Origin: Candidatus Harpocratesius repetitus
GTDB lineage: Archaea; Asgardarchaeota; Lokiarchaeia; Sigyniarchaeales; Promethearchaeaceae
DNA length: 32,000 bases
Assembly: GCA_021498095.1 (NCBI GenBank)
Contig: JAIZWK010000001.1
Location: forward strand, 3,330,001 to 3,362,000
Direction of reading: 5' to 3'
In this document: positions 1-32,000 of the stretch, piece after piece
Layout: every line of letters starts with the position of its first letter
How positions within the stretch are numbered: position 1 is the first letter of the stretch
Notes under the pieces: model-generated
Database searches by the model: none
Told to the model about the DNA's origin: nothing
The model's input: the letters and a program-made list of their open reading frames with translations, nothing else
Program-made: the position numbers and the translations under genes

Positions 1-119
1 TTTCTAAAGTTTATCTTTGCCGACTGAAATAATTCTTGGATAAGTTTGATTATTGTCGAAAAATGAAAGATTAAAATGGAAATTCTGTCAAAAATAAAGA
101 AGTTGCTAGAATCTCATAA
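1..119 (+). repeat. Partial copy (cut by window edge) of a dispersed ~297-bp MITE-like non-coding element
   Basis: 1-119 equals the reverse complement of 26774-26892 with no gaps and 7 mismatches (positions 12, 44, 59, 80, 86, 112, 116), i.e. 112/119. Confidence 0.92.
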
Positions 120-239
120 AACTGGAAATTTTTCAAAATGAATATAATAAATATTAACGTATAATTATACTAAATAAATAGTGTTTAAGTATCAGTAATT
201 CTCTATTTGCAAATCAATAAACAAATAAAGGTATAATTT

Positions 240-818
240 ATGATCCATAAAATTGCTCTCCTAGGTGCTGGAGGTAGTGGTAAAAGCTCAATCCTTGAAA
301 TGAAAAAATCAAAAACTTTTCAAGAAAATAAATCTATCACAATAGGTGTAGACATTGAATTTATACCTATACAAAATCCAGAGATTGATGATGGTAAAGG
401 TCAATTCTATACTGTTGATTTAGGTGGACAACAAAGATTTCAACTTATGCATGATGCATATATTAAAGGTATAGAAGGTGCCTTGATTGTTTTCGATCTC
501 TCCAGATATCGTACATTTGTGGACATTCCAACATATATTGATCTAGTTATTAAAGAAAATATCTCTATTCCAATTTTATTAGTTGGAAATAAAATAGATT
601 TGATTTCAAAAGACCAGGAAGAACAATATGAAAAAGATCTTATAACATTTTATGAGAAATATAGAGATAAATGCAATTTGTATGGATACATTTTCACTTC
701 AGCAAAAAATAATTACAATATTGAAGGTACTTTTGCAATCTGTGAAGAAATGATTCTTTGGGAAAAATACCCTTTACAAGCTCAAGTCTCAAAAAAAGCC
801 CATCAATTACAAAATTAA
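240..818 (+). CDS. Ras-superfamily small GTPase (Rab/Roc-like), 192 aa
   Basis: G1 GAGGSGKS, G2 TIGVD, G3 DLGGQ, G4 NKID, G5 SAK all present; no C-terminal Cys prenylation motif. Confidence 0.95.
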   Translation: MIHKIALLGAGGSGKSSILEMKKSKTFQENKSITIGVDIEFIPIQNPEIDDGKGQFYTVDLGGQQRFQLMHDAYIKGIEGALIVFDLSRYRTFVDIPTYIDLVIKENISIPILLVGNKIDLISKDQEEQYEKDLITFYEKYRDKCNLYGYIFTSAKNNYNIEGTFAICEEMILWEKYPLQAQVSKKAHQLQN

Positions 819-842
819 CTGAAGCAAATATTGATATTTTTA

Positions 843-1514
843 TTATTTATTAACAATAGATAAAAAAATCGAAGAACCAGAATCAACAAATTCTAAAAAT
901 TCTGGTAAATCTGTGTGCATAAAACTTTGAATAGCTGTTACAATACCTTGTGTCATTCCTATCATAAATTTAGTTGAAATCACATTTTCAAGTACATATG
1001 AATATTTATTTTCTTGAATTACTTTAACTTGAGCAGTTTTCGAAAAAATCGGCAGGATCTCTTCAGATAATATCATTATTGGATCGGCAGAAAAAGTAGC
1101 ACCCATTTTTAATATTGGTTCTCGTCGTTTATGCCACAAATATCTTCCTGTAATACGGCCTGCCATAAATTGATCTTCTTCTGATTTAAATTCTTGCAAG
1201 ACTTTTGAAAGGAATTGTAAAAAATGAAAACGAGGGTCAATAAATCGAATAAGTTTATTTACTTTTTGTTCAACATTACTTTGATTTTCATCAGTAAGTA
1301 TTATTGAAGATAAATTGCTATTATGCAATAAAATTACTTGTTCCACTCTTAAAATATCATAATGTTTATCAAGCAGAACTGTAATTAAATGATTTTTATG
1401 TTTAAGAAGAAATGGTGGGAATGAAGAATGCCTAGTTTTTAATTTAATATCTTGTGGATCAAAATTAAACGAAAAAAATTCTCCACACGGACATTCTATC
1501 CGAATTTCTTTCAT
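843..1514 (-). CDS. Hypothetical protein with N-terminal CPCG...HKNH putative Zn site and C-terminal V4R/TRAPP-Bet3-like region, 223 aa
   Basis: The ORF is clean and ends 24 bp from the GTPase stop (convergent). Segments AGRITGRYL, IFSK...YVLEN and FMIGMTQGIV resemble the TRAPP/V4R pattern by eye; the fold call is inference. Confidence 0.55.
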   Translation of the reverse strand: MKEIRIECPCGEFFSFNFDPQDIKLKTRHSSFPPFLLKHKNHLITVLLDKHYDILRVEQVILLHNSNLSSIILTDENQSNVEQKVNKLIRFIDPRFHFLQFLSKVLQEFKSEEDQFMAGRITGRYLWHKRREPILKMGATFSADPIMILSEEILPIFSKTAQVKVIQENKYSYVLENVISTKFMIGMTQGIVTAIQSFMHTDLPEFLEFVDSGSSIFLSIVNK

Positions 1515-1593
1515 AAATAGATTGAGGAAAATTCTCCTTAAAAATGTTTAACAATTTTTGAAGTAAATCACATTATTAATTATATATAACATC

Positions 1594-2844
1594 TTAGAAA
1601 AATTCTGAAAGGCAATAGGACTGTAGCGGAAACCAATTATTAAGAATAGCATTACTTTCTTTTTTCAATCCATCTATCCACTGAAAATATGTTAGTTCTG
1701 ATATAGAACAAGAACCATATAGCAATGCAGTTAACGCACCAATTGAAAATATAGGTTTTGTTCTATCCAATTCAGAACTTATCTTTGAAATATCAAGCTG
1801 ATATTTATGCGGTTGAATATTTACTTCCTCAACAGCTTCCAATTTGTACACACCTGTATTCCAGGGAGCAAGAGGATCTGAAATACTGAAAATAAAGTTT
1901 CCAGGTTGTTTTACTTGAATATCTTTAAATGCTTCTTTAATATTTATTATTCTTGCCATGGTTTGCAAATGCTGGCGTATATTAACTTTTGTGAACCCTT
2001 GTAACCACGAAAAGTAGTTAGATTCATGAGGATATAAGGGTAAAACAACTTTGTGAATTTGATCTCTATGGAAATATAGATAATAAAACAAACTATGTTT
2101 AGCTTCTAAGCTAGAATGCAAAAATCGAACTCGATTGAAGGTGCCAATATCGTGTTCTCCAAACAATTGATATCCATAACCAGAAACCGAATAACTTAGA
2201 AATCCTTCAGCAATTCCATCTGGGTTATATACAATTACTGCTGGACTTTTATTATTTTTTAATAATTCATCCCATCTTTTTGAAGGACGCTTAACACCAC
2301 CGTGAAATTGAGACACAGTATGATTATGTAACGTTTCATAAATTTTTGTAGCTTTATCGACTGAAGTTCTATGGATTTGATAACCTTCAGGAAGAGCATT
2401 CCATCGAGACAACCAAGCAGGATTGATTTCAATAAATCGGTGTGGAGTAGTATTAACATAACCAAAATGCTTATAGTATGAATCTTTGAAGGCATATAAA
2501 GTACTTACTGCCATTCCTGCTTTAAATTCAGCGAAAAATGTTTCAGTAATTAGTTTACGAACATTGCCTTGTCCTCGATTTTCAGGACTTGTGGCAACCA
2601 TTGCAATTCCGCCCATTTTTTTGAAAATACCACGAATATTTTGGAGCAATGGTATATTGCGAAGAACCGCCACTATTTTTTCGTTTTCTATTGCAACTAA
2701 GTGATCTTCATAGGTTGTTTCGAATTTTTCTTCAATATCATTAAGTTCAGCAGAAGAAAACCCATAACTAAGATGATTCAATTCCATTATTTGCGATTTA
2801 TCTGCCAATTCGGCACTTCTAACCTTAATTTGTTCAATTGTCAA
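1594..2844 (-). CDS. Eis-like GNAT acetyltransferase (tandem GNAT + SCP2-like C-terminal domain), 416 aa
   Basis: GGIAMVATSPENRGQGNVRKL acetyl-CoA motif, STLYAFKDSYYKHFGY, DPLAPWNTG, and a C-terminal WF...FF end typical of the Eis family. TTG start with AGGAG upstream. Confidence 0.88.
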   Translation of the reverse strand: MTIEQIKVRSAELADKSQIMELNHLSYGFSSAELNDIEEKFETTYEDHLVAIENEKIVAVLRNIPLLQNIRGIFKKMGGIAMVATSPENRGQGNVRKLITETFFAEFKAGMAVSTLYAFKDSYYKHFGYVNTTPHRFIEINPAWLSRWNALPEGYQIHRTSVDKATKIYETLHNHTVSQFHGGVKRPSKRWDELLKNNKSPAVIVYNPDGIAEGFLSYSVSGYGYQLFGEHDIGTFNRVRFLHSSLEAKHSLFYYLYFHRDQIHKVVLPLYPHESNYFSWLQGFTKVNIRQHLQTMARIINIKEAFKDIQVKQPGNFIFSISDPLAPWNTGVYKLEAVEEVNIQPHKYQLDISKISSELDRTKPIFSIGALTALLYGSCSISELTYFQWIDGLKKESNAILNNWFPLQSYCLSEFF

Positions 2845-2910
2845 AATGACTACTCCTAATGATTGGATATATCAAAAGCCCTATAATAAAATAAAGAGCT
2901 AACAATGATA

Positions 2911-2945
2911 CTAAATAAAAGAGAATATTTAAAGAAATATTTCTC
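2911..2945 (-). terminator. Candidate hairpin + U-rich terminator downstream of the small ORF
   Basis: Minus strand reads GAGAAATATTT-CTTT-AAATATTCTC (10-bp stem, one bulge) followed by TTTTATTT. The stem is AT-rich, so support is weak. Confidence 0.3.
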
Positions 2946-3000
2946 AAAAATGGTTAAAAAATTAATTGGTTTGGTTCTCGCTGAACAATACGGAGTTATT

Positions 3001-3174
3001 TTATGGAATTCGAGTTAAATATCCATTAGGATAGTGAATTTTAGGGCGAATGGGTTTCTTGTCCGAAGAAGGTGTTTCTGAGATATTATTCATTTCATTC
3101 ATTGTTTTGGTTAAATTATTATTAGTAAGATTCTTAATTTTCTGTATATTTCCATGTTTTTTTTGTTCAATCAT
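3001..3174 (-). CDS. Small hypothetical protein (~57 aa, Asn/Lys-rich)
   Basis: GAGGTGA (3190-3184) lies 9 nt before the ATG at 3174. The ORF-track ATG at 3183 abuts the motif directly and is the less likely start. No family recognised. Confidence 0.5.
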   Translation of the reverse strand: MIEQKKHGNIQKIKNLTNNNLTKTMNEMNNISETPSSDKKPIRPKIHYPNGYLTRIP

Positions 3175-3497
3175 AGTTGTCATTCACCTCTAAGAGAATA
3201 TGAAATCAAGCTTTTAGAATATATAGAGTGAAGTGATTTTAATCGAATAATTATAATCTTGACATTTCACACTTTTCTTTTTTAAAAAAATAATATTTAT
3301 ATCTATTTTTAGAAGTATAGAATTCTTTTTAATTGGTAGGAAATAGGAGAAAATTTAAGATGGAATATCCATAAAGCCATCATTTTCATTATTTCATTTA
3401 TCTTCTTTTTTTTCTTGGTGTTAAGAAATTTCTTCTATTAAGTTAAAGATCAGTATTTTTATACTTGGGTTTTATTTTATTTCATTTTCCAATTTAA

Positions 3498-5030
3498 TTA
3501 CAAGTTTTTAGAAGTTTGTTTCAAATCAACGATTTCTGCCAAAGATTGCTCTATTTTCTCCATGGTTTTCCTTAAAATACTTCCATATTCTATTTTTCCT
3601 ATGGTTACAGAAGTTAAAATTTGATAAGCCCCTCCAATGTCGACAAGATTAATCAATCCATGTTCGTAGATGCAAATGGTTTTAGTCAAAGCAAATTCTC
3701 GATTAAATTTCATACAGATCATTTGACAGATTGTAATTAAACTAGCGCTAACATGTGATAAGTTTTCCATCTTCTCTTGAAGACTTGTTTTTAATTGATG
3801 AAGTTCCTGTCGAAGTTGTTTTTTCTTATATTCTGAATCTTCCCGTAATATTTTTTGAATAAGTTGGGCTTCACGCAATGTCCGGCTCCTAGAAATTAAT
3901 TTTCCAAACTCATTACCTTTCCGAGATGTAATATATTTTTCAGGGAAATCCTTAATACTTAATAAATTTTCACGAATTTTAAATACACATTTTTCTGAAG
4001 GAATTGTAAAATAATATAGTAAATCTAAATCTTTACAAGATATGACCAAACTTTCAACAGGATTAATAGGAAACATAATTTCACGTAATTCTCCTAATCC
4101 TTCAACACTTGAAAATTGTCCTGCAAATATTCTAGGGCCTTCAACAGCGAGGTTTAAGAAAGCATCAGTTTTAGAAGCATATTGAACTTCGTCTGCAACT
4201 TGAAATCCAAAAAGACCTGAATTTCCTGTAGGCAATTTTAATAAATTAAAATAATCATTTAGCCATGTATTTTCGGAGGTATCGAAATCCAGCAAGTATT
4301 TAGAAAGGATTTTCTTTATTTTAGTTAATTCGGCAAGATTCACGTAAAATTTTCGATCTTTTATTTCAAAAACAGAAGGAATTGCGGAGTTAAAATGATT
4401 AAATAAAGGTTCAGAACGTTTTAAGCCGTGATTCTGGAGAAATTTCTTCAATATTTTCAAATTAAGTTGAATGGGTCGATTTTGCTGCGAAATAGTGTCA
4501 TGCATGAACATCGTTTGTCGAGAATGCTTTTTACCTGCATTCTGTAAATATTCAACTAATTTTTGCCTACCTTCTTGAGATTCATAATCAATGTTTAATG
4601 ATGAGCCTTCGCCAAATAAATTCATCCATTCAGGACTCTTTTCAGAATCAAATAAAGGAATGTGAAGATAATTCATAAAATTAGTAAAATCAAATTTTGC
4701 AGATAAGAATCTGATCAATTCTATTATAGCGCGCCGTCCAGATTCACTTCTATAATCAAACAAGCCATTATTTTGAGGTACTTGTAAAATTTTTAATTCT
4801 AATAGTTTTGAAATCAATTTTTTATAAATAACACCACGAGGTTCAGTGAGTATGATTTTATCCCAATGAGAATAGCGAGTTAAAATTCGTGCTCGTTTTA
4901 ATTCATTAAGGGCTGAAACAAGATCGCCATTCTTAGTTTTGGGCTTAATATCATCAAAAATTAAGCGATAATATCGAGGGCTCGAATAGATCACAAATTC
5001 TTCTAAAGTGATCCCCGTGGTATCCACCAT
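3498..5030 (-). CDS. Hypothetical protein, 510 aa, with an internal duplicated motif and a C-terminal coiled coil
   Basis: Long ORF in AT-rich DNA. DYRSESGRRAIIELI resembles DYESQEGRQKLVEYL; heptad-like KKKQLRQELHQLKTSLQEKMENL near the C-terminus. No family recognised. Confidence 0.8.
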   Translation of the reverse strand: MVDTTGITLEEFVIYSSPRYYRLIFDDIKPKTKNGDLVSALNELKRARILTRYSHWDKIILTEPRGVIYKKLISKLLELKILQVPQNNGLFDYRSESGRRAIIELIRFLSAKFDFTNFMNYLHIPLFDSEKSPEWMNLFGEGSSLNIDYESQEGRQKLVEYLQNAGKKHSRQTMFMHDTISQQNRPIQLNLKILKKFLQNHGLKRSEPLFNHFNSAIPSVFEIKDRKFYVNLAELTKIKKILSKYLLDFDTSENTWLNDYFNLLKLPTGNSGLFGFQVADEVQYASKTDAFLNLAVEGPRIFAGQFSSVEGLGELREIMFPINPVESLVISCKDLDLLYYFTIPSEKCVFKIRENLLSIKDFPEKYITSRKGNEFGKLISRSRTLREAQLIQKILREDSEYKKKQLRQELHQLKTSLQEKMENLSHVSASLITICQMICMKFNREFALTKTICIYEHGLINLVDIGGAYQILTSVTIGKIEYGSILRKTMEKIEQSLAEIVDLKQTSKNL

Positions 5031-5141
5031 ATCTTATCAAATGAATACATGCTAATAAATATTCAAATGATTAAATAATCACCTACTTAATTTTATTTAA
5101 AAGAGAAAAAAAGAAGTCGAATATTCAAAATCATAGTAAAT

Positions 5142-7919
5142 TTAATCTGAAAATCCAAGATATTGCAATAATTTCTCTAATTTGCCCTTTGATTCATTAT
5201 CTTTAGGATTTGCTTTTAACTTTTTCTTTAAAAATACAATTTCCCCTTTTTTCTGCTCAATTGCTAAGATAAGATCTTTCCAATTAGCAAAATCATTAAG
5301 TAATACCGAAACATCTTCATCATCTTTAAAATTGAAAAGCTTTTTAGTAGATTTTTTCCTTTTATTACGAGAACTTTGTTTTCTTGAGGAACGCTCTTTT
5401 TTATTTGTAGATGATAAAAGATCGCGATTTAAACGACGATTGGCATTATTTATCATTCTTTTAATTGTAGCTTCAGCATTGAATATTTTTCTAATTGTAT
5501 TTTCTAAGAGTTCATCATATTCTTCAATATCTCCTGGATGAATATCTTCTTTAAGAAATATTTCTCTTAAGTATGTATAAGCGCGCTCTAAATCTTCAAT
5601 CATGGGTAATATTTCTTTTGTAAAACGTTCTCTTTCGGTAATTAAACTGGCTTTGGATGCGATATCATCATTTTGATAGACTTTAGTAGAACTATCATAA
5701 ACACCTGAAAGAATATGATCATCCATCAATTGTTTTAATATACTTTCTAAAAATTCAATTTCTTCTTCATCAATTGTTCTTTCTTCAAGGAATGAATTTA
5801 AATCAATATAACCTTCAGCATTCTTCATTCGATTATAAATACCTTTAATAGTTAGAAATCTGTCATTTTCTTGGAGCCATAGTCCTTGAATTTTTCCTGA
5901 AGATTTATTTTGTTGAATTGCCTCAATAAGCAATTGTGGTGCCACTTTATTTCGAGAAGATAGTCTACTTACATCTAAAATATCATTACGCTCAGCTTGT
6001 TTCAATATCATCGATGAGATCTTAGATTTTTCTTCTTGAATTCGTTTTGCAGAAAAGATTATTTTATTATCAAGGATAAGATATCCATCAGGATGACCCA
6101 AACTTTCTATAAATTGAAGCAATTCTGAATAATCCATTTGTAAATCGCGCATTAATGGCTTAATTTCAATTTCATCAATTGTCATCAGCTGTTTTGCAAT
6201 TTTATCTAGTTTTTCATCTACTTTTTGAGCGATTTCTTCTTCTCCAATCTGTAATTCTTCTGCTAAAGCACGGATTTTAGATTTTCGAACATCAGGATTC
6301 GGCTCTGATTGAATTTCTGCTATTCGTTTCTTTACATATTTTGAAAAATAAAAAACAGTACCATTCTGATTCCAAAATCCATTTTTTTTTGTAAAGATGG
6401 GTTTAACGACCTTTCGATATATTTCTACAGGTATATCTAATTGTTTGGACATCTTTTCCAAGTTAGCTTCTCCAATTTGCTCAGATGTACGGATAGATTG
6501 TTGAATCCGTGTCATTCCCAAATTAGTTAACCACAAATGATCTTTATGGAATTTATTAAACAATCGCTCACGACAAAACTGTTCTAATTTAAGAAAATTT
6601 TCATATCCAAATTGATTCTGATAGGAACTCAGATCAATTATATTATTACGAGTCATTTTATTCTCGATATCTTGTGTAAGTCTTGAAAATGTATAATAGT
6701 TAGTTTTATCTTTAGTATATATTCCAGAAAATCGGGGGCTATTCGTTAATTCTTCAATTACTTCTGTGATTAATTTTGAACCATATCGTTTTTTTAATAT
6801 TTCAATATTTATCAATCCCATTTTTATTAATTCTTTTTCAATCTCTTGTTTAATGAAATCTTTGCTGTAAAAGAATTGTTTAGTTAAATGCCCTTCTATT
6901 TCTCCTTTATCAAGCAGATCACGTAGTAAAATCGCACCAATTGCATGATTTGTGATCCCTACATGCTTAAATGTCTTTATTATTAAATCAATATCCAATT
7001 TTGCTCCAGATAGAAATTTGAATAATTCTTGTTTATCAAATATTAGCATTTTCTTGTGATGTTTTTCGGTAAATACCAAAGAATAATAAGAATCTTCATC
7101 TATTTCAGCGAGTAAATAGTTTTCAACTTTATTTACATCTAATTGCTGTTTTTCAGCAATTTCATTTAAATCCATATACCTTACTAATGGAGGGCGATTA
7201 TGAATAATACGAATTAAATCTCGTTTTGTCCGATGTTTCTGAATTGCTTCTTTTAACCCGAGAATTTCAACCTGCAATAAGCTAAGAAGGACATCGCTTC
7301 GTTTTGGAATACTACTTTCTTCATACATTTGAATAATGTCATTAAGATAAGATTTTAAAATCTTAATACTCATTAAAGGTTGAATTCGAAGTAAAATAGT
7401 TTCAAGAGTTTTAAGAATTTCTGAATTGGTTTCATTTTTCAAACATTTAGTCAAAAGGGAAAGATTCAGTAAAAAGATAGCATTATATTCCTCAGGAAAT
7501 TGATTTAAAAAGAACACAGCATTTGTTCTTACTTCTGAAGAAGAATCACTTAATAACTCAATAAAACTTTGAATAAATGCGTTATCGACCGATATTCCAC
7601 TTTCAAATGAATGCAATAGAGTCCATCCAAAAATTATTATAGCATTTGCGCGCTCATCAACTGTTCCTTCAATGATATAAGATTGTTTAATTCGATCAAT
7701 AAGATCTAATGAAATTAAATCAGGTAATTCTTCAACTAAAATCGATAGAATATATAGATATATATACGCGTTAGAAGGGTGATTATCCAAAATTGAAAGA
7801 ATTTTATCGATCTGGCTTGAAATTTTACTAATTTTTCCTTTTTCATAAAATTGATTAATTTTATTTATAACTTTTGATAAGTTCTTATCCAATTTATCTT
7901 CTGATATTTCAATTAACAT
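5142..7919 (-). CDS. HEAT/ARM-repeat + tandem winged-helix (PCI/UFL1-like) protein, 925 aa
   Basis: The N-terminus has HEAT-like units (LLSDSSSEVRTNAVFFL, CLKNETNSEILKTL). Repeated wH-like units follow (G-x-I-x-G...F[YL], I-D-L-xx-L, ending ILSGVYDSSTKVY), then a basic patch and a coiled coil. The ORF is secure; the domain call is by eye. Confidence 0.65.
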   Translation of the reverse strand: MLIEISEDKLDKNLSKVINKINQFYEKGKISKISSQIDKILSILDNHPSNAYIYLYILSILVEELPDLISLDLIDRIKQSYIIEGTVDERANAIIIFGWTLLHSFESGISVDNAFIQSFIELLSDSSSEVRTNAVFFLNQFPEEYNAIFLLNLSLLTKCLKNETNSEILKTLETILLRIQPLMSIKILKSYLNDIIQMYEESSIPKRSDVLLSLLQVEILGLKEAIQKHRTKRDLIRIIHNRPPLVRYMDLNEIAEKQQLDVNKVENYLLAEIDEDSYYSLVFTEKHHKKMLIFDKQELFKFLSGAKLDIDLIIKTFKHVGITNHAIGAILLRDLLDKGEIEGHLTKQFFYSKDFIKQEIEKELIKMGLINIEILKKRYGSKLITEVIEELTNSPRFSGIYTKDKTNYYTFSRLTQDIENKMTRNNIIDLSSYQNQFGYENFLKLEQFCRERLFNKFHKDHLWLTNLGMTRIQQSIRTSEQIGEANLEKMSKQLDIPVEIYRKVVKPIFTKKNGFWNQNGTVFYFSKYVKKRIAEIQSEPNPDVRKSKIRALAEELQIGEEEIAQKVDEKLDKIAKQLMTIDEIEIKPLMRDLQMDYSELLQFIESLGHPDGYLILDNKIIFSAKRIQEEKSKISSMILKQAERNDILDVSRLSSRNKVAPQLLIEAIQQNKSSGKIQGLWLQENDRFLTIKGIYNRMKNAEGYIDLNSFLEERTIDEEEIEFLESILKQLMDDHILSGVYDSSTKVYQNDDIASKASLITERERFTKEILPMIEDLERAYTYLREIFLKEDIHPGDIEEYDELLENTIRKIFNAEATIKRMINNANRRLNRDLLSSTNKKERSSRKQSSRNKRKKSTKKLFNFKDDEDVSVLLNDFANWKDLILAIEQKKGEIVFLKKKLKANPKDNESKGKLEKLLQYLGFSD

Positions 7920-8052
7920 AAACGCATCCCATAATAGTATTTTGTGCTCGAATGGTTATAAGTTAGAATTAAACCCAAAAAAAACATTGGTATTTTTATT
8001 GTGAATTAGTAAAAAATTGTCATTTAAATGATGGAACAAGCTTAATTTCTTT

Positions 8053-8130
8053 GTAACTGAGATAATTTTTTAAATTTTTATCTTCGTAACTGAGATAATT
8101 TTATATATTTTCCTTCTTGATAACTAAGAT
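8053..8130. repeat. Three direct repeats with 33-34 bp period in the intergenic region upstream of the 925-aa gene
   Basis: GTAACTGAGATAATTTT exact at 8053-8069 and 8086-8102; degenerate TAACTAAGAT at 8121-8130. Confidence 0.8.
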
Positions 8131-8134
8131 TAAA

Positions 8135-8890
8135 TCACTCATAGAATTTTGGATCGATATTAAATAAAGAATTAAGATTCTTTGGTAAATCAATAATCGA
8201 ATTGAGCAATAAAATAGGATTTTCTGCTTTTAATGATTCAATTTTACCATGACCTGATAAAACAGCAACTGATTTGACATTTGCAGATCGTGCTGCTTGG
8301 ATATCAGTAACATTATCTCCAACAAATGCAATTTTACTGCGATCGATTGAATTCCATCCAAATTTCTTTTTCAATATCAAAAGTGCTCCCAATATTGGTC
8401 TTGGATCAGGTTTTACTAAGAATCTTTTTCGATCATCGCGAGTAATTACCACTGAAAAGAAATGTGAAATCCGAGTTCGCTTCAACCATTTCTCCAAACG
8501 CTTCTTGTCAGAATTAGTAATTATTCCCATAATAATCCCTTTTTGATTTAAATCTTCAAGCATTTGAAATACACCAGTAAATAAACTACTATATTGCCAT
8601 TCAAATTTCTGCTTAGATTTACCAACTTGAAAAAAGAAGCGCCATCGTTGAAAGGGATGAGGCAAGATTTCCTTAAAATTATGATACATCGCTTTAATAC
8701 TGGCAATGTTTGAAGCTCTTGATGACATTTCAAATCTTCTGATAAGATCATTTGGTGTGAGAGAATATTTATTCAAATGATGCCACTTAAATCGCGGATC
8801 TTGTAATTTTTGTCTCATAATTAGTTGTGGACCTATTGAATGTAAAAGTACTCCATCAAAATCAAAAAGCAGAACAAAGGGATGTTGCAT
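8135..8890 (-). CDS. HAD-superfamily phosphatase (Gph/phosphoglycolate-phosphatase-like), paralog 2, 251 aa
   Basis: Motif I DFDGVL, motif II ITNS, motif III KPDP, motif IV VGDNVTD. Confidence 0.92.
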   Translation of the reverse strand: MQHPFVLLFDFDGVLLHSIGPQLIMRQKLQDPRFKWHHLNKYSLTPNDLIRRFEMSSRASNIASIKAMYHNFKEILPHPFQRWRFFFQVGKSKQKFEWQYSSLFTGVFQMLEDLNQKGIIMGIITNSDKKRLEKWLKRTRISHFFSVVITRDDRKRFLVKPDPRPILGALLILKKKFGWNSIDRSKIAFVGDNVTDIQAARSANVKSVAVLSGHGKIESLKAENPILLLNSIIDLPKNLNSLFNIDPKFYE

Positions 8891-8922
8891 TCTAATGTGA
8901 AAAATAGATGATCTTTTAAAAA

Positions 8923-9678
8923 TTATCGCTCATTCAATTTTGGAAATAATTTAGGTAAAATCGTAGGAATTTCTATAACACTCTTTAAAAGAAAATCTGG
9001 TTCCATCATCTCTAATTCTGTTTTTGAAGCATGACCACTGAGAACTCCTATTGATTTTACCTTTGCCAATTTAGCTGCAATAATATCTGATACATTATCT
9101 CCCACAAAGGCAACTAAATTCCGGTCGATTCGAGGAAATTGATAATGTTGTTTCATACGCACAAGCAACCCTAATAACACCCTTGGATTTGGTTTAACCC
9201 CTAAAACTTTCCGATCATCACGAGTAACCACACATTGAATTATATCATTAAGTCTTTTATACTCAAACCATTTTTCAACTCGATTTCCAAATGAATTAGA
9301 TGCTGCACCAAAAATTATTCCCTTCTCTGATAGATTACGAATCATTTCAATCGTTCCAGGAAAAAATTCATTATATTTCCAATCATATTTTTCCATTTGA
9401 CGTTTGAATTTTATAAAAAAGGTAATCCGGCGAATTCTACCTGGAATTAACTGCATAAATTCAGAAGTCATTGCTCGTAAACTACTTAAACTGCGAGCTT
9501 TTGCGGATTTTTCAAACATACGAATAATATCCAAAGGAGTTATCCCGGAAACGAGTGGTTGATTCCATTTAATCCAAGGATAGCGTAGAGCTTCAAATGC
9601 AGCTAATAAATGTCCTTGAGAATTCAACAAAACGCCATCAAGATCAAAAATAATTATGGGCGGATGGGAAACAATCAT
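8923..9678 (-). CDS. HAD-superfamily phosphatase (Gph-like), paralog 1, 251 aa
   Basis: Motif I DLDGVL, motif II ASNS, motif III KPNP, motif IV VGDNVSD. Confidence 0.92.
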   Translation of the reverse strand: MIVSHPPIIIFDLDGVLLNSQGHLLAAFEALRYPWIKWNQPLVSGITPLDIIRMFEKSAKARSLSSLRAMTSEFMQLIPGRIRRITFFIKFKRQMEKYDWKYNEFFPGTIEMIRNLSEKGIIFGAASNSFGNRVEKWFEYKRLNDIIQCVVTRDDRKVLGVKPNPRVLLGLLVRMKQHYQFPRIDRNLVAFVGDNVSDIIAAKLAKVKSIGVLSGHASKTELEMMEPDFLLKSVIEIPTILPKLFPKLNER

Positions 9679-9708
9679 TTTTTTATTCTATTATCTCCTA
9701 ATAAATTA

Positions 9709-10914
9709 TTATTTTGCTATATTGTTTTTTATAGCGGGAATATAATCATCTTCAAATTTTTGCACAATCATATCAAGATGTGCTTCAAGTGAATCGGTCC
9801 AAAATGGATCTTTTAATTGTTTCTCTTCAATATAGAAATTTCGATCTCGAAGATAAGTTGGAAGTGGAATACTGGAATCATCCCATTTTTTCTCAAGATA
9901 ATCCAACCATTCTGATGGTAAGGGCTCTTCAATTTGGACACCTAGCAAATTTGCTAAAATCATTGACCATGTTCGAGCAACAACACCAATATTATAACCC
10001 CCTCCACCTAAGACTAGAAATTTATCTCCTGCATAATCAGATGCTAAATTATTAACAATTTTAAAGATTTTTTCTTGCCCTTCAGTTGAAAGACCAGCAT
10101 TTGTTAATGGGTCCATGAAATGGGTATCAACTCCACATTGCATGACTAAAAAATCCGGACGATAGGCATCCATTACTGCAGGAACTATTCGTTCAAAAGC
10201 TTCAAGATAAAGGCGATCAAAAGTCCCAGGCAAAAAAGGAACATTCAATGCATAACCCTTTCCTTTTCCCTTACCGTTTTCGTTTATATGTCCTGAACCA
10301 GGAAATATTGTATGACCGTCTTGATGAAAGGATAGGGTTAGTACGTGGGGATTTTCATAGAAGATCCATTGAACTCCATCTCCATGATGACAATCCACAT
10401 CAAGATACATAATTTTAGTGCCAAGAGGATTATTATCTAAGAGATATTGAATTGCTACTGCCACATCATTTAAAATGCAAAATCCTGATGCCATACCAGG
10501 CATAGCGTGATGTAACCCTCCAGTAATATTAAAAGCGCGCGAATGTTCATCCTCAAGTAAATATTTAGCTCCAGAAATAGAAGCACCACAAACAGCCAAA
10601 GCTGCATCATACATTCCAGGAAAAATAGGATTATCTCCAGGACCCAACCCAAATTCAGGATAAGATTTATATGAAGGTCGAGCTAATTGATTTAATTCCT
10701 TTAGTTTATCTAAATAAGCTTGAGTGTGAATCCGTAATATTTGTTTTTCAGTAGCAGGTGAAGGATTTATGATTTTGATATTTGAATGATCAAGAAGGTG
10801 ATACGATTTCATCAATTCATAAGTAACTTCAATTCTAAGCGGAGTAAGTGGATGTCCTTCACCGAAATTATAACGGTTATAGTCTTCGGTATAGACAAAA
10901 CCAACGGGGTTCAT
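9709..10914 (-). CDS. Zn-dependent histone-deacetylase-family protein (AcuC / class I HDAC-like), 401 aa
   Basis: HPLTPLR, GGLHHA, GFCILND, DVDCHHGDGVQ, GVDTHFMDPL and GGGGY motifs are all intact. Confidence 0.95.
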   Translation of the reverse strand: MNPVGFVYTEDYNRYNFGEGHPLTPLRIEVTYELMKSYHLLDHSNIKIINPSPATEKQILRIHTQAYLDKLKELNQLARPSYKSYPEFGLGPGDNPIFPGMYDAALAVCGASISGAKYLLEDEHSRAFNITGGLHHAMPGMASGFCILNDVAVAIQYLLDNNPLGTKIMYLDVDCHHGDGVQWIFYENPHVLTLSFHQDGHTIFPGSGHINENGKGKGKGYALNVPFLPGTFDRLYLEAFERIVPAVMDAYRPDFLVMQCGVDTHFMDPLTNAGLSTEGQEKIFKIVNNLASDYAGDKFLVLGGGGYNIGVVARTWSMILANLLGVQIEEPLPSEWLDYLEKKWDDSSIPLPTYLRDRNFYIEEKQLKDPFWTDSLEAHLDMIVQKFEDDYIPAIKNNIAK

Positions 10915-10971
10915 ATTTTTAAATCAGCACAAAAGCAAAAAAAGTTTTAGAAAATTTTGTTAAATTTACAA

Positions 10972-11376
10972 TTAGATGATTTTTTTTACATTTGTAATGA
11001 AATTGTAAAAATCTTTAATTCTTTCATTAGCATATTGGAAAACAAGGTGATTATTTATTTTTCCATATTTATGCACAATAATATTTCTAAATCTCTTCAT
11101 TTCTTTTAAAACTTTAATATTATCCAATTTTCCTTTCAGTAAATCAAAAATATTTTCTTCATTTGTTGGTACTCCCAATTTAAAAATATTAATCAGAATA
11201 GCACTTATATCAATAATTTCTTCAATACATATCTGAAATAATCTTTCAAGAGCCAGTTGGTCCTTTTTTGATGAAATATATTCTTGTTCAGTTTTAGGAA
11301 TGATTTGCGAAAACAATGACAAATTCTCTTCCAATTCGGCAATTTTAATAAATAAACGCTGGTGTTTATGGCTCAT
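10972..11376 (-). CDS. hepT: HEPN-domain ribonuclease toxin (DUF86/HepT-like), 134 aa
   Basis: RX4H motif RNIIVH followed by KY; overlaps the upstream MNT gene by 11 bp. Confidence 0.85.
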   Translation of the reverse strand: MSHKHQRLFIKIAELEENLSLFSQIIPKTEQEYISSKKDQLALERLFQICIEEIIDISAILINIFKLGVPTNEENIFDLLKGKLDNIKVLKEMKRFRNIIVHKYGKINNHLVFQYANERIKDFYNFITNVKKII

Positions 11377-11779
11377 CTTTTAGGGCTTCCAAAAATGTGT
11401 TAAAATGAGGAGAGAATAAGTTAAATTCTTTGATTTTATTGTAATATATATCAAATAATCTATCATAATGCTTATTTAGTAAAATTGACCCAGTTTCTAT
11501 TATTTCATATTGAATATATAATGGTAAATTACAGAAAAAACGAATATCATATTTTTCTGGTAACAAAACTCTGTATCTCAGTTCCAATTTTGGATTAATC
11601 TTATCTTCAAATGAGATTAGACAAATATCAATATCTCGAAAAGAAATTTGAGAGAGAAAACTCCCAAAAACAACTATAGCAAGTATTTCGGGGTCATTTT
11701 CCACATTTATTAATAATTTAATTATATTACTATCAGATTTTAATTGATTTAACCGCATCTCTGTCAATATTTGCCGCAT
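11366..11779 (-). CDS. mntA: Minimal nucleotidyltransferase antitoxin (MntA-like), 137 aa
   Basis: FGS...DIDI signature and LPLYIQYEIIETG tail; lies directly upstream of the HEPN gene. Confidence 0.85.
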   Translation of the reverse strand: MRQILTEMRLNQLKSDSNIIKLLINVENDPEILAIVVFGSFLSQISFRDIDICLISFEDKINPKLELRYRVLLPEKYDIRFFCNLPLYIQYEIIETGSILLNKHYDRLFDIYYNKIKEFNLFSPHFNTFLEALKDEP

Positions 11780-11849
11780 TAAACTCTATCTAACATACAG
11801 CTAAATAAATATATAAATTTACTTAGTGATTATTTCTATTTATGGCAAA

Positions 11850-12275
11850 TTAATCATCATCTTTCAAATAATTTGATAAAGTGGTAACTTCTTCTCCTTG
11901 TTTCTTAATTCGGATTTGAGATTCAATTCCACGTGCTTTCCGCTCTAAAAACATAATTTCAGTCTTAGAGACTACATGTCGACGTATCATACCTCGATAA
12001 AGATATGCCATCAATAAATCAATCTCTTGAAGGATTTTGGGAGGAAAAAGACTTTGGCGCATTTTATTATAAACTTCTATATCTTGACTCTTTATATATT
12101 GAAGATATTGTAAAGCATCTGGTGCCAGCAACACATTGATCAATTGATCGATCTTTTCTGCTAAAGTGGGTATTTTCTGCTTAGCACGCTGCTCAGCCAA
12201 CTTTTTTTGTTTCAAAATAGCTTGCATTTTCTGCATCCGTAAGCGTTTTAACTCAATATCTTCTTCATTAGACAT
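11850..12275 (-). CDS. PDCD5-like (archaeal dsDNA-binding) protein, divergent
   Basis: DIELKRLRMQKM N-terminal helix and LLAPDALQYL (cf. PDCD5 ILTPEARERL). The ATG at 12275 is preferred over the GTG at 12284, whose GTGA could serve as the RBS. Confidence 0.6.
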   Translation of the reverse strand: MSNEEDIELKRLRMQKMQAILKQKKLAEQRAKQKIPTLAEKIDQLINVLLAPDALQYLQYIKSQDIEVYNKMRQSLFPPKILQEIDLLMAYLYRGMIRRHVVSKTEIMFLERKARGIESQIRIKKQGEEVTTLSNYLKDDD

Positions 12276-12383
12276 GTATATCACTTTTAACTAAATCGTT
12301 CTCATGAACAAAAAAATGAACAAACTTGAAAAATTTTCCGAAATTATAAGAAATAATCAAGTTTATAACGTGTTTTTTTTATT

Positions 12384-13508
12384 ATGCTGATTTCAACTGA
12401 TTTACATCCTCTGAAAATAGATTATCCTTTATCGAAAAATCTTCCAAAAAACTTAATAGATACACCATATAAAGAAGATTTTCGTGCTTCTTCAAAAAAA
12501 ATTCCATTTCGAGAACAATATGCAAATGAAACACGCCCACATATCATTAAACATATTCACTATCAATATGGAAAGATAAAGCAACGGAATGCAATATTAT
12601 ATTTCTACAATAAAAAACCAATTAGATTAATATATACTAAATCAAAAGACCCATTTGTAACAAAATTAATGAAAAATTTCCCGCCAAAAGTGAAATTTCC
12701 TCCAAATACTGCTTCTTCCCCAATTGCAAGAAGTCTTCGCGAAATAGCATTAAAATGGATTGTAGAGCAATTTTTTAACACTTTAGAATACCTGACTTTT
12801 GATGAACCTCGCTTAGAAGAAGTTAATCCTGATTGCTTACTTCTTCCAATGAAAGAAGCAAGCAAAATCTTATATGTTTCTAATAAGAAAAACTCCAGTA
12901 AACATCCAAATTTGGCAGAAATTGAAAGTGAACGCGCTTTATTTGTTGAAATTAAAGCTTATCATCAATCTACAAAAGTGGGAGAAAAAGAAGTTCTTCA
13001 GACTTATAATTATTCTAACAAAGGAGGAAAAGCACTGTTAATTACCACTGGAGAATTGGATACCTTAGAATCTTTAGATTTTCTTAATCGTAATTCTATC
13101 AAAAATTCAGGTGTTAGTGAAACATATAGTAAAGAAGTTTTTACAGATTTTGCGACACAAATAAAAAAGAAAAATAAAAGCTACATTAAAGACATTGACA
13201 TGTCTACTTCACAAGATTCATATGATACCCGAGGAATTTACATTTCTGCTCATAAAAAAATTAAAAAAATGTTTCGCTATACTAAATCGTGGCCAGGAAA
13301 AATTAATTATAAAATTTTAACCAGTCCTTTAGAAATCTTAGAATTTTTAACTGCAGATTGCAAATTAGGATTGGTAGAACCGCAAGCATTCCATAAACTC
13401 CTTGAACAGAGAAATTTACAAAATGCTGCAGATTTATTTAACCAAATTCGATCTCGCTATTTAGAAGAAATAATTATTGATCCCACAGTACTTTATCCAC
13501 GATTGTAA
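12384..13508 (+). CDS. PD-(D/E)xK nuclease-family protein (Mrr/restriction-endonuclease-like), 374 aa
   Basis: NPDCLL...FVEIKAY...KVGEKEVLQTYNY...ALLITTG matches the Mrr-catalytic layout by eye. Confidence 0.55.
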   Translation: MLISTDLHPLKIDYPLSKNLPKNLIDTPYKEDFRASSKKIPFREQYANETRPHIIKHIHYQYGKIKQRNAILYFYNKKPIRLIYTKSKDPFVTKLMKNFPPKVKFPPNTASSPIARSLREIALKWIVEQFFNTLEYLTFDEPRLEEVNPDCLLLPMKEASKILYVSNKKNSSKHPNLAEIESERALFVEIKAYHQSTKVGEKEVLQTYNYSNKGGKALLITTGELDTLESLDFLNRNSIKNSGVSETYSKEVFTDFATQIKKKNKSYIKDIDMSTSQDSYDTRGIYISAHKKIKKMFRYTKSWPGKINYKILTSPLEILEFLTADCKLGLVEPQAFHKLLEQRNLQNAADLFNQIRSRYLEEIIIDPTVLYPRL

Positions 13509-13536
13509 ATGTTTGGATGGAAATAAGTGATGTACG

Positions 13537-14133
13537 ATGCCAAAACCGACCCTACAAGAATACTTTCCATTATCAGACAAACCAGGTTCAGATTATTCTG
13601 ACGTGGACTACAAACATCTTAGACACATAGCAGAATCATCTAAAGCAGTTACCCCTCAAGAATTCCAACAATTACTTCACGATCATAAAGAATTTATTAA
13701 ATTAGGAGGTGGAGGAGGACAATGGCAGACAATGAATATAAATGGAGTGATATTGGGAATATATCTTGGTAAAAAAGAGATCAAAGGACAAGCAGTTTTG
13801 AATAATAGAAGACTAGATCAACTAAAATTAGCAGAAATTTCATTACCATATTCAAATTTAGTTGGTATATTAGCAGAGGGAATGGATTGGCATAGAATTA
13901 ATTTAAATCACAGTCTTATTACCGATTCAATGCTAAAAAATACTTGTTTTGATGATGCTACATGTATAGGAACAGATTTTTCTAGATCTGATTTGCGAAA
14001 TTGCTCATTCAGAAATGCTAACTTAAAATACGCAGATTTTGAAAACTGCAATTTAGAAGGCGCCGATTTCACTGGTGCAAATCTAAAAAATGCACGATTT
14101 CCAGGTGCTAATCTTGCAAATGTCGTATATTAA
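13537..14133 (+). CDS. Pentapeptide repeat protein, 198 aa
   Basis: The C-terminal half is A(D/N)(L/F)xx repeats (TDFSR SDLRN CSFRN ANLKY ADFEN CNLEG ADFTG ANLKN ARFPG ANLAN). Confidence 0.93.
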   Translation: MPKPTLQEYFPLSDKPGSDYSDVDYKHLRHIAESSKAVTPQEFQQLLHDHKEFIKLGGGGGQWQTMNINGVILGIYLGKKEIKGQAVLNNRRLDQLKLAEISLPYSNLVGILAEGMDWHRINLNHSLITDSMLKNTCFDDATCIGTDFSRSDLRNCSFRNANLKYADFENCNLEGADFTGANLKNARFPGANLANVVY

Positions 14134-14155
14134 AAAATAGTTAAGTAAAAAATAT

Positions 14156-14183
14156 AAAAAAAAATCATGAGAACCATGATTTT
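14156..14183 (-). terminator. Hairpin + U-tract terminator candidate between convergent genes
   Basis: Perfect 9-bp stem AAAATCATG (14161-14169) / CATGATTTT (14175-14183) with a 5-nt loop. On the minus strand the 3' arm runs into a U9 tract and overlaps the stop of the 14182 gene. Confidence 0.55.
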
Positions 14184-14976
14184 ATACATTAGCTGCTTTC
14201 TTCTTTTTCTTCAAAATTACAATTACAGTAATCACGATCCCAATAAATATTAAACCCCCAACAATGCTTGATCCACTCGAATTCTCTGAACTATTATCAC
14301 TTGAATCATCTGTCGAACTTGGAATAGTATCATCTGAAGATCCTGTATCACTGGATATTTCTGGGATATCATATTTGAGATGTGGAGGATTTGAAAAAGA
14401 ACTTAAATATTGGTTCTCTTTGGCTTGAATTGTTATCCAAGTTCCATCTACGGCTATATCTGGCGAAAATACCAAAGTTATCTCAGACTCACTCAAATAG
14501 TTAGACAGATTCAATGAAATTTCATCAGTAGATCCAGTAATTATTATATCAGTTAAATTTCCTGTATTACCACTATAAATTGATATAGCATTAATATCAT
14601 TATTTACAGTTGAAATCTGCAATTCTTCCCATTTTGCACCAATTATTACAGAAACGTGCACGGTCCAAGTAGCATCTCCATATGCAACACAAGAGCTTGA
14701 ATACATTAGAGAATTCGCATCATCCGGAATGGAACTTAAATCGAAAGTAATTAGGGACATACAAATTCCTTTAAATCCATCTCCAACATCTAGTGATTCA
14801 GCACCACCAAAATTATTATTTGGTTCAGCCAAAGCACCAGATAAAGATAAATATGTATCTTTTGAAGGTGCAATTTCATGAACTCCTGGTGTCCAATCAG
14901 CCTGCACTGCATAAATATTCAAAAAATTCAACATTAAAAAAATCAAAAATATTCTGAAAATAATTTGTCTTTTCAT
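14182..14976 (-). CDS. Exported, C-terminally anchored DNRLRE/CBM96-like surface protein
   Basis: Start reassigned to the ATG at 14976 (MKRQIIFRIF...AVQA signal peptide). DTYL...NNFGG...LDVG...LITFDLSSIP and WEE motifs, then a Ser/Asp/Thr linker, a TM helix and a KKKKK tail. Confidence 0.72.
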   Translation of the reverse strand: MKRQIIFRIFLIFLMLNFLNIYAVQADWTPGVHEIAPSKDTYLSLSGALAEPNNNFGGAESLDVGDGFKGICMSLITFDLSSIPDDANSLMYSSSCVAYGDATWTVHVSVIIGAKWEELQISTVNNDINAISIYSGNTGNLTDIIITGSTDEISLNLSNYLSESEITLVFSPDIAVDGTWITIQAKENQYLSSFSNPPHLKYDIPEISSDTGSSDDTIPSSTDDSSDNSSENSSGSSIVGGLIFIGIVITVIVILKKKKKAANV

Positions 14977-15156
14977 TATTTTAATCACACATCCTGGCTC
15001 TATCGAAATAGAGTTAATTATTAATATTGTCGGGGTATTTAAGCACAATGGAAGAAAATATAATCAAAATAAGAATAAAATAATTAAAAATCAAAAATAA
15101 AGAATAAAGCAAAAAAAAAAGGAATAAATAGTTAAATTTCAGAAAATCTATGATAA

Positions 15157-16701
15157 TTATCTACCTTGAATTGGTGTACCACAACTTTCACAGAATTTTC
15201 CACTTGCAGGTAATTTTGCACCACAGTAGTTACAATAAGTTCTGTTTCCTGGAGTTGTTTTGATCGGGACGCCTAAAGATCGCCCTTCCTTCTTTTTACC
15301 GCAATTCGGACAGTAAACTGCATCTGCTTCCATCTCAGTTCCGCACTGACTACATTTTGTAACTCCGGTTTTTGAAGTTAAACTAACAGATGATGCACTA
15401 GTAGCTTTTGATGTTGATGTAGATAAAGTGGATGATAATGTTGATGCGGCGGAGGGTTTCTTTAATTTATCTTTATTCGCTTTCTGTTTTCTTCGAGCAA
15501 TAATGGTAATTGCCAAAAAACCACCTGCAATAATTAAGATCCAAATTAAAGTTGGTCGAGCATTTGCCCATTGATCTTCGACAGATACTGGATGACTGGA
15601 AGTATCATAAGTCACATCAAAAGTTATATCCACATTATCATCAGGATTGTATAGCGGATCAGCATATACAAAGAAATACCATGTTCCACTTGTAGGAACT
15701 ACAATGCTAGTCTGTGATATAGAAGTTACTCCATATTCATAGTATAGTGCTGATGAAAAATCAGGAACATCTGCCATGAATATATTCAAAAATACATTCA
15801 CATTTGCAGCTGAGCCTTCATGGGAGTTGTAAACTACAATATAATAATCTTGATAACCATCTGGAATGTTCAAAGCCCCAGTTGAACCAAGTGAATTAAT
15901 ATCTTCTGTGTATGGAGTATAGCCGTTATAATAATACCAATTATAGAAATTATTTCCATCCATGATTAGAAAATCAATAGGAATATCACTTGAATATTGA
16001 TATGAAATTTGCGAGCCTGGATTTAAAAAGATCTGGTAATATTGAAAATCATTGTAATTCAAAACAGGTGTGAAAGTAACCTGCAGATTCTGATCAACTA
16101 ATGGAAATTCATCAAACGGATGGTTTGCTATTGCAAAACTTATCGGTCCAGGAGAAGATTGAATTGAAAAATCAATACTATCTCCTGCTGAAATTGTTTC
16201 ATACTCATACCAATACTCATTTACATAAAGTGTTTCAGTAGAGCGATAATTGATTTCACCAGTTGAATTTGAACTAAACGGATATGAAATCGCTATACCA
16301 AAAAGGGGGAGAAAGATCAACAAAAACACAATTAGAAATACAGTCCCACTTACCCAATATGCCGGTGCATAATACCATGGCCGATAATAATATCCGTACC
16401 ACCAATGGCGGCGATAATACCATGGCCGATAATAATAGCCATAATAATGTCGATGTGGATAATAATAATGATGAGAATATGGTCCCCGTCGACTACTACT
16501 AGAATAAGTTCGACTTGCTCCTGTTCTTCCGAAAGGTCTTCCACCTGAAGAACGGGGTGAAAATGAGGAACTGCCACGAAAACTACTTGATCGAGAGAAA
16601 CTACTTGATCGAAAACCCCCTGAAAATCCCCGAGATCCACCGCCGTGAAATCCACCACCGTGAAATCCGCCGCCGCCAAAGCCGCCGCCACCACGGGGCA
16701 T
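15157..16701 (-). CDS. Two-TM membrane protein: Gly/Ser/Arg- and Tyr/Trp/His-rich N-terminus, beta-rich (GOLD-like) central region, double zinc ribbon C-terminus
   Basis: The start is probably the ATG at 16701 (GGAGGT 7 nt upstream; 1 nt after the CBS gene stop). TM1 VSGTVFLIVFLLIFLPLFGI, TM2 LIWILIIAGGFLAITII; CSQC/CPNC and CNYC/CESC pairs. Confidence 0.85.
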   Translation of the reverse strand: MPRGGGGFGGGGFHGGGFHGGGSRGFSGGFRSSSFSRSSSFRGSSSFSPRSSGGRPFGRTGASRTYSSSSRRGPYSHHYYYPHRHYYGYYYRPWYYRRHWWYGYYYRPWYYAPAYWVSGTVFLIVFLLIFLPLFGIAISYPFSSNSTGEINYRSTETLYVNEYWYEYETISAGDSIDFSIQSSPGPISFAIANHPFDEFPLVDQNLQVTFTPVLNYNDFQYYQIFLNPGSQISYQYSSDIPIDFLIMDGNNFYNWYYYNGYTPYTEDINSLGSTGALNIPDGYQDYYIVVYNSHEGSAANVNVFLNIFMADVPDFSSALYYEYGVTSISQTSIVVPTSGTWYFFVYADPLYNPDDNVDITFDVTYDTSSHPVSVEDQWANARPTLIWILIIAGGFLAITIIARRKQKANKDKLKKPSAASTLSSTLSTSTSKATSASSVSLTSKTGVTKCSQCGTEMEADAVYCPNCGKKKEGRSLGVPIKTTPGNRTYCNYCGAKLPASGKFCESCGTPIQGR

Positions 16702-16702
16702 A

Positions 16703-17707
16703 TTACTTACCTCCTGCTCCATTTACCGCTGGTTCTGCGGCTTTGATATCATTATCCATTGATTGACGGAATACATTATCCCGGAATAAAGCCAAAATGA
16801 TAAAACCAATCGCTAAAATAGAGAGTATCAAACCTAATACATTTACAGAAACACTACTTGTAACTGCCATAACATTCATACCAATCGCGAGAATAATCCA
16901 TTCAATAATAAGAGATCCGATCATTATAGAGGGTATAATTACTCTGACAGTTTGACTGGTTTTAAAATGCTGAAAATCTGAAAAACTCGAATATACAATT
17001 GAAAAGAAGCCCAAAATTCCAGCAATCAGTGTGATTATACTCCAAATAATAACCACGATCCAAAATCCATATCTTCCTGCAACATCTAAATAAGAGATAT
17101 AATAATTAGCACCATGTGCATCTAGCAAGAAAAAGTGCAAGACTCGTTCATTTGCTATATTTTGTGGAATACCATTAAAGAATCCAACTGCACCAATCAA
17201 AGGAAGAATGAATCCTAAAATTAATGCAAAAGTGGCGCAAATACTAGCAAACCAGAATTCTGCATTTTTCGGATTATCAACTGGGATTAACCCAATTTCA
17301 TCTATATTTTCATCAGGAATGTAACTCCATACATCTTGGATAGTAACTACTCCTAATAACTTATCTTTTTCGATTACAGGAACGACATTTACATTTAAGT
17401 CCCTCATTCGTTCGAACGCATCGACAACATTAGTTTCCGTTGTAACTGGCTCTATTGTATACATCGCAGTAGTAACTTTAACAGTTGCAGGATCTTTTCC
17501 ATCTGCGACTATGTTCTGCACAATATCGAAATCTGCAATTACTCCTAACACTTTTTTAGTTTCTTTATCAATCACAACTAAATCAGGAATTGCTAGTTCT
17601 TTCATTTTTTGTGCTGCTTGAACGATCGTAGCATCCGAATCGATAATACTATATTCATCATCGATTACTAGATCCTTCACAAAATAATCCGGTTTCTCTT
17701 TCGTCAT
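16703..17707 (-). CDS. CBS-pair protein with four C-terminal TM helices
   Basis: Two CBS domains (DATIVQAAQKM...LVVID...GVIADFDI; DAFERMRDLNVNVVPVI...GVVTIQDV) followed by four hydrophobic segments. ATG at 17707 with AGGTGA upstream. Confidence 0.88.
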   Translation of the reverse strand: MTKEKPDYFVKDLVIDDEYSIIDSDATIVQAAQKMKELAIPDLVVIDKETKKVLGVIADFDIVQNIVADGKDPATVKVTTAMYTIEPVTTETNVVDAFERMRDLNVNVVPVIEKDKLLGVVTIQDVWSYIPDENIDEIGLIPVDNPKNAEFWFASICATFALILGFILPLIGAVGFFNGIPQNIANERVLHFFLLDAHGANYYISYLDVAGRYGFWIVVIIWSIITLIAGILGFFSIVYSSFSDFQHFKTSQTVRVIIPSIMIGSLIIEWIILAIGMNVMAVTSSVSVNVLGLILSILAIGFIILALFRDNVFRQSMDNDIKAAEPAVNGAGGK

Positions 17708-17884
17708 ATTAATCACAAATCACCTTGTAAAAAATTTTTCAAAATTCTTAAAGATTTTTTGATATTAAAAATTCAAATTATATCAAAAAAATATTCTACG
17801 TAATATTTTGCACTATCTTCCAGTTTAAAGTTTTTGTCTGTTTTAAATACAAGAAATATTTACTATTTTAAATATAATTTTATT

Positions 17885-17902
17885 TTTTAAGAGCTATTAT
17901 TA
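17885..17902 (+). repeat. Segment 1 of the disrupted MITE-like copy (left of IS630)
   Basis: TTTTAAGAGCTATTATTA aligns without gaps to the reverse complement of 27055-27072 (14/18). The call rests on colinearity with segments 2 and 3. Confidence 0.7.
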
Positions 17903-17988
17903 GAGTCTTTTGACTTTTAATTTTTCGACTAATTAAACTCACCTAAATACGTTAATTTTTCAATTTTGATTTATTAGATAAATTGATC

Positions 17989-18402
17989 ATGGTTGAACGC
18001 GTTTGGGTTCATATTCCCCAACCAATCAAAATTAATGATGAATTAAAAAACCAAATAAATGAAATTGTCACTAAATTTATCAAAAAATCAGAAAAACTCG
18101 CCAAACTAACGCATAAAGTAAAAATAACACGAGGAAGGATATACATTACCTATTTATATGAAGTTCCATTAGAACATCGTGCCCGTAAAATAGAGCCACT
18201 GATAAATGGGAAATACGAAGAATTTATTTTTGCGAGAATCACTTTATTTGAAGAAAAATTGACACATTGCACCGCCGATTGGCAACGCCACAACCTAAAA
18301 TGGTACACAGTTCATGAAGGAACTTTAGAAGACTGTTTAAAGTATATTGAAAATGACTTTGGTCCATTTGGCTATCCATTTGATTATAAAGTTATGAATT
18401 AG
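17989..18402 (+). CDS. IS630 passenger protein, DUF3024-like
   Basis: Lies wholly between the IS630 inverted ends, convergent with the transposase (11-bp overlap of 3' ends). FARIT...WQRHNLKW...TLEDCLKYIEND resembles DUF3024 as recalled; family call is inference. Confidence 0.65.
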   Translation: MVERVWVHIPQPIKINDELKNQINEIVTKFIKKSEKLAKLTHKVKITRGRIYITYLYEVPLEHRARKIEPLINGKYEEFIFARITLFEEKLTHCTADWQRHNLKWYTVHEGTLEDCLKYIENDFGPFGYPFDYKVMN

Positions 18403-19452
18403 TTCTATATTTTTCCAAATTACATCGTGATGCTAGTTTTTCATCATCTGAACTCAATTCGTGCAAAGTTTTGGATAAAGAAGATTGAAATTCTTCAAAT
18501 TTTTCATAAAATTCGTTGTATGTTGCTTTACTCTTTGCATCTTTCCAAATACCTTCGATCGGATTCAGATCAGGAGAATAGGGCGGTAAAAACTTTAATT
18601 TTAGACGATAATTGTTTATTTGTAACCATTCTTGAAGCATTTTTGCATGATGCGGTCGTGCATTATCTAAAATCATATAAATTTTATGATTTTCAGGATA
18701 TTGTGCAAGAATTCCGCGAAGAAATTGCCCAAAATTAACTGCGTCTAAATTTTTAATATATTGAAAATATCCGCGCCTTTGGATAGGATCAATTGCACCG
18801 ATTACATTTAACCGTTTTTTTCCGCTGTGTATTCGGAGAATTGGTTTTGATCCCTTTGGTGCCCATATACGACGTGGTTCGGGGGAAAAATAGAAGGAAC
18901 TTTCGTCTTGGAATAAAATCGATTCGTTTTCATTTAAGTTATTTACAAGCTCTTTCATTTCGTGTCGAAATTGATCTTTTTTTTTTCGTCTGCTTTTGCA
19001 GGCATTGGTCTTGGTACTAACAATGTGTAATCCCATCGTTTCATCATTCGCCAAACCCCTGAAATTGACATATCAATGTCATATTTTTTTTTTATATGTC
19101 CTTTTATGTCTTTTAAATGCCAATTACTAAAGGAATATCCTTGTTTTCGGGGAGATTGTTTAATATCTTTCTTAATTTGTTTTTCTTGTTCTTCCGATAA
19201 TAAAGAATAAACTTTTGCACGTTTTATGGGTTGTAAACCTTTCATCCCATCTTTATTCCATTGATGAATCCATTTCCTTACTGATTGAGGGGATGAATGA
19301 ACATGGAAGGCTGTTTCGAATGTAGATTTCCCTAAGTATAGTTGTATGACTGCAAGTATTTTTGTTTTTACTCGAGCATTCTTTTCTTGCTTATAATATT
19401 GCTCTAATTCATGAAAAGGAATATGTTTTATTATAAAAAGGGGTTTTCCCAT
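18392..19452 (-). CDS. IS630 transposase, two ORFs joined by a -1 frameshift (~353 aa fused)
   Basis: OrfA (19452-18955) has HTH/winged-HTH features (VRKWIHQWNKDG, WHLKDI). OrfB has the DDE triad FQDES, LDNA and LNPIEG. A10 tract at the junction. Confidence 0.93.
18976..18982 (-). promoter_or_regulatory. A_AAA_AAG -1 slippery heptamer
   Basis: In frame with OrfA (GAA AAA AAA AAG); a -1 slip yields ...KKK-DQFRHEMK in the DDE frame. The A10 run could alternatively allow transcriptional slippage. Confidence 0.75.
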
Positions 19453-19514
19453 AATTGTAGCGAAGAATCCAAGTGATTTAAAGGTGTCGAAAAATTAAAA
19501 ATCAAAAGACTCTA

Positions 19515-19533
19515 ACATTTGATAGGTTAATAA
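19515..19533 (+). repeat. Segment 2 of the disrupted MITE-like copy (between the two IS elements)
   Basis: ACATTTGATAGGTTAATAA versus reverse complement of 27036-27054 ACATTTGGTAGATTAATAA (17/19). Confidence 0.8.
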
Positions 19534-21088
19534 CATTCACTATGTAATTGATCCTTTTTCTTCTATTTAAGATTAATCTACTCATTTCTCCATGATAATA
19601 TTACTCCTTTCAATTCATGGATGATAAATATAAGGGATACCGATGATTTGAGCATACTCCAAGAAATTCATTCAATTCTAAATCCGCTACGGTAGAATCG
19701 TTTCTTTTAATTATAAATCGTTGTATCTGCCATATATTGTACAAAAAGCACCGTAATCCCATAGTATTCAGCCGGCTATTGCGATCTTGTACCTTCTGTG
19801 CAATGCCTAACCGATTCATTTCAGGAAATGCGATTTCTATTAACCATCTTTGGCGATAGAGATCTCGGATATAATTCTCATTGCCGTGTAGGGTTTTTAT
19901 GCCTGATTTTGAGCAGAACATAACAATTAAGGGAAAAATACGGCTGCTGGCGATTTGTTCATTGATCTTTTTATGATTAAAATCTTGAATGATTTTTTTT
20001 TAAATTAAAAGTGCGTTTAGCAACAAGCAATAGATCGAATTTAATGGGTGAAAATCCTTTCTTTTTTACGTATTTACCCTTAATCATACCTTTTCAGTAT
20101 CTTTTACCTACTCCATTTAAGTAGTTCATGATTTTTTGTTTTGTCTGCGCACATTTTCTTCCAGGTATAATCACGGTTATGTGCTTCTGCTAAAAGAACT
20201 TTAATATTCGTTTACGATAAAACCCTCGGTCAAGCATAGCATATTTTATGGAAAAGCCGTTAGAAACTAGCATCTGATGGACATTGTGAAACAAGGGAAG
20301 TTTATCTTGTCGCTTTTTAATTTTGAAATTTGCAATCATTTGATGAAAATCACCTGAAATAACAGAAAAACTAAGCGTACGATGAACTGTTTTTCCTTCT
20401 TTTTTCCGAAACAATACGAATCGTCTTTATTTTTCTTGCAAGGCGTATCAGTATAATCTGCTATTAACTTTAGATCTGAACTTATAATTTTCAGAGATTT
20501 GAGAATTAAAATATGTGCCAAAAGTACAGAATTCCAAAATTCTTCAATTAAATCTAACTTAGACAATGTTTGAAGACATCAAGAAAAAGCAGGTTGATCA
20601 GGGAAGAATCTCCGTTTTTTACCATTTGAAAATTTGGAAACTGAATATGATTGAAATGAAATATTAGCGCGAGAACACTTTTTTTGAATAATTTCTGATG
20701 TATGTCAGGGCGAAAGTCTTAATATTTGCATACAACATGCAAACAGAACGAAGACCGTGTAGGAAAAGCCGCTTCGTTTTGGAGGCAATTTTTGGAAAAC
20801 TAAAGGATCTACCACTTCCGCAATATCTGAAAGTAACTGTGGATTAATCTGATTAGGAATAATTTTTCCGATATCGGTGGTAGCCGATGGATTTCTCCGA
20901 AGATTTGAGGTCATATCCAAGGGTAAGAAAGCGTAGCTTTTAAATTATTCCCTTTATCTCTCAAAATTGTAATGTATCTTTGCAAAGAAGTAAAATATGA
21001 ACAATTCTACTGAATTTGAATCAAAATTAGGATTTTATAAAAATTTCAAGACAAGAAAATCTATAAAAAACCAATTACATCATTAATG
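19534..21088 (-). mobile_element. Decayed IS4-superfamily (ISH3/IS4-like) element, 1555 bp
   Basis: Imperfect 17-bp inverted ends CATTCACTATGTAATTG / CAATTACATCATTAATG (14/17). TTAATAA is directly repeated on both sides (19527-19533, 21089-21095), whereas the uninterrupted homologous site (27036-27042) has one copy. Confidence 0.85.
19610..20920 (-). pseudogene. IS4-superfamily DDE transposase pseudogene
   Basis: ADYTD, LDRGFY and YRQRWLIE motifs. Manual translation shows four in-frame stops (TGA 20705-20707, TGA 20579-20581, TAG 20190-20192, TGA 20094-20096) and two frameshifts in A-tracts (~20400, 19993-20001). Confidence 0.9.
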
Positions 21089-21187
21089 TTAATAAAAAAA
21101 TAAAAAGCATGCATAATTTACGCATTTACCAACATTCCATCCAAATTTGATTATTGTCGGAAAATGAAAGATTAAAATGGTAATTCA
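21089..21187 (+). repeat. Segment 3 of the disrupted MITE-like copy, with a 137-bp internal deletion
   Basis: 21089-21150 equals the reverse complement of 26981-27042 (61/62), and 21143-21187 equals the reverse complement of 26807-26851 (45/45). The two blocks share AAATTTGA. Confidence 0.93.
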
Positions 21188-21234
21188 CTATGAAAAAGAA
21201 AAATTAGATAACTAATTATAACTAATCTTTAAAA

Positions 21235-21762
21235 TTACTTTCCTTCACTCTTCGCTACTATTAAGCGAGTTAATTCAATAAATGCTTCATCTACATTCGT
21301 GCCATCTTTAGCACTTGTCTCAATATATATTGAACCTTCATCTTCTGCGTAATCTCGACACTCATCGCGATCTATTACTTCTCCTACCTCAGGAATTAAA
21401 TCCAATTTATTGCCGATCAATACAAAAGGTATGTCTCCTGCAAATTGATTAACTTCTGCACGCCAATTTTTAATAGAACCAAAAGTTGAACTACGAGATA
21501 AATCAAATACCAGTAAAGCACCTGATGCACCTTTATAGAAGGTTGTCCGAATAAAAGAAAATCGTTCTTGACCTCCAATATCCCATATACTTAAAGTAGC
21601 GGTTTTTCCAGCGGCATATTCAACATTTTTTGTAAGGATATCAACACCTACAGTGAGTTTATAATCGCGTTCAAATTTAGATTTAATAAATCTATGAATA
21701 AGACTTGTTTTCCCAACAGCAGCAGGGCCACACAAAAGAATTTTTAATTTATATATGCTCAT
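21235..21762 (-). CDS. Rab-like small GTPase, 175 aa
   Basis: GPAAVGKTS, YKLTVGVD, WDIGGQERF, YKGASGALLVFD, NKLD, ETSAK; no prenylation motif; AGGAG upstream. Confidence 0.96.
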   Translation of the reverse strand: MSIYKLKILLCGPAAVGKTSLIHRFIKSKFERDYKLTVGVDILTKNVEYAAGKTATLSIWDIGGQERFSFIRTTFYKGASGALLVFDLSRSSTFGSIKNWRAEVNQFAGDIPFVLIGNKLDLIPEVGEVIDRDECRDYAEDEGSIYIETSAKDGTNVDEAFIELTRLIVAKSEGK

Positions 21763-22153
21763 TTGTTAGTACTCCTAATTATATGCAAATTCCAATTTTC
21801 TATAATAAGTGATATGAGGTGAGATCCTAAATAAATTTGTTACTCTATTATTGAATTATTGGATTTACTTAAAAAGGGTTATGGTTAAATTAGTGGAATT
21901 GGATGCAGAAACAGAAAATATATAACAAAAAGTGAGTGCCATGCAAAAATGGGGATTGAAAAAAGTTATGTTATGATATTAAAAGAATTAACAATAATTT
22001 TGATCAAGAGAAAAAATGCTTGTAGTTGAGATATACTCTGAAAAATTAGAATTTCAGTCGATATTTTGTGATAATTAGATAGATACATATTTTGGAAGAG
22101 ATGATTTAATATATTTGGAGACCTAATTAATATCGGGAAGGGAAGAAAGAGTA

Positions 22154-25100
22154 ATGCCGAGTGAAGAAGATAGTCTAAATTCAGCTTTTAATCTTATCGA
22201 AGAAGCAGAAGAAAATATTAACAATTATAATTATAACGCAGCATTAATCAATTTACATGATGCATTTCAAATTTTTGAACAATCCACTACTTTAGGTCCC
22301 GAAAAACAACAAGCATTAGCAATGATCGAGAAAAGAATTGATAATTTAGAAAAAATGATCGAAAAAAACTTAACTTCATCAAGCCAGTATGCAGAATCCA
22401 CAAATTCTTCACAATCCCTTTCATCTCTCCAATCGATTAATAATAACCAATCAATAAATAAATCCCCAACAAATAATCAAAGAATAGATAAACCTATTCC
22501 AAGTTTTCTTCGACCACCACCTGTTTTCGGCAAAGAACGCAGTCAAATGATAAAACTGGGATTAAAAGCACTTGCAAATTCAGAAGATTTGATGAAACAA
22601 GGTTATCTTTATCGTGCATATAAATCTATTTTATATGCCTACTCACATTTAACCCAAGCGCAGTATGATTCAACCAAAATCACAAACATATATAAAGTAA
22701 TTCAAGTAATGGCTCAAAAGCTTCAAGATATGGGATATAATTTACAAGAACAATCATATAAACCAAGCTTTCTCTCGACAGGACAGCCTGATTATGCGCC
22801 TACAAGCTTGAATTCACAATATACCTTGCATAAAGGAGAAAAATTGCCTGGATCCTACAAACCTACTTTCTTATCAACAGATCAAATAGATTATGCACCT
22901 ATTTCATCTTCTCAAAAAACTAAAAAAAACAATGAAATTTATAAACCATATGTTCCAACATTTGCTCAAACTAATCAACCAGATTTTACAGAAACAACTA
23001 AGACAAGAATTCCTTATGCTCAAAGATCTTCATATAAAGTTGATCAATATAAACCAACATTTGCCCAAACAGATCAAACAGATTACATTCCAGCTGAAAG
23101 AAATAAGACAACAAATAGAGTAATATCTAAGACAAATTCAGATGAATTTTTACCCACATTTGCAAAAGTTTCAGATTTGGATAACAAAACTCAAATGCAG
23201 GAAGAAGAAATGATAAATTTATCTGAATTACAAACAATGTTTTCTTTTATTGAGAAAGGAGAACCAATTCCAGATGCACTTTCTGAATCAATAAAACCCC
23301 AAATTTCGAAAAATCTTAGTGATTTGAATGAATCAAAAGATATTTCTTCCTTATTAAAAAAACAAGAAGATAGTTCCCAAGATTTATCAAAAACTCTAAT
23401 TGCAACTTCTTTTATTCATTCTAAAAATTCAAAAATAATTGACCCTTCTCTGTTAGAAAAATGGGATTTGGATTTGAAAAATTTTACCCAAAATCAGTTT
23501 GAAGAATTTTACTCTAAACGGCAGCATGATCTTGAATTAAGCGCTCAAGAATTACTTGATAGTTTTGAGAAATTTCAAGAAATTCAAAAGAAAAAGCAAG
23601 ATACTGTTCTTGAATTTATTGATATAATTCATTCTTTAGAAAAAACGTATGATTATGAAGGTGCAATTTCAGCTCTCTATAAAGCCATTGGAAAGATGAA
23701 TAATCTACTTGGATGGGCAGATCAAGTTCTTGTTCTTTATGCTTGGATGTTAATCTTAAAAGAAAAACAACGTACAAAATTTCGATTGGGTGGAAATCCA
23801 AATGATTTTGATTTAATGCGGATAAATACTGAATTTGTACAAATAATGACTGATAGTTTAAATACATCAAAAGAAGTAGCAATTTCATTTATTGGTGATG
23901 ATTTTAATCAAGAATTAAATGCACATCAAATTTACAAAGCAAAACTCGAAGAACAAGAAGAATTAGAGAACGCTGTCTTTGAACTCTTAGATACTGCAAA
24001 CTTAAAAATATTAAATGAGCAATATGCACAAGCTATAGGTTATTACAATAGAGCAATTTTAGCGTTAAACTCATTAGATTGGGCAGAATTACGACAAAAA
24101 ATCGAGCAACATATTCAAGATCTAAGCAATCTTCAGCAATTAAAAGATTTGTCTTTAGTTATTGAATTAAATCCGAATATTATTTTACAGAATTTGAAAA
24201 AATCAGATTATTCATCTTCTCAATTAACGCAATTATCATCAATATCACCAGATCATCAATTGGTTGAGCAAACAGAAGACTTACTTAAAGATTTTGAACA
24301 ACAATCCACTATTAGAGAAGAAAGAATTAACGAATTAAAGAAATACTTACAACAACAAGCAGACAAAAAATATCATGCATTTTCTTTAATTAGTCAAGGA
24401 GAGGGTTTAGTTCTTTCAGATTTATTTGACGAAGCAATTGAAGCCTATGAAGAATCAATTGAAATATTAATCGAAGCAGGATGGGAAGAGCAAATTGCAA
24501 TTATAACTGATCGATTAGTGAAAATTCGTCAAATTCGAGAAGAATTTATCCATAACAAGCAAGAACAATATGATCAGATGTTTAAGCGCAATTTAGATAG
24601 AAGGAACTTTGAAGATTCAATTATTCACGGAATTACAAGCGAAATGCAGCAATATCAATTAGAGAAACATTCAAAAGCTGAGATTCAAGCAAAACAAGAA
24701 GATTTGAATAATCAGAAAGAAAAAATCTTTAATATGCTTTCTGAAGTCGAATCAAAAGCAGAAAAGAATCAACTTGCAGAGGCAATTCTGCAGCTAAAAG
24801 AAGTAAAATCCTTATTACAAGCCCAGAACTGGGATAAACACTTATCTTTTATTTATGATTTTGTTTCTATGGTTCAAGACCAAAAAAAGGCTCAAGATTT
24901 AAAAGCTAAATTAAAAGCGGAGCAAAAAGAAGAAATTGAGAGATTTAAACAAAAAATGCAGTCCTATTTGGATGAGCAAGCAGACAAACTTTTAAGGAGT
25001 AAAGATCGAAAATACAAGATCTTAAATGATTTTCAAAACCATGTGAAGCAGGAAATCTCACTCGCTTGTGAAACTTTATCATTATTGAAGCAGGCTCAAA

Positions 25101-25651
25101 CACATCTTAATCGAAATGAGTTTCACGTTGCAATTGATCTTTATGAAGAAGCAGATCTTAATTTTGTTAATTTAGGCTGGAATATTAATACGCAAGAATG
25201 TATTTATTTGGCTCATCAAAAAGAAAAAGAATTTACCAACTCAATTTCAAAATATGAACATTCAGCACTTTTACAAAAAGAAGCAGAAATAAAAAGTCAA
25301 TATTCACAGCAAAAGAAAGAAAAACATGAGCAATCAGCCTTATCTGAAATCAAAAACTTGTTATCATCAATGCATGGAAAATCCACACATTCCGATTCAG
25401 ATTTACAGAGATCTTCATATTCTAGCGCCGCTCAACCAAAATTAGAGCAAAATATGACTACATCTTCAAGGATTCAAAAATTATCAACATCAACAACGTC
25501 AAAAACATCAACAGAACTAAAAACGACAGTAGAAAATTCTTCAATTTCTAAAATATCTGAATCAAAAAAAACACCCAAATCAATCCCAGACTCAATAGAA
25601 GAATTACAACGAATGATAAGGGAAGCTGCTGAAAAAGATAAGAAAAAATAA
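22154..25651 (+). CDS. Large helical-repeat (TPR-like)/coiled-coil protein, 1165 aa
   Basis: Five YKP[ST]F...Q.DY-type short repeats, five A...Y..A......(G)W helical units alternating with Glu/Gln/Lys coiled coils, and a Ser/Thr-rich tail. Confidence 0.8.
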   Translation: MPSEEDSLNSAFNLIEEAEENINNYNYNAALINLHDAFQIFEQSTTLGPEKQQALAMIEKRIDNLEKMIEKNLTSSSQYAESTNSSQSLSSLQSINNNQSINKSPTNNQRIDKPIPSFLRPPPVFGKERSQMIKLGLKALANSEDLMKQGYLYRAYKSILYAYSHLTQAQYDSTKITNIYKVIQVMAQKLQDMGYNLQEQSYKPSFLSTGQPDYAPTSLNSQYTLHKGEKLPGSYKPTFLSTDQIDYAPISSSQKTKKNNEIYKPYVPTFAQTNQPDFTETTKTRIPYAQRSSYKVDQYKPTFAQTDQTDYIPAERNKTTNRVISKTNSDEFLPTFAKVSDLDNKTQMQEEEMINLSELQTMFSFIEKGEPIPDALSESIKPQISKNLSDLNESKDISSLLKKQEDSSQDLSKTLIATSFIHSKNSKIIDPSLLEKWDLDLKNFTQNQFEEFYSKRQHDLELSAQELLDSFEKFQEIQKKKQDTVLEFIDIIHSLEKTYDYEGAISALYKAIGKMNNLLGWADQVLVLYAWMLILKEKQRTKFRLGGNPNDFDLMRINTEFVQIMTDSLNTSKEVAISFIGDDFNQELNAHQIYKAKLEEQEELENAVFELLDTANLKILNEQYAQAIGYYNRAILALNSLDWAELRQKIEQHIQDLSNLQQLKDLSLVIELNPNIILQNLKKSDYSSSQLTQLSSISPDHQLVEQTEDLLKDFEQQSTIREERINELKKYLQQQADKKYHAFSLISQGEGLVLSDLFDEAIEAYEESIEILIEAGWEEQIAIITDRLVKIRQIREEFIHNKQEQYDQMFKRNLDRRNFEDSIIHGITSEMQQYQLEKHSKAEIQAKQEDLNNQKEKIFNMLSEVESKAEKNQLAEAILQLKEVKSLLQAQNWDKHLSFIYDFVSMVQDQKKAQDLKAKLKAEQKEEIERFKQKMQSYLDEQADKLLRSKDRKYKILNDFQNHVKQEISLACETLSLLKQAQTHLNRNEFHVAIDLYEEADLNFVNLGWNINTQECIYLAHQKEKEFTNSISKYEHSALLQKEAEIKSQYSQQKKEKHEQSALSEIKNLLSSMHGKSTHSDSDLQRSSYSSAAQPKLEQNMTTSSRIQKLSTSTTSKTSTELKTTVENSSISKISESKKTPKSIPDSIEELQRMIREAAEKDKKK

Positions 25652-25736
25652 TTAAAAGTCGGAATACCTTTTATTTTTTTAATCAAATGTAATGGTAAGA
25701 GTACTTCAAAAATTATTTTCTTTTTAAGTGAATAGT

Positions 25737-26708
25737 ATGAAACCTTTAGATATCACAATTTTAACAACCACAGAAGATATTGCGTCAATAAATATCCAGC
25801 GTCATCTTTTATCTGAGTTCCCATTCAAACAACAGCTAAATTTAGAGCCTTGGGATTCTGATCTGGTTAACCGTCAATTTTTCTATATGCCAGAATATAT
25901 AAAATCAGATTTAAAATCAAAGACGGCACTAGTTAGGTTTAATTTGATCGAGATTGAACATGAATTTATTACTTTGGATGAAGTAGCAAAACCTAATCAA
26001 ATTCATGGAGATATCTTGATTTATGCCAGCCGACATCGATCTGCAAGTGAAAGAAAGGCATTGCTATGCCATACCACAGGAAATATCAATGATGACAATT
26101 CATTTGGTGGAAGAGCGCGCCATGTTTCGAAAGGAAGTGGAATTTTGATGCATTATTTATATAAAAATTTGCTTCATTTTGTTGAAACCACTCCTAATTA
26201 TGCAGTACCTGTAGATCATGAAGTTGATCATCATGGACCAACGGAATTTCTTCAACCAAGTGGATTTATAGAATTGGGAAGCACCGAAACAGGATGGAAA
26301 GATGCTGAAGGCGCTAAAATTGTAGCAGAAAGCATAATACAAACAGGATGTCAAATTGCCCAAAATCACTACATTCCTGCCCAAATATCTGATTTATCTC
26401 ATTCTTCTTTACTAAATAAACAAAATATTAAAGTAATGATTGGTTTTGGAGGATCTCATTATATGCCCAGTTTTCAGCCAATTATTCCAAAAGGTTATGG
26501 ATTTGCCCATACTGTTCCAAAATACAAAATTATGGCAGTTGATAAACAAATGCTTCAACAACTTATGAAGCAGACTTTAGAGCCTATAGATGGATGGGTA
26601 GTTGATTGGAAAGGATTGAACAGCGCAGAAAAGCAGCATTTAATTCCTCTTTTAGAGCAGACAGACATTCCTATAATTAAAGTTAAAACCCTACGCAAGC
26701 AAACTTAA
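25737..26708 (+). CDS. dtdA: D-aminoacyl-tRNA deacylase, archaeal DTD2 type
   Basis: SRHRS, CHTTGN, EVDHHGPT, IELGSTE..W and GFGGSHY motifs. ATG at 25737 preferred; GTG at 25728 possible. Confidence 0.92.
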   Translation: MKPLDITILTTTEDIASINIQRHLLSEFPFKQQLNLEPWDSDLVNRQFFYMPEYIKSDLKSKTALVRFNLIEIEHEFITLDEVAKPNQIHGDILIYASRHRSASERKALLCHTTGNINDDNSFGGRARHVSKGSGILMHYLYKNLLHFVETTPNYAVPVDHEVDHHGPTEFLQPSGFIELGSTETGWKDAEGAKIVAESIIQTGCQIAQNHYIPAQISDLSHSSLLNKQNIKVMIGFGGSHYMPSFQPIIPKGYGFAHTVPKYKIMAVDKQMLQQLMKQTLEPIDGWVVDWKGLNSAEKQHLIPLLEQTDIPIIKVKTLRKQT

Positions 26709-26773
26709 GCATTCTCTTTTTTCTTTAAGATAAAATGATAATGGCGATTTATACTATAATCAAAAAACAAAAA

Positions 26774-27070
26774 TTAAGAGGTTCTAGCAACTTCTTTATT
26801 TTTGACTGAATTACCATTTTAATCTTTCATTTTCCGACAATAATCAAATTTATCCAAGAATTATTTCAGTCGGCAAAGATGAACTTTAGAAAATATAATT
26901 ATAGGTCGATTTTTGACTATTTTTATTCAAATTTTAGTAGGATTTGATAAAAAAAGTTCTAAATTTTTGATCGACAAATTTCAAATTTGGATGGAATGTT
27001 GGTAAATGCGTAAATTATGCATGATTTTTATTTTTTTATTAATCTACCAAATGTTGATAAAGACTCTTAA
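26774..27070 (-). repeat. Full-length copy of the ~297-bp MITE-like element
   Basis: Ends TTAAGAG...CTCTTAA (imperfect inverted ends, 14/18). Homologous to 1-119 and to the split copy at 17885-21187. No long ORF. Confidence 0.85.
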
Positions 27071-27129
27071 AACAAAACAAAAAAATCAAAAAAATCAAAA
27101 CAAAAATCAAAAAAAATCATAAATCATAA
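27071..27129 (+). repeat. A-tract low-complexity repeat (A4-7)TC upstream of the cupin gene
   Basis: ATC units end at 27087, 27096, 27108, 27118 and 27125. Confidence 0.6.
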
Positions 27130-27189
27130 ATTTGACCACTCTAATTTGAAAATCAAAATTGAATTATAATAATTTGAAGGTGAAGAATA

Positions 27190-27465
27190 ATGGTAAAATT
27201 TGAAAAACGCAGACCAACTGAAGAAGAATTAAAGAAACTTGGGGTAAATAATTGGGGAATTTGGACTAAAGAAGTTTCTGAATTTGATTGGGAATATGAT
27301 AGCCCTGAAACCTTTTATGTTCTTGAAGGTGAAGCAGAAATTGTTTCTGGGGATGAAAAAATCGAATTTCAACCTGGAGACTTGGTAACATGCCATGAAG
27401 GAGTTAAGTGTGTATGGCATGTGAAAAAACCGATAAAAAAACACTACTATTTTGGTAAAATATAA
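27190..27465 (+). CDS. Cupin_3 (DUF861/EutQ-like) protein, 91 aa
   Basis: WGIW...FDWEYD..ETFYVLEGEAEI...GDLV...G..CVWHV pattern; AGGTGA upstream. Confidence 0.88.
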   Translation: MVKFEKRRPTEEELKKLGVNNWGIWTKEVSEFDWEYDSPETFYVLEGEAEIVSGDEKIEFQPGDLVTCHEGVKCVWHVKKPIKKHYYFGKI

Positions 27466-27491
27466 GTTCTTTTGATAATTTCTTATTTTTT

Positions 27492-30026
27492 TCATTTTTT
27501 TTTTATTTGATATTTTGTATGTATTTTTATCTTACCACCACAATTCAAACAACGAACAAATTGAGGTGCAATATTTGGCTTTACGAATTGCCAGATATAT
27601 TCACCACATAATCCACACATAAATTCAATTAATAATTCTTGAGTGCGTCCTATTTGAATATCAATTATTGATCCTTTTAAAGGAGGATTCTCTATCAATG
27701 CTAATCCTTCTTTTCCCTCGTTTCTTTTTTTTTTTTGTCCATTCATTATTGAAATATCATAATGGGGATCTCCTTCTTTAAAGGGCCCATTTATATCCAA
27801 TCCCCAGTTCCCTTCAGGAGTTTCTACTATAATATAATATTTTTTTATATTCACAGTTTTTGTTCTTAAAAATTTCTGAGCTTTGATTACAGATGGCCCT
27901 GAATAAATTTCATAAAATAAATCTTTTACTTTTTCTGTTTTTTTAAAATAAATTTTAAATTCAGGATAATCAGTAAATTCGGTTGGAATTTCGTAAGATA
28001 ATGTTTCATCTACATCTTTTTTGATTGTATCGGCAGGTTGATGTATTTTTATGGTTTTTTTTGTAGAAAATTGTTGAAGTGTTTGTACATTGGATTTAGA
28101 AGGAATTAAGTTCGAAAATTTTCGATATTCATTTAATATTTCAGATATCTCTACTGCCAGATTATGTGCTATTGCTGATTTTAAACGATTTTCAAAAAAT
28201 TTGGCAATCTCAGTAGCTTTAGAATTTCCTTCTTTTATATATATTTTAATAAGGACGAAGCAAATTTGTAAATACTCATATAAATTTCCTGAGGTTTCTG
28301 TAAGAAATTTTGCATATTCTAAAATTAATTTAGCTTCTTGAATTTTACCTTGTTGTAGAAGAAAAAAACTATATTCAAGTTCAATTAAACAAAGATCTTC
28401 TAATTTTGGAGAAGAATTTGCATAAAAATGACATTGTTTGAAATATTGCTCCGCTTGATCAAAATCTTTTCTTAACACAGAAAGTTTAGCAAAACCTAAA
28501 TAAGAAAGTTCAATTTTTTTTTTTGAATTGCAACCTCTTATTAACATTTCTGATTTTTTAAAATCATCGACTGCCAAAGAAAGATCATTTGTAATAATAT
28601 TTATATTACCCATTAGTTGAAACCATTGAGCCATTATTAAGGAGTATTCGATCAGAAAATGAGAAAGTTCACACCTTTGAATATCATTTAAAACACTATA
28701 CAAAAGCAATTGTGCTTGATTAACTTTATCATTTCTAATTAAGTTTCTCGCATAATGAATAAGAATATTTAAATATTTAGAATATTGTTCAAGTGAATTA
28801 AATCTCTCTCTAAAAATTTCTAAAGATTTTGCATAATATTTTATTGATTTATCATAATATAGAAATTTTTCAAAAATTACAGCAGGAAGGTAATATTTAA
28901 ACCATTTAGGAGTGGATATTTTCTTTAGAGAATACTTATTACTATTTTTACTAAAGATATTTAAAGAGATGTTTCCAAAATGAAATATTTCTTTCCAGAG
29001 ATACTTGATTAATTCAATAGTATTAACTTTGACAATAAATATATTTTCCGCCTTTCTTTTTTCAGTTTCAACTAAGTGATTTAAAAAATTTTGTAATTTT
29101 ATATCAATATCAAGAGAAACAGATTTTTTAGAATTAGTTTTATTTTTATTTTCTAAATCATTGCGATTTGATTTGATATCTTGATTCAATTTATAAATTT
29201 GAGCATTATTTACATCAAAATTAACATCATGCTGAATCCAGATTATTCTTTTATTGCTTTTAATTTGATTAATAGAAGGCAAAATATCAAAATCATCCAT
29301 TCCTGAATATCCAAGAATAATTATATCTGAAAGAATCAAGTCATTCTTAAATATTTTAAATTTCCAAGGTTCTAAACCAAAAAAGGTACGATACATATAC
29401 TTTTCATTTAAGTTAGGTTGCTCGATACCCATTTTATGACTGAAAATCTGACTTAATGTAGATTGAAATGAATTTCGAGTGTCTGTTTGTGAAACTATAT
29501 TTTTTAAAGAACCATGTAATTTGAAAACTCTTGCTTTTGAAGAGGTTAAAAGATTTAAATCACTCCAATCTTCATATGTGATAACAGGTTTCAATTCCTT
29601 AGAAATACTTTTATCAGAAATAAAGGCAATTTCAATTAAAGAATCAAAATTCGTTGTATAAATAAAATTTTCATTTGCTGCGCAATGTGCTAAAAATAAA
29701 TGAATTAAATTGAAATTTTGGCATTTTTCATAAATTTCAAGAATTTCAAGATTTGGATCAATATTTTCCGTAATTATTTCCATTAATTGTTCAAACCTAA
29801 GAAATTCTCCAAAAAGATATTGATTATTTGATTTATAATTCATTAAAGAAATTATTGAATCTATTTCAGGTTGTATGCAAATGGAATTCAATAATGAACG
29901 TGTTAACTCATAACCTGAAGGCAAATTTGTTGGAGACTCAACTGAAATTCCAGAACCAGCTAAAAAAGAATATTTTTGATAAAAAAAAAGATCAGATATT
30001 TTTAAGGTACTTTTTATCCAATACAT
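27492..30026 (-). CDS. SIR2-like (SIR2_2) domain + TPR-like repeats + C-terminal unknown domain and zinc ribbon, 844 aa
   Basis: FLAGSGIS, YTTNFD, FKLHGS and ILGYSG sirtuin motifs; AxxYYxxA-type helical repeats in the middle; CGLC...CLNC at the end. Confidence 0.85.
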   Translation of the reverse strand: MYWIKSTLKISDLFFYQKYSFLAGSGISVESPTNLPSGYELTRSLLNSICIQPEIDSIISLMNYKSNNQYLFGEFLRFEQLMEIITENIDPNLEILEIYEKCQNFNLIHLFLAHCAANENFIYTTNFDSLIEIAFISDKSISKELKPVITYEDWSDLNLLTSSKARVFKLHGSLKNIVSQTDTRNSFQSTLSQIFSHKMGIEQPNLNEKYMYRTFFGLEPWKFKIFKNDLILSDIIILGYSGMDDFDILPSINQIKSNKRIIWIQHDVNFDVNNAQIYKLNQDIKSNRNDLENKNKTNSKKSVSLDIDIKLQNFLNHLVETEKRKAENIFIVKVNTIELIKYLWKEIFHFGNISLNIFSKNSNKYSLKKISTPKWFKYYLPAVIFEKFLYYDKSIKYYAKSLEIFRERFNSLEQYSKYLNILIHYARNLIRNDKVNQAQLLLYSVLNDIQRCELSHFLIEYSLIMAQWFQLMGNINIITNDLSLAVDDFKKSEMLIRGCNSKKKIELSYLGFAKLSVLRKDFDQAEQYFKQCHFYANSSPKLEDLCLIELEYSFFLLQQGKIQEAKLILEYAKFLTETSGNLYEYLQICFVLIKIYIKEGNSKATEIAKFFENRLKSAIAHNLAVEISEILNEYRKFSNLIPSKSNVQTLQQFSTKKTIKIHQPADTIKKDVDETLSYEIPTEFTDYPEFKIYFKKTEKVKDLFYEIYSGPSVIKAQKFLRTKTVNIKKYYIIVETPEGNWGLDINGPFKEGDPHYDISIMNGQKKKRNEGKEGLALIENPPLKGSIIDIQIGRTQELLIEFMCGLCGEYIWQFVKPNIAPQFVRCLNCGGKIKIHTKYQIKKK

Positions 30027-30032
30027 GAAAAA

Positions 30033-32000
30033 TCACAATTTTTCTTCAAAATTAAAATAAAATCCAATAGATTGGAAATCACCTAGTAAAGGGTTATTCC
30101 CTTCGACAATAGCTTCAAATGGAACCAGTACATTTGGTTTAAGTTTTATATTATCTGGTGCATTAGTAATTACTTTTTCTGAAAATCCACAAATAGGATG
30201 CTCAATATCGACTAAAGATTTAATCCATTCTTCAAATTTAGCATAATTTATCATCCATTTTTTATCAAATGTGTTAGAATTTGTTGGAATATTTTTACAT
30301 ATAGCTAAACCTTTTTGCATTTCTTTATTGTTTATATATTTAATTAAAGTTGGAGCATTAAGATCTGCACTTTTTGCCAAAAACGTAGATAAATTTGTTG
30401 AATTAGCCAAAGTGATCTTTTTAAATAAAGATTTATTTGTATCATCAAAGTACTTTTCTTTATTTGGTGATATAAAGATTACATTAAACTTTTCTTTAGA
30501 TAATATTGATTTTTGCTCTTCTTCTAATTGTTCCTGATTTTCATTCTTTTTATTAATATCAACAAAAGAAGAAATCATATCTTTAATTATTTTTACAAAA
30601 GAGAATTCTTCATTATTTTTATTTACTACTTCTCTTGCAAATTCTAATAAATTTTCTCCATTAATTATCTTACCCCCTTGTACTTCTGCTTTAGATACAA
30701 ATTCTTTGGTTTCTTTAATTATTGAAGATTCTTCAAACTCATTCAGATCTCCTAAATATTTTATATAATCATAAAATTTACCTAAAAGAAATTTCTTAGT
30801 TTGAATTAGTTCAACCAATACATCTTTTTCTATATTTTCTTTGATTTTTTCTTCTTGAAGTCTATTTAAAATCATTTCTATGATCCAAATTATTGGTTTG
30901 CTAATCATAAATGATTTTTTTAACTTAGATGAATGATCACTTAAAAATAGAATTTCAATAATATTTGTTATATAAAATTGCAAAGTATATATTAAATCGA
31001 CTTTCTCAATTTGATTTCCTTGTTTAATAAATCTTGGGATAATTGTTGGATTTGGATTATTATTCCAATTAAATGATGTTTTCGATTTTTTTGGACGAAT
31101 TAAACCCAAATCTTGTTCAATTTCTACCTTTTGGTTAAAATTTATAATTTCCTTATTGAAAATGTATTCAAAATTTTTAAAAACAAAATCTAATTCCTCA
31201 TGATTTGCCAAAGATTTCTTATTATGATCTTTTGAAAAGATGCTAATAATAAAATCGATAATTTTTCTAAATCCATTTTTTTTTATCGGAATTAAGGCTT
31301 TTTGGAAAAGTGATGTCGTATCATATAAAATGTTTATCATAGCTTGATAACTACAATTGCACACTTGCTTATTATCATCATAAGATAAGCGAACAAGGTT
31401 GTAAAAATAATAAAACAAAGCAAATCGTAAATAAATCAATGAATAAGTTTGTAATTTTTTAGGTAAAAGATGAAGCTGATTTTTATAAAATCCAAATGGA
31501 ATTTCGCCGATATTTGACAAAGTTTCAATTATTAATCGACGAATAAGAACATCTTTTGATTGGAAATACTTATAATAATCATCAATAGTCATCTCTCCAA
31601 ACCATGAAAGTGCCTGAATGATAACCAGTAGAGGCAGTTTTTCATTTTCATGGATAAATTCTTTTACATTTGTTAAATATCCTTGATTAGATACAATTGA
31701 CAATCCAAATAGCTTTATAATTTTATGATAGTTTTGTTTATTATTTTGAAACTGACTTAATTCTTCTTCGATATTTTTATTATAAAATAATTTAGAAATT
31801 AAGATAAACAATTTTATTTCTATATCATCAAAGAATTCCATAGAAGAAATAATATCCAAATTTATTTGCTTTAAAATAATATATTTTAAGAAAATATGCA
31901 TATTAAGATCTGAATCTGCACTATTAACAAAAGGAAATATATATTCATAATTTTTTACAGGATCTGTTCCTAAAATATCAATTGCTTGAATTTTAATTGA
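30033..32000 (-). CDS. HEAT-repeat-containing protein, 5'-truncated by the window edge (>655 aa)
   Basis: Manual translation shows the frame stays open from 31901 to 32000 (SIKIQAIDILGTDPVKNYEYIFPFVNSADSDLN-MHIF). HEAT-like units QSKDVLIRRLIIETLSNIG and SYDDNKQVCNCSYQAM. The stop is 6 bp before the SIR2 gene start. Confidence 0.7.
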   Translation of the reverse strand, partial: SIKIQAIDILGTDPVKNYEYIFPFVNSADSDLNMHIFLKYIILKQINLDIISSMEFFDDIEIKLFILISKLFYNKNIEEELSQFQNNKQNYHKIIKLFGLSIVSNQGYLTNVKEFIHENEKLPLLVIIQALSWFGEMTIDDYYKYFQSKDVLIRRLIIETLSNIGEIPFGFYKNQLHLLPKKLQTYSLIYLRFALFYYFYNLVRLSYDDNKQVCNCSYQAMINILYDTTSLFQKALIPIKKNGFRKIIDFIISIFSKDHNKKSLANHEELDFVFKNFEYIFNKEIINFNQKVEIEQDLGLIRPKKSKTSFNWNNNPNPTIIPRFIKQGNQIEKVDLIYTLQFYITNIIEILFLSDHSSKLKKSFMISKPIIWIIEMILNRLQEEKIKENIEKDVLVELIQTKKFLLGKFYDYIKYLGDLNEFEESSIIKETKEFVSKAEVQGGKIINGENLLEFAREVVNKNNEEFSFVKIIKDMISSFVDINKKNENQEQLEEEQKSILSKEKFNVIFISPNKEKYFDDTNKSLFKKITLANSTNLSTFLAKSADLNAPTLIKYINNKEMQKGLAICKNIPTNSNTFDKKWMINYAKFEEWIKSLVDIEHPICGFSEKVITNAPDNIKLKPNVLVPFEAIVEGNNPLLGDFQSIGFYFNFEEKL

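Follow-up and report, generated by a model that had tools for sequence, protein, structure and literature searches.

Three copies of a 289-bp repeat, M1, lie in the window, the 32,000-nucleotide stretch of the Candidatus Harpocratesius repetitus genome that was analysed here (genome positions 3330001–3362000). Copy 1 crosses the left edge of the window, copy 2 is complete, and copy 3 is interrupted by two insertion sequences (ISs), IS-A and IS-B (Table 1). Genes for Ras-family GTPases are found beside copy 1 (240–818) and beside the remnant of copy 3 (21235–21762). The genome is 4.36 Mb in length, has 31% G+C content and is available as a single scaffold. An N run near genome position 4226950 shows that this apparent single contig is scaffolded and contains one or more gaps. 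Positions are those of the window unless they are given as genome positions.

Table 1. Copies of M1, their target duplications and the nested insertion sequences in the window
Feature	Positions	Strand	Remarks
M1 copy 1, part in window	1–115	-	Left terminus GAGATTCTAGC... (minus-strand reading) ends at 115
Target duplication of copy 1	116–119	.	ATAA on the plus strand, TTAT in element orientation; twin just left of the window
M1 copy 3, first piece	17887–17902	-	TTAA target duplication at 17887–17890, then right terminus GAGCTATTAT... up to the TA of IS-A
IS-A (IS630 family), nested in copy 3	17903–19512	-	1610 bp; 43-bp inverted ends; TA duplication at 17901–17902 and 19513–19514
M1 copy 3, second piece	19515–19533	-	Last 8 bp, GTTAATAA, duplicated by IS-B
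IS-B	19534–21085	.	Degenerate, short ORFs only; 8-bp duplication GTTAATAA at 19526–19533 and 21086–21093
M1 copy 3, last piece	21094–21205	-	Subterminal ATCC...GTCG block, internal deletion and left-half sequence; final ~11 nt degenerate
Left target duplication of copy 2	26774–26777	.	TTAA, from alignment of flanks
M1 copy 2, complete 289-bp core	26778–27066	+	Left end GAGGTTCTAGCAAC; right end, as reverse complement, GAGTCTTTATCAAC
Right target duplication of copy 2	27067–27070	.	TTAA, from alignment of flanks

A repeat finder pairs positions 1–119 with 26774–26892 as inverted copies that are 94% identical (112/119), exactly as the original prediction had it. The whole core of copy 1 is located at genome positions 3329827–3330115 on the minus strand and shares 95% identity with copy 2 across its 289 bp. 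A 17.8-kb contig from the public sequencing run X1 ends ~28 nt inside copy 1, as assemblies are expected to do on running into a repeat. Directly to the right of the copy 2 insertion site is an A-rich low-complexity stretch (27071–27130) composed of units like AAAACAAAA and ATCAAAAAA.

A third copy had been predicted to be split across 17885–21187. It is real and decayed, and two insertion sequences nested within it divide it into pieces (17887–21205). Copy 2 has short matches within it at 21089–21159 and 21143–21205. IS-A with one TA and IS-B with one GTTAATAA were removed in silico, and the reconstructed copy was aligned to the M1 consensus. The removal restores the M1 right end, which runs from 17891 after TTAA and aligns near-perfectly for ~95 nt from consensus position 1. 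Beyond ~95 nt, the copy has a ~140-bp internal deletion, and its other terminus is degenerate and ends near 21205. The IS-A transposase is encoded in two overlapping frames with HTH (18955–19452) and DDE_3 (18392–19054) domains, and the element was therefore assigned to the IS630 family. A DUF3024 passenger ORF is found within IS-A at 17983–18402. The sole other IS-A copy in the genome (1233521–1234869) is truncated. IS-B belongs to a family of ~10 copies, the intact members of which encode an ISH3-like DDE_Tnp_1 transposase.

The limits of M1 were defined by aligning the copies with their flanks. The core of copy 2 has TTAA on either side, which gives a full unit at 26774–27070. The copies share GAGG at the start and CTC at the end, and the boundaries are sharp. 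The ends are imperfectly inverted (GAGGTTCTAGCAAC and GAGCCTTTATCAAC), and ~10 of the 14 terminal nt agree. The four outer bases differ from copy to copy and are equal on both sides of each copy. Inverted ends had been foreseen in the form TTAAGAG...CTCTTAA; because the core is bounded by GAGG and CTC, this string divides into the target duplication TTAA and the true termini GAG...CTC. Identical 4-bp flanks are present at 27 of the 29 full M1 copies in the genome, against a chance of 0.75% per site at that spacing. All 27 duplications have the form nTAn (ATAA/TTAT, 14; TTAA, 8; ATAT, 3; ATAC, 1; CTAA, 1). The target had been posed as TTAA or TA; it is 4 bp of the form nTAn, neither TA alone nor always TTAA. 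Two internal blocks, ATCC at 75–78 and GTCG at 92–95 from each end, are mirror-symmetric. The full copy contains no ORF of ≥60 aa, as predicted.

BLASTN of 26740–27110 against the genome returned 57 hits, 28 of which span the same query interval with sharp ends. The trimmed core identified 29 full copies and ~15 further partial copies with unrelated flanks, many more than chance would give. The BLASTN search that had been proposed for copy number and end definition thus returned many copies with sharp common termini, not few copies or ragged ends. Pairwise identity among the M1 copies has a median of 93% and reaches 100% in some pairs; copy 2 shares only 95.8% with its closest M1 relative. The copies are predominantly intergenic, in line with the original prediction: 26 of 29 have no overlap with ORFs of ≥120 aa, compared with 7.6% of random 289-mers. 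An IS701-like IS at genome 3405824–3407309 (4 copies, ~5-bp duplication) abuts an M1 copy, with only the 4-bp M1 duplication between them. Several other ISs are found 10–50 bp from M1 ends, and mobile elements accumulate in the same gaps.

Two sister families, M2 and M4, share the landmarks and the 4-bp duplication with M1. M2 was found by a terminal-motif search. It is 289 bp in length, has 29 full copies (for example, genome 703248–703536) and has ends GAGGTTATAGCAG and GAGGCTCTAGCAAT. M4 is 23 bp longer than M1 (312 bp), has 45 full copies (for example, genome 1859304–1859615) and prefers AATT as its target (27/39). Identical 4-bp flanks are present at 26 of 29 M2 copies and 39 of 45 M4 copies, against the same 0.75% chance. 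The M1 and M2 consensus sequences are ~54% identical without a change in length, and the left half of M1 is homologous to the right half of M2. Without gaps, all six ends of the three families have GAGG at 1–4, ATCC at 75–78 (ATCG at one end) and GTCG at 92–95. A joint M1 and M2 profile identified 83 pieces, which make up 0.47% of the genome. The description of M1 as high-copy is therefore a relative one, with 29 full copies, or ~60 when M2 is included.

The proximity of M1 to small-GTPase genes was also evaluated at genome scale. Two Ras-family genes do adjoin M1 in the window, as had been noticed, but the genome has 53 Ras-domain matches, and 2–3 of the 83 M1 and M2 pieces are within 300–1000 bp of one, compared with 1.3–2.6 expected at random. 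The adjacency is a coincidence.

M1 also occurs in composite with M4, which is inserted at an internal AATT. Two such composites (genome 479211–479813 and 2359475–2360079; 603 and 605 bp) are 95% identical to each other and occupy separate loci, one flanked by an ATAA duplication and the other by CTAT. A pair of M1 ends is therefore able to mobilize a unit twice as long. Genome 1859304–1859931 contains two M4 elements head-to-tail with one AATT shared between them. A separate, IS6/ISL3-like IS family (7 copies, ~1.6 kb; genome 2063706–2065312 and ~25 shorter loci) has MITEs of its own. These carry the first ~434 bp of the IS, and an M2 element has inserted into one of them (genome 1493874).

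An autonomous partner of M1 was sought in the genome using the M1 end sequences. A mismatch search, short-word BLAST and the M1 and M2 profile identified none; these searches failed because the ends of the partner diverge after ~14 nt. A seeming partner at genome 1486543 lacked a mate and proved to be a match by chance. The genome was then scanned for GAGG-N-ATCC-N-GTCG at MITE spacing. The scan gave 183 matches, 171 of which are known MITE ends, and 4 of the other 12 come from one element type. Two of these four face each other 1825 bp apart and define ISx (genome 2233279–2235103). ISx has a TTAA duplication and a single intact ORF of 496 aa (genome 2233566–2235056); besides the one intact copy, the genome contains a truncated one and two left ends that stand alone.

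The left 100 nt of ISx have 60% ungapped identity to M1-left and M2-right, compared with 28.6 ± 4.7% for random pairs (maximum 46% in 5000 pairs), and 12–13 of the first 14 nt match both. The right end is 43–46% identical to the corresponding M1 and M2 ends (random maximum, 46%) and has all three landmarks, so that the similarity of ISx to the MITEs is carried mainly by its left end and the landmark geometry. No similarity was detected between the M1 interior and ISx, and M1 is therefore not a simple recent deletion derivative. The ISx transposase passes the Pfam DDE_Tnp_1 cut-off (31.9 versus 23). Among NCBIfam models, it scored 32.3 bits to IS1182 (cut-off 270) and 20 bits to IS1634, and it had no hit to IS5 models. 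In a large protein collection, 87 homologues were found, and every source name is Asgard. The closest named one is from Harpocratesius (82%), followed by Promethearchaeota and Sigynarchaeota, and many are encoded on contigs of ~1.8–2.3 kb. One homologous IS from another metagenome is 1838 bp in length and encodes a transposase that is 58% identical. It has an ATAT duplication, perfect 17-nt ends (GAGGATCTATCAAGTTT; termini GAGGATCTATCAAG) and the same landmarks at both ends. The end architecture is thus a feature of the family, and the ATCC and GTCG blocks are for this reason probable docking sites for the transposase. Judging from these shared ends, ISx is likely the partner of M1 and its transposase source.

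Several other elements of the genome were rejected as partners. The IS6/ISL3-like families F15 and F3 and the ISH3-like family of IS-B make an 8-bp duplication, the IS701-like family F9 makes a ~5-bp duplication, and IS-A duplicates TA. The families F5 and F10 make 4–6-bp duplications in A-runs and have ends CAGTTCTCAAC. Pfam models DDE_Tnp_1_2 and DDE_Tnp_4 had no match in the genome. A search for inverted ends of the form GAG...CTC flanked by equal 4-mers identified mainly a 1859-bp IS (genome 3573257–3575115), which was demoted as a partner of M1 because its ends lack the landmarks. Separately, the genome has a single-copy IS1634-family element at 1698498–1700556, which encodes a 541-aa transposase (251 bits) and has perfect 18-nt ends and AATT flanks.

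It is unlikely that M1 is a MITE moved by a transposase other than that of ISx, whether by the 1859-bp IS or by an enzyme now gone from the genome. The 1859-bp IS is present as a single copy with 47-bp ends that start with GAGGG. It thus begins with GAGG like M1 and makes a 4-bp, AT-only duplication (AATT), and its 387-aa transposase is homologous to that of ISx (33% identical); ISx itself is intact in one copy only. However, the ends of the 1859-bp IS have neither ATCC nor GTCG and are 35–50% identical to the MITE ends, whereas the left end of ISx has nearly all of its first 14 nt in common with M1-left and M2-right. Its AATT target also fits M4, not the nTAn targets of M1 and M2. Given the missing landmarks and the AATT target, the 1859-bp IS is more likely the helper of M4.

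M1 is very probably a non-autonomous DNA transposon (MITE) of an Asgard-associated DDE IS family, with ISx as its likely transposase source. It is small and non-coding, has inverted ends and a target duplication of fixed length, is dispersed in many copies, has an autonomous relative and shows evidence of mobility, all of which are features of MITEs. M1 would keep only what a transposase needs: inverted termini of the GAGG type and the ATCC and GTCG blocks ~75–95 bp inward, which probably serve for docking. The 496-aa DDE_Tnp_1 transposase of ISx would bind both M1 ends and then excise or copy the element, by a cut-and-paste or a copy-and-paste route. Insertion would take place at a 4-bp target that is AT-rich and centred on TA, and staggered cuts at the target, once filled in, would leave the 4-bp duplication. 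From the similarity of the ends, we infer that ISx itself, rather than a relative of ISx, supplies the enzyme.

The original prediction of a MITE is upheld by the ends, the 27 of 29 target duplications, the autonomous relative and the empty sites described below; its alternative, a REP-like or non-coding RNA element, is not. It is highly improbable that M1 is a functional non-coding element under selection, either a REP-like repeat or a structured small RNA gene. Such a role could account for the intergenic placement, the conservation of internal blocks between two families that are only ~54% identical and the exactly kept length. However, a search of Rfam with M1 at E up to 1 returned no match, and the fold energies of its RNA are within the range of shuffled sequences on both strands (z = -1.27 and +0.30). 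Target duplications and empty sites mark insertion events, and the conserved blocks, arranged in mirror symmetry, recur at the ends of the autonomous IS. M1 was not found in 40 related genomes, two of them congeneric, where the proposed BLASTN search gave only chance-level matches of 30–50 nt.

Insertion sites with and without the element were compared in contigs of public runs, in congeners and within the genome. The strain in run X1 is near-identical to the window: a contig of 5193 nt shows 1 difference. A 691-nt X1 contig of normal depth spans the copy 2 site. Its first 354 letters correspond to 26424–26777 and its last 291 to 27117–27407, and 46 unplaced letters remain between them. These equal the length of 27071–27116, a low-complexity stretch that was skipped in read matching (27066–27116). 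By arithmetic on the coordinates, not on the contig letters, the contig is 293 bp shorter than the window, which corresponds to the 289-bp core plus one TTAA. The 17.8-kb X1 contig joins 17900 to 19513 without IS-A and provides a second insertion difference within 10 kb. Two congeners keep the gene pair of D-aminoacyl-tRNA deacylase (dtdA) and cupin with MITE-free spacers of ~75 and ~110 bp, which are too diverged for base-by-base alignment. Paralogous empty sites of M2 are exact, with a single TTAA. A possible empty site of M1 within the genome, at 2706785, was rejected, as it reflects only homology of a neighbouring M2 end.

Judging from this comparison of strains, the movement of M1 seems very recent. 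Had it been by copy-and-paste, a near-identical donor should remain; the nearest relative of copy 2 is 95.8% identical, which points to cut-and-paste movement or to an older polymorphism. These findings suggest ongoing movement of M1 in an Asgard population that is cultured or enriched. The X1 contig without copy 2 and the scaffolded state of the genome could also be read as signs that the M1 copies, or copy 2 alone, are assembly artefacts, but this is the least probable of the readings. What the contig lacks matches precisely one element and one 4-bp target, a pattern that marks transposition rather than misassembly. Each of the 29 copies has flanks and a duplication of its own, and an M1-like sequence (268 nt, 9 differences) is also present in contigs of the independent marine-sediment metagenome X4.

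Prokaryotic MITEs include the Correia elements of Neisseria and the SM elements of Sulfolobus. M1 resembles the prokaryotic MITEs of DDE ISs in its length of 289 bp, lack of genes, inverted termini, fixed target duplication and tens of intergenic copies, and in sharing its ends with an autonomous IS of the same genome. Unlike the usual prokaryotic MITE, it has long, multi-part ends (landmarks at ~1–14, 75–78 and 92–95 nt), a length of exactly 289 bp that is kept in two families of ~54% identity, and a partner in an Asgard-associated transposase clade that is recognised by no curated NCBIfam IS model. The termini of ISx, which start with GAG, and its 4-bp duplication centred on TA resemble those of IS5 (target YTAR). 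ISx is also like IS5 and IS1182 of the IS4/IS5 superfamily in its DDE_Tnp_1 domain, and IS1182 is its best NCBIfam hit. It differs from them in scoring far below the IS1182 cut-off (32 versus 270 bits), in having no hit to an IS5 model, and in its length of 1.8 kb with structured ends of ~95 bp.

The central TA of the target is also seen in MITEs of the IS630/Tc1-mariner type, and IS-A, an IS630 element with ends that start GAGTC, is nested in copy 3. M1 differs from this type in its 4-bp duplication, of which positions 1 and 4 covary on both sides, and the ends of IS-A have no match to M1 beyond GAG. REP and BIME elements are palindromes of ~20–40 nt with no target duplication, in contrast to the 289 bp, target duplications and empty sites of M1.

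Prokaryotic MITEs derived from DDE ISs have been reviewed (PMC10969869) and surveyed in a census (PMC11602168). The 2024 census used MITE-Tracker on 8220 archaeal genomes and names none of the families, and its supplements may contain such sequences. A 2026 survey of archaeal ISs mentions MITEs in passing only and has no Asgard MITE family. The paper that named Ca. Harpocratesius repetitus reports 4% repetitive sequence and does not contain the word MITE, and a 2024 paper on Asgard mobile elements does not mention MITEs. M1 is thus an ordinary kind of element for which no published description was found in the literature searched, and the expectation that it is undescribed in this lineage fits that literature. 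New here are the target rule, the contig-based empty site at copy 2, the composite of M1 with M4, and the end landmarks in a homologous IS elsewhere.

MITEs are routine, and M1 leaves the general understanding of such elements unchanged. M1 and M2 together (0.47% of the DNA) account for part of the repeat load of a Loki-type genome. For annotators, the termini of M1 and of its two related families are now exactly defined, together with a rule for their targets, and M1, M2 and M4 are tied to a transposase clade without a name in curated models. Continued movement of M1, if true, bears on genome stability in slow Asgard cultures. To our knowledge, no genetic system is at present available for Asgard archaea; the ISx transposase with M1 ends is a candidate start for transposon mutagenesis in them. 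M1, M2, M4 and their 1.8-kb partners may tentatively be viewed as an unclassified IS family, so far found only in Asgard archaea, with ~95-bp, three-part ends of fixed geometry and moving today in enrichment culture, although this broader proposal is doubtful. If true, such a family could become a native transposon tool for Asgard archaea.

Two side observations were also made. In another metagenome, a homologue of the ISx transposase adjoins a major-vault-protein-like gene (Vault_3, MVP_shoulder), and the landmark pattern was not found at the ends of the homologous IS there. Genome 700143–702452 encodes a reverse transcriptase of the group II intron type (RVT_1, RVT_N and GIIM), which is part of a 3-copy repeat.

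Follow-up and report, generated by a model that had tools for sequence, protein, structure and literature searches.

An intergenic spacer of Candidatus Harpocratesius repetitus with a degraded MITE copy and two insertion sequences: a probable neutral pile-up of mobile DNA

In the window (the whole stretch of 32,000 nucleotides that was analyzed), a degraded copy of a 291-bp repeat carries an IS630 and an IS4-like element. This arrangement probably reflects the usual accumulation of mobile DNA in a permissive intergenic spacer, in which the repeat has no recruiting role. We infer that its cause is neutrality combined with a loose preference for AT-rich or TA targets. By itself the locus is an ordinary nested-transposon locus, and its value is descriptive. 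It offers a clean, internally dated series: an element-free spacer in a congener, a MITE, a fixed IS and a polymorphic IS. It also documents TA-targeting MITE families and a still-moving IS630 in the near-closed genome of an Asgard (Loki-type) archaeon. Two earlier papers on this genome gave about 4% repetitive sequence and nothing further on repeats. The repeat family is named M1 here, and the family of the IS4-like element (IS4/ISH3 superfamily) is labeled F5. Coordinates are collected in Table 1.

Table 1. Features of the disrupted locus and of the other M1 copies, in window positions
Feature	Positions	Strand	Remarks
Third M1 copy, right part	1-116	+	Full copy extends 177 bp beyond the window edge (start at genome position 3329824)
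Left M1 remnant	17888-17902	+	TA at 17888-17889, then M1 positions 1-13 (AGAGCTATTATTA); last two bases are the left TA of the IS630
IS630-family element, 1610 bp	17903-19512	-	27-bp inverted ends starting GAGTCTTTTGA; TA duplication at 17901-17902 and 19513-19514
Passenger ORF in IS630, 139 aa	17983-18402	+	Convergent with the transposase; weak DUF3024 match below cut-off
IS630 transposase, C-terminal frame, 220 aa	18392-19054	-	Pfam DDE_3, E = 2e-34; NCBIfam IS630 142 bits (cut-off 100)
IS630 transposase, N-terminal frame, 165 aa	18955-19452	-	Pfam HTH_33 and HTH_32; NCBIfam IS630 80 bits, profile positions 3-131
A10 run (A AAA AAA AAG)	18977-18986	-	Within the 100-nt overlap of both transposase frames
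Middle M1 remnant	19515-19533	+	M1 positions 14-32, 18/19 consensus matches; last 7 bp are the left TTAATAA
Pseudogenized DDE_Tnp_1 element, 1555 bp	19534-21088	-	IS4/ISH3 superfamily; ends CATTCACTATGTAATTG / CAATTACATCATTAATG; TTAATAA duplication at 19527-19533 and 21089-21095
Remaining disrupted M1	21089-21187	+	About 120-bp internal deletion near 21150; about 25 bp missing at the right end
Intact M1 copy, 291 bp	26777-27067	-	TA on both sides; paralogous empty site used in the sequence-only reading

Both elements are bounded by target duplications, and 12 bp of M1 (19515-19526) separate the two duplications. An earlier reading made from the sequence only had given these coordinates and duplications, and both were confirmed in the sequence. 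Removal of the two elements with one copy of each duplication yields exactly the string proposed there. As had been claimed, it matches the intact copy (27019-27072, reverse-complemented) in a gap-free alignment. It fits the M1 family consensus better still, first with 10/13 matches, then with 18/19, and continuously from there on. The account of the disrupted copy needed two corrections: an internal deletion of about 120 bp together with the loss of the last 25 bp or so, and a target TA for the IS630 where the M1 consensus has CA. The target TA arose in the disrupted copy by C>T decay. The IS630 insertion sits in the left inverted repeat of M1.

For the 13-bp piece of M1 left of the IS630, free local alignment over 8 kb gave a better chance match. 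This search is uninformative because the piece is too short, and it was replaced by a test at the fixed position. Here, the match is significant: only 25 of the 136,746 intergenic TA sites (1.8e-4) resembled the M1 start as closely as the piece does.

The 4.36-Mb genome has 45 M1 loci, of which 29 are full length at about 91-96% identity. M1 makes up 1.7-1.9% of the non-coding DNA. Aligned copies have TA on both flanks, and their ends read (A/T)GAGCC… and …ACCTC(A/T). The family combines the features of a MITE: it is short and non-coding, occurs in many copies, is bounded by terminal inverted repeats and has TA on its flanks. M1 is a TA-targeting MITE of the IS630/Tc1-mariner type. Three such families (M0, M1 and M2), all with TA flanks and GAG-type ends, together contribute at least 130 TA-targeting MITE copies to the genome. 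The general features of M1 are those of the eukaryotic Stowaway elements and of RUP from Streptococcus pneumoniae. The likeness extends to the sister families M0 and M2, which share the end type, and to elements that abut at shared TAs and nest mutually. Unlike in Stowaway/RUP-type MITEs, a single variable base stands between TA and GAG at the M1-type ends, and no autonomous partner with M1-matching ends was found in the genome, where the likeness of the one IS630 is limited to the start GAG(Y)CTTT. In relatives, the surroundings of IS630 homologues were searched for TA-flanked inverted ends that might reveal an M1 parent; no matching ends and nothing else usable came of this. A collection with one genome per species, which possibly excludes the source genome, yielded no match to a 24-nt conserved core of M1. 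Compared as DNA with 40 relatives, two of the same genus being fragmented MAGs, M1 gave only chance-level short matches (E about 1e-4). Full-text literature searches turned up no publication that deals with Asgard MITEs. A reading of M1 as an RNA gene was abandoned because an Rfam search of the whole window gave no match and the single-strand fold of M1 was no better than that of shuffles (z = -0.6).

The larger interruption belongs to the IS630 family, as seen from a DDE_3 transposase with an N-terminal HTH, a TA duplication and terminal inverted repeats. The 43-nt arms of these repeats are 86% complementary, with one mismatch in the first 27 nt. The element had been called intact. This holds for its ends and duplications, which are complete, and has to be qualified for the transposase, which is split into two frames at the A10 run. 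The C-terminal frame is -1 relative to the N-terminal one, and the run is identical in both genomic copies. The run is compatible with a candidate programmed -1 frameshift site, with a mutation or with a homopolymer error. With IS630 of Shigella sonnei and ISY100 of Synechocystis, the element has in common a DDE_3 domain after an HTH, inverted repeats, a TA target duplication and a size within the range of about 1.1-1.6 kb of IS630/Tc1-mariner systems. In contrast to both, its host is an Asgard archaeon, its transposase lies in two frames meeting at A10, and it carries a convergent passenger ORF, which makes it unusually long for an IS630. The genome has two DDE_3 genes, and this is its only full-length IS630-type element. 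In 40 related genomes, the nearest relatives found did not exceed 47% identity.

The F5 copy in the window has ten full-length siblings with 76-91% identity and duplications of 7-9 bp. It is a pseudogene: it shows two nonsense substitutions as well as two 1-bp indels, and its transposase frame is broken by 14 stops. The transposase of an intact sibling has 434 aa and matches Pfam DDE_Tnp_1 with 31.5 bits (cut-off 23). In NCBIfam its best match is ISH3 with 59.8 bits (cut-off 225), while IS4 scores 23.7 bits (cut-off 115), and both are below cut-off. The DDE_Tnp_1 transposase, the short inverted ends and the target duplication are shared with ISH3 and IS4. Duplications are 4-5 bp long in ISH3 and 9-12 bp in IS4, and F5 differs from both in its 7-9-bp duplications and its profile scores. 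Sequence comparison thus supports calling F5 an unclassified member of the IS4 superfamily, placed at superfamily level only, since the scores fall far below the ISH3 and IS4 cut-offs and the duplications are 7-9 bp. The F5 target sites share only a core TT...A(T/A) beside T- or A-tracts, and cores of this type are common in a genome of 31% GC.

The sequence-only reading had further suggested that the repeat acts as an insertion hotspot or a safe harbor. When IS-size loci were mapped genome-wide, 2-3 of the 53 lay strictly inside M1, against about 0.9-1.0 expected (P 0.06-0.26). Thus, the map revealed no clear enrichment inside M1. The IS junctions fall at differing M1 positions, and other families are affected similarly: the proportion of loci that are nested or abutted is 20% for M1, 9% for M0, 11% for M2 and 18% for a MITE derived from family F6. 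A repeat-specific M1 hotspot is therefore not supported. The weaker notion of a safe harbor, a neutral and insertion-tolerant site, fits the data. Within 30 bp of M1 we counted 5/53 IS-size loci against 1.1 expected (P about 0.005, discovery locus included), and 3/51 when the discovery locus was left out (P about 0.1, Poisson estimate). These proximity counts are small and include the discovery locus, and the P values were computed singly with four MITE families tested; the small counts leave room for a real insertion preference. At genome position 3407308, the end of an M1 copy adjoins an IS701-like element exactly.

Clustering of mobile elements is found throughout the genome. About 16 loci have two different element families at most 30 bp apart, compared with about 2.6 expected, as estimated from element count and intergenic length. 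M0 lies inside M1 twice, and M2 and a member of family F10 each lie inside the F6-derived MITE. Insertions hidden behind the truncated M1 copies elsewhere were also considered and rejected: no repeat of at least 500 bp adjoins these copies and no second half lies within 8 kb, pieces below about 20 bp being missed by this search.

An IS inside a short dispersed intergenic repeat resembles the REP/BIME-targeting elements (IS1397, ISKpn1, IS621 and the Pseudomonas ISPpu9/10 type). In those systems nearly all copies sit at one position of the repeat. Here, in contrast, 1-3 of 10 F5 copies touch M1, at differing positions, and two unrelated IS families are involved. Of the ten F5 copies, a single one interrupts M1, another is joined to it at a different position, a third lies 19 bp beyond it, and seven are elsewhere.

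We consider it unlikely that the M1 left arm (…GATTAATAAAAAAATAAAAATC…) is a true preferred target of F5, recognized by sequence or DNA shape in the manner of the bacterial REP-targeting elements and thus a family-specific hotspot. Contact with M1 loci is seen for 3/10 full or near-full F5 copies against about 0.2 expected (binomial P about 0.001). These are the copy in the window, one at genome position 1904934 that is joined to M1 position 47, and one at 4316278 that lies 19 bp beyond an M1 end. Two of the junctions share M1 segment 33-47, and F5 targets lie beside A- or T-tracts, one of which is present in the M1 left arm. However, this statistic was formed post hoc and counts the discovery locus; with that locus removed, 2/9 remain. 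The junctions also differ, being at positions 26-32 inside M1, at position 47 after a deletion, and outside M1. The other seven copies lie in DNA other than M1, and no insertion occupies the 29 full-length copies of M1. In the abutting cases M1 may have inserted beside the IS instead. A more far-reaching proposal has the ISH3-like family truly preferring the A-tract by TTAATAA in the M1 left arm, within an active system of Tc1/mariner and Stowaway-like elements whose MITEs channel insertions off genes; to this we give little credence.

It is very improbable that M1 belongs to the substrates of the IS630 transposase, either through an inverted repeat that the enzyme binds and inserts beside, giving self-type nesting, or as a non-autonomous derivative of the element. 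Such a link would agree with the TA flanks and GAG-type ends of M0, M1 and M2 compared with the IS630 start GAGTCTTTTGA, with the presence of a sole complete IS630-type element beside more than 130 such MITE copies, and with the insertion within the M1 left inverted repeat. The termini, however, are alike over about 8 nt only, and the extra base between TA and GAG in the MITEs has no counterpart in the IS630. The insertion is a single observation, the TA used is a mutation peculiar to the decayed copy, and TA is ubiquitous at 31% GC.

The order of events was addressed with three kinds of empty site: the intact paralogous M1 in the window, a short-read allele lacking the IS630, and a spacer from the same genus. 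An allele without the IS630 but with the IS4-like element exists in the source sample. There, a 17.8-kb short-read contig joins the left flank from 17900 to 19513, skipping exactly 1612 bp, which is the IS630 plus one TA. Beyond the joint the contig runs on for 30 nt and reaches 9 nt into the IS4-like element. In the same-genus genome G002, about 125 bp separate the orthologous CBS and GTPase genes, and this spacer contains neither M1 nor an IS. This supports an ancestral spacer without any of the three elements. Based on the intact M1, the IS630-less allele and the element-free congener spacer, the order was M1, then the IS4-like element, then the IS630, which is still polymorphic. The search for empty or singly occupied alleles had been proposed along with the view that the IS4-like element is the older of the two, and this view is borne out: the IS4-like element is decayed and present in the IS630-less allele, while the IS630 is polymorphic and 99.3% identical to its only sibling, a truncated copy with TA also preceding its intact end. 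Arrival of both IS as one composite unit was rejected, because a separate duplication flanks each of them and the allele without the IS630 still contains the IS4-like element.

For the pile-up that we favor, the following course is probable. An M1 copy would first have entered the spacer, about 125 bp long, that follows the 3' end of a Ras-like GTPase gene and borders on the promoter region of a CBS-domain gene. This immobile copy would then have decayed, losing about 120 bp internally and its right end, and acquiring point changes in the left inverted repeat. Next, the DDE_Tnp_1 element would have entered TTAATAA beside the A-tract of the M1 left arm, with a 7-bp duplication, and would have been fixed and then pseudogenized. 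Most recently, the only complete IS630 of the genome would have inserted by cut-and-paste into the C>T-made TA 12 bp away, an insertion that remains polymorphic in the source population. M1 would recruit no transposases in this course. Rather, dead mobile DNA in a permissive spacer would widen a neutral AT-rich target while selection purges insertions elsewhere, and the two insertions would lie near each other because the site costs the host nothing.

It is scarcely credible that a long-read scaffold artefact (a chimeric read or misplaced repeat) put the IS630 here and that only the IS4-like insertion is real. In favor of an artefact, the assembly is Nanopore/Canu-based (PMC8813620), the IS630-less junction is among the short-read contigs listed, and for 18167-19515 the contigs listed show only the variant of the truncated copy. 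Against it, a perfect TA duplication and complete inverted ends bound the element, its first 264 bp, unique in the assembly and absent from the other copy, have a short-read depth of about 12-15 against about 17 in the flanks (bins 17854-18107), and a contig end exactly k-1 = 30 nt beyond the joint is what a two-allele branch of the assembly graph is expected to give.

The window occupies positions 3,330,001-3,362,000 in a genome of 4.36 Mb, a single scaffold with 31% GC. This genome, of Candidatus Harpocratesius repetitus FW102, was obtained from a hydrothermal-rock enrichment as a Nanopore-based scaffold, and the organism was named for the ~4% of repetitive DNA in it (PMC11217426, PMC8813620). 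The repeat noticed in the sequence-only reading is a MITE, here named M1. BLAST with the intact window copy as query detected 49 M1 segments at 45 loci. Of these loci, 29 were full length and uninterrupted (~91-96% identity) and 13 partial; another MITE interrupts a further two, and the window locus is interrupted by two IS. The aligned copies defined a unit of 291 bp with TA at both flanks and the ends (A/T)GAGCCTTTATCAAC… and …GTTGCTAGAACCTC(A/T). A search of M1 against Rfam gave no match, and folding revealed no significant structure. The TA-plus-GAG end design is common to M1 and two further MITE families, M0 (~320 bp, ~54 copies) and M2 (~330 bp, ~36 copies), and parts of M2 are ~70% similar to M1. 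Among the genes of the window are those for Ras-family GTPases and for a D-aminoacyl-tRNA deacylase of the archaeal type. Ras-family small-GTPase genes (240-818 and 21235-21762) adjoin two of the three M1 copies of the window (1-116 and 21089-21187).

Two IS had been proposed to lie inside one M1 copy. When the two elements were removed, each with one of its two target-duplication copies, the predicted string was reproduced exactly. The reconstructed pieces corresponded to positions 1-13 (10/13), 14-32 (18/19) and 33 onward of the M1 consensus. The 13-bp left piece gave P = 1.8e-4 when tested at its fixed position; a free search with it was not significant. Two AAATTTGA repeats bound a loss of ~120 bp in the disrupted copy, whose last ~25 bp are also missing. 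The consensus reads CA where IS630 used TA, thus the target TA arose through decay of the window copy.

Features of the two elements inserted in the disrupted M1 copy (window positions)
Feature	Position	Strand	Remarks
IS630-family element	17903-19512		27-bp inverted ends; TA at 17901-2 and 19513-4
IS630 transposase, HTH part	18955-19452	minus	
IS630 transposase, DDE_3 part	18392-19054	minus	
139-aa ORF within IS630	17983-18402	plus	convergent with the transposase; 11-bp overlap of the transposase 3' end
IS4-like element	19534-21088		1555 bp; TTAATAA at both flanks

The IS630 transposase is split over two frames, the DDE_3 frame being -1 relative to the HTH frame. An A10 run (18977-18986, read A AAA AAA AAG) lies within their overlap. 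This arrangement would fit a programmed -1 frameshift, and a one-base homopolymer error in the run would look the same. Only two DDE_3 genes are present in the genome, the second in a 5'-truncated IS630 copy with 99.3% identity. Part of the 139-aa ORF is kept in this sibling; the match of the ORF to DUF3024 was weak (E = 2e-4, below cut-off). The IS4-like family comprises ten full or near-full copies of 74-91% identity with 7-9-bp duplications. Its intact members encode a 434-aa DDE_Tnp_1 transposase, for which the top NCBIfam match was ISH3, far under cut-off. In the window copy, two nonsense substitutions and two 1-bp indels result in 14 stops in the transposase frame. Target sites of the other copies have only a TT…A(T/A) core in common, beside T- or A-tracts.

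A 17.8-kb short-read contig of the source sample matches the left flank without differences and continues from 17900 directly at 19513; the 1612 bp that it skips equal IS630 plus one TA. Past the joint it extends for 30 nt and takes in 9 nt from the start of the IS4-like element. Thus, an allele with the IS4-like element and without IS630 exists. Another short-read contig spans the right junction of the IS4-like element with zero differences. For the IS630 stretch 18167-19515, only the variant of the truncated sibling was found among the short-read contigs listed. The first 264 bp of IS630 are unique to the window copy and have a short-read depth of ~12-15. Therefore, the insertion was read as polymorphic, and an artefact was set aside.

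In the same-genus genome G002, the CBS-domain gene (82% amino-acid identity) and the GTPase gene have orthologues that are ~125 bp apart, and the spacer between them contains no M1 and no IS. The spacer and the window share the motif TCTTCCAGTTTAAAGTTTT (window 17820-17838), which lies ~105-120 bp upstream of the CBS-domain gene and is conserved in three same-genus genomes (loci compared outside the window: L028, G002:C57; L029, G001:C99). This stretch is probably the promoter region of the CBS-domain gene, and every insertion at the window locus falls beyond it. Together, the IS630-less allele and the element-free spacer give the order M1, IS4-like element, IS630. The sequence-only reading had likewise taken the IS4-like element as the older one, which the allele retaining it and its accumulated stops corroborate. 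A comparison with empty or singly occupied alleles had also been proposed, and the contig and the G002 spacer provide them.

The same reading had regarded the repeat as an insertion hotspot. Repeat families were catalogued by self-BLAST, and loci of 900 bp or more were counted as IS-size (n=53). Non-coding, non-IS DNA amounted to 0.60-0.83 Mb, varying with the ORF threshold, and the share of M1 to 1.4-1.9%. Strictly inside M1 were two IS-size loci, or three if a copy whose end is fused with M1 at position 47 (genome 1904934) is included, versus ~0.7-1.0 expected (P = 0.04-0.26). Five were located within 30 bp of M1 versus ~0.9-1.2 expected (P = 0.002-0.007, discovery locus counted). Besides the two window elements and the fused copy, these comprised an IS4-like copy that lies outside M1 at a distance of 19 bp from its end (genome 4316278) and an IS701-like element directly adjoining the end of an M1 copy (genome 3407308). 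With the discovery locus removed, 3/51 remained within 30 bp (P ~0.1, our Poisson estimate). Thus, the counts did not bear out a hotspot.

For the IS4-like family alone, three of the ten copies were in or near M1 (P ~0.001), a suggestive excess, with three different junctions. A specific affinity of this family for the left arm of M1 could produce such an excess, and we consider it unlikely. The fused copy, at locus L004 (G000:C1:1903504-1905192), is an IS4/ISH3-like copy without its first 124 bp that is joined directly to M1 position 47, and its far-end flank includes AAAAAAATAAAAAT, a sequence similar to the M1 A-tract. This suggests that DNA was deleted or rearranged at an older insertion associated with M1. 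A second pile-up beside an M1 copy was observed at L003 (G000:C1:4315965-4318802). Here, 19 bp separate M1 from an intact IS4/ISH3-like element that has a TTAAAAAT duplication, and 27 bp further on lies a fragment whose IS6/IS240-like transposase ORF is truncated.

Genome-wide, two different mobile-element families were nested or at most 30 bp apart at ~16 loci, versus ~2.6 expected by our estimate from ~230 elements in ~0.61 Mb. M0 was found inside M1 at two loci, L007 (G000:C1:479203-479817) and L008 (G000:C1:2359469-2360078), at the same M1 position (~176-179). The two M0 inserts are 97% identical; either M1::M0 was mobilised as one composite element, or M0 inserted on two occasions at one site. 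Further examples were M2 or an IS (family F10) inside a MITE derived from the repeat family F6, and a pair of M2 and M0 with a single TA in common. Nesting involved 20% of M1 loci, 9% of M0, 11% of M2 and 18% of the F6-derived MITE; the rate of M1 is unexceptional. The structure of the window locus is real and well dated. As its cause, build-up in the selectively neutral, AT-rich DNA of a permissive spacer is most consistent with the data. The locus adds a new case, in a little-studied lineage, of a type of event already known.

Two further repeat groups were observed. F4 is a family of 3.2-4.0 kb at 11-15 loci, 82-90% identical (e.g. G000:C1:2913519-2917512). Its ORFs (971 and 316 aa) had no match in Pfam or NCBIfam, and the family possibly represents a mobile element not described before. 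Furthermore, ~25 elements of ~600 bp (e.g. G000:C1:6116-6716) are internal-deletion derivatives of a 1.63-kb IS. They keep the parent ends 1-446 and 1481-1631, and the parent (L011, 1484868-1486498) encodes a 460-aa transposase with weak IS6/IS240 similarity.

Follow-up and report, generated by a model that had tools for sequence, protein, structure and literature searches.

A SIR2-TPR protein with an added zinc-ribbon module beside a HEAT-repeat gene on a low-GC insertion in an Asgard archaeon: a plausible variant of NAD-depleting immune proteins

Introduction

Is the pairing of a SIR2-domain gene with a HEAT-repeat gene in the genome of the Asgard archaeon Candidatus Harpocratesius repetitus a new two-gene immune system, or does it embellish a kind of protein that is already known? 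The pair lies at one end of the window (the whole 32,000-nt stretch of DNA analyzed here), and a first-pass annotation had taken it as a strong candidate for a system not yet described, possibly larger than what was visible. We find that the SIR2 protein, P0001, is a plausible variant of known NAD-depleting immune proteins and that a new two-gene system is not demonstrated.

Results

Two minus-strand genes on an 11.5-kb low-GC insertion

The junction between the HEAT gene and the P0001 gene (Table 1) reads ...TTG TGA tttttc ATG..., confirming the two same-strand genes and the 6-bp gap of the first-pass annotation. Its sirtuin motifs (GSGIS, TTNFD and KLHGS) are intact in the P0001 translation, and its SIR2_2, TPR-like, zinc-ribbon and HEAT calls likewise hold, the C-terminal CxxC...CxxC being part of a conserved module. 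The upstream reading frame, noted as open at the window edge, continues for 1.17 kb beyond it, and the full HEAT gene (G000:3360033-3363173, reaching 33173 in window-extended numbering) encodes a protein of 1046 aa (P0004). Because the genes farther upstream are divergent in orientation, the same-strand unit consists of two genes and starts at the HEAT gene. The suggestion of a larger system therefore stands for the length of the HEAT gene and fails for the operon, which begins there. The small divergent genes upstream have no relatives among 100 genomes.

Table 1. Features of the SIR2-HEAT locus, in window positions
Feature	Position	Strand	Evidence
Gene for SIR2_2, TPR-like, linker and alpha/beta plus Zn-ribbon protein (P0001, 844 aa)	27492..30026	-	ORF translation; Pfam SIR2_2; Asgard SIR2-TPR family membership
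SIR2 (SIRim/NADase-type) domain, residues 1-350	28977..30026	-	alignments A1/A4; profile matches; model; Foldseek
Degenerate TPR-like helical repeat array, residues ~370-610	28197..28919	-	sub-cut-off Pfam TPR; model
Unnamed C-terminal module, residues ~693-840	27507..27950	-	profile matches; alignment A2; model
Spacer, 6 nt (TTTTTC), HEAT stop codon (TGA) to SIR2 start codon (ATG)	30027..30032	-	sequence
HEAT-repeat gene (P0004), 3' two thirds in window	30033..32000	-	open at window edge
Cupin-like gene, 91 aa, conserved; outside the system	27190..27465	+	synteny with G094; translation

The AT-rich composition remarked on earlier is borne out: GC content averages 31.0 +/- 2.2% across the genome and 24.7% at the locus, which puts it among the lowest 0.5% of windows of its size. 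The two genes share this extreme (24.3% and 25.3%). At about 25% GC, the chance expectation for open frames of 844 and 1046 codons is ~1e-35 and 1e-46. A promoter/terminator scan returned counts matching those of shuffled controls and is uninformative because bacterial consensus sequences were applied to an archaeon.

Both genes are carried on an 11.5-kb low-GC insertion. In a same-genus genome that has no insertion the genes flanking it are only 90 bp apart, and neither of the two same-genus genomes searched has the P0001 copy. Synteny with genome G094 places the cupin-like gene at the left edge, and its product is 77% identical in amino acids to the G094 protein across its whole length. An 88-aa minus-strand ORF (27229-27495) that overlaps the SIR2 stop codon is not taken to be a gene, since the conservation at this place belongs to the 91-aa plus-strand ORF. 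Most genes of the insertion have no detectable relatives, and an IS element lies within it. Since only low-complexity repeats and no tRNA gene were found at the boundaries, we report no att site or target duplication. The flanks encode a Ras-like GTPase, DtdA and a large TPR/coiled-coil protein, with no recognizable defense island.

P0001 retains an intact SIR2 domain

Pfam SIR2_2 (PF13289) matches residues 121-258 of P0001 with 40.6 bits (cut-off, 24.5), and the motifs GSGIS, TTNFD and KLHGS occupy residues 24-28, 124-128 and 169-173, respectively. All 21 family-invariant SIR2 residues are kept and G24, G26, S28, N126, D128 and H171 are invariant (alignments A1 and A4), with the N126-F127-D128 and K169-x-H171 motifs intact. 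The catalytic pocket of DSR2 and ThsA consists of Asn-Tyr-Asp and His, in DSR2 N133-Y134-D135/H171 (PMC11263360); N126/F127/D128 and H171 of P0001 correspond to these DSR2 residues, position 127 being Phe as in SPARSA. A profile of the domain matches SPARSA Sir2 (1.3e-9), ThsA, FAM118B, DSR2 (9e-6) and KomC across the NFD and HG motifs. The match required a profile, as a phmmer search of the PDB sequences with the SIR2 domain alone found nothing. The domain is modeled as a Rossmann-type SIR2 fold with pLDDT mostly 85-96, and the best Foldseek matches of the whole P0001 model are DSR2, EfAvs5 SIR2-STAND and KomC (TM by target 0.52-0.53), together with SPARSA Sir2. Judged by its motifs, P0001 would be an intact SIR2 enzyme of the NAD-cleaving type, with putative NADase activity.

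P0001 is a divergent member of a large Asgard SIR2-TPR family

The SIR2-TPR core is not unique: P0001 matches at least 30 Asgard proteins at E 1e-57 to 1e-26 and belongs, as a divergent member, to a large family of stand-alone proteins of 650-1370 aa, composed of SIR2_2 and TPR arrays without an NTPase. No NTPase family was found in P0001 or in eight homologs of 720-1370 aa. Members are annotated 'tetratricopeptide repeat protein' in MAGs of Promethearchaeota, Hodarchaeota, Hermodarchaeota and Odinarchaeota, and share 31-41% identity with P0001 over the SIR2 domain and linker, along with the SIR2-then-TPR order and the invariant residues. The family is multi-copy in 38 of the 43 genomes of the two nearest families, its members almost always without a conserved neighbor. 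In genus g6 a form of ~1355 aa is stably and syntenically inherited. Such stable inheritance, seen in several members, is as compatible with housekeeping or regulation as it is with immunity.

Within this family P0001 sits on a long, unresolved branch (1.45 changes per column), and it differs from the other members in several respects. Its TPRs are degenerate, all Pfam TPR matches falling below the cut-off, whereas those of its homologs reach E 1e-34 to 1e-142; the region is nevertheless modeled as paired helices (pLDDT 75-90), and the fold matches of P0001 include the TPR proteins Rap and LGN. It has a C-terminal extension of ~230 residues, with the module and its zinc ribbon, that is present in none of 23 aligned homologs and none of 41 neighborhood copies. 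Finally, a HEAT gene lies upstream, and the copy occupies an insertion specific to its species, in contrast to the frequent synteny of other members. The P0001 copy is the only case seen here that appears to behave like mobile immune cargo, given the species-specific insertion, foreign composition and fast evolution.

The C-terminal module is widespread and favors repeat scaffolds

The module consists of an alpha/beta core (YYIIVETPEGNWGLDINGPF) and a four-Cys zinc ribbon (CGLCG...W...CLNCG). Its core motif is Y-x-x-Y...F-L...Y-Y-I-x-V-E-T-P-E-G-N-W-G-x-D-x-x-G, followed by C-x-x-C...W...C-x-x-C. Residues 720-830 of P0001 keep every invariant column of alignment A2 (L, G, W, D, G, four Cys, W), and the module profile scores 2.4e-38 on the gene. 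At least 172 cluster representatives carry the module at E<=1e-3. Pfam recognizes only the zinc ribbon, and a search of the PDB sequences gave no match. A Protein Atlas look-up of its sequence yielded weak matches only (0.79). The model of the module (pLDDT 83) found no PDB fold by Foldseek at E<=0.001 and reached TM <=0.38 by query against the atlas. The best Z in the wide VIA-align comparison (4.3, to the C-Ala and DHHA1-like domains) is within noise.

Among module-bearing proteins of at least 230 aa, HEAT_2 is the commonest Pfam domain fused to the module (9 of 86), always N-terminal to it, and further fusions are likewise to repeat scaffolds (Ank, LRV and TPR-CHAT). One module gene adjoins a WD40 gene. 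A SIR2 domain occurs in none of 150 module proteins. One unrelated, split locus encodes the module and, ~800 bp away, a SIR2_2 protein that belongs to the Asgard SIR2-TPR family. We rejected this locus as a full split copy of P0001, since its 179-aa protein is without significant similarity to the P0001 TPR region.

No ortholog of the HEAT neighbor was found

HEAT_2 repeats (E 6e-18) occupy residues ~19-450 of P0004. Residues 1-550 have only generic HEAT matches among 100 genomes of the order, where no full-length relative was found, and the C-terminal half (residues 480-1046) has no homolog among 5.8 billion proteins. Language-model features of this half are HEAT-like (0.91, weak), and the Protein Atlas returned nothing usable for residues 890-1046. 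A comparison with viral contigs gave no relative of the HEAT protein, and a complex prediction of residues 480-1046 with the module (A2) returned no verdict (score 0.00), which counts neither for nor against an interaction.

The proposal of an undescribed system resting on the pair called for co-conservation, which is not demonstrable for the SIR2 and HEAT genes: none of 41 SIR2-TPR homologs (40 neighborhoods) has a HEAT or module neighbor, and the HEAT protein has no ortholog among the 100 genomes of the order. The pairing is a single observation, not yet countable as a system, and the HEAT gene appears to be specific to its lineage and not a partner that defines the family. Its closeness to the P0001 gene (6 nt) and the composition that the two share do argue that the neighbor is not irrelevant; it is probably co-expressed cargo of the insertion, presumably co-transcribed with P0001, and its product may serve as an accessory sensor or regulator.

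Comparison with catalogued defense systems

PADLOC gave domain-level matches only at this locus, in agreement with the earlier statement that no catalogued system is matched. DSR2 of Bacillus subtilis (PDB 8wy8, 8wyb, 8wkt, 8zc9) ranks first among the structural matches to the full P0001 model. Like P0001, it joins in a single chain a SIRim-type SIR2 at the N terminus, whose pocket has Asn-x-Asp and His, and a long sensor of alpha-helical repeats, with no NTPase. The two are only 12-15% identical, however, and DSR models are absent from the PADLOC matches. After SIR2, DSR2 has an HTH, a helix bundle, HEAT repeats and a CTD, whereas P0001 has a TPR-like array and the alpha/beta and zinc-ribbon module. 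The HEAT repeats, within the DSR2 chain, form a separate 1046-aa protein at the P0001 locus, and the hosts are bacterial and archaeal, respectively. DSR2 senses its trigger through the HEAT-repeat cavity (PMC11263360).

The SPARSA Sir2-APAZ of short pAgo (PDB 8jkz, 8jl0, 8in8) is the best profile match of the P0001 SIR2 domain, with TTNFD and K-x-HG common to both, and the PADLOC Aga_SIR2-PNTD models match 22 of 24 SIR2-TPR family members (up to 9e-12). The likeness is limited to the SIR2 core, as SPARSA has APAZ and an Argonaute gene and the P0001 locus has neither (no PIWI/APAZ matches). Avs5/SIR2-STAND (EfAvs5, PDB 9jap) and ThsA resemble P0001 in SIR2 structure and profile, each coupling a SIR2 NADase effector to a sensor, but Avs5/SIR2-STAND places a central STAND/P-loop NTPase between SIR2 and repeats, which P0001 lacks. 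Thoeris has a SLOG/Macro domain on ThsA and a TIR partner, whereas P0001, P0004 and their neighbors have no such Pfam matches, and the ThsA models match the family across the SIR2 core only. More broadly, Pfam finds no SLOG/TIR, HerA, pAgo/APAZ or STAND NTPase in P0001 or its neighbors. PADLOC PDC-S65 (592 positions) matches 20 of 24 family members at 3.5e-11 or weaker. P0001 was rejected as a full-length PDC-S65, its match (E 4e-5) spanning 55 residues of the SIR2 core only (profile positions 142-193).

Discussion

We favor, with middling confidence, the reading that P0001 is a DSR-like single-chain NADase sensor-effector, of the kind called defense-associated sirtuins, with a lineage-specific HEAT accessory gene; as part of this reading, and no more firmly, P0001 would be an offshoot of the Asgard SIR2-TPR family, fast-evolving and horizontally placed, that gained an extra C-terminal module. 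The helical-repeat part of the protein (TPR-like array plus alpha/beta and zinc-ribbon module) would bind a trigger protein, binding would probably change the oligomeric state of P0001, and the N-terminal SIRim-type SIR2 domain would then hydrolyze NAD+, leading to growth arrest or abortive infection.

The two genes might instead form a true two-component system in which the HEAT protein is a sensor or inhibitor in trans that docks via the P0001 C-terminal module. Consistent with this, the HEAT gene opens a same-strand unit with a 6-nt spacer, extreme GC and one insertion are common to both genes, HEAT_2 heads the module fusions (the others being repeat scaffolds, with a WD40 neighbor once), the split locus has the module close to a SIR2_2 gene, and DSR2 offers an analogy in joining SIR2 and a HEAT-repeat sensing cavity in one chain (PMC11263360). 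We nonetheless think it unlikely, in view of the missing HEAT orthologs, the lack of HEAT or module neighbors among family members and of SIR2 domains among module proteins, and the TPR array of P0001, which already makes up the repeat-plus-module pattern without a HEAT neighbor. A more far-reaching proposal, that the HEAT and SIR2-TPR-module proteins are a new two-component NAD-depleting Asgard immune system whose module is a general adaptor joining alpha-solenoid sensors (HEAT, TPR, Ank, LRV) to effectors in bacteria and archaea, seems to us quite improbable.

A role outside immunity, with P0001 as an NAD-dependent regulatory or signaling enzyme (NAD+/ADP-ribose signaling or protein modification) from an Asgard repeat-scaffold expansion and the HEAT protein as scaffold or substrate adaptor, would suit the many family members that are conserved, syntenic chromosomal genes, the neighboring Ras-like GTPase, DtdA and TPR/coiled-coil genes, which are not defense genes, and the signaling roles that FAM118B-type SIRim proteins also have (bioRxiv 10.1101/2024.09.18.613514). 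P0001 itself, however, is accessory, fast-evolving and lodged in a low-GC insertion, unlike a core regulator, and we give this reading little credence. Still harder to accept is decaying or functionless cargo, a drifting copy with a degenerated sensor beside a de novo or fast-drifting repeat ORF; degenerate TPRs, a long branch, an orphan partner and the IS element would fit it, yet two frames of such length at 25% GC and the retention of every family-invariant SIR2 residue and invariant module residue make it highly improbable.

If the two-component system with an adaptor module were true, the module family would be a new, widespread signaling or conflict domain. The function of the module, once defined, would in any case annotate many proteins, given its clusters (at least 172) and its preferred fusions to HEAT and other repeat scaffolds. 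The SIR2 (SIRim) NADases belong to a set of immune domains found across bacteria, archaea and eukaryotes, and no other archaea are as closely related to eukaryotes as the Asgard group. These Asgard archaea hold a large SIR2-TPR family with a putative immune role, and P0001 is a good first candidate for probing whether that family is immune at all.

Genomic setting of the SIR2 and HEAT-repeat genes

The window covers positions 3330001-3362000 of the host genome, a single contig of 4.36 Mb with 31% GC, and MAGs of Promethearchaeota and other Asgard lineages give the best protein matches. A Ras-family GTPase gene lies near the locus. The ORF of the SIR2 protein P0001 sits downstream of a longer minus-strand ORF that crosses the window edge and which, once the flank had been retrieved, proved to encode the complete HEAT-repeat protein P0004. 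The junction reads TGA-TTTTTC-ATG, bearing out the first-pass annotation of two coupled same-strand ORFs with a 6-bp gap, the upstream one open at the edge; frames of the P0001 and P0004 lengths have chance expectations of about 1e-35 and 1e-46 at the local base composition. The suggestion that the unit might be larger than what was visible holds for P0004, which reaches its 1046 residues past the edge, but not for gene number: the genes beyond P0004 are divergent and the same-strand unit therefore consists of two genes.

The two genes have GC contents of 25.3% and 24.3% against 31.0 ± 2.2% for the genome, in agreement with the AT-extreme composition noted earlier; in window coordinates, the low-GC tract extends from about 27000 to 36000. 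The same-genus genome G094 and the host genome (G000) are collinear over a 1165-aa gene, dtdA, a 91-aa cupin-like gene and a 282-aa gene, but the distance between the last two is 90 bp in G094 and 11.5 kb in G000. Besides the SIR2 and HEAT genes, this insertion contains three small divergent genes, two PEMT/ICMT-like membrane genes and an IS element. The SIR2 gene is convergent to the cupin-like gene, with stop codons 27 nt apart. An 88-aa ORF at 27229-27495 (-) was rejected as spurious because the conserved cupin-like gene occupies the opposite strand there. The products of the small genes are 168 aa (a TM helix at the N-terminus), 81 aa (two TM helices) and 111 aa (CxxC...CxxC) long; no relatives of the 168-aa and 111-aa proteins were found in 100 genomes of the order. 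Neither att-like repeats nor tRNA genes were found at the insertion ends. In G089, also of this genus, contigs end at both flanks of the site, which may be a variable hotspot. Given its place on an insertion relative to G094, the P0001 gene is accessory cargo, unlike many of its relatives.

Features of the locus and its flanks (window coordinates unless a genome or locus is named)
Feature	Position	Strand	Remark
Cupin-like gene, 91 aa, conserved	27190-27465	+	77% aa identity to G094
11.5-kb insertion vs G094	window 27466 to window-extended 38945 (G000:3357466-3368945)		
P0001 gene, 844 aa	27492-30026	-	ORF call
P0004 gene, 1046 aa	G000:3360033-3363173	-	full ORF after flank retrieved
Three small genes divergent from HEAT gene	L002:7319-8406 = G000:3363318-3364405	+	low-GC tract

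P0001 and the SIR2-TPR family

SIR2_2 scored above the Pfam cut-off in P0001, and the TPR matches were all sub-threshold. With 23 homologues as input, AlphaFold predicts a confident Rossmann-type domain in residues 1-350 and an array of paired-helix repeats in residues 370-610; a third part, from residue 618 to the C-terminus, falls outside that model. DSR2, EfAvs5 (SIR2-STAND), KomC and SPARSA Sir2 took the top Foldseek ranks, and the repeat part matched the TPR proteins Rap and LGN. At the profile level, the SIR2 domain matches SPARSA Sir2 (1.3e-9), ThsA, FAM118B, DSR2 and KomC through the TTNFD and K-x-HG motifs. The catalytic pocket of DSR2 and ThsA is formed by Asn-Tyr-Asp and His residues (PMC11263360). 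Family alignments revealed that all 21 family-invariant residues are kept in P0001; the sirtuin motifs are intact, as first claimed.

Many Asgard proteins whose annotation says only TPR protein share 31-41% identity with the N-terminal half of P0001. Among 200 genomes of the phylum, the matches cluster in the two nearest families, where 3/3 and 35/40 genomes have them, frequently in 2-4 copies per genome. Open frames span ~600 to ~1370 aa, and each of eight representatives consists of SIR2_2 and TPR arrays without an NTPase. PADLOC models (Aga_SIR2, PDC-S65, ThsA, TPR) match the family at the domain level only; it is thus not a catalogued system, and the initial claim to this effect stands. 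We found no account of an Asgard SIR2-TPR family in the titles and abstracts returned by full-text searching, nor in a paper on SIRim proteins.

A maximum-likelihood tree places P0001 within the family, where it has no close sister and its long branch (1.45 changes per column) is unresolved; the two same-genus genomes carry only distant paralogues. In contrast to this accessory copy, a ~1355-aa form is vertically inherited, since six genomes of a single genus share its conserved gene neighbourhood (L042, L044, L046, L054, L055 and L058). In other genomes of the order, two SIR2-TPR paralogues are adjacent in G057 (L048:7452-11981, contig C70), and another two lie 3 kb apart in G083 (L040:7865-15342, contig C20); these copies point to local duplication.

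A widespread C-terminal module

With residues 600-844 of P0001 as query, exhaustive HMMER searching returned 172 cluster representatives at 50% clustering. They share an alpha/beta core of ~60 residues (TYExY...FL...YYIxVETPEGNWGxDxxG), and in about a third of them a linker leads on to a zinc ribbon (DNFV..CGxCG..W...RYQN.T.V.CPxC). Every invariant position is present in P0001 residues ~693-840, and the Pfam match there is to the ribbon only. Comparison with PDB sequences found nothing, and a model of the module (pLDDT 83) had no convincing structural neighbour. Widely differing proteins carry the module at their C-terminus or, in some cases, at their N-terminus; among 86 members of at least 230 aa the commonest companion is HEAT_2 (nine), next come DUF805 membrane proteins (five), then ankyrin, TPR, LRV, a kinase and a TPR-CHAT protease. 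The core, with or without its ribbon, is an unnamed, widespread mobile domain. Within the order (101 genomes searched) it is rare: beyond P0001 it occurs once as a 77-aa stand-alone core and once in a degraded match interrupted by stop codons, and five other matches reach the zinc-ribbon half of the profile only.

In bacteria, one stand-alone module gene precedes a WD40 beta-propeller gene by 13 nt, and another closes a same-strand run encoding a 1589-aa HATPase_c-like protein, a PIF1-type helicase and a response regulator (L062:6001-7620, L067:1-6450). These settings may be conflict or signalling contexts.

None of the 150 other module proteins listed (P0043-P0192) has a SIR2 domain. A split arrangement does occur on short contigs of another lineage (L079:179-3494, L060:162-2740), where a 177-195-aa stand-alone module gene lies downstream of an unannotated 179-aa gene, the pair being divergent from a 397-418-aa SIR2_2 gene whose product is 32% identical to the SIR2 domain of P0001. 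This SIR2 belongs to a different tree clade, and the arrangement, known from that single lineage, is therefore apparently a second, independent SIR2-module association. On the other side of its SIR2_2 gene lies an isochorismatase gene (nicotinamidase-type family), a placement that hints at coupling to NAD salvage.

The HEAT partner and interpretation of the locus

P0004 has four HEAT_2 stretches within its first ~450 residues. For the last 567 residues, 5.8 billion proteins of comparable length yielded no homologue at E<=1e-3; language-model features call this stretch HEAT-like (0.91, a weak call). Against 100 genomes of the order P0004 gave merely generic HEAT matches (residues 1-550, E>=5e-11), and in every genome with both a SIR2 homologue and a HEAT match, among the matches listed, the two are on separate contigs. 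No P0004-like or module-like protein was detected in 40 neighbourhoods containing 41 SIR2-TPR homologues (phmmer E<0.01), so co-conservation of SIR2 and HEAT genes, the test set by the first-pass annotation itself, is not demonstrable and the proposal of the pair as a strong candidate for a system is not supported. Nor did any other conserved partner emerge from the neighbourhoods; the family is essentially single-gene.

We give about an even chance to P0001 being a DSR2-like single-chain sensor-effector, its anatomy directly apparent and its NADase activity and trigger putative. The repeat part and module would bind the trigger, the SIR2 NADase would thereby be released or assembled, and NAD+ would be depleted. 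A true two-gene system, with the HEAT protein sensing for or restraining the SIR2 enzyme through the module, would account for the 6-nt coupling, the composition common to both genes and the HEAT-module fusions elsewhere; since no orthologue of the HEAT partner was found, and the module in P0001 already stands behind its own repeat scaffold, we consider it unlikely, if still the strongest competitor. A non-immune regulatory role for P0001 is more doubtful again, and functionless decay of the locus is highly improbable.

Taken together, the observation in the first-pass annotation stands and its interpretation is partly supported, but the pair is not yet a system. The locus is of a known kind, in which a helical-repeat sensor accompanies a defence-type SIR2, and its unusual additions are an orphan HEAT neighbour and an unnamed widespread module that merits its own family definition.
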